A stretch of DNA of 64,000 bases from the NCBI RefSeq assembly GCF_009914755.1, contig NC_060941.1. One strand, written 5' to 3'. Every line of letters begins with the position of its first letter. Position 1 is the first letter of the stretch. Source of the stretch: the human T2T-CHM13v2.0 reference genome, Homo sapiens. A program made the translations under genes and the position numbers. The notes below the pieces were generated by a model. That model did no database searches and was not told where the DNA came from. It was given only the letters and a program-made list of their open reading frames with translations. This document shows, piece by piece, positions 1-64,000 of this stretch.

Positions 1-719
1 CTAAAAATACAAAAAATTAGACAGGCGTGGTGGCGGGCACCTGTAGTCCCAGCTACTCAGGAGGCTGAGGCAGGAGAATGGTGTGAACCCAGGAGGCAGA
101 GCTTGCAGGGAGCCCAGATGGCACCACTGCACTCCAGCCTGGGCAACACCGTGAGACTCCATCTCAAAAAAAAAAAAAAAGAAAAGAAAAGAAAGAAAGA
201 AATGGGGTCTCACTGTATCGCCCAGGCTGGTCTCAAATTCCCAGCCTCAAGCAGTCCTCCCACCTCAGCCTCCCAAAGTGCTAGAATTACAGGTGTGAGC
301 CATTGTACCAGCCACATGCACCACGGAAAACCAAACCATCTGCGATCCAGAATGACTGGGGAGTGGGAAGCTCTGAGGAAGCAACTCAGCTGGGCACAGT
401 GGCTCAGGCCTGTAATCCTAGCACTTTGGGAGGCCGAGACAGGCGGATCACCTGAGGTCAGGAGTTCAAGACCAGCCCGGCCAATATGGTGAAACCCCAT
501 CTCATCTAAAATACAAAAATTAGCCAGGCGTAGTGGCACACTCTTGTCATCCCAGCTACTCAGGAGGCTGAGGCAGGAGAATCACTTGAACCCAGGAGGC
601 AGGGGTTGCAGTGACCCGAGATGACGCCACTGCACTCCAGTCTAGGTGACAGAGCGGGACTCTGTCTCGACAAAAAAGAAAAAGAAAGAAGAAGCAACTC
701 AAAGAAAAATGACCTGTAG

Positions 720-930
720 TAGTGGTTAATTAACACTTATGGGTGCTTCCTACGTGCCAGGACCCGTCCAAAACGCTTTAGAAATATGACCCATTTATTT
801 CTCATATCAACAGCAGGAGAGAAGAGGTGCTTATTAGCCTCAGTTTACAGATGAGGGGACTCAGGCTCAGAAAAGTCAAATAACTTCTCCCAATGTCACA
901 CAGGCAGTCTAGCTTCAGAAACATGGTTTA
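720..930. mobile_element. MIR SINE fragment (similar remnants at ~35690-36030, 39500-39650, 41020-41170, 48590-48790)
   Basis: tttacagatgaggggactcaggctcagaaaagtcaaataacttctcccaatgtcacacag is the MIR core. Confidence 0.65.
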
Positions 931-1359
931 ATTCCGTGTTTTCAAACCTTTTTGTTCATCTCACAGCAAGAAATACATTCTACATCAGCTCCCAGTGTAC
1001 ACATACGCGTCCGCATAGAACCGAAACGGAGTCCAAAAACAGAATAATACTCGCCGTGTCCAATGCACTCATCTTGAGAGAGAAAAACCCCTGCCTGCCT
1101 GGAGCTTGCGTTTGACTGGAGGGAGACAGTGAATAAGACCCACATGCAAAATTGCAGCATCCACGGTGGTAATTTGGGGAATGCTGTAGAGAAAAATGAA
1201 GCAACAAAGGACAAGGGTGGCCAAGGAAGACCGCCCGGGTGCTTCTGTTGCCAACTGCACTAATTTCAATGAGCTGTTTCCCACAGTGCGAAAACGCCTT
1301 CCCTTAATCGCTCCACTCTAATGCCTCCCTGTATGCTTGAGGGCTCTTTCTCCTAGATT

Positions 1360-1910
1360 GTGTGTGCACACATGTATGTGGCAGTGTGCACATGTATGTA
1401 CATGTGCAGGTGTCTGTGTATGCATGTATGTGGCAGTGTGCCATGTATATACGTGTGCAGGTGTGTATGTGTGTGCATGCATGTATGTGGCACTGTGCCA
1501 TGTGTATACGTGTAGGTGTGCATGTGTGTGCATGCATGTATGTGACAGTGTGCCATGTACATACGTGTGCAGGTGTGCAGGTATGTGTGTGCATGCATTT
1601 ATGTGGCACTGTGCACATGTACATATGCAGGTGTGTGTGCATGTATGTACATGTGAAGGTGTGAATGTGTGCATGTATGTATGTGACAGTATGCCATGTG
1701 TTTACATGTGCATGTGTGTGTGTGTGCATGCATGTATGTGGCAGTGTGTCACGTATATACATGTGCTGCTGTGCGTGTGTGTGCATGCATGTGACAGTGT
1801 ACCATGTGTATACGTGTGCAGGTGTGTGTGTATATGTGTGCATGCATGTATGTGGCAGTGTACCATGTATATACATGTGCTGCTATGCATTTATGTGTGC
1901 ATGCATGTAA
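1360..1910. repeat. Degenerate TG/CATG-rich minisatellite (alternating purine-pyrimidine)
   Basis: Recurrent blocks gtgtgcatgcatgtatgtggcagtgtgccatgtatatacgtgtgcagg; source of the His/Thr/Cys/Val ORFs. Confidence 0.9.
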
Positions 1911-3810
1911 CCAAGTGCAAGTCCACCCCCCACTCACTTCCTCACCGAGGAGGCTTTGGAGACAGAGGCAGAACCCGAACATGTAGCTGTGCAGTGTGCC
2001 ACAGGAGCTTGCCCTGCAGAGGGGGCTGGAATGGCACCTGAAATCTAGCCCAGGCATCACTAGCCAAAGCCGTGAGTGCCAGACACGTGCCCCAGCTCAC
2101 GTCTGTAGTCCTGAGGAAGGTGACTCTTGTTATCATTGGTCCACCCAGAGGGGAGCATCTTTTGCAATTCCCAGGGGCAGCGCCGATTTCTAACGTGCAT
2201 CAAGGTGCCCTATGTGCTAGAGTGTCCTAAGGGAGACAGGCGACGACTCACAGAAATAAAAATCACTCCCTGGGAAAAGCCTAGTGTACTGGGCACCCCG
2301 GGGAGGGTGACAGATGTGGGTCTGGGGGGAGACAGGATTGCAGCCAGCTCTGAAGCAGCTGGGGCCAGTTGGGTAGCCTCCACCAAGGGCATTTGGAACT
2401 TGGCACTAGGGTGAAATCTTCAGGCTCTTCCCTTAAGTTAAAGAGACATATAAAAATGTTACCAGCATGGGCGGCAAGAGCATTGCCTGTGGGAAACACA
2501 GCCAATCTTTGCTAAGGAATAAGTGTAATTGATCAAAACAGATGACTTGATGGACCTTCCAACTGTGCTTTTAGCAAAGTGGACAGTTTTTCATTCAAAT
2601 GCAAACTCATCCAGATAAAATCTAATAATGGAGATTTTGGAACAATCCCAGCATCAATGATTTTTTTTCCTCCTTCACTGAGCAGGAAGGCATCTTAAAT
2701 TCCTGGTTGCAGCTTGACCCAACCGGACACCACCAGTGTGCTGCTTTCCGCGTGGCTGAGGAGACCGTGACAGTTCACAGACACAGCAAAGGGCTCCCAC
2801 GCCACCCCCATCCCCACCTGACCTCTCCTCCTTAGCCCCATTCCCACTCCCTGACCTAGAAAGAGCTCGGTGGACGCTCAATTCCAGGCAATCATTTATT
2901 CAGCCATTATGCGTTGAGCTTTGACTGCTGCAAAGCACCGTGCATACTACCAGAAGGGGGTTCAAAGATGACTAAGATCAGGCCCTGTCCTCAGAAAAGA
3001 GAGCAGATGCGAGGGGAGAGAGATGACAGGAGACCCGGTGAAGGTCTCAGCTCACCCCAACGAGCACTTAATCTTTCTGAGCTTCGGTTTCCTCTTTTAT
3101 CCAGTGAAGACGCTGGACTAGACATGGTCTCTGGGCACCAGGCCAGCCGGAAAACGAGATGGGCCTAAGCCTCCCCTTGCCCTCTTGCTCCCAGACTCCT
3201 AGAAAGCCAAGAGGCCGGGCGCCGCCTTCTAAGAAGAAAACGAGTCCGCAGAGGGGGCTGGTGAGGGCCGTGGCCCTTCCCTGAAGTTTGCACGTGGCCC
3301 CAACACACAGAGCAGCCTGGAGAAGAGGAGACTAAGTTCAGAAAATGGAGTGGAAGGTTCGGCCTTCCGCGGTTAGGAAAGCGGAGCTCAGAAGGATCGG
3401 GGATTTCCGGGAGATGGGAAGCCCCTGGGGTGTGTGCAGAGAGGGGTGACAGACAGAAGGGTGACAGCACCCGGTGGCGCCAAGGGATCTGGCGGGGGCC
3501 AGGCCGGAGGGAGGGGCTGGGGGATGTCAGGGCCACGGAGCGCAAAGCGCAAAGGCCCGGGCGCCGGCCCTGCCGCCGCCGCCAGTTCATTTTCATAGAG
3601 TCGCCCGAGCTTAACGTCGCCTTGCACGTGTTTTCTAAGCTCCACAGGTGGCTTTGGGGTACACGGGCGCAGCTCACCCTCCTTCCCGCCCGCTCCCCGG
3701 CCCCGAGCTCGAGGTTAAACAGGGCCGCGGAGTCGGCCGGGAAGGGGTCCCGGCAGCCCGGGGTGGGGGGCGCGCGGCGGGGTCGAGCGGGGTCTGGGGG
3801 GGGCGCCCAC

Positions 3811-4648
3811 CTGCGGAGAAGTCGTCCTCGCGGTCGGAGCTGTGCCGGCTGCCGTCGCTGTCTCTCTCCGGCGAGCTGTGGCCGGGCGAGTCCCGCTCGG
3901 GCACCCGCAGGAACCTGCGGCGCCGCCACGGGGGCAGGTGCTCGCGCCCGGGGGTCTCCTCCGCGGCGAGGGGCGAGCCCGGGCGGCCCTTGGCCTCGGC
4001 CTCCCGCTGCTCCAGGTCGCGGGTCCCCCGCTGCGGCCGCCGCCCCCCGGGGATCAGGTGCATCCAGCGGCGGGGGCTGCGCGCCCGCTCGCGGGTCCCG
4101 AACCGGCAAGGGGCCACCAGCCAGTGGCTGAGGATGAACTTCTCGTTGAAATCCACCATCTCGAAGTCGTGGTCGCCGCCGTCGCCCCCCTCGTCCGTGC
4201 CGGGAGCCGCCTGGGGGTCCCCGAGGGGCGCGTCGTCCTCCCGGGCCCGGAACCGCAGCTGGGGCTGCAGGAGCTGCCGGTGGACGGCGTCGGCCCAGCT
4301 CCTTCCCCCGCCGGCTTCTCCGGCCGCCCCGGGCCCGGCGGGCAGGTCCCCGCGGGGAGACTCGGCCTCGGGGTCGGGGCGCCCGGGGTCCCCGCGGGGA
4401 GACTCGGCCTCGGGGTCGGGGCGCCCGGGCTCCCCGGAGTCTCCGCCGCCGCCCCGGGCCAGCGCGGCCTGCGGGAGCGAGGCTTTGAGCTGCTCCTCCG
4501 CCAGCACCTGTTGCAGCCGCTCCAGGTTGAGTCTGCGGCGCTCCAGCTCCCGCTCCGCGTCCCGCACCGACTCCAGCCTCGGGACCGGCGCCTCCGCCCC
4601 GGGGAACTCGGCCCGCCAGCGCCGCTCGAACGCGCGGGGGTCCCACAT
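3811..4648 (-). CDS. ABR: Distal first coding exon of ABR (long isoform) with a BCR-type N-terminal oligomerisation coiled coil; 279 codons + 1 nt, spliced to exons left of this window
   Basis: The ORF starts MWDPRAFERRWRAEFPGAEAPVPRLESVRDAERELERRRLNLERLQQVLAEE, collinear without gaps with the BCR N-terminus (MVDPVGFAEAWKAQFPDSEPPRMELRSVGDIEQELERCK, recalled). Donor GCAG|GTGGGC lies at minus 3811/3810, right after ...SSDREDDFSA. The exon sits in a CpG island, and its position and strand relative to BHLHA9/TRARG1 match ABR, the BCR paralog. Confidence 0.85.
4345..4428. repeat. Perfect 2 x 42-bp in-frame tandem duplication inside the ABR exon (PGRPDPEAESPRGD x2)
   Basis: ggtccccgcggggagactcggcctcggggtcggggcgcccgg occurs at 4345-4386 and 4387-4428. 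Confidence 0.95.
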
Positions 4649-5092
4649 GCCCCGAGCTCCGTCCGCGCCGACCCTTCCCCGCGGCCCCCGAAGAGACCAG
4701 AGGGAAAGTCAAGTGTCCCCTTCCGCCCTCGCGCCTCCTCCCCGTCTTCTTCCTCTTTTCTTCCCCTCCTGGGTTTCGCCTCCCTGACGTCGGCGGCTCC
4801 TCGCGGCGGGGGCGGGCGCCCCGGGGATGAGAACCCGCCCCGGGCATCCCACAGCCAGCTCGGGCCGCGGAGCCGCCGGGGGAGGGCGGGAGCTGCGGGG
4901 CCTGGACTCGAGCCTTCGCCGCCCGCCCCGATCCCGGCCCCGGACCCCGCCCGCCCCGCTCCCCTGTCGGCCCCGCTCCCTGCACCCGAGCGCGGGGCCC
5001 CGGACACCCTCCTGCCGGGCCGGGGGAAGACGTGGGGGCTGAGGGCGGCGTGGCTGGTGCCACTGCGGACCCGCGGGGTCGCCCTGCGCCGG

Positions 5093-5215
5093 GATTGATG
5101 GATTGATTGATTGATGATTGATTGATTGATTGACTGATTGATTGATTGATTTTCCTTTTTTGAGGCCAGGTCTCGCTCTGTCGCCCAGGCTGGGGCACAG
5201 TGGCGCGATCGTGCC
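5093..5215 (-). repeat. (GATT)n microsatellite at the tail position of a 3' Alu fragment
   Basis: A gattgattga... run at 5093-5150 is directly followed by ttttttgaggccaggtctcgctctgtcgcccaggctgg (Alu 3' end, minus strand). Confidence 0.8.
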
Positions 5216-5662
5216 TTAAACTCACGTGACGAAGATCACGGAGCAGTTTAGTCCAAATCCGGGGGTAACGCTTCGGGGTTCTGTCGGCCCCTGTAAGCTT
5301 CTCTCCTCTTCTCACTGAAGCTCTTCCGGGAAAAACACCCAAGGATGACTGAGCCAAGCGGCTCTAGCTGGAGGCGCCCGGGACCTCAAAGCTGGACTCC
5401 CCGGGGACTGAGTCCAACCGTGGCTGCAGGGGCCGCGGCCTGGCGGAGGGTCCGCGTGGGTGTCTACGAGGATCCCCCCCGTTCCATCTCCTCTTTGCGG
5501 CCTCAGACACTTCCCCTGGGGAGGACGAGAAATGGGAGCTGGGCCGGGCGCGGTGGCCCACGCCTGTAATCCCAGCACTTTGGGAGGCCGAGGTGGGCGG
5601 GTCACCTGAGGTCCGGAGTTCGAGACCAGCCTGACCAACATGGAGAAACCGCGTCTGTACTA

Positions 5663-6033
<371 letters not shown>

Positions 6034-6036
6034 TCA

Positions 6037-6546
<510 letters not shown>

Positions 6547-7990
6547 TTAATTCATTCCTCAAGGCTACAAGGAAGCAAGGAAGATGTTTCTTAACCACAA
6601 ATGTGCCATGTGTTTGCGCCCTTTCTTGGCTCCCGTCGCGTACAGGGTGGAGTCCAGACTCCTTGGCCTGACGCAGGAAGTCCTCCCACATCTGGTCTCT
6701 GCCCACGTCGCTGCCTTCTTCCTATAATTTAGCCTTGCCAGCTCAAAGCTGGCCCCAAAGACCTCACACCCTTTTCCTTTTCCTTGGAACTTCTCATCTC
6801 TCCCTACACGCTTGCAAAAGTCCCCGCTGCCTGGGGACCTCCCCCTCTGATGAACCTTTTCAGCCCCTCCTCGCCCTTGTTTGTATCAGCATTGGATCTC
6901 ATGCCTGCCTTTTATCTTTGTTTGCCCTTGTTCCACCTTTTTTTGTTTCTTTTCCTGTAGAGAGGCAACGGCTTCTCCATCTCATCTCACTCCCTGAAAC
7001 GGCAGGGGGCCATGAGCAAATGGAACAAATTTCAAATCCACCATCTCGGCCAGTTGCGGTGGCTCACACCTGTAATCCCAGCACTTTGGGAGGCCGAGGC
7101 AGGTGGATGACCTAAGCTCAGGATTTCAAGACCAGCCTGGCCAACATGATGAAATCCCGTCTCTACTAAAAACACAAAAATTAATCGGGTGTGGTGGCGG
7201 GTGCCTGTAATCTCAGCTACTCCCAAGGGAGGCTGAGGCAGGAGAATGGCTTGAACCCAAGAGGTGGAGGCTGCAGTGAGCAAAGATCACGCCATTGCGC
7301 TCCAGCCTGGGTGACAGAGCGAGACTCTGTCTCAAAAAAAAAAAAAAAATCCCCCAAAAAGACAAAAAAATCCACTATCTCAAAGTCGTGCTCACTGCTG
7401 TTGCCCCCATCATCTCATGTTGCCCAGGCTCCTCTTGAACTCCTGGGCTCAAGCAGTCCACCCTCTCTGCCTCCCCAAGTGCTGGGATTACCAGCATGAG
7501 CCACTGGGGATTCCACCTGTAGGGTAGCGGTGCAATTACTGCTCACTGCAGCCTGGACCCCCTGGGCGGAAGCCATCCTCCCTCCTCAGCCTGCGGAGTA
7601 GCTGGGACTACAGGCATGTGGCATCATGCCTGGCTAATTTTTGTATTTTTCGCAGAGATGGGGGTCTCACTGTTGCCCAGGATGCTCTGGAACTCCTGGG
7701 CTCAAGCAATCGGCCTGCCCTGGCCTCCCACTGTGCTGGGATTACGGGCGTGAGGCACTGCATTGGACTCCACTTTATTGTAGTTACCAGTGAGACCTTC
7801 TGTTTCCCCTACTCTAAGAACCCCTCAAGTGCAGAGATTGTGTCTTTTTTCATTTTTGTATTCCGACACCTTCTCGCAGAGTGTGGTATAGAGATGACTG
7901 ATAATTGTTGAAGGAAAGAAATGAACGAACGAACAAACAGACAGATGCATGAACCCCCTCCTTGCCTCCTGCTGGGCTCTCCTGTCCTGA

Positions 7991-8352
<362 letters not shown>

Positions 8353-8957
8353 TGATCCGCCCGCCTCGGCCTCCCAAAGTGCTGGGATGACAGGCGTGAC
8401 CCACCGCGCCCGGCCTCTTTCTTTCTTTCTAACTCGGTGTGCCACTGGCATGAATCATCCCAGTGTTTGTCTTCACGCCAGACTGCTATGGAGAAATGGA
8501 TATGTTTTTTGTTATTATTATTCTATTTTTTTTTTTTTGAGATAGAGTCTCACTCTGTCACCCAGGCTGGAGTGCAATCCCCATTCACTGCAACCTCCGC
8601 CTCCCAGGTTCAAGTGACTCTCCTGCCTCAGCCTCCCGAGTGGCTAGGATTGCAGGCACGTGACACCACACCCAGCTAATTTTTATATTTTTAGTAGAGA
8701 CGGGGTTTCGCCATGTTGACCAGGCTGGTCTCGAACCCCTGACCTCAGGTGACCCCCCCACCTCGGCCTCCCAGAGTGCTGGGATTACAGGCGTGAGCCA
8801 CCGTGCTCCACCCACGTGTTTTAAATACACTACTTTGGCCGGGTGCGGTGGCTCATGCCTGTAATCCCAGCACTTTGGAAGGCCGAGGCGGGCAGATCAC
8901 CTGAGGTCAGGGATTCCAGACCAGCCTGGCCAGTATGTTGAAACCCCGTCTCTACTA

Positions 8958-9155
<198 letters not shown>

Positions 9156-10031
9156 CTAACTTCCTATTCCCCAGTTTGAGTGATTTCTCGATCTTTCACC
9201 TAGCTCCTCAACCTGCTTTCTCTCCCACCTTCACTGCACATCCCAGGGGCCATCACAATCTCCTTTGTCCACTGAGAAGGACTGAGAAGCTTCCAATGCC
9301 TATCGCCAGCCCACGCCAGGGAGAGTCCATCAAAGGGAGTCCACGACATCTTGGCCTCTGTATACAGATTTCAGAATGGGAGAGGAAGAGCAGTCCAGAA
9401 GTGAGGGATGACCCCAGGCAACAGCATATTGGTTGGAAACTGTTTCAATATGTATATTTAAATGCACCAAGAAAAAGAAAACTACAGGTTACTAATACGC
9501 ATCCATTTCTGAAAGTGCAAGTTCCCTGGGAGGATAGTTTCAAATCTGTCCTTTAATTAAAGCCGTGGTATGATTCTCTTTTGGCCCAAGGAAATTGTTA
9601 CCAATACCACTAATTTTTTCCACAAGGACCAGTAGAGCTGGAAATGGCAGCACACATCATCTTCTATAAACAGATCCCAGGAGCAGCCTGCATTGTCCCC
9701 AGCTGGTGGATAGCTCAAGCTTTATGACTTGGCTCTGGGTCCTCATGGGGACAGGGGTAGGCTGCTGACATTTATTGAGTCCACACCTCTAGCTGCCATA
9801 CATTTTTTATCTCTTCTAATTCCTCACAGCAACCCTGTGAAGAAGGTATTATTGTCGCCGCTTCAGACAGACAGAAATGGAAGGTCAAAGAGGTTAGAAG
9901 CCACACAGCTAGTCTGCTGAATTTTTTTTTTTTTTTTTTTTTTGTTGTTGTTGTTGAGAGACAGGGTAGGCGGGGCACAGTGGCTCATGCCTGTAATCCC
10001 AGCACTTTGGGAGGCCGAGGCAAGTGGATCA

Positions 10032-10292
<261 letters not shown>

Positions 10293-11071
10293 TCACTCTG
10301 TCACCCAGGCTGGAGTGCAGTGATGCTATCATAGCTCACTGCAGCCTCAGCCTCCGGTACTCAAGCCATCCTTCCACCTCAGCCTCCCAAGTGCACGCCA
10401 CCACACCCAGCTTTTTTTTTTTTTTTTTTTTTTTTTTTGTAGAGACAGGGTCTCCTTATGTTCCCCAGCCTGGTCCAGAAATCCTGGGCTCAAGCGATCT
10501 TCCTGCCTCAGCCTCCCAAAGTGTTGGGATTACAGGTGTGAGCCACCACGTTCAGCCTGCTAGATTCTGTAGTCCTGCAGCTTTGTAAGAACTTGGTCCA
10601 GGTGCATCTGTCACTGGCATTTCTTTAATCAATAAATATTTGTTGAGCACCCACTAGGTCCCAGGGCCTGGCAAATTAAGTTTAAACTTCGTTTTTGGTT
10701 TATTTTTTTGAGACAAGGTCTTGCTCTGTCTCCCAGGCTGGAGTGCAGTGGCCGCAATCTCAGCTCACTGTAACCTCCGCCTCCCAGGTTCAGGCGATTC
10801 TCCTGCCTCAGCCTCCTGAGTGGCTGGGATTACAGGCATGCACCACCACGGCCAGCTAATTTTTGTATTTTTAGTAGAGACAGGGTTTCACCGTGTTGGT
10901 CAGGCTGGTCTCGAACTCCTGACCTTGTGATCCACCCACCTCGGCCTCCCAAAGTGCTGGGATTACAGGTGTGAGCCACCGCACCCCACCAGGCACCCAG
11001 TTTTCTAGAATTTTTGTCACTACAGTCTTGCCTTTTCTAGAATTTTTTTTTTTTTTTTTTTTTTTTTTTAG

Positions 11072-11257
<186 letters not shown>

Positions 11258-12106
11258 TAGGCTGGTCTCAAACTCCTGGGCTCAAGCCCGTCCTCCCACC
11301 TCGGCCTCCCAAAGTGCTGGGATTACAGGTGTGAGCCACCGCATCCGGCCCCTTCCTAGAATCTTGTATGAAAGAATGTAGTCTTGGTGTTGGACTGTTG
11401 AAACAACACAGTGTTTCTGAGTTCAACCTGCACTGTTGTTTACATCTCCTTCCTTCCCTTCCCATACCCCAGGGTCGGAAATAGGCATTTTAACACACTA
11501 GGTGGAAACAGGCATTCAACCTTCATTCTAACGCTGTGACAAAAGTGTTATTATCATTATTTTGCAGATAAACAAGTGTGGTTTGATGAGATTAAGACAG
11601 TCATTCAGGGCCAGGCTTAGTGTCTGACGCCTGTAATCCCAGCACTTTGGGAGGCCGAGGCGGGCAGATCACCTGAGATCAGCAGTGAGACCAGCCTGGC
11701 CAACATGCTGAAACCCCATCCTCACTAAAAACAAAAAAAAAATACAAAACACAAAACTCAAAAATCAGCTGGGCGGGGTGGCGGGTGCCTGTAATCCCAT
11801 CTACTCAGGAGGCTGAGGCAGGAGAATTGATTGAACTCGGGAGGCCGTTGCAGTGAACCAAGATCACACCATTGCACTGCAGCCTGGGCAACAAGAGCAA
11901 AACTCCGTCTCAACAAACATAAAAGATAGTCATTCAAGTTTGTGTAATTCATTCCTTTTTATTGTGGAAGAATATTCCATTGTATGAATATACCCCTATT
12001 TGTTTATTCTCCAGTTGATAGACATTGGAGTTGTCTCTGTGTGGACAAGTGTTTTCATTTCTATTCCCCACAAAAAATACAGAAATGGGATTGCTGGGTC
12101 ATAAGG

Positions 12107-12454
12107 AAACTGTATGTTTAACTTTTCTTTTTTCTTTTTTTTTTTTTTTTTAATTTTGAAACGAAGTCTCGCTGTTTCGCCCAGGCTGGACTGCAGTGGC
12201 GCTATCTTGGCTCATTCTGCCTCCCGGGTTCACGCCATTCTCCCGCCTCAGTCTCCCGAGTAGCTGGGACTACAGGCGCCCACCACCGTGACCGGCTAAT
12301 TTTTTGTATTTTTTTAGTAGAGACAGGGTTTCACTGTGTTAGCCAGGACGGTCTCGACCTCCTGACCTCATGATCCGCCTGCCTTGGCCTCCCAAAGTGC
12401 TGAGATTACAGGTGTGAGCCACCGCGCCCGGCCAAAACTGTATGTTTAACTTTT
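12107..12454 (-). mobile_element. AluY-type insertion with a 20-bp target-site duplication
   Basis: aaactgtatgtttaactttt at 12107-12126 and 12435-12454 flanks a minus-strand Alu with Y-type diagnostics (ttcacgccattctc, gttagccagga). Confidence 0.85.
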
Positions 12455-13022
12455 AAAGATATTACCATACAATGTTTTCCAAAGTGTCTGTACTATTTTC
12501 CTTTTTTTTTTTTTTTAATTTTTTGTATTTTTAATAGAGACGGGGTTTCGCCATGTTGGCCAGGCTGGTCTAGAACCCCTGACCTCAGGTGATTCGCCTG
12601 CCTCGGCCTCCCAAAGTGTTGGGATTACAGGCGTAAGCCACCACGCCCAGCCTGTTTTCCATTATTAACAGCAATGTGTGTGCATCTCATTGTTCTATGT
12701 GCATGTCAACACTTAGTGTTGTAAGTTTTTTTTGCTTTAGCCACTTTAGTGGGTATATAATACTATCTTGTTGTGGTTTAATTTGATTATTAATGATGTA
12801 TAACATCTTTTCATGTACTTATTGACCATTTGCATATTTTCTTTTATGAAGTGTTTGTTTACATCTTTTGTCCATTTTTTATTGGATATCCTTTTAGAGT
12901 TGACTTGTAATAGTCCTTTTTTTATTTTTATATTTTTTGAGACAAGGTCTTGAGGTCTGTTGCCCAGGCTGGTCTGGAACTCCTGGGCTCAAGTAATCTT
13001 CCCACCTCAGCCTCCCAAGTAG

Positions 13023-13271
<249 letters not shown>

Positions 13272-13509
13272 TGAGACTCAAGCGATCCTTCCACCTCGGC
13301 CTCTTGAGTAGCTAGGATTACAGGTACGTACCACCACGCTCAGCTAATTTCTGTATTTTTTGTAGAGACCAGGTTTCACCATGTTGTTAGGCTGGTCTCA
13401 AACTGCTAGACTCAAGTGATCCACCTGCCTCAGCCTCCCAAAGTGCTAGGATTACAGGCCTAAGCCATTGCACCTGTCCTGTTTAGTTCTTTTCTTTTTT
13501 TTTTTTTAG

Positions 13510-13696
<187 letters not shown>

Positions 13697-13847
13697 TAAC
13701 AAGGTTGGTCTCGATCTCCTGACCTTGTGAGCCACCCACTTCAGCCTCCCAAAGTGCTGGGATTACAGGCGTGAGCCACCACGCCCAGCCATGGCCTGTC
13801 TAGTTCTTTATATTATTTATTCATGCTCTTTGTCAGATATATAAATA

Positions 13848-13871
13848 TAGATAGATAGATGATAGATAGAT

Positions 13872-13921
<50 letters not shown>

Positions 13922-13945
13922 CAGACAGAGAGATAGAGAGATAGA
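13848..13945. repeat. (GATA)n tetranucleotide STR
   Basis: Long tagatagataga... run with gatgata interruptions, ending in gaca/gaga units. Confidence 0.95.
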
Positions 13946-15238
13946 TTTTTTTTTTTTGAGACAGAGTCTACCTCTGTCGCCCAGGCTGGAGTGCAGTGGC
14001 GCCATCCTGGCTCACCGCAACCTCTGCCTCCCGGGTTCAAGCGATTCTCCTGCCTCACTCAGCCTCCTGAGTAGCTGGGATTACAGGTGTGTGCTACCAC
14101 ACCCGGCTAATTTTTGTATTTTTGGTAGAGATGGGGTTTCACCCTGTTGGCCAGGCTGGTCTGGAACTCCTGACCTCATGTGATCCGTCCACCTCGACCT
14201 CCCAAAGTGCTGGGATTACAGGTGTGAGCCACTGTGCCTGGCCGTGTCCAAGTTTTTGTATGGACATGTTTTCCATTTTCTCTGTTTCTGCTTAGGAGCG
14301 AAATTGCTGGCTCATATGGTCACTCTGAATTTCGCTTATCAGAGAACAGTCCGACCGTTTCCAAAGCATCTACGTCATTTTACCTTCCCGGCGTATACGG
14401 GCTCCAACTGCTCCACATTCTTTCCCACACTAGTGTGCATTTTTTGTATCATAGCCACCCTAGTGCGTGTGATGTGGTATCTCATTGTGGTTTCTCTGGT
14501 TGTTGTTTCCTTCGGGGTTTTTTTTTCTTTTTGAGATGGAGTGTTGCTCTGTCACCCAGGCTGGAGTGCAGTGCCTCAATCTCAGCTCACTGCAAACTCC
14601 ACCTCCTGGGTTCAAGCGATTCTCCTGCCTCAGCCTCCTGAGTAGCTGGCATTACAGGTGACTGCCACCACGCCTGGCTAACTTTTGTATTTTTAGTGGA
14701 GACAGGGTTTCACCATGTTGGTCAGGCTGGTCTCAAACTCCTGACCTCGTGATCCGCCTGCCCTCAGCCTCCCAAAGTGCTGGAATGACAGGCGTGAGCC
14801 ACCGCGCCCGGCCTTGTTTTGTTTTTGAGATAGGGTCTTGCTCTGTCGCCCAGGCTGGTGTGCAGTGGCACAGTTGCGGCTCACTGCTGCTTCAAGCACC
14901 AGTACTCAAGTGATCCTCCCACCTCAGCCTCCTGAGTAGCTAGGACCACAGGTGCCTGCCACCACACTCAGCTAATTATTTTTTTAACTGTCTTGTAGAG
15001 ACGAGATCTCACTATGCTGCCGGGGCTGGTCTCAAAGTCTGGGCTCAATCTGTGTTCCCACCTCAGCCTCCCAAAGTGCTGGGATTACCAGTGTGAGCCA
15101 CCGCACCCAGTCCTCTCAGCCCTCTCAACCTCCCAAAGTGCTGGGATTACCGGCGTGAGCCACTGCACCCAGCCTCGTCATGGTTTTGATTTATTTGCCT
15201 TTGCCTAATAATTAATGATGAACACATATGCATGGTCT

Positions 15239-16244
<1,006 letters not shown>

Positions 16245-16338
16245 TTCCCACTGGGCATCTATATATTTTCTTTAGAAAACTGTCTATTCAAATTCCTAAC
16301 CCAATTTTTAGTTGCACTGTTTGCCTTTCTATTGTTGA

Positions 16339-16650
<312 letters not shown>

Positions 16651-17465
16651 TGAGCTACTGTGCCTGGTTTTTGTTGTTGTTCTTTGAGATGGAGTCTCGC
16701 TCTGTCGCCCAGGCTGGAGTGCAATGGCTCAGTCTTGGCTCACTGAAACCTCCGCCTCCTGGGTTCAAGTGATTCTCTTGCCTCAGCCTCCTGAGTAGCT
16801 GGGATTACAGGCATGTGCCACCACACCTGGCTAATTTTTTGTATTTTTAGTAGAGACAGAGTTTCACCATTTTGGCCAGGCTGGTCTTGAACTCCTGACC
16901 TCGTGATCCACCTGCCTCAGCCTCCCAAAGTGCTGGGATTACAGGCGTGAGCCGCTGCGCCTGGCCCTCCTACCTTTTTTTCTGTTTTATTTATGTCTTT
17001 CACAGCATTGCTGTTTTTGAGGATTCCAGGCCAGTCGTCATGGAGAGTGTCCTGCGTAATCTGGACCCATCTGATGTTTCCCAGTAATTTGATCCAGGTT
17101 GAGCGTTTTGCCAGGTGCTGGTGTGTGCTTCACGTGGCATTGTATCATGACGTTTTCTAATTACTGCAGAATGGGGTCTGTTTCCTCATCACGCTGCCAG
17201 GGCTCTGCCAATTCCACGCCTCTCTTTCTAGAAACAAGCAAGCAAAGGTCTCATGTGCAACTTCTGTTTTCCACATTTTCTAAATTACAAAAGCAATAAG
17301 GGCTTGTGAAAGAAAACTGGAAGAATCCAGAATTATATAAGATAAAAAATGAACATCTCGGCCGGGGTGACAGAGCGAGACTCCATCTCAAAAAAAAAAA
17401 AAAAAAATGAACATCTCTCTCGATTCTGGCACCTCTCCCTGGGGGAACTAGGTCCACTTTGGTAG

Positions 17466-17873
<408 letters not shown>

Positions 17874-18034
17874 TAGTTTGGTTTTCTGGTTTGTTTCACC
17901 ATGTTGCCCAGGCTGGTCTCTAACTCCTGGGCTCAAATGATCCACCCTACTTGGCCTCCCAAAGTGCTGGGATTACAGGTATGAGCCATTGCACCTGGCT
18001 TATTTTCTTCTTTTTTTTTTTTTTTTTTTTTTGA

Positions 18035-18220
<186 letters not shown>

Positions 18221-18947
18221 TAGCCAGGATGGTCTCCATCTCCTGACCTTGTGATCCACCCGCCTCGGCCTCCCAAAGTGCTGGGATTACAGATGTGAGC
18301 CACCGCGCCCGGCCTCTTCTTTTTTTTTTTTGAGACGGAGTCTTGCTCTGTTGCCCAGGCCGAAGTGCAGTGGCGCAGTCTTGGCCAACATGGTGAAACC
18401 CCATCTCTACTAAAACTATAAAAATTAGCAGGGCCCAGTGGCAGGAACCTGTAATCCCAGCTACTCAGGAGGCTGAGACAAGAGAATCGCTTGAACCCTG
18501 GAGGCAGAGGTTGCACCACCGTGCCCGGCTAATTTTTTGAATTTTTAGTACAGACAGGGTTTCACCTTGTTAGCCAGGATGGTCTCGTTCTATTTTAAAC
18601 CAATCACTGCTGCCAGGGGCACTGCCGTAAGCCAACTAGCATCTATCCCTGGAGCTGAGGGCGCAGGTTAATTGCACCTAAACCACATGGCTGAGAACCT
18701 GGGAAGCGTTAATTTCCCCATGAGAAATCAGAGCCTTGTTGGCAAGAAAAAAGGAGCAGGCAAACAAAAATGTCTGTTCTGGGTTGACGTAAGGACCCTC
18801 ACAGAACTCTCTGCGGGCGTGGTGGCTCATGCCTATAATCCCAGCGCTATGGCAGGCCGAGGCAGGAGGATTGCTTGAGCCCAGGAGTTCCAGACCAGCA
18901 CCTGTAGTGCCAGCTCCTCAGAAGGCTAAGGCAGGAGGATCATTTGA

Positions 18948-19085
<138 letters not shown>

Positions 19086-19244
19086 TAAGTAGCTGGGCAT
19101 GTGCCACCATGCCCAGCTAAATACTAACTGCCCTTGAGGCATGGTGTCAATGTACCCCCCCACCAACAATGTCTGAGAGTGCTTGTTTTCTTATGCCCTG
19201 GCCCATGCAGTGTGATATCAAATTTTGGAATTTTACTAGTATAA

Positions 19245-19637
<393 letters not shown>

Positions 19638-19816
19638 TAAGCCACCGCACCCGGCCCATCTATTTAAGTCTTTTGCCCATTTTCCTCTTGGGCTGTTAAT
19701 CTTTTTCTTATCCATTTGTAGGAATTCTTTAAATACCAGAGAACTTAGCTCTTTGCCTGTGATATGAGTTGAAAATATTTTTCCAAACTTGTCGTTTATC
19801 ATTTGACTTTGCTTAT

Positions 19817-20558
19817 TGCATTAGTCCATTTTGTGCTGCTGTAACAATACCTGAGACTGGGACATGTATAACTAACAGAAATGCACAGTTCTGGAAAGCA
19901 AAAAGCAGCGACGGGCCTAGTGCCAGGTGAGGGCCTGATCTCTGCTTCCAAGACAGAGCCTTGTAAGTTCATCATCCAGGGAGAGGGAGCGTGTTACTCA
20001 CACGGCAGAGGGCGGAGAGGCAAGCAGCAACAGGGCCCCAGACGTACCCTTTTATACAATGATGGCATTAATCCACTACAGATGAGGGCAAAGCCCTTTT
20101 ATAAGATATAGCGTTAAGCCTACACACAAGGGTGAAGCCCTCCTGGCCTAATCACCTCTTAAAAGTCCTACCTCCGAACACTGTTGAACACTGTTACAGG
20201 CCGGGTGCGGTGGCTCACACCTGTAATCCCAGCACTTTGGGAGGCCGAGGTGGGCGGATCACCTGACGCCAGGAGTTCAAGACTAGCCTGACCAATACAG
20301 TGAAACCCCATCTCTACTAAAAATACAAAAATTAGCCAGACGTGGTGGCGCACGCCTGTCATCCCAGCTACTCAGGAGGCTGAGGCAGGAGAATCACTTG
20401 AACCCAGGAGGTGGAGGTTGCAGTGAGCTGAGATCGTGCTATCGGACTTCAGCCTGGGCAACAGAGTGAGACTCCTCAAAAAAAAAAAAAAAACTGTTAC
20501 AATGGCAATTAAATTTCAACATGAGTTGTGGAGGGAATAAACAATCAAACCATGGAAC
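19817..20558. mobile_element. MaLR (MST-type) LTR interrupted by an Alu (20199-20492)
   Basis: attagtccattttgtgctgctgtaacaatacctgagactggg ... aattaaatttcaacatgagtt...caaaccat; the Alu is flanked by an actgttaca duplication. Confidence 0.7.
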
Positions 20559-21087
20559 TTTACAATTTCCCTGCAGACTTTTTTATTTAGCCAAATTTAC
20601 TGATTTCTTTTTGGTGGATTTTTGATATTGTGATATGGTAAGAAAGGCCTTACTCTGCACTCATAAAATCATGTTTTTATATTTTCTTTTTGTTTTTTTG
20701 CATTTTAATCTTTGATCCAATTGGAATTTCTGCTCATATGCAGTAAGTATGGCTCTAACTTTGTTTTTTGATACAGCTGTTTCAATACTACATATTAAGA
20801 AAGTAAACTAGGCAGGGTGTGGTGGCTCACACCTGTAAGCCCAGCATTCTGGGAGGCCAAGACAGGAGGACTTCCTGAGCCCAAGAATTCAAGACCAGCC
20901 TGGGCAACCCAGCGACATCTCAGTTTCTAATAAAATGAAAAATGATCTGGGCATGGTGCTGCACGCCTGTAGTCCCAGCTACTCAGGAGGTTGAAGTGGG
21001 AGGATCGCTTGGGCCTAGGATGTCGAAGCTGCAGTGAGCTGTGATCATGCCACTGCACTCCAGCCTGGGTGACAGCGTAAAACCCTA

Positions 21088-21393
<306 letters not shown>

Positions 21394-21551
21394 TCAAAAA
21401 AAAAGGACATCTTAGACCTTCATCAAATATTTCTGGAGAAAGTGATTCCGAGTGCTTTGCTCATCAGTCTTCATTTCTTTTTTTTTTTTTTTTTTACCTT
21501 TTTTTCCCCCTAAGATTTTTTATTTTATTTTATTTTATTTTTTGTATTTTT

Positions 21552-22989
21552 TTTTTCAATTTCTTTTTTTTTTTTTTAATTGATCATTCTTGGGTGTTTC
21601 TCGCAGAGGGGGATTTGGCAGGGTCATAGGACAATAGTGGAGGGAAGGTCAGCAGATAAACATGTGAACAAAGGTCTCTGGTTTTCCTAGGCAGAGGACC
21701 CTGAGGCCTTCCGCAGTGTTTGTGTCCCTGGGTACTTGAGATTAGGGAGTGGTGATGACTCTTAACGAGCATGCTGCCTTCAAGCATCTGTTTAACAAAG
21801 CACATCTTGCACCGCCCTTAATCCATTTAACCCTGAGTGGACACAGCACATGTTTCAGAGAGCACAGGGTTGGGGGTAAGGTCACAGATCAACAGGATCC
21901 CAAGGCAGAAGAAGTTTTCTTAGTACAGAACAAAATGAAAAGTCTCCCGTGTCTACCTCTTTCTACACAGACACGGCAACCATCCGATTTCTCAATCTTT
22001 TCCCCACCTTTCCCGCCTTTCTATTCCACAAAACTGCCACTGTCATCATGGCCCGTTCTCAATGAGCCGCTGGGCACACCTCCCAGACGGGGTGGTGGCC
22101 GGGCAGAGGGGCTCCTCACTTCCCAGTAGGGGCGGCCGGGCAGAGGCGCCCCTCACTTCCCGGATGGGGGGGCTGGCCGGGCGGGGGGGCTGACCCCCCA
22201 CCTCCCTCCCGGATGGGGCGGCTGGCCGGGCAGAGGGGCTCCTCACTTCCCAGTAGGGGCGGCCAGGCAGAGGCGCCCCTCACCTCCCGGATGGGGTGGC
22301 TGCCGGGCGGAGACGCTCCTCACATCCCAGACGGGGTGGCGGGGCAGAGGCGCCCCCACATCTCAGACAATGGGTGGCCGGGCAGAGACGCTCCTCACTT
22401 CCTAGATGGGATGGCGGCCGGGCAGAGACGTTCCTCACTTTCCAGACTGGGCAGCCAGGCAGAGGGGCTCCTCACATCCCAGATGATGGGCGGCCAGGCA
22501 GAGATGCTCCTCACATCCCAGACGGGGTGGCGGCCGGGCAGAGGCTGCAATCTCGGCACTTTGGGAGGCCAAGGCAGGCGGCTGGGAGGTGGAGGTTGTA
22601 GCGGGCCGAGATCACGCTACTGCACTCCAGCCTGGGCACCATTGAGCACTGAGTGAACGAGACTCCGTCCGCAATCCCGGCACCTCGGGAAGCCGAGGCT
22701 GGCGGATCATTCGCGGCTAGGAGCTGGAGACCAGCCCCGCCAACACAGCGAAACCCCGTCTCCACCAAAAAAATACGAAAACCAGTCAGGCGTGGCGGCG
22801 CGCGCCTGCAATCGCAGGCACTCGGCAGGCTGAGGCAGGAGAATCAGGCAGGGAGGTTGCAGTGAGCCCAGACGGCAGCAGTACAGTCCAGCTTCGGTTC
22901 GGCATCAGAGGGAGACCGTGGAAAGAGAGGGAGAGGGAGACCGTGGGGAGAGGGAGAGGGAGAAAGAGGGAGAGGGAGAGGGAGAGGGC
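21552..22989 (-). mobile_element. Full-length SVA retrotransposon
   Basis: On the minus strand: (CCCTCT)n hexamer (~22921-22988), Alu-like region (~22545-22900), GC-rich VNTR (~22080-22545), SINE-R/HERV-K LTR part (~21580-22070) and poly(A). Flanked by a 16-bp duplication tattttttgtattttt (21536-21551 / 22990-23005). Confidence 0.95.
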
Positions 22990-23392
22990 TATTTTTTGTA
23001 TTTTTAGTAGAGACGGGGTTTCACCATGTTAGCCAGGATGGTCTCGATCTCCCGACCTCGTGATCCATCCGCCTCCACCTCCCAAAGTGCTGGGATTACA
23101 GGCGTGAGCCACCGCGCCCAGCCCATCAATCTTCATTTCTAACATCTCCAGTAACTGATCCTTATCCTGTTAACTCTTTGAGGCTTTGGATAGTGTTTTT
23201 GTTATTCTGTCCAGTATTTAAATTTCTCTTCAAGGAAAGAATTGTCCTAAATTATCTAATCCGCTAGTACCAGAAGAGGAATTTCTGGGTTATTGTGGTA
23301 AAGTTTCATGTGATGAACCATCCTTGAATTCTCTCAGAATAAACACCACATGGTCATAACATGTTAATTTTATTATTTTTTTGTGTGTGTGA

Positions 23393-23524
<132 letters not shown>

Positions 23525-24024
23525 TAATTTTTTGTATTTTTAGTAGAGATGGAGTTTCATCATGTTGGCCAGGCTGGTCCCTAACTCCTGACCTCAGATG
23601 ATCCACCCGCCTCGGCCTCCCAAAGTGCTGGGATTACAGGTGTGAGCCACCACGCCCAGCCATGATATGTTAACTTAAATATGCAGGCCAGGGGTGGCGG
23701 CACACTCCCCTAGTCCCAGCTACTTGGGAGGCTGAGGTGAGAGGATCGCTTGAGCCTGGGAGGCAAAGGTTGCAGTGAGCCAAGATCACCTTGCTGTCCT
23801 CCAACCTGGGTGACAGAGTGAGACCTCATCTAAAAAAAAAAAAAATTAGGCTAGCCGGGCATGGTGGCTCACACCTGTAATCCCGGCTTTGGGAGGCCAA
23901 GGCGGGCAGATCACAAGATCAGGAGTTCAAGACCAGCCTGGCCAATATGGTAAAACCCCGTCTCTACTAATAATACAAAAATTAGCCAAGTGTGGTGGCA
24001 CAGACTTGTAGTCTCAACTACTCA

Positions 24025-24480
<456 letters not shown>

Positions 24481-24684
24481 TTACTAATATTGAATGTGTA
24501 CTTTTTGCATTAATGTTAATGCCTGAGATATTTCTACATTTATATTTTTAGGGGAATCTTTCCTGGGTTTGGTACCAGTCTTGTGCTCATCCTTTTAAAA
24601 GATTTTGGAAGTTTTTCTTCTTTTCCTATAGTTTGGAACAATTTAAATAGCCCTGGTATTATCTTCTCTTGAAAGGTTTGGTAG

Positions 24685-24930
<246 letters not shown>

Positions 24931-25020
24931 TGATCTACCTGCCTCGGCCTCCCAAAGTGCTGGGATTACAGGCGTGAGCCCCCGCGCCCGGCCCCTAGTG
25001 CAGTGGTTTTAATTGTGTTC

Positions 25021-25302
25021 ATGGGGACCCTTGCTGGGGACTGTGGAGGGAAGATCATGGGGACCCTTGCTGGGGGCTGTGGAGGGAAGATCATGGGGAC
25101 CCTTGCTGGGGGCTGTGGAGGGAAGATCATGGGGACCCTTGCTGGGGGCTGTGGAGGGAAGATCATGGGGACCCTTGCTGGGGGCTGTGGAGGGAAGATC
25201 ATGGGGACCCTTGCTGGGGGCTGTGGAGGGAAGATCATGGGGACCCTTGCTGGGGGCTGTGGAGGGAAGATCATGGGGACCCTTGCTGGGGGCTGTGGAG
25301 GG
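25021..25302. repeat. VNTR, 36-bp unit x ~8
   Basis: atggggacccttgctgggggctgtggagggaagatc repeated almost perfectly. Confidence 0.97.
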
Positions 25303-25883
25303 GAAGAAAAGTCACGTGAACGACAGACGGAATTCCATTCCCTCCAGTGCACACAGCTGCCGCTGCAGCAATTATGTGCTTAAAAAATAACAAAACATGT
25401 AGTTGGAGTAGATTTTCAATAACATGAAATTACAAAAATTAAATTTTTGGTTTTTGTTGTTACTGGAGTAAAAAGCTTTAATGCCTTTTCTTGTATTTAT
25501 TTCTTGCTCTAGCCTTTTTCAGAGACCAAAATTTGCGTGTGGAATCACTTCCCAAACATGTATTCTGCCATCAGAGATCCAGAGCAATGAATCTAAGTTG
25601 CTTCAGGCTATCATGATAACCCTTTCTCTCATCCCCAAAGCTCATCGATAAAATTTGACATTTGCTCATCAGAAAACAATTCCCGATTCTGCGCTTCTTA
25701 TCTGTGCTGTTCTCCCCCACAGGCAGAGGGTTGTACATCTTTGATTACTCCTAGAGTGGAGTAAATGGGATTGTTAAGCATAAGGATGAAGGCAAGATGG
25801 GGAGGCGGAGCATCAGATCCACACTCAGGTTTTGCAAAATCAAAACAAACAAACAATTCCCCAATAACAACAGAAGCCTCTAA

Positions 25884-26090
<207 letters not shown>

Positions 26091-26500
26091 TAGCCAGGAT
26101 GGTCTCGATCTCCTGACCTCGTGATCCAGCTGTCTCGGCCTCCCAAAGTGCTGGGATTACAGGTGTGAGTCACCACGCCTGGCCAGAAGCCCCTAACTCT
26201 TTTAGAACAACGTGCTATTTATTAATAGGCTATTTTCTCATCTCCCCTTCTGGGAAAGCTCACTCAGAAAAACCCTTAACACACAACCAGAAAGCCTCTG
26301 GTTACAAGTGACCTTTGCAAAGTGTCCTGTTTTCAAAGGAAGGGGCTTCAAAATAAGAGAAGATGGAAGACATCTGAATTGGAACTCACCCCCGCACCCC
26401 AACCCTGGGGAAGAGGGTGGGGATCAAGATCACTGCCGGCCAGGCACCATGGCTCACGCCTGTAATCCCAGCACTTTGGGAGGCCGAGACAGGTGGATCA

Positions 26501-26788
<288 letters not shown>

Positions 26789-27342
26789 CTACCAAGGCTG
26801 ACCCACTCCCCACCACACTGCCCTGCTCCAACCCCACCGCCCCTCAACCATCCTCCCTACCTTCCAGGGGAATTAGGAACGGAGCAGAACTCCATGGCAG
26901 CCAGTCTTGGTTACCCACTGATTTAATCTCTGATTCCCGCCGTGAGGAGAAAGAATATGAATTACTATAAACCCATCTGTTCCCTTTCTTTCTAAAAAGA
27001 CAAGGACCCGGGGCTGGGTAATAATACTGTTGGCATTACGGGAGGTCTCTAGCTCACTGGTGTCTCCCTCCCCCCTTCCCCCAACAGCGCATAATTTGAA
27101 GATTTTCTTTAAAAAAAAAAATGACTTTAACGCCCCCAACTAATGTTTTCCTAACAGTAATAATTATAAATTCCAAACAAAAACTTAGCGGCGTGTGTGT
27201 GTGTGTGTGTCTCTTCCAGGCTTTTCATTTCAATAGATCTGCTAATTAAAAGCTATAATTTAACAAATAATGACCTAACCATCTCACTTTGAAATCAAAC
27301 AAAAACCTACCACTAAAATGTGGGACTAGATACAGATAATGA

Positions 27343-27822
<480 letters not shown>

Positions 27823-28201
27823 TAGCCAGGATGGTCTCAATCTCCTGACCTCGTGATCTGCCCACTTTGGCCTCCCAAAGTGCTGGGATTACAGGCGTGA
27901 GCCACCGCGCCCGGCCCCTAAAGTTATTTCTTAATAACAAGCCGGAAGGATTTGTGAAAAGGAAAACTAGTAATGAAACCAGGTGAAGATGCCCACTGAA
28001 TCCAGCATCCTAAATGTTTAATAAAATAATAAACGATGGGCTGGGTGCAGTGGCTCACGCCTGTAATCCCAGCACTTTGGGAGGCTGAGATAGAAGGATC
28101 ACCTGAGGTTGGGAGTTTGAGACCAGCCTGGCCAACATGGTGAAATGCCGTCTCTACTAAAAATACAAAAATTAGGCTGGCATGTTGGAGGGCGCCTGTA
28201 A

Positions 28202-28705
<504 letters not shown>

Positions 28706-29133
28706 CTACCACGCCCCTTCCCTGAGCTGGGAATTGGGCACCTGTGCCAGGTTAAACATAGCCCGCTGTTCTGGAACCTTCCCCGCAGCCCCAGCTCACA
28801 CCAGTCCGCTGAGAGGCTGCCCAGCTGCTGTACAGGAAATGCTCACGCTCCGTGGGAGGAGCCTTCAAACACTCACCCCTTCCTGGAGTCCCGGCGGGAC
28901 GGGAGAACTGGGGACTCTGCGAAAGCGCTGCGGAGCGTCCAAGAGCTCCCCGTGGAGCTGAGGCAGGAAGACCGCGCACTGGCTGAGACCCCAGGAGCCC
29001 AAAGCTGGACCTGGCGCAGGCGCAGGGAGGAAGGCGCTTCTGGGTGTGCAGAGGTCACACGGCCACCCGAGGACCTCAGCCTAATCCTGCCTTGAAATCT
29101 TAAATCCCAATGTCCGCCAGGCGCGGTGGCTCA

Positions 29134-29848
<715 letters not shown>

Positions 29849-30684
29849 TTAGCCAGGACGGTCTCGATCTCCTGACCTCGTGATCTGCCCACTTTGGCCT
29901 CCCAAAGTGCTGGGATTACAGGCGTGAGCCACCGCACCCAGCCACGACGGTGCGTTTTTCAAAGGCTGCTATTTCATTGATGAACGCATTGACTTACTCA
30001 ATCCCAAATCTTTAGAGCAAAAGTATCAAATGTCAATTTTTTGTATCAGCAGCCTCTCCAGCAGTGACCTGAGACAGGCTTTCACAGCTGGGCTGCCAAG
30101 GATATGTCTATTAATTGATTTTGTAGAATCTGTGTCATCACTAATTGGGGATATTTGCATTTCAAAAGAGGCAGAGTTCAAGTTCAAGCCATTCTTCCTC
30201 TCCTTCTTTTGACTAAGAAGGGGCTCTTTAACGACAGAATTCCACCTTGTTTATCTCTGCATCTTCCAAGCACCTCATGGTCCTTATAAAGATTAAGGCG
30301 GGGTGGGGGGACGCGTGGTGCGTCACGCCTGTAATCCCAGCACTTTGGGAGGCCAAAGTGAGGGGATTGCTTGAGCCCAGGAGTTCAAGACCAGCCTGGG
30401 CAACATGGTGAGCTCTGTCTTTACAAAACACACAAAAATTAGCCAGGCGTGGTGGCAGGCGTCTGCAGTCCCAACTACTCATGAGGCTGAGGCGGGAGGG
30501 CTGCTTTGAGCCAGGAGGCAGAGGTGACAGCCGTGATCACACCATTGCACTCTAGCCTGGGCAGCAGAGTCAGATCCTGTCTCAAAAAGAAAGAAAAAGC
30601 GCTAACACGGTGAAATCCCATCTCTACTAAAAACACAAAAATTAGCTGGGTATGGTGGCGGGTACCTGTAATCCCAGCTACTCA

Positions 30685-30837
<153 letters not shown>

Positions 30838-31090
30838 TTACAATCAAGATATACACATTAAATGGACTCTGACCATCCGTATTCCTTCAGACTCCTCACA
30901 TTGCAAACAACGGCTTAAGTAACAGGTCAATACACTGCTTCAATAATAAAGAGGGTATTTTGGCCCATGTAACTGAAGAGTTTTGGGATAGATCTTTAGG
31001 CGTGGTGAGATCTAGCGTTCAAACAATGTAACCAAGAGCCTGGTTTTTCTCTTAACACATTTCCCGGCTCTCTTTTCTTGTTGCAAATAG

Positions 31091-31624
<534 letters not shown>

Positions 31625-31939
31625 TGAACTCCTGACCTCAGGTGATCCACCCGCCTCAGCCTCCCAAAATTGCTGGGATTACAGGCGTGAGCCACCGCAC
31701 CCGGCCAAGAGAGATCACTTTAGTGAGAGAACGGAGGGTGGACGCCAGGAAAACAAGCAGAAATGGAAACCACACCGGCCAGCTCCTGGCGGGTGGAGGT
31801 GCTGGGTGGGAGCAGTTTCCTTCCTGGCTTCTTTCTCCGGCGCTCACTGCAGCAGCTTCAAGGGTGAGAGTTGGAGGCCACAGAGCCGGGGCCCATCCGG
31901 CTGTATGTGTGCGGGTGGGGGTCGGGGGACAAAGGCTGA

Positions 31940-32449
<510 letters not shown>

Positions 32450-32796
32450 TAGAGACTGGGTCTCGCTTTGTCGCCCAGGCTAGAGTGCAGTGACGTGATC
32501 TTTGCTTACTGCAGCCTCAAACTCCTGGGCTCAAGGGATCCTCCCACCTCAACCTCCTGAGTAGCTGGGACTACAGATGCATACCACCACCCCCAGCTAA
32601 TTTTTTAATTTTTCGTAGAGACAGGGTTTCTTAATAATAATGATATGACAATATTGATTCGTTAATTGTAATAAATGTACTACAGTAATGTGATATGTTA
32701 ATAACAAGGAAATGGGTTCAGGATACATGGGGGACTCTTGGTATTCGCTTCTCAGTTTTTCTGTACATCTTTTTTTTTTCTTTCTTTCTCTTTTGA

Positions 32797-33093
<297 letters not shown>

Positions 33094-33256
33094 TAAAATC
33101 ATTCTAAAAAATAACGTTCATTAAAGCACAAAAAATGGGTGGCCGGTCGCGGCGACTCACGTCTGTAATCCCAGCACTTTGGGAGGCGGAGGTGGGTGGA
33201 TCACGAGGTCAGAAGTTCGAGACCAACTTGGCCAACATGGTGAAATCCCATCTCTA

Positions 33257-33379
<123 letters not shown>

Positions 33380-33894
33380 CTACTGCCTCCCAGCCTCAGT
33401 GACAGAATAAGACCCTGTCTCAAAAAGCAAAAACAAAAAACAAAAAAACACCCCCCAAAAACCCATGAAAGATCAAAAAGCAACTGGAGAGAGGGAATAA
33501 TAGCTAGCGGCTCAAAGTGTACCTTCTGTGAGGGTGGGAGTGGAGATGCTTCCCCCACCGCCCCAGCAGCAGGGTTATCTTCAGACAGCAGGACGTGCAA
33601 ATGGGTGCAGACAGATCTCTTTGTGGGCCCAGGCAGGAAGCTGAGGGTTCGCATCTGATGGTATCAATTTTTCCTCTGAGACAGGAGAGGTGGGCTACGT
33701 GCAATGAAACTGCGGGTTGTACATGATGAAGACCTGAAGGTCCTCCAAGAGAAGTGCAGGAAGAACCTGACCAGCGCAAAAGAGCAGCTTCCTCTCCCAG
33801 CACAGATGACAAGACATAAAACTTCAGCTTTTGCAGGGGCAGCCCCAGGTGGACAGCACCAAGCAGCAGGGCCTTAGCCCAACAAGAGGCCTGA

Positions 33895-34101
<207 letters not shown>

Positions 34102-34234
34102 TAGCGACGGGATTTCGCCATGTTGGCCAGGCTGGTCTCGAACTCCTGACCTCAAGAGATCCGCCCGCCCAGGCCTCCCAAAGTGCTGGGATTACAGGTG
34201 TGAGCCACCGCGCCCGGCCTGGAGTTCCACTTTC

Positions 34235-34253
34235 TGACCAGAAGAGGGCGCCG
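34235..34253 (+). promoter_or_regulatory. Candidate CTCF site
   Basis: TGACCAGAAGAGGGCGCCG matches the core CCASYAGRKGGCRS with one mismatch. Confidence 0.5.
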
Positions 34254-34299
34254 GGGTTCCACTTTTGTTCTTCACGCCCCACGTTTCTCTTTCCAAAGT

Positions 34300-35460
<1,161 letters not shown>

Positions 35461-36039
35461 GGGCTCCCAAGTTCTCAGGGCCTTGTTGAAATGACAGTCT
35501 GGAGCGTGATCAACCGTAACATGTTCCTATGTAAATAAAATATAAACGTAATAATACGCATGGCTAAGGCAATGGAGAGACTGTGTGCCCAGCTGTGCTA
35601 AACGCTGTATCAACTCTCCAAATAGTTACTGAATGCCTATTGGGTGCCAGGAATCTTGTGTGTATATATATTCTCTCCCGAACCTCCCCAGGCAGCTCTG
35701 AAAGTTAGTCCTTACGGTTCCCATTTTGCAGATGGAGAAATGAAAAGAGAAGTGATCGACTTGCCCAAGTTCCCTTGATTAATAAGTAGTGGGTTCAGGA
35801 ATCATACACCTCGTCTCTGTCCTCCAAGCTTAACCTGCTTGGACTAGGTTATCCTACCACCTGCTTCGCTGTCTTCCTGCTCCACCCATGAGCTGTGTGA
35901 CGTTGAGCAAGCGTCTTAGCCTCTCTGAGCCTCAGTTCTCCTCACTGATAAAAGAGCATTCTGCCCTATCTACCTCACAAGGAGTTAGGAGGATCCAATT
36001 TAAAGGGAGTTTATGAAAGTGCTTTAAAAATTCTCTCTA

Positions 36040-36294
<255 letters not shown>

Positions 36295-36331
36295 TTACAA
36301 TCCAGCCTGGGGGAAAAAAAATTCTGTATGA

Positions 36332-36472
<141 letters not shown>

Positions 36473-36511
36473 TGAGCCAGGTGTGGTAGCGTATGACTGT
36501 AATCCCAGTTA

Positions 36512-36619
<108 letters not shown>

Positions 36620-36659
36620 TCAAAAAAAAAAAAAAAAAAAAAAGAAAGAGTATTAGTTT

Positions 36660-36990
36660 AAGGTGACTTTAGGTACTGTAATGGATAAATCCCCAAATCT
36701 CAGTGGCTTAAACATGAAGATTTATTTCCTGCTCATGGAATCATTCATGTGGTGTCTCTGGTCAGGTGGTATTCCTGGGCAGCAATCCCCCAGCCATGAT
36801 TGAGGGCCCCAGACTTCTTCCTCTTGTACCTCTGCCGTCTTCAGCTTGTGGCCCCCATGGCTGGCCTAGGGGACCTGAGGCCAAGAGGACCGGGCATGGA
36901 GGCTGCAGAGGTTCGGGTGGGAAGTTCGTATGGGTGGGCCTGCAGGTGGCACGCATCAGTCCTGCTCACAGTTACCAGAGAACTCAGTAG
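36660..36990. mobile_element. Old MaLR (MLT1-type) LTR fragment
   Basis: aatccccaaatctcagtggcttaaacatgaagatttatttcctgctcatg is typical of MLT1 LTR starts. Confidence 0.5.
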
Positions 36991-37254
36991 ACTGCAGGAA
37001 AGCCTGAACTGCTGCATTCATTACGTCTTGTGAAGAACAGGTGACCTCAAAACCGACTGCTTTAAGACAACCATAAACATGTGTTAGTTCAGTGTCTGTG
37101 AGTCAGGGTTTTAGGAGCGACCTTCCTGGGTGGTTCCCTTCTCCTCTTGTTCATGATGGAGGATGCACGTGAGTCCCAGAGCTCCTGCAGCCCTTTTGCC
37201 ACTATGAGGGAAGCCACCTTGAGAAAGAAAATATGGGTCAGGCACGGTGGCTCA

Positions 37255-37569
<315 letters not shown>

Positions 37570-37647
37570 TCAAGCCTGTAATCCCAGCACTTTGGGAGGC
37601 CGAGGCGGGCAGATCACAAGGTCTGGAGATTGAGACCATCATGGCTA

Positions 37648-37902
<255 letters not shown>

Positions 37903-39580
37903 TTATAGACCAGGCGAAAGGATAATCAAATTCCTGTGGAAGTGTAAAGGGCCAAGAACACCCAACAGAATTCTGAAAATGAAAAACGAGACTGCAAGAT
38001 TGCCCAGGCAGACAGGCATTACCCAGAAATGGTTGGAGGTGGCTTGGTAGATATGTGGCATTACACATCACTGGAGGCAGGGTGAACAGGTCACCAAAGG
38101 GAGCCGGAAAGATTGGTAACTGGGTTCCAAGGATGACAATAATAATTAAAGCAATAATAATAGCAGCAATAGGAATGTAGTAATGGATGCCATTTATTGA
38201 CACCTACACAGTGTTAGAAATATACTTTTTTTTTTTTTTTTGAGGCAGGGTCTCGCTGTGACCCAGGCTGGAATGCAGTGGCTCAATCATGGCTCACTGA
38301 AGCCTCGACTTCTCGGGCTCTAGCTGGGATCACAGGCACGCACCACCATGCCCAGCTAATTTTTTTTTTTTTTTTTAGAGACGGGGTCTTGCTATGTTGC
38401 CCAGGCTGGTCTGAAACTCCTGGCCTGAAGCAATCCTCCTGCCTTGGCCTCCCAAAGTGCTGGGATGACAGGCAGGAGCCACCGCACCCAACCAGAAGTC
38501 TACTGTTGGTTTCTCTCGCTGTTTCCTCACACCAAATCCACAAGGGAAGTATTATCTTTTTTCGTTTTTGGTGTTTTTTTTTGAGATGGAGTCTCTGTCA
38601 CTCAGGCTGGAGTGCAGTGGTGAGATTTCGGCTCACTGCAACCTCTGCCTCCCAGGTTCAAGCAGGTAATGCCTGTCTGCCTCAGTCTCCCAAGTTGCTG
38701 GGATTACAGGTGCACGCCACCAGGCCCGGCTAATTTTTGTATTTTTAGTAGAGACGAGGTTTCACCTTGTTGGCCAGCCTGGTCTTGAACTCCTGACTTC
38801 AGGTGATCTGCCCTCCTCAGCCTCCCAAAGTGCTGGGATTACAGGCGTGAGCCACCGCGCCCGGCTAATTTTTGTATTTTTAGTAGAGACGGGGTTTCAC
38901 CATATTGGCCTGACTGGTCTTGAACTCCTGACTTCAGGTGATCTGCCCTCCACGGCCTCCCGAAGTGCTGGGATTACAGGCGTGAGCCACCGTGCCCGGC
39001 CTATAATTCTTCTCAAACAGATGAGAAAGCCCAACCTCAGGAGGGTAGCAAAGATCTCTTGAGCCCACACATGGCTCTCAGCCTCCTGGGCAGCAGGTAG
39101 GAACCCTGTTTTTCCTCCCAATAACAGAGCTCTTTCCTGAGAGTTCCTGGCCTTCAGCAGCCCTGGGCCCGGGAGGCAGAGCTCGCTGTCCACACCAAGC
39201 CAGCACCCACCTACCCACCACCACCCGCCCTCCCCACACCGCCCTGGACCTGGAATTCCTACTCCACACTGACTCTGGGACGGAGCTAAGCCTGATTAGA
39301 CCCCAGCTAAAAGCACAGAGGCCTCTTTGTCATTTCTTTAACGAGAAGCCAATCGCCAGGTCATTAGTGGGTGGAGGTGATGAGCAGTTTGGTACTGGGG
39401 TGGGAGGGAGGAGAATGCTCTTGTTTATCTGGATGATTTACAGCTGCAGTGGCCAAGCTGGCTGGGGAAAGGAGCAGAGGGTAGGAAGAAGAGAAAGTTA
39501 ATATTCACAGAGTTCCTTCTAGGAGCCAGGCCCTGTACTGACAGCGTAAAAACACGGTCTTTCATTTAATCCTACAACAA

Positions 39581-40228
<648 letters not shown>

Positions 40229-40642
40229 TTAGAGCAAGAAAGAACAAGTTGTCGGCAGGTGCTGGATGGAGGGACGCTGCTCTGTGGGCTGGGAGTGGCA
40301 GCAGTGGAGAGGACCAAATGTGTGCATGAGCTTGTTGGAAAGAAACCCTGGGGTACTGAGTATATTCTCCAGAAAAAGGATAATAATAACAGTAACTAAT
40401 TATTAACTTTTTTCTTTTTTGAGATGGAGTCTTGCTCTGTCACCCAGGCTGGACTGCAGTGGTGTAATCTCGGCTCACTGTGACCTCCGCCTCCCCAGTT
40501 CAAGAGATTCTCCTACCTCAGCCTCCCCAGCAGCTGACACTATAGGTGCCCGCCACCACACCCGGCTAATTTTTATATTTTTAGTAGAGACGGGATTTCA
40601 CCATATTGGTCAGGCTGGTCTCGAACTCCTGACCTCAGGTGA

Positions 40643-40912
<270 letters not shown>

Positions 40913-41872
40913 TAGCCAGGATGGTCTCGATCTCCTGACCTCAGGTGATCTGCCCGCCTCGGCCTCCCACAGTGCTGGGATTACAGGCGTGAGCCACCGC
41001 GCCCAGCTGATCATAACTAATTATTAAGTGCCCACAATGTGCCAGGTACCGTGCTAAGGGCTTTCTGTGCATGGTGTCATTTAATGCTCACAGCTCTCTT
41101 ATGTGGCAGTTACCAATTCATTTTACAGATGAAGAAACAGAGTGAGGGTCAGAGAGGTTAAGTCACCTGCTGCACCTCTTGAAGTTGGGATTGGCTTGGG
41201 AGTCAGCGAGGTTGACCAGGATGACTGCTTACTCTCTACGCTGTGTTGTCAGGATTCTTGGTTGGAAACAACCAAATCCAACTTGAGCAGAAGGAAGAGG
41301 CAGGTATTGGCTCTGAGGTAGCTCACAAAATCAACGGAAAAAAAGTCTAGGGCACAGTCACTCACGCCTGTAATCCCAGCACTTTGGGAGGCCGAGGCAG
41401 GCCAATCGCTTGAGGTCAGGAGTTCAAGACCAGCCTGGCCAACATGGTGAAACCCTGTCTCTAATAAAAATACAAAAAATTAGCCGGGCGTAGTGGCGGG
41501 CGCCTGTAATCCCAGCTACTCAGGAGGCTGAGGCAGGAGAATTGCTTGCCCAGGGACACGGACGTTGCAGTGGGCCGAGATCGCGCCACTGCACTACGGC
41601 CTGCACAACAGAGTGAGACTCCGTCTCAAAAAGAAAAAAGAAAAGAGTCTGGGAAATTAAGGTTGGGAAACTCGTAAGAATTATAGGAAACTGGGCAGCT
41701 AGACCCACGGCCAAGCCAGGAACCTCCTCTAGATGCCAGTGTAGGACGTGGAGGGCCACAGGCCCCGCACTGGCACCGTGATTTCTCCACTGTTACCTGT
41801 TTGTTTCTTTGGGACACCACTCCAGATTCAAGTCAGGCAGCCAAGTGCCTGGACTCGCATCTGTCCCAGTTA

Positions 41873-42357
<485 letters not shown>

Positions 42358-43079
42358 TCACCACTGCCTGCATAGCTCAGGCCCCCCCTTCCTCCAGGAT
42401 CCTTGCTTCCTAAGTGGAATTTGTCTTAACATCCATTCTCCACACTGCTCAAAGAGCTCTAGCTGTAATTCAAATACGGCTGACATTCCTCTGCTTAATA
42501 ACCTTTTGCAGTACCCAGCTGCCTACAGGGCGAAAAGCAAGCTTTTGGGACGACGCCTGGTGATCTCCAGCCTTATCTCCCGTCACTCCCTGGCCTCACA
42601 TTTGGTGGTTTGGCAAAGTCACTTTCCTGTATTTTTCGCATCATCCTGTGACCGCTTACACTTCCAGGGCCTGGCACCTGCTGTTCCCTCTACCTCCTGT
42701 CTGCTTGGCAAACTGCTATTCATCCTTTGAAATCCAGTTCAGGGCCGGGAGCGGTGGCTCACGTCTGTAATCCCAGCACTTTGGGTGGCCGAGGCGGGCG
42801 GATCACTTAAGGCCGGGAGTTCGAGACCATCCTGGCCAACATGGTGAAACCCCGTCTCTGGTAAAAATACAAAAAATAGCTGGGCACGATGGTGGGTGCC
42901 TGTAATCCCACGTACTCGGGAGGCTGAGGCAGGAGAATCGCTTGAACCCGAGAGGTGGAGCTTGCAGTGAGCCAAGATTGCGACACTGCGGTCCAGCCTG
43001 GGCGACAGAGCGAGACTCGGTCTCAAAAAAAAAAAAGTTTTTGTTGAATGAGCGCATGAAGGGGCAGAGGCTGCAATTG

Positions 43080-43973
<894 letters not shown>

Positions 43974-44684
43974 TAATTCGACATATATTGCAGATTTGGG
44001 GGACATAGAACCTGGGAAATACAGATGTCCTTAGGATGCTTTCATCCTAGTGGGCAAGGCAGACAATCACAGAAGTAAATACATACACTCTGCTTCCTAA
44101 TGCCTTATTATTTTCTTTTATGGAGAAATTCACAGTTTGAAATAATGGGGTTATTGGCAATGCTCTTTTGGCGAGATGGATGTGAACCACACACCCATTC
44201 CAATGCCATAGGCCTTGGCATCTTAGAGGCATTTGGATTGTGACTGGGAATGAGTGGCCTTCAGGCGCTCCAAATAACTCAGCTGTGGATGCCGGAAATT
44301 CTACTGGGGGTCTTTCTTTGGGAATAAACATCATCTTTTTTCTGAGACCCTCTTTCAAATGCAAATCCCTGGGGGAAGAGGACAGAGGCTGCTCATTGAG
44401 TTCATAACCTGGCAGGGCTGTGTCACAAGATGGGGCTGCCCGAGGGCTCTGGACCCCAAAGATGCCCCTGATGTGGACCCAGGGCTGCAAAGGGATCTTC
44501 CCCGTCACCCTCTGCTGCTGACTCATCCCAGCTCTGCCTGCAGAAGGGGAGTCAAAGGGCAGTGGAGGGAGAGTCAGGCCCAACCAAAACCCGAACCCCA
44601 ATTGCAGCCAGCCGCCCTCCATAGCTGAAAAAGCCGGAAGCTCTGGGTCAGCTTTACCTGCAGGGCCCTGCGCCTCCCATATGA

Positions 44685-46236
<1,552 letters not shown>

Positions 46237-46371
46237 CCGGCCTCGAGGCACCGGCTGGGCTGCAGGGAGGCCGGGCTGGCAGCTGGACTATAAAACCCGG
46301 GACTGCAAAGGCGTCTTGGACAGAGCAGAACTGGACCGGCTGAGACCTGGCGTGGAAGAGAAGGAGCTCGC

Positions 46372-46478
46372 CAGAGAGAAGGAGCTCCGGGACCCGGGGT
46401 TGCGCCCCCACATCCCAGCCTGGGGCAGAGAGAAGGAGCTCCGGGGCCTGGGGCTGCGCCCCCACATCCCAGCCTAGG
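46372..46478. repeat. 2 x 54-bp tandem duplication in the BHLHA9 3' UTR region
   Basis: cagagagaaggagctccggg...tgcgcccccacatcccagcct starts at 46372 and again at 46426. Confidence 0.85.
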
Positions 46479-46762
46479 GAGGCAGTTGCCAGAAAGGCTC
46501 AGGATCCTGAACTCATCTTGGACTCGAACTCGTCTTGGAATGCCGCCTTCGCACTCCTGCGCCTCCGAGCCCTGTGTGTTCTCGATGCTTTTAGGAGAGT
46601 GAGGGCTTTGAGGCAGGAGGTGTGGGAGCGTGGGAATGCGGGTGGGGCCTGCTGTGGTCTCGTGGGCACATGAGTGCGGAGTCCCCTTCCCTGCCTGCGC
46701 TGCTGCCCAAGCCTGATCCGGGAGAGGCAGGATCCGGGAGAGGCAGGCAGGGGCAGCAGCCA

Positions 46763-46768
46763 AATAAA
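46763..46768 (+). terminator. Candidate BHLHA9 polyadenylation signal AATAAA
   Basis: First AATAAA seen downstream of the stop codon (~530 nt). Confidence 0.6.
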
Positions 46769-49462
46769 AGGAAAAACTCATTTCTCTCCGATACCACGAC
46801 TCCAGTGGGCCCCGTGGCCCAGGGTGGCAGGAACGCCTGAGGGCTGGGGGCTCTCCTTGGAATGCTGGGCGGGGCCTAAGGCCCACAGGTAGGCGCCTGG
46901 GGGAACTCATTCATGGCAAGACCCCAGGTGTGGCTGAGCACTGTGGGAGCCCAAGGGGAGGAAAGAGACATCCAGAGACCCCTCCTCCCTGAGTCCCCTG
47001 GGGTGGAAGAGGATATCAGGAGAGGGGTCACGGGGCCTGGGAGTCTAAGGATGGGGTCAGCCCCGTCTCTGGACCTCCCTGCAGAGCTGCCTGGAAGCAG
47101 CCACAGTGAAGGGGGACTCTGGCCAGGTCTCAGGGAAGGAGGCCAAGGGCAGGGCTAGGATTGGGGGCCGGTAAGTCCTGCGTGCATGTACCCCGAGCGA
47201 CAGGCAGGAAGAGCTCCCAGGGAACCGTGGGCCAGGGCCCCCATAATGAGGGGCCGACTTGGAACCCAGGAAGGATTCTGGGGAGGGGGTTGAGTGAGGG
47301 CAGAGGGGCCTCAGGCCAAGCCTGCTGAGCTAGTGAGAGACACAGCCAGCTGCCCCGAGAGTTTTGTCCAGAGAGCTGCCCTGCATCTGAGATGAGCTGG
47401 TGTCTGGCCCGGCTCAGGGTAAGGGTCTAATATTGCAAGGGCTGCCTGCTGGGCCAGAGCCCAGAGGTGCTGGGGGAGCGCTGGGCTCTTGCCAACAGGA
47501 GAGGGAAGGGTTCCCCACAGCTAGCTCAGAGTGCGGATCCCACAGAAGCTAGAGAAACGCCATTAGGCGTAAACCCAGGGAGAGTTTCCCAGAGCACGTG
47601 GGGTGAGGCTCACCTCTACAGTTAAAAGTGCCTCTGCTGTCTGCAAACCCCAGCCCTGGCTGGCACGCTGAGCATCCTGTCCCCAGCCACAGCCCTTAGG
47701 GTTCCCAATTGCGCAGGGAGGCTGTGACACAGACCACGGGAAGGCTTTGACTCTATTGAGAGCGGACGTGGGTCTAGCCAGGAGCAGCAACGCAGGAGAT
47801 GCTGGCCCCAGCCCTGCCCGCCGAGCCCCACAGTGCCACGGGCTGCCAGTGAGAAGGAAAGAGCCAGGCCTGCCCTGGTCCAGCCCCTGCTCAGCCGCCT
47901 CTCTCAGCCTCTAGTTCCTCCCCTCTGACATGAATGATTCCAGGATGGCTGTGAGGATTGTAAGTGGTTCGTAATGGACCGTTTCTGGCAAACAGAAGGT
48001 GTTCACAAGCTGTCATGTTTGTGTACTATAAGGATCCTGTGAGAAACCAGCTTGGACAAGGCTGTAGCCATGTTTCAGCCTCAGGTATTTATCCTCTGGA
48101 AACACAATATAAGGACCAGCAAGTCCTACTTTGCTAAATTCCAGAACTGAAAGAAGTAAGGGGGCCGGGTGTGGTGGCTCGCGCCTGTCATCTCAGCACT
48201 GTGGGAGGCCCAGAGGCAGGTGGATCACCTGAGGTCAGGAGTTCAAGACCAGCCTGGCTAACATGGTGAAACCCCATCTCTACTAAAAATACAAAAATTA
48301 GCTGGGTGTGGTAGCGCATGCACCTGTAATCCCAGCTACTCGGGAGGATGAGGCATAAGAATTGCTTGATCCCGGGAGGCAGAGGTTGCAGTGAGCCGAG
48401 ATCGCGCGCCACTGCACTCCAGCCTGGCCAAAAGAGCGAGATTCTCTCAAAAAAAAAAAAAAAGAAAAGAAAAAGAAAGAAAGGTTCTTCTCCCCCATCC
48501 TATCACACTCTCAGCCTGGAAATAGCAAGGACACCCCTGCAGGCAGAATCCTGATGCGGCAGCCCCATGAGTTCAGTGGCAGGGATGTCACAGTTCTGGA
48601 CTTCCAGCTCCTCACTGACCAGCTGAGTGATCTTGGGCCAATCACCTGGCGGCTTTGAGCCTCGGTGTTCCCGTCTGTATAATGGGCTAGAATAAGTACT
48701 TACTTCATAGGCTGTTTTGGAGAGTAAATGGGAGGATGCATTTAAAGCACTAGCACAGTGCTTGGCCCACGTAAACGCTGACTGAGTGGAGGCTGTTCAG
48801 ACATATTCAGTTCACAAGGTTGTTACAAGGAGAGAATGCATGGGAAGCTGTTTTATCAACTGTAAAGTCTGGGACACATTGGCTGCTAGCATGGTTTTTC
48901 CGGGGCTGTGTGTTTGGGTGCTGTATGTTTGCCTAGGATTCTGAGTTTGTGATATGTACATATTTTGTGTGTGCTCACATAGATGTGTGGCTGCGTGGAT
49001 ATTTGTGTGGGTATCTATATACGTATCAACCTAACAGGTGCTTCCTCATCTCTCTGATGCCGCAGGGGATCCTGGGCCTGTGTAGCCTCCGTTACGTGCT
49101 GTTGAGGTTTTCTGGAACCCTTGCTTGATTTTTCTGTCTGCTTCCCAAGATCGTGTCCATTCTCCAAGATGACTTATATGTGGTGAAGAAAAGATTTTAT
49201 GATTATTAAAAAATGGTGGTTTCCACTGAGATCACATGGGTTTGCCCAAATATTGTTTAAAAGGCACAATGATAGGCATGAAATGCATAGAGAAAGGAAA
49301 ATGCCAGGAAGGAAAGACGCACGTGTAAGACAGAGCCGCCAAGCCATGGCTCACTGTAGCCTTGACCTCCTGGGCTCACGTGATCCTCCCACCTCAGCCT
49401 TCCTAGTAGCTGAGAATACAGGCGTGTGCCACCATGCCGGCTAATTTTTGTATTTTTTGTAA

Positions 49463-49813
<351 letters not shown>

Positions 49814-50351
49814 TAGCCAGGATGGTCTCCCGACCTCGTGATCCGCCCGCCTCAGCCTCCCAAAGTGCTGGGATTACAGAAATGAGCCACCGCGCCCGGC
49901 CTAATTTTCATTAGAGTCTTCATCATTGTTATTTTAAAAGGTGAAAAATTAGGCCCAGCCAACATGGCGAAACCCCGTCTCCACTAAACAAACAAAAATT
50001 AGCCAGGCATGGTGGCAGGAGCCTGTAATCCCAGCTACTTGGGAGGAGGCTGAGGCAGGAGAATCACTTGAAACCCAGAAGGCGGAGGTTGCAGTGAGCC
50101 GAGATAGCACCACTGCACTCCAGCCTGGGCAACAGAGTGAGATTTGGTGTCAAAAAAAAAAAAGTGCAAGATCAGTCTCCTTAGGAAAACTCCCAAGAGG
50201 AGTAGGGATGTGTTTTGAGCAAGGACAGAAAGGAGACGCATCCCCAGTGGGTTCCTTCAGGTGGACCCGCCTCCCTGGATGTGAAATTCTGGGGTGCTTG
50301 CTGATGGGCGCACGATTACGTCAATGTTTATCACACTTTACAAAAGGACGT

Positions 50352-50860
50352 GCGTGTGTGTGTGTGAATGAGTGTGCGAGTGTGTGTGAGTGAATGTGTG
50401 TGGGGGTGACTGTGTGTGTGTGAGTGAGGGTGTGTGAATGTGTGTGGGGGTGAGTGTGTGAGTGTGTGTGTGAGGGTGTGTGAATGTGTGTGGGGGTGAG
50501 TGTGTGGGGGTGATTGTGAGGGTGTGTGAATGTGTGTGGGGTGAGTGTGTGAGTGTGTGAGTGTGTGGGGGGTGAGTGTATGAGTGTGTGTGAGTGTGTG
50601 GGGTGACTGAGTGTGAGGGTGTGTGAATGTGTGTGGGGCGAGTGTGTGAGTGTGTGAGTGTGTGTGAATGTGTGTGTGTGGGGGGTGTGTGGGTGAGTGT
50701 GTGAGTGTGTGTGAGTGTGTGGGGGTGACTGAGGGTGTGTGAATGTGTGTGGGGGTGAGTGTGTGAGTGTGTGAGAGTGTGTGGGGTGAGTGTATGAGAG
50801 TGTGAGAGTGTGTGTGTGAGAGAGAGTGTGTGAGAGTGTGTGTGTGTGTGTGTGTGTACA
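50352..50860. repeat. Degenerate (TG)n / GAGTGT simple repeat
   Basis: Runs of gtgtgtgagtgtgtgggggtga; almost no C on the plus strand. Confidence 0.92.
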
Positions 50861-51285
50861 CAGATGTCAGGAGGCTACTCTCTCACTCCTGGAGCAGAAC
50901 TCCTGAACGGGGCCCAGGAAGGCTTCAGTGAGAAGAGGAATTGGCTCAATTGCACCTTCCCTGTCAGCCCCGTAGGGTTTCCTGACACCCAGTGAGACGC
51001 CAAGGATGAAAGGGCTGTGGGGCAGAGATATGAGGAGGATGTTTCTCCTTCCCCTGGGCTTCGGCTTGAACTTGCTTATGCTTCTGAGGTTTCTTCCCCG
51101 CCCCACCTCACCCCCCAAAGGACCCCTCATGGGCAGGTCCACTCCCCCGCACTGTTCACATCCCTGTCCTCTCTCAGCATCCCTCGCATGTAGGGTGCTC
51201 AAAGGTTGGGGTCACCGCCGGGAGCCCAAATCCGCTGCTGCCTCCCTCGGGCTCCCTCCACTCTGGTCATTCCCCTCATCACTAC

Positions 51286-51304
51286 CTGCCACGAGGTGGC
51301 GCTG
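51286..51304 (+). promoter_or_regulatory. Candidate CTCF site between BHLHA9 and TRARG1
   Basis: CTGCCACGAGGTGGCGCTG is close to the consensus TGGCCACCAGGGGGCGCTA. Confidence 0.55.
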
Positions 51305-51852
51305 AGACTCCAGCATCCCACACGGGCGGAGCAAACGTGGGTCCCTAATTACCCCCGACCCCAGCCCGCCCAGGCAACCTCGTGCCAGGGACTACTCTGG
51401 GGACTTCTTAGTTTTTTCTTTCCTCCTTTTATTCCATCAAGAATTTAACATATAGCCGGGTGCGGTGGCTCACGCCTGTTATCCCTGCACTTTGGGAGGC
51501 CGAGGTGGGCAGATCACCTGAGGTCAGGAGTTCAAGACTAGCCTGGCCAACATGGCGAAACCCTGTCTCTACTAAAAATACAAAAATTAGCCGGACGTGG
51601 TGGTGGATGCCTGTAATCCCAGCTACTCGGGAGGCTGAGGTAGGAGAATCGCTTGAACCCGGGAGGCAGAGGTTGCAGCAAGCCTAGAGCCAAGATCACA
51701 ACACTGCACTCCAGCCTGGGCAACAGAGCAAGACTCTATCTCAAAAAAAAAAAAAGAGAGAGGGGTCTTGTTCTGTTGCTGAGGCTGGAGTGCAGTGGCG
51801 TGATCATGGCTCACTGCAACGTCAAACTTCTGGACTCAAGTGATCCTCCTGA

Positions 51853-52101
<249 letters not shown>

Positions 52102-52306
52102 TGACCAGGGTGATCTCGATCTCCTGGCCTCGTGATCTGCCTGCCTTGGCCTCCCAAAGTGCTGGGATTACAGGCGTGAGCCACCGTGCCCAGCCTGAAA
52201 CCCCAATTTTTATATGAAATGAATTTTTAAAATCATGTGTTGAGGCCGGGCGCGGTGGCTCATGCCTGTAATCCCAGAACTTTGGGAGGCAGAGGCGGGT
52301 GAATCA

Positions 52307-52815
<509 letters not shown>

Positions 52816-53030
52816 CTGTCGTCCCTCCACCCAGGGGTCAGCTCCAAGGCTGTACCATGGCATTCTGCCCAACTGGATACCGGCTTGGAGCCTAAGGGGT
52901 CTCAGGGACCCACCTAGCCACCCTGTGAAGGAGCTTTCCTGTTATACAGGATTATCGTATTTCTGGACGCTCATAAGCAGGGGAGCCCAGCTCGCTCCCA
53001 GGCCCCACACCTGGCCTCCCTGAGGACTGA

Positions 53031-53389
<359 letters not shown>

Positions 53390-53627
53390 TGAGCCACCAT
53401 GCCCAGCCTGAGCAAAATTCTTAATTTAATATAGTCAAATTTATGAAACCTGCAAAGTTCTCCCAAAGCCACAAACATTGTTTTTTATTTGTTTGTTTGT
53501 TTGTTTGTTTTTAGTTGGAGTCTCATTCTGTCACCCAGGCTGGAGTGCAGTGGTGCAACCTTGGCTCACTGCAACGTTCGCTTCTTCCCAGGTTCAAGTG
53601 ATTCTCCTGCCTCAGTCTCCAAAGTAG

Positions 53628-54029
<402 letters not shown>

Positions 54030-54818
54030 TAAAGCAGTCCTTCTGCCTCGGCCTCCCGAAGTGCTGGGTTTATGGGCATGAGCCATGGCATCCCGCCTGA
54101 TCGTAGGATTTTAAACTATTTCATACAACCACTTTCAAACCACACACACACATCCGTGGCGGCTCCAGATCACACTTGTAAAACAATGTAAGGAGGGGCG
54201 TCAGGAATATAGAAAGAGATGCCGAGGATAGAGAAGAAGGCAGAGACAGAGGGAGAAAACTTAAGAGAGAACAAAGGAGGAGAATCCGATAGGACAAACA
54301 GCCTGAGGCCCTTCCGAGCTGGCATCTGCCCGGAGCAGCTGACCTAGGGGCTCTCTGCCACCGGCTCTTTAGCACCCCAGAATCGTTCTGATGGGCATGA
54401 GGTGGACCCAACACTCCCCCTTATCCTCTTCCCCACCTGGTGGTGAGCTACGTAGAAACCTACTCATGGGGCCCTGCTGGTCCAGGCAGGGTCCAGGCAG
54501 GATCCAGGGGCTACCCTGGTGCTCACATCTCCCCTTCCCTTCTGGAGTCGGGAGCCAGGCTTTGGCCTGGATGCTCCCAGCGGTTGGGGGTCAGGGTCTG
54601 GGTGGGATGTAATAGGGGGCCCTAAGGTCCAGCATTTCCCAACAGAAAGAAAGAAGTACACGCTTGCTTTGGAAGAAGCAGCGGAGGGCTCAGTTCCCAG
54701 GACAGCTGAAGACACATCCCTGTGGGGCCCGAGGTGTCTTTCTCCCCATCCAGAGACCCTGCCCAGAGGAGCAGGCCCTGGAGCTGCAACAGAAACCGGA
54801 GGCTGGCCCAAGTCCCTC

Positions 54819-54971
54819 TGGGCTGGGCTGGGCTGGGCTGGGCAGAGCTGGGCTGGGCTGGGCTGGGCTGGGGCAGAGGCAAAATCCTGCCAGGGTGGTT
54901 CTCTGGGGAGAGGGGAATTGAAAAGGAAAAGCATCACCAAGGAGGGGGAGAGGGAGGGAGGCCGTGTGCGC

Positions 54972-55008
<37 letters not shown>
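54819..55008. repeat. (GGGCT)n pentamer array and (CA)n microsatellite in the TRARG1 promoter region
   Basis: tgggctgggctgggctgggc... at 54819-54872; cacacaca... at ~54970-55008. Confidence 0.9.
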
Positions 55009-55009
<1 letters not shown>

Positions 55010-55386
55010 CCTCCCTGACTGAGCCTGAGCCTCCCTGGGAAGAGGCGCATTCTTCTCTCTGCTCTCTGAGCTTTCCGTTGCTTCCCTGCCCATCTGTGCT
55101 CTCAGCAGCACCAGCAAAGTTGGCCTCAAACTTGAACAAAGCTGCAGGCTCCAGCGTCTTTCTGGGAGCTCCGCGGGGGCAGCAGGCAGGCCCCAGCCTC
55201 TGAACTCAGCTGGCTTGAGAAGCCCAGCCCAACCCTTCCAGCACCCAGCCGGCCCTCCGTCTCCTGAGGGACGCCCCTGCCCCCGACCTGGAGGCCCTCA
55301 GTCTGGGCTGGGGAATGGCGCGCTGAGGTCCCTCCAGAGCCCCTTGTCCCAGCCTGGAGCTGCAGCCGCGCAAGGCCCAGGCCCCC

Positions 55387-55773
55387 ATGGCCCACCCGGT
55401 GCAGTCCGAGTTTCCTTCAGCACAGGAGCCAGGCTCCACCGCATCCCTGGACCTGCCGGAGATGGAGATACTCCTCACCAAGGCAGAGAACAAGGATGAC
55501 AAGACCCTGAATCTGTCCAAGACCCTCTCGGGGCCTCTGGATCTGGAGCAGAACGGCCAGGGCCTACCCTTCAAGGCCATCTCCGAGGGGCACCTGGAGG
55601 CCCCACTGCCTCGGTCCCCCTCCCGGGCCAGCTCAAGGAGGGCGTCCTCCATCGCCACCACCTCCTATGCCCAAGACCAAGAAGCCCCCAGAGATTACCT
55701 CATCCTGGCCGTCGTCGCCTGCTTCTGCCCCGTCTGGCCCCTCAACCTCATCCCCCTCATCATTTCCATCATG
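55387..55773 (+). CDS. TRARG1: Coding exon 1 of trafficking regulator of GLUT4 1 (TUSC5; CD225/dispanin family), 129 codons
   Basis: MAHPVQSEFPSAQEPG...APRDYLILAVVACFCPVWPLNLIPLIISIM contains the CD225 signature. Canonical donor ATG|GTAAGT after 55773 (phase 0). No further exon was recognised in the window. Confidence 0.96.
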
Positions 55774-57296
55774 GTAAGTGCTGGTCTTTGTTCCAGGGGC
55801 AGGGGCTGGGCCCAGGGGTCGGCAGGTGTTTCCCCCAGGCAGGCACCAAACACTGCCCAGGGTGTGGAGAAGAGAGAGCTGGGAGTGGGGGGCTTGGGGA
55901 AGACTCCTTTCCTCACTGGCCTCCTCCTTCCTCTTAGAGAGGGGCCCCGGGGCTGGAAGAGCTCCTGCTCTGTTCTCTCATCTCTGCTTCTGGGCATCAG
56001 AGCTCGACTTTGCACCTGTGTCTGCTGGGGAGGGGCCCTCAGGGAGCTGCCTGGCGATACATCCCGCGGGGCAGAAAGATAGCCAGGCTGGGGGTCTTGC
56101 TGTTTTAGGAGGGACGGGCGGTCCCAAAGGGTCATCGCCAAGTGGGGCTGTCTCAGCAGAGGTTGCACCGGACGGGGGTCCCAGCGCCCATGTGTCCTCC
56201 CAGGCCACCTGGACATGCTCCCAGCCTCTGCCGGCTCCGGTTTCCAAGAGTCGCAGCGGCTTCCCTGCCGTACCCTGAGGGCTCCGGGGCCAGGCTCCCC
56301 CGAGGGGCGCACAAAGCGGGGAGAGCTGGCAGACTGCTCCTCCCGAGGCGTGGAGTTCCCTCCGGAGCCCTCTGCAGCTCCACAGCTACGCTGACTTCAG
56401 CCTCGTCTTCAGGGCAGGGGAGGTCTGGGTCACAAGTGAAAAATGTGAGAGTCAGAGGGCATGGCCTGCCATGCCCAGGAAGGGGCATGGGGCCGGGTCT
56501 GTACTTCCATGGGATTTTGAATGAATTGTCTTAGATTGTCTCCAACCCAAGCCCTTTGGGTAGAGCTACTTATAAAGGATTCCATAGAAAATGTCAGCAG
56601 ATATTGGCAAGTGACTTTTGAAGTCCAGGAAGAAGCGAGAGTTATGAAAGGGTGGGGAGAGGGAGAAGCAGGGCTCAGCAATGATTTCAGAGTGAGGTCA
56701 GGGGCAGGGGGTAGAAAACTGCTGGCCCAGGCTGGTCAGGGCCAGAGGACTAGGTGTGGAGGGGGGTTCCCAAGAGTGACTCCCTGCAGAGTCACCATCA
56801 CCGAACCCCCAGGAGCTGTCCTCTGAGAAAGCTCCTATTTCTTCAAACCACTCTGTCTACCTCAGGGAGGCCCAGTCTCCCAGCAGGGAAGCCTTCCCCA
56901 TCCCACCAAAGCCAGTACTACCTTTCAGGACATCAGGGGGCACTGGCAGCCTTCCTGAGTCTGAGGGACTTGGCATGGGCTGTGGAAGCAGGGCCGGGCA
57001 GGGGCCTTCCGGGCAGCTCTCTGTGATGCCTGCTGTACCTGGGGACCGCTTGCAGGTAAAGCCAGGACCCAGGGGTGCAGCCAGTGGCTGTGGGCAGGGC
57101 CTGCCTCTTGGTTACAGGGAAAGGCCCCAGGAGGGGAAACTGGATTTGGGGAGGGAAGCTACCCAAGGGCTCAGGAGAAAACAGCTGCTGGAATCCATCT
57201 CCTGGTGGGGTGGCAGGGTGCAGGCTGGGCAGGACCTGCCTCTGACAAACAGAGCCTAAGCCCAAGGCAATGAGACCACAGAACCTGCCCCAGTGA

Positions 57297-57974
<678 letters not shown>

Positions 57975-58045
57975 TGAACTCCCGACCTCGTGATCCACCC
58001 ACCTCGGCCTCCGAAAGGGCTGGGATTACAGGTGTGAGCCACTGA

Positions 58046-58399
<354 letters not shown>

Positions 58400-58866
58400 T
58401 GATGAATACCAGGCTGGGCACAGGGAATACATTGCTAACCAGACACTGTTGCCAATTCCCCAGAACCTCCAGTCCGGCAGGAAGGAACTCTTAAACAGAT
58501 TCTTATGACATATTTCCAGAAGTGCCCGTGGTAGACATAAAGTTAAGATAATGAGCTGGGAAAGTCATTCAAACGGCTCTTCTCCCTGGCATTCCCATCT
58601 GCAAAATGGGTATAACCTCAATGCCTGCACGAGAGAGCCGTGAGGGGGTGAAATGAGACGGGCCACACCCAGTGCTTCAGAACAACACCAGGAGGGTGTG
58701 GGGCTCTTACAGGATAATGGGTACGTAAGTGGCAGCGGGGAGCCTCCCGGGGGAGGCAGGAAGCCATCCTGGTGTTTTAGAAATGGCTTTGTTGAGATAT
58801 AACTCACATACCATATGATGCACCCATCTAAAGTGTATTCACAGACAGGTGCAACAACCGCAGTCA

Positions 58867-59191
<325 letters not shown>

Positions 59192-60048
59192 TCAAAAAAA
59201 ATAAAATAAAATAAAGGGCCGGGAGTGGTGGTCATGCCTGTAATCCCAGCACTTTGGGAGGCCGAGGCGGGCAGATCACGAGGTCAGGAGATTGACACCA
59301 TCCTGGCTAACACGGTGAATCCCCATCTCTACTAAAAATGCAAAAAATTAGCCGGGCATGGTGGCAGTGGGCGCCTGTAGTCCCAGCTACTCAGGAGGCT
59401 GAGGCAGGAGAATGGCGTGAATCCGGGAGGCGGAGCTTACAGTGAGCTGAGATGGTGCCACTGCACTCCAGCCTGGGCGACAGAGCAAGATTCTGTCTCA
59501 AAAAAAAAAAGAAAGAAAGAAAGAAAGAAAAGAAAGAAAGAAACCCTGTCCCCTTCAGCTGTCACTCTCCATCCCTGCCCCTCCCAGCCCTGAGCAACCA
59601 CTCATCTCCTTTCTGTTTCTCTAGATCTGCCTATTCTGGACATGAAATGATAAATGGAATCATACAGTATGAGGCCTGTGTTCCTGGCCTCGTTCACTTT
59701 GCATGTCGTCTTCAAGCGTCATCCCTGCCGCAGTGCCGTAGCAGCACGCTGTAGGCTTTGCAGCCGAGAGGAGTGTGGTTGGATCTCCATTTTGCTGGAT
59801 CAGTCTGGGGCAGGGTGAGAGGAGGGGTTGGAGGGGATGAGGCTGGCGTTCAGCAGAGGGGACCCTCGTAGGAATGCAGGCAAGAGGCGAAGAGGCCAGG
59901 ACCAGGGCCAGGGACAGGGCCAGAGGTGGCTCTGAAACCCTCTAAGAGTGGGTTGTACCGACCATTCATTCATTCAGTCGACTTGAACAGCAAGTTGCTT
60001 GTGTTGAGGGAACTAAGTAGTAGAGGACGGTCAGGCCCCTGTGAATGA

Positions 60049-60193
<145 letters not shown>

Positions 60194-60689
60194 TAGCTGG
60201 GACTACAGGCGCCCGCCACCACACCCTGCTAATTTTTTGTATTTTTAGTAGATACGGGGTTTCACTGTGTTAGCCAGGATGGTCTCGATCTCCTGACCTC
60301 GTGATCCACCCGCCTCGGCCTCCCAAAGTGCTGGGATTACAGGCGTGAGCCACCACACCCGGCTGAATGCACCTCTTTTATGAACCAGGCACCGTGTTGG
60401 CATTTGGGAAGCAGATGGATGGGATAAGTAGACGGTCTGGCTGACATGGCAGAAGGCTGCAAGGGGTGTGATGGGAGAGGGAGGCAGCAGGGACTTGCTT
60501 AGGAATTTAAGTTCTGGCTGGGTGCAGTGGCTCGTGCCTGTAATCCCAGCGCTTTGGGAGACAACAAGTGGATCACTTGAGGTCAGGAGTTCGAGACCAG
60601 CCTGGCTAACATGGTGAAACCCCGTTTCTACTAAAAATACAAAAAATTAGCCAGGCGTGGCGGCACACACCTATAATCCCAGCTACTCA

Positions 60690-60869
<180 letters not shown>

Positions 60870-60872
60870 TCA

Positions 60873-61079
<207 letters not shown>

Positions 61080-61714
61080 CTACAGAGCAAGACTCCATCT
61101 AAAAAATGGGAAGGGAAGGGAAGGGTAAGGTCGAGGAGGGGAGGGGAGGGGGAAACTGGAGCCACATCAGAGAGATGTGGGGGTCTCTAACATCTAGGGG
61201 GAGGGCCGAGGGGAGTGGACAGAAAAGTATTTTGAAAAGGAGATTCCAGGAGGTGGAAGGAAATCTTGGAAAGGGGCAGAGACACCCAGGGAGGAGAGAG
61301 TCTGAAGGAGGGAGCGGCCAGCTCCGAGGCCGCTCAGGTTCAATGAGCATGGAAGCATCCACTGCCTTGGCCACGCATAGATCCCTGGTGACCGGGGGAT
61401 GGAGGGGCCTTGGCAAAATGGGAGGGATGATGGATGAGCTGAGGTCCTGGAAGCAGTGGAGAGATGCGATCCAGAGCCCAGGAAGAAAGACACCCTGTCC
61501 CTGGCAGCCTGAAGGAGAGGCCGTGAGGGCAGAGGCCGATGGAACTGCTCAGAGGGAAGGGGCTGGCTCACGCTGCACGGCCACCAGGCCTCCAGGGATG
61601 TGGGTCCAAGGTCGTTTGCTAAGAACTAGGGGCCTGGTGGCAGCAGGGAGGGGAGGTGACCAGGCACAGACAGGCCAATGGCCCAAGGCCTCTGCTGAGG
61701 CTGGAGACCACAGA

Positions 61715-62270
61715 TGTGGGGTGTTGTTGGCCTGTGGGGTGTTGCTGTCGGCCTGTGAGGTGTTATCGGCCTGTGGGGTGTTATCGGCCTGCGGGTTGTT
61801 ATCAGCCTGTGGGGTGTTGTTGTCGGCCTGTGAGTTGTTATCGGCCTGTGGGGTGATGTTATCAGCCTGTGGGGTGTTTTTATCAGCCTGTGGGGTGTTA
61901 TCGGCCTGTGGGGTGTTGTTGGCCTGTGGGTGTTGTCAGCCTGTGGGGTGTTGTCAGCCTGTGGGGTGTTATCGGCCTGTGGGGTGTTATTGGCCTGTGG
62001 GGTGTTGTTTTCGGCCTGTGGGGTGTTATCGGCCTGTGGGGTGTTGTTATTGGCCTGAGGGGTGTTATCAGCCTGTGGGGTGTTGTTGGCCTGTGGGTGT
62101 TGTTTTCGGCCTGCGGGTGTTGTTTTCGGCCTGTGGGGTGTTATCAGCCTGTGGGGTGTTATTGGCCTGTCAGGTGTTATCAGCCCGTGGGGTGTTGTCG
62201 GCCTGTGGGGTGTTGTTGTCGGCCTGTGGGGTGTTGTTGTCGGCCTGTGGAGTGTTGTTATTGGCCAGCC
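61715..62270. repeat. VNTR with an 18-21-bp unit (GGCCTGTGGGGTGTT[GTT]ATC) in TRARG1 intron 1
   Basis: Roughly 28 degenerate copies by eye. Confidence 0.93.
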
Positions 62271-63029
62271 GGGTGTGATTTGCTCCAGCTGTAGGTGTAG
62301 GTTCCCAGACATGCATATCAGGTCAACCCAAGTCTGAGGATGGCAGAGTTGCTGTGAGAGCAGGGCCAGGTGGTGAGGAGGATGCTGGTGAGGTGGCTGA
62401 GATGACACATCGAAGGGTTGGGCTGTGCTGGGAGGGAGCGAGGCCAGGAAGATGGTGATAGACTTGGAAGAGAAAAGGGGCCATGGGCTGAGAGAAGACA
62501 AAGGGCATGAGAGGGTGAGAGGGAAGTTGGGAGTTGAGTTTCAAAGGAGGAATCAGGTCAGGGGATGGCAAAGGGGTGGAGTGTAGTTGTGGAAATGAAT
62601 TTCTAAAGGGAAAAATCAGTAGCCAGGGAGGAGAGAGTTGAGGGAGCCCAGTGTTGAGGGCTAATATTACTAATACTCACTGAGTACCTACTAAATGTTA
62701 GGTACAGTTCCAAATTCTTTTTGTTGTTATTGTTGTTTTTGTTTTTTTTTGTTTTCTTTTTTTGAGACAGAGTCTCGCTCTGTCACCCAGTCTGGAGTGC
62801 AGTGGCACAATCTTTGCTCACTGCAAGCTCCGCTTCCCAGGTTCACGCCATTCTCCTGCCTCAGCCTCCTAAGTAGCTGGGACTACAGGGGCCCACTACC
62901 ACGCCTGGCTAATTTTTTGTATTTTTATAGTAGAGATGGGGTTTCATTGTGTTACCAGGATGGTCTCAATCTCCTGACCTCGTGATCCACCTGCCTCAGC
63001 CTCCCAAAGTGCTGGGATTACAGGTGTGA

Positions 63030-63395
<366 letters not shown>

Positions 63396-63610
63396 TGAAC
63401 TCTAGTCCTGACCTCAGCCTCTCTCTGTTGCCCGGGGACATCATGGCACCCATCACTCCTCAGTCTCATCCCCCTTCCCTCTTTGCAGCTCTCTTCCTCT
63501 CCCGTCTGGAAGAAACCCCTTTTATCCACCCGGTTGTATTTGCTCTGCCATCACCTATTCGCTTCCACTGCTGAGCTCCTAAGAGCTGCCTCCACGTGCT
63601 GTCTGAGCTT

Positions 63611-64000
63611 CATCCCCCACCAGCTCCCCATCCCCCACGGGCTCCTCATCCCCCTCCAGCTTCTCATCCCCCACCGGGTTCCCCATCCCCCACGGGTTCC
63701 CCATCCCCCACGGGCTCCTCATCCCCCACGGGTTCCCCATCCCCCATGGGCTCCCCATCCCCCATGGGCTCCTCATCCCCCACAGGTTCCCCAACCCCCA
63801 CAGGTTCCTCATCCCCCACTGGGTTCCCCATCCCCCACGGGTTCCTCATCCCCCACGGGTTCCCCATCCCCCATGGGTTTCCCATCCCCCACGGGCTCCC
63901 CATCCCCCTCCAGCTTCTCATCCCCCACGGGTTCCCCATCCCCAATGGGTTCCCCATCCCCCATGGGCTCCTCGTCCCCCTCCAGCTTCTCATCCCCCAC
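63611..64000. repeat. VNTR with an 18-bp unit (CATCCCCCACGGGTTCCC), continuing beyond the window
   Basis: Tandem catcccccacgggttccc / catcccccatgggctcct variants. Confidence 0.93.

What the first reader, a model, noticed from the sequence alone, without database searches (positions are those of the whole stretch)
3811..4648. ABR appears to retain a BCR-exon-1-like first exon encoding the oligomerisation coiled coil
Seen: an intact 838-nt coding exon with ATG, CpG-island promoter and GT donor. Recalled alignment: residues 1-65 match BCR 1-65 without gaps, about 26/65 identical by hand count. Two further blocks resemble BCR exon 1: DHDFEMVDFNEKFI vs DGDYEDAELNPRFL, and SSDREDDFSA vs SSEEDFSS. 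The exon ends in phase 1, as I recall BCR exon 1 does. Established: ABR is normally described as the BCR paralog lacking the exon-1 coiled coil, the domain that tetramerises and activates BCR-ABL1. Inference: a long ABR isoform could homo-oligomerise or hetero-oligomerise with BCR/BCR-ABL1, or donate a dimerisation module in kinase fusions. A transcript model may already exist in gene catalogues, but its function seems little studied.
Basis: partly seen in the sequence, partly recalled or inferred. Interest (0 to 1): 0.9.

Follow-up and report, generated by a model that had tools for sequence, protein, structure and literature searches.

The report
ABR's upstream BCR-like coiled-coil exon
An annotated but unstudied alternative first exon of the human ABR gene encodes the same kind of N-terminal oligomerisation coiled coil that activates BCR-ABL1, although the human copy carries changes that may weaken it.

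Summary
Window 3811-4648 (minus strand) is an 838-nt coding first exon with an ATG, a GT donor, a phase-1 end and a CpG island. Its first 65 residues match Pfam PF09036 (Bcr-Abl_Oligo) at 61.8 bits against a cut-off of 23.1. They align to BCR 1-65 without gaps, 26 of 65 identical.

It is not new to catalogues. RefSeq joins the exon to ABR exon 2 (NM_001322841.2, 1118 aa) and to a nearby terminal exon (NM_001322842.2, 329 aa). Papers I read still say ABR lacks this domain, and I found none that mentions it.

ABR-type copies occur in placentals, four turtles and a frog, and form a clade apart from BCR. Bat and tortoise gene models also splice the exon to ABR exon 2. Non-primate mammals conserve it well. 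Primates do not: hominoids lost several conserved hydrophobic residues, and only human has R38 and P59 at inferred core positions. At least 7 of 10 human-specific changes are AT-to-GC.

Similarity to BCR beyond the coiled coil is weak but collinear. The exon has no tyrosine, so no Y177-like site. Oligomerisation, hetero-oligomerisation with BCR and expression were not tested. Verdict: a real paralogous exon, interesting but already catalogued, with doubtful function in human.

The parts
4649..4740 (-). 5' UTR of the alternative first exon (RefSeq exon 3811-4740), with no upstream ATG
   Evidence: RefSeq annotation supplied with the finding
4454..4648 (-). Codons 1-65: Bcr-Abl_Oligo coiled-coil domain. 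Predicted helix 1 is residues 4-14 (4607-4639) and helix 2 is residues 28-65 (4454-4567).
   Evidence: Pfam 61.8 bits; 1k1f by sequence and by fold; AlphaFold2 helices with pLDDT 82-97 over residues 1-60
4535..4537 (-). Codon 38, CGC (Arg). This position is Cys in 35/35 BCR sequences and Cys or Ser in all other ABR-type sequences. Human-specific.
4472..4474 (-). Codon 59, CCG (Pro) inside helix 2. This position is Leu in all 28 other ABR-type sequences and in 97% of BCR sequences. Human-specific.
4345..4436 (-). In-frame 42-nt tandem repeat, 2.2 copies, 98% matches, encoding PGRPDPEAESPRGD twice
   Evidence: copy counts in ape models
4250..4303 (-). Conserved block around residues 116-133, containing the predicted short helix 118-126
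4115..4174 (-). Conserved acidic/hydrophobic block, residues 159-178 (DHDFEMVDFNEKF...). It is the weak counterpart of the DGDYEDAELNPRF block of BCR.
3811..3946 (-). Conserved C-terminal Arg/Ser/acidic block, residues 235-279, plus the first base of the split Asp codon. It aligns collinearly with BCR columns around LTWPRRSY ... DCSSN ... SSEEDFSS.
3809..3810 (-). GT splice donor, phase 1
908..3316 (-). Alternative terminal exon of the 329-aa isoform (coding part 3165-3316, AG acceptor). Its peptide tail is shared only with ape models.
3500..5300 (.). CpG island around the exon and its transcription start (GC 0.74, CpG observed/expected 0.92). RefSeq lists an hESC H3K27ac-H3K4me1 enhancer at window 3611-4315.

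Best explanation
This is the genuine, already annotated, most upstream alternative first coding exon of ABR. It is the paralogue of BCR exon 1.

It encodes an N-terminal Bcr-Abl_Oligo coiled coil: a short helix, a loop, then a helix of about 38 residues. About 210 mostly disordered residues follow, carrying a few conserved short motifs. The exon is spliced in phase 1 to ABR exon 2. That puts the coiled coil in front of the DH-PH-C2-RacGAP body, giving a 1118-aa isoform laid out like BCR.

Inferred mechanism: in species with an intact domain, the coiled coil forms antiparallel, helix-swapped dimers or tetramers as in BCR. This would make the long ABR isoform multivalent, or let it pair with BCR.

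The exon dates at least to the tetrapod ancestor and is under purifying selection in non-primate placentals. In primates it evolved fast. In human the core has been eroded (A31, R38, A56, P59), mostly by AT-to-GC changes typical of biased gene conversion. Human self-association is therefore probably weakened and may be lost.

Shown: identity, homology, splicing frame, age and pattern of conservation. Inferred: oligomerisation, its weakening in human, and the biased-gene-conversion cause.
For: RefSeq models. NM_001322841.2 has 23 exons and a 3357-nt CDS. It differs from the main transcript NM_021962.5 (2580 nt) by 777 nt, which equals 838 minus 61, so only the first exon differs. NM_001322842.2 is the short model.

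Splicing frame. The exon 1 to exon 2 junction is open in frame. The canonical first exon also ends in phase 1.

Homology of the neighbouring exon. BCR exon 2 (182 nt) and ABR exon 2 (185 nt) are both entered through a split Asp codon after Ala.

Domain evidence. PF09036 scores 61.8 bits. Only two loci in the whole reference pass the cut-off: BCR at 141 bits and this exon at 64 bits. AlphaFold2 gives helices 4-14 and 28-65, against BCR helices 5-15 and 28-67 quoted in PMC11247501. The top four Foldseek PDB hits are 1k1f chains, target-normalised TM 0.61-0.64.

Relatives. There are 21 placental hits. Four turtles, a frog and more mammals follow from the second search. 26 of 26 aligned ABR-type proteins hit PF09036. 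ABR-type and BCR-type coiled coils split at 100/100 support. The tortoise model P0026 and the bat model P0030 run from the exon end into the ABR exon 2 peptide.

Conservation. Among non-primates, the coiled coil is 80-95% identical and the rest 69-82% identical across orders. 185 of 348 columns are at least 90% conserved in 12 species. All indels keep the frame. GC3 is 0.95 against GC2 0.58.
Against: No expression, translation or protein-interaction data could be consulted here.

Human scores lowest for PF09036 among the sequences scored: 61.8 bits, against 70-72 in other primates and 98-105 in non-primates, tortoise and frog.

Human alone has Pro59 and Arg38. Hominoids lost M23, M31, F54, V56 and Y58, which are invariant or nearly so elsewhere.

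There are ten human-specific substitutions plus a 6-residue deletion in 277 codons, against 4 in bonobo. That does not look like purifying selection.

An orangutan model reads the exon in the +1 frame. New World monkeys lost part of the DHDFE block.

The heptad register I used is my own reading of the hydrophobic stripe, not a tool result.

CHM13 is one haplotype, so R38 and P59 could be polymorphic.
Confidence: 0.6

Rival explanations
1. In human, and perhaps in all apes, the exon is a decaying relic. It is still transcribed from its CpG island and still open. It stays open because 78% GC sequence rarely makes stop codons. Its coiled coil no longer works and the long isoform has no selected function.
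For: Four of six frames are stop-free. The human branch has 10 substitutions plus one deletion against 4 in bonobo, with at least 7 of 10 AT-to-GC and none GC-to-AT. P59 and R38 sit at conserved positions. The orangutan model is frame-shifted. Human has the lowest Pfam score.
Against: All conserved blocks remain in one frame in human despite 13 gap blocks relative to snow leopard. The start codon, helix 1 aromatic residues (F7, W11, F15) and 6 of 10 inferred core positions are intact. Human still scores 38 bits above the Pfam cut-off. RefSeq curators keep two NM_ models.
Confidence: 0.3
2. The main product is the short stand-alone protein: 329 aa in human, made of the coiled coil, the disordered region and a short tail. 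It would act on its own, for example by pairing with BCR, and not as part of ABR.
For: RefSeq NM_001322842.2 exists. Most hits in other species are short 'BCR-like' models of 270-430 aa.
Against: The tails after the exon boundary are unrelated between orders. They look like intron read-through or predictor artefacts, and only apes share the human tail. Models from a bat and a tortoise, and the names given to a gibbon and a cotton-rat model, tie the exon to ABR. The length window of the search (0.55 to 1.75 times the query) could not return 1100-aa isoforms, so the excess of short models is a sampling effect.
Confidence: 0.08
3. The region is only a CpG-island regulatory element, and the ORF and its resemblance to BCR are chance.
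For: RefSeq lists enhancer and silencer elements over it. ORFs are frequent in such GC-rich DNA.
Against: Pfam E=6e-17. The protein sequence is conserved from frog to mammals in one frame. The start and the exon end are conserved.
Confidence: 0.01

Closest known systems
BCR exon 1 and the Bcr-Abl oligomerisation domain (Pfam PF09036; PDB 1K1F)
   Same: An N-terminal helix-loop-helix coiled coil at residues 1-65, aligned without gaps, 26/65 identical. It is the first coding exon, ends in phase 1, and joins a homologous exon 2 through an Ala then split-Asp junction. Helices are predicted at the same positions. The tail motifs are collinear: W-x-R-R, D-C-S-x-N, S-S-x-E-D-x-S.
   Different: ABR exon 1 is 279 codons, BCR exon 1 is 426. 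There is no counterpart of BCR residues after about 350. The exon has no tyrosine, so no Y177 YVNV site. BCR's coiled coil is nearly invariant from fish to human, while the ABR type varies, most in primates. Charged positions that PMC11247501 lists in salt bridges differ: position 46 is Gln and position 53 is Lys or Gln in the ABR type. Oligomerisation is shown for BCR and not for ABR.
Canonical ABR (NM_021962.5, 859 aa), the form used in the papers read
   Same: Same gene, with exons 2-23 shared. The CDS length difference equals the first-exon difference.
   Different: The canonical first exon lies 51 kb downstream and encodes 20 residues with no coiled coil. Experiments describing ABR as lacking the domain used such short-N-terminus constructs (plasmid section of PMC3044668).

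Membership tests
Pfam PF09036 Bcr-Abl_Oligo | Score above the curated gathering cut-off (23.1 bits) | tested here: met
   61.8 bits, E=6.1e-17, residues 3-65 on profile positions 1-63 of 73. A six-frame genome scan gives 64.2 bits at this locus.
Pfam PF09036 Bcr-Abl_Oligo | A short helix 1 and a long helix 2 joined by a loop, at the extreme N-terminus | tested here: met
   AlphaFold2 gives H4-14 and H28-65 with pLDDT 82-97 over residues 1-60. BCR has helices at 5-15 and 28-67 per the PMC11247501 passage. The top four Foldseek hits are 1k1f chains. This is a prediction driven by the alignment, not an experiment.
Pfam PF09036 Bcr-Abl_Oligo | Conserved hydrophobic core of helix 2 and aromatic residues of helix 1 | tested here: inconclusive
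   F7, W11 and F15 are kept. Of 10 inferred a/d positions, human keeps 6 and has A31, R38, A56 and P59 at the others. Non-primate ABR-type sequences keep all ten as hydrophobic, Cys or Glu, like BCR. The register is my inference.
Pfam PF09036 Bcr-Abl_Oligo | Forms an antiparallel domain-swapped dimer and a tetramer | not testable with these tools
BCR/ABR paralogue pair: orthology of the first coding exon | Same intron phase, and splicing to the homologous second exon | tested here: met
   Both exons end in phase 1. ABR exon 2 finds BCR exon 2 as its only other match in the genome, though weakly, E=0.85. The splice sites were read directly.
BCR/ABR paralogue pair: orthology of the first coding exon | Homology along the whole exon, not only the coiled coil | tested here: inconclusive
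   HMMER is not significant. hhalign local hits reach P=0.003, 0.037 and 0.043. The chain score is 38.6 against a permutation maximum of 34.1 (0 of 300 reach it), but the reversed control gives 32.3.
BCR exon 1 signalling features | A Y177-type phosphotyrosine docking motif (YVNV) | tested here: not met
   The human ABR exon has 0 tyrosines. BCR exon 1 has 11, with YVNV at 177.

The most novel reading that the evidence does not exclude
The ancestral tetrapod ABR was a BCR-like protein that oligomerised. Non-primate mammals still make such an isoform under strong constraint. Primates are dismantling it, and the human lineage added two core-breaking changes (C38R, L59P) through biased gene conversion near the 17p telomere. 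Humans would then differ from other mammals, including model species, in whether ABR can self-associate or pair with BCR or BCR-ABL1.
Probability: 0.3. Interest if true: 0.7.

Novelty: new member of a known kind. Interest (0 to 1): 0.55.

Why it matters
BCR's coiled coil is what switches on BCR-ABL1 and other BCR-kinase fusions, and it is a drug-design target. ABR is treated throughout the papers I read as the paralogue that lacks it, and it is used as a natural 'no oligomerisation domain' control.

A long ABR isoform that carries a second human copy of the domain raises three questions:
- Can ABR self-associate?
- Can ABR pair with BCR or BCR-ABL1, or soak up peptides designed against the BCR coiled coil?
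- Do rodent or carnivore ABR, with an intact domain, behave like human ABR, with an eroded one?

All three can be tested directly with short recombinant peptides and isoform-specific reads. The value is limited by two things. The exon is already in RefSeq, and the human copy may be functionally weak.

Tried and rejected
Full-length long-isoform orthologues (about 1100 aa) could not be retrieved. The protein word search only returns proteins of 0.55 to 1.75 times the query length, and no stop-free reference longer than 513 aa was available. I did not try to get round this. As a result, the absence of ABR-type exons from fish, birds, squamates, marsupials, mouse and rat says little.

dN/dS could not be computed, because no orthologue DNA is reachable with these tools. 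I used protein identities, lineage-specific substitution counts and codon routes inferred from human codons instead.

HMMER profiles of the non-coiled-coil part against BCR gave nothing significant. hhalign in global mode gave a meaningless alignment. The fish proteins P0077-P0079, P0085 and P0086, with lower identity to BCR, were checked as possible fish ABR-type copies and are BCR-type.

I rejected the chance-ORF reading and the stand-alone short-protein reading (see the rival explanations).

Literature searches:
- RefSeq ids: 0 papers.
- Pfam name or id: 29 papers, none on ABR judging from the 20 titles and abstract starts listed.
- ABR/BCR domain, isoform and evolution terms.
- Six ABR-kinase fusion names: 0 papers.

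These searches cover open-access PMC and bioRxiv only. Fusion names written with a double colon cannot be searched. Supplementary tables were closed and I did not ask for them. Such tables, for example the CAGE start-site tables of PMC5470264, could hold expression evidence for this exon.

Of each paper cited (PMC3044668, PMC3861082, PMC6505627, PMC11247501, PMC5470264) I saw only the passages returned by the find mode.

Full report
WHAT IS THERE

On the minus strand, window 3811-4648 is an 838-nt coding stretch of 279 codons plus one base. It begins with ATG at 4646-4648 and is followed by a GT donor at 3809-3810. The 92-nt 5' UTR has no upstream ATG.

The exon lies in a CpG island. Window 3500-5300 has GC 0.74 and CpG observed/expected 0.92, and GC peaks at 75-79% over 3501-5000. 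The exon itself is 78% GC, with GC3 0.95 and GC2 0.58. Four of its six frames have no stop codon, so an open frame alone proves nothing here.

RefSeq already uses the exon in two curated models. NM_001322841.2 has 23 exons and encodes 1118 aa. Its first exon joins ABR exon 2, 108 kb downstream. NM_001322842.2 has 2 exons and encodes 329 aa, ending in an exon at window 908-3316. The long CDS exceeds the main transcript's by 777 nt, which is exactly 838 minus 61, so only the first exon differs. The canonical first exon also ends in phase 1, and the exon 1 to exon 2 junction translates without a stop.

THE COILED COIL

The exon peptide hits one Pfam family, PF09036 Bcr-Abl_Oligo, at residues 3-65. 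The score is 61.8 bits, E=6.1e-17, against a cut-off of 23.1. The only PDB sequence match is 1k1f, the BCR oligomerisation domain, at E=1.3e-8.

I took BCR exon 1 from the same genome (L001:457-1735). It is 1279 coding nt, also phase 1. BLASTP gives 26/65 identities with no gap over residues 1-65 of both proteins, E=3e-12.

A six-frame scan of the whole reference with PF09036 finds two loci above the cut-off: BCR at 141.1 bits and this exon at 64.2 bits. Closed regions are not shown by that tool.

AlphaFold2 was run with a 26-sequence alignment. It predicts helices 4-14 and 28-65, with pLDDT 82-97 over the first 60 residues. It also predicts a short helix at 118-126. Most of the rest is below 50, so probably disordered. 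A passage of PMC11247501 gives BCR helices at 5-15 and 28-67. Foldseek against the PDB returns four 1k1f chains as the top hits (E about 6e-3, target-normalised TM 0.61-0.64) and nothing else meaningful.

RELATIVES AND AGE

The first protein search used the human exon and returned proteins of roughly 153-488 aa. It gave 21 hits, all placental mammals, 20 of them pre-annotated with PF09036.

A second search used a 17-sequence alignment and gave 30 hits. The new ones included four turtles (P0025, P0026, P0027, P0029), the frog Ascaphus (P0031) and more mammals. All 26 aligned ABR-type proteins hit PF09036 when scanned one by one.

A third search used BCR exon 1 and gave 56 hits from mammals, birds, reptiles and many fishes. 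Every fish sequence I inspected is BCR-type.

Several species have one copy of each type: Galemys, Scotinomys, Saguinus and Gopherus agassizii.

A maximum-likelihood tree was built from 35 of the 66 available 65-residue coiled coils. It separates ABR-type from BCR-type with 100/100 support, and the frog and turtles fall on the ABR side. The exon is therefore at least as old as tetrapods.

The searches cannot return proteins of about 1100 aa. Missing groups (fish, birds, squamates, marsupials, mouse, rat) therefore mean little.

LINK TO ABR IN OTHER SPECIES

After the conserved exon end, the tortoise model P0026 and the bat model P0030 continue into the peptide of ABR exon 2. The box-turtle model P0025 continues into a stretch that contains the canonical ABR first-exon peptide. 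Two models are named ABR isoforms by NCBI, one from a siamang and one from a cotton rat.

The other short models diverge immediately after the exon boundary, and only apes share the human short-isoform tail. I read the many short 'BCR-like' models as failures of gene predictors to bridge a 100-kb intron.

EXON STRUCTURE COMPARED WITH BCR

The ABR exon 2 peptide finds, besides itself, only one other place in the genome. That place lies inside BCR, 73 kb downstream of BCR exon 1, and the match is weak (E=0.85). Read directly, it is a 182-nt exon with AG and GT sites. ABR exon 2 is 185 nt. In both genes exon 1 ends with an Ala codon plus G, and exon 2 completes an Asp codon.

BEYOND THE COILED COIL

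In non-primate mammals the rest of the exon, about 280 residues, has four well-conserved blocks:
- one around AVRSLTAAIHQQL;
- DHDFEMVDLNEKF;
- HRWMHLIPGG;
- the last 45 residues.

These are shown. Turtles and the frog share most of them.

Against BCR the evidence is weak. BLASTP finds nothing and HMMER is not significant. Profile against profile, it reaches P=0.037, and a second collinear block (W-R-R-K-R-F against T-W-P-R-R-S-Y) reaches P=0.043.

When the coiled coil is included, hhalign extends one collinear alignment to BCR residue 347.

My own profile-chain score is 38.6. Over 300 column permutations the mean is 23.3 and the maximum 34.1, so 0 of 300 reach the real score. A reversed-order control gives 32.3.

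I conclude that common ancestry of the whole exon is likely but not proven. BCR residues after about 350 have no ABR counterpart. The human exon has no tyrosine, whereas BCR exon 1 has 11, including YVNV at 177.

CONSTRAINT, AND ITS LOSS IN PRIMATES

Among non-primate orders the coiled coil is 80-95% identical and the rest 69-82%. 185 of 348 occupied columns are at least 90% conserved in 12 species. I judge this far above what unconstrained sequence would keep across placental orders, and every indel preserves the frame.

Human against non-primates is 66-72% in the coiled coil and 58-65% in the rest. The primate branches of the tree are long.

Pfam scores fall stepwise:

| Sequence | PF09036 bits |
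|---|---|
| BCR | 137.1 |
| Snow leopard | 104.5 |
| Cotton rat | 102.7 |
| Tortoise | 98.6 |
| Frog | 97.8 |
| Cebus | 72.1 |
| Siamang | 72.0 |
| Bonobo | 70.4 |
| Human | 61.8 |

Hominoids replaced M23, M31, F54, V56 and Y58. These are invariant or nearly so in 20 non-primate ABR-type sequences, and identical or similar in 35 BCR sequences.

Human alone has Arg38 and Pro59. Position 38 is Cys in 35/35 BCR sequences and Cys or Ser in all 28 other ABR-type rows. Position 59 is Leu in all 28 other ABR-type rows and in 97% of BCR sequences.

I inferred the heptad register from the hydrophobic stripe, not from a tool. On that register, human differs at 4 of 10 core positions.

With siamang as outgroup, the human branch has 10 substitutions plus a 6-residue deletion in 277 codons. 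The bonobo branch has 4. Working back from the human codons, 7 of the 10 must have been T-to-C or A-to-G. One was G-to-C, two are ambiguous, and none was GC-to-AT.

This is the signature expected of GC-biased gene conversion in a recombination-rich subtelomeric region. The window starts 1.1 Mb from the 17p end. This cause is an inference, because I have no orthologue DNA and no population data.

An orangutan model reads the exon in the +1 frame from about residue 105. That may be a real frameshift or an assembly error. New World monkeys lost part of the DHDFE block.

LITERATURE

Passages in PMC3044668, PMC3861082 and PMC6505627 state that ABR lacks the N-terminal oligomerisation domain. PMC3044668 uses ABR as a contrast to BCR for that reason, and its construct carries the non-neuronal short N-terminus.

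PMC5470264 ranks mouse Abr third for start-site switching in the developing cerebellum. That fits the eight RefSeq ABR transcript models with different 5' ends, but it does not mention this exon.

No paper held the RefSeq ids. None of the listed papers holding the Pfam name or id concerns ABR, judging by title and abstract start. Three further searches on ABR/BCR domains, isoforms and evolution found nothing on the point. Subscription journals and supplements were not searched.

VERDICT

The exon and its BCR-type coiled coil are real and ancient. They are already catalogued and are overlooked in the papers I could search. The mechanism I think most likely is BCR-like antiparallel oligomerisation of a long ABR isoform. 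That reading is well founded for non-primate mammals. It is doubtful for human, where the domain has been eroded. Hetero-oligomerisation with BCR or BCR-ABL1 remains an open and directly testable idea.

Noticed in passing
window 4345-4436 (-): There is a 42-nt in-frame tandem repeat (2.2 copies, 98% matches) inside the coding exon. Two bonobo models differ in copy number: 8 in P0001 and 2 in P0002. It may therefore be a length-variable coding minisatellite or an assembly problem.
   Followed up: partly
window 3811-4648 (-): At least 7 of 10 human-specific amino-acid changes require AT-to-GC mutations and none requires GC-to-AT. GC3 is 0.95. This looks like GC-biased gene conversion in a subtelomeric exon.
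   Followed up: partly
protein P0020 (Pongo abelii model) against window 3811-4648: The orangutan model carries a peptide that equals the human exon read in the +1 frame. This means a frameshift, either in that assembly or in the species.
   Followed up: partly
protein P0025 (Terrapene model): After the coiled-coil exon, the model runs into a stretch that contains the canonical ABR first-exon peptide. In this turtle the upstream exon may splice into the canonical first exon and not skip it.
   Followed up: no
window 3611-4315 and neighbours (chr17:1119246-1121449): RefSeq functional elements overlap the exon. They include an hESC H3K27ac-H3K4me1 enhancer and several reporter-assay 'active' and 'silent' regions.
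   Followed up: no
window 3165-5357 (-), 3648-4787 (+), 3842-5098 (+); L001 535-1773 (-): Long ORFs of 379-730 aa occur in other frames and on the opposite strand of both the ABR and BCR first exons. I read them as by-products of very high GC content, not as genes.
   Followed up: partly
proteins P0045 and P0063 (Leuciscus waleckii): One cyprinid fish has two distinct BCR-type first exons, presumably teleost duplicates. Neither is ABR-type.
   Followed up: partly
window 45409-46780 and 55047-64000: BHLHA9 and the start of TRARG1 lie in the window. I did not examine them.
   Followed up: no
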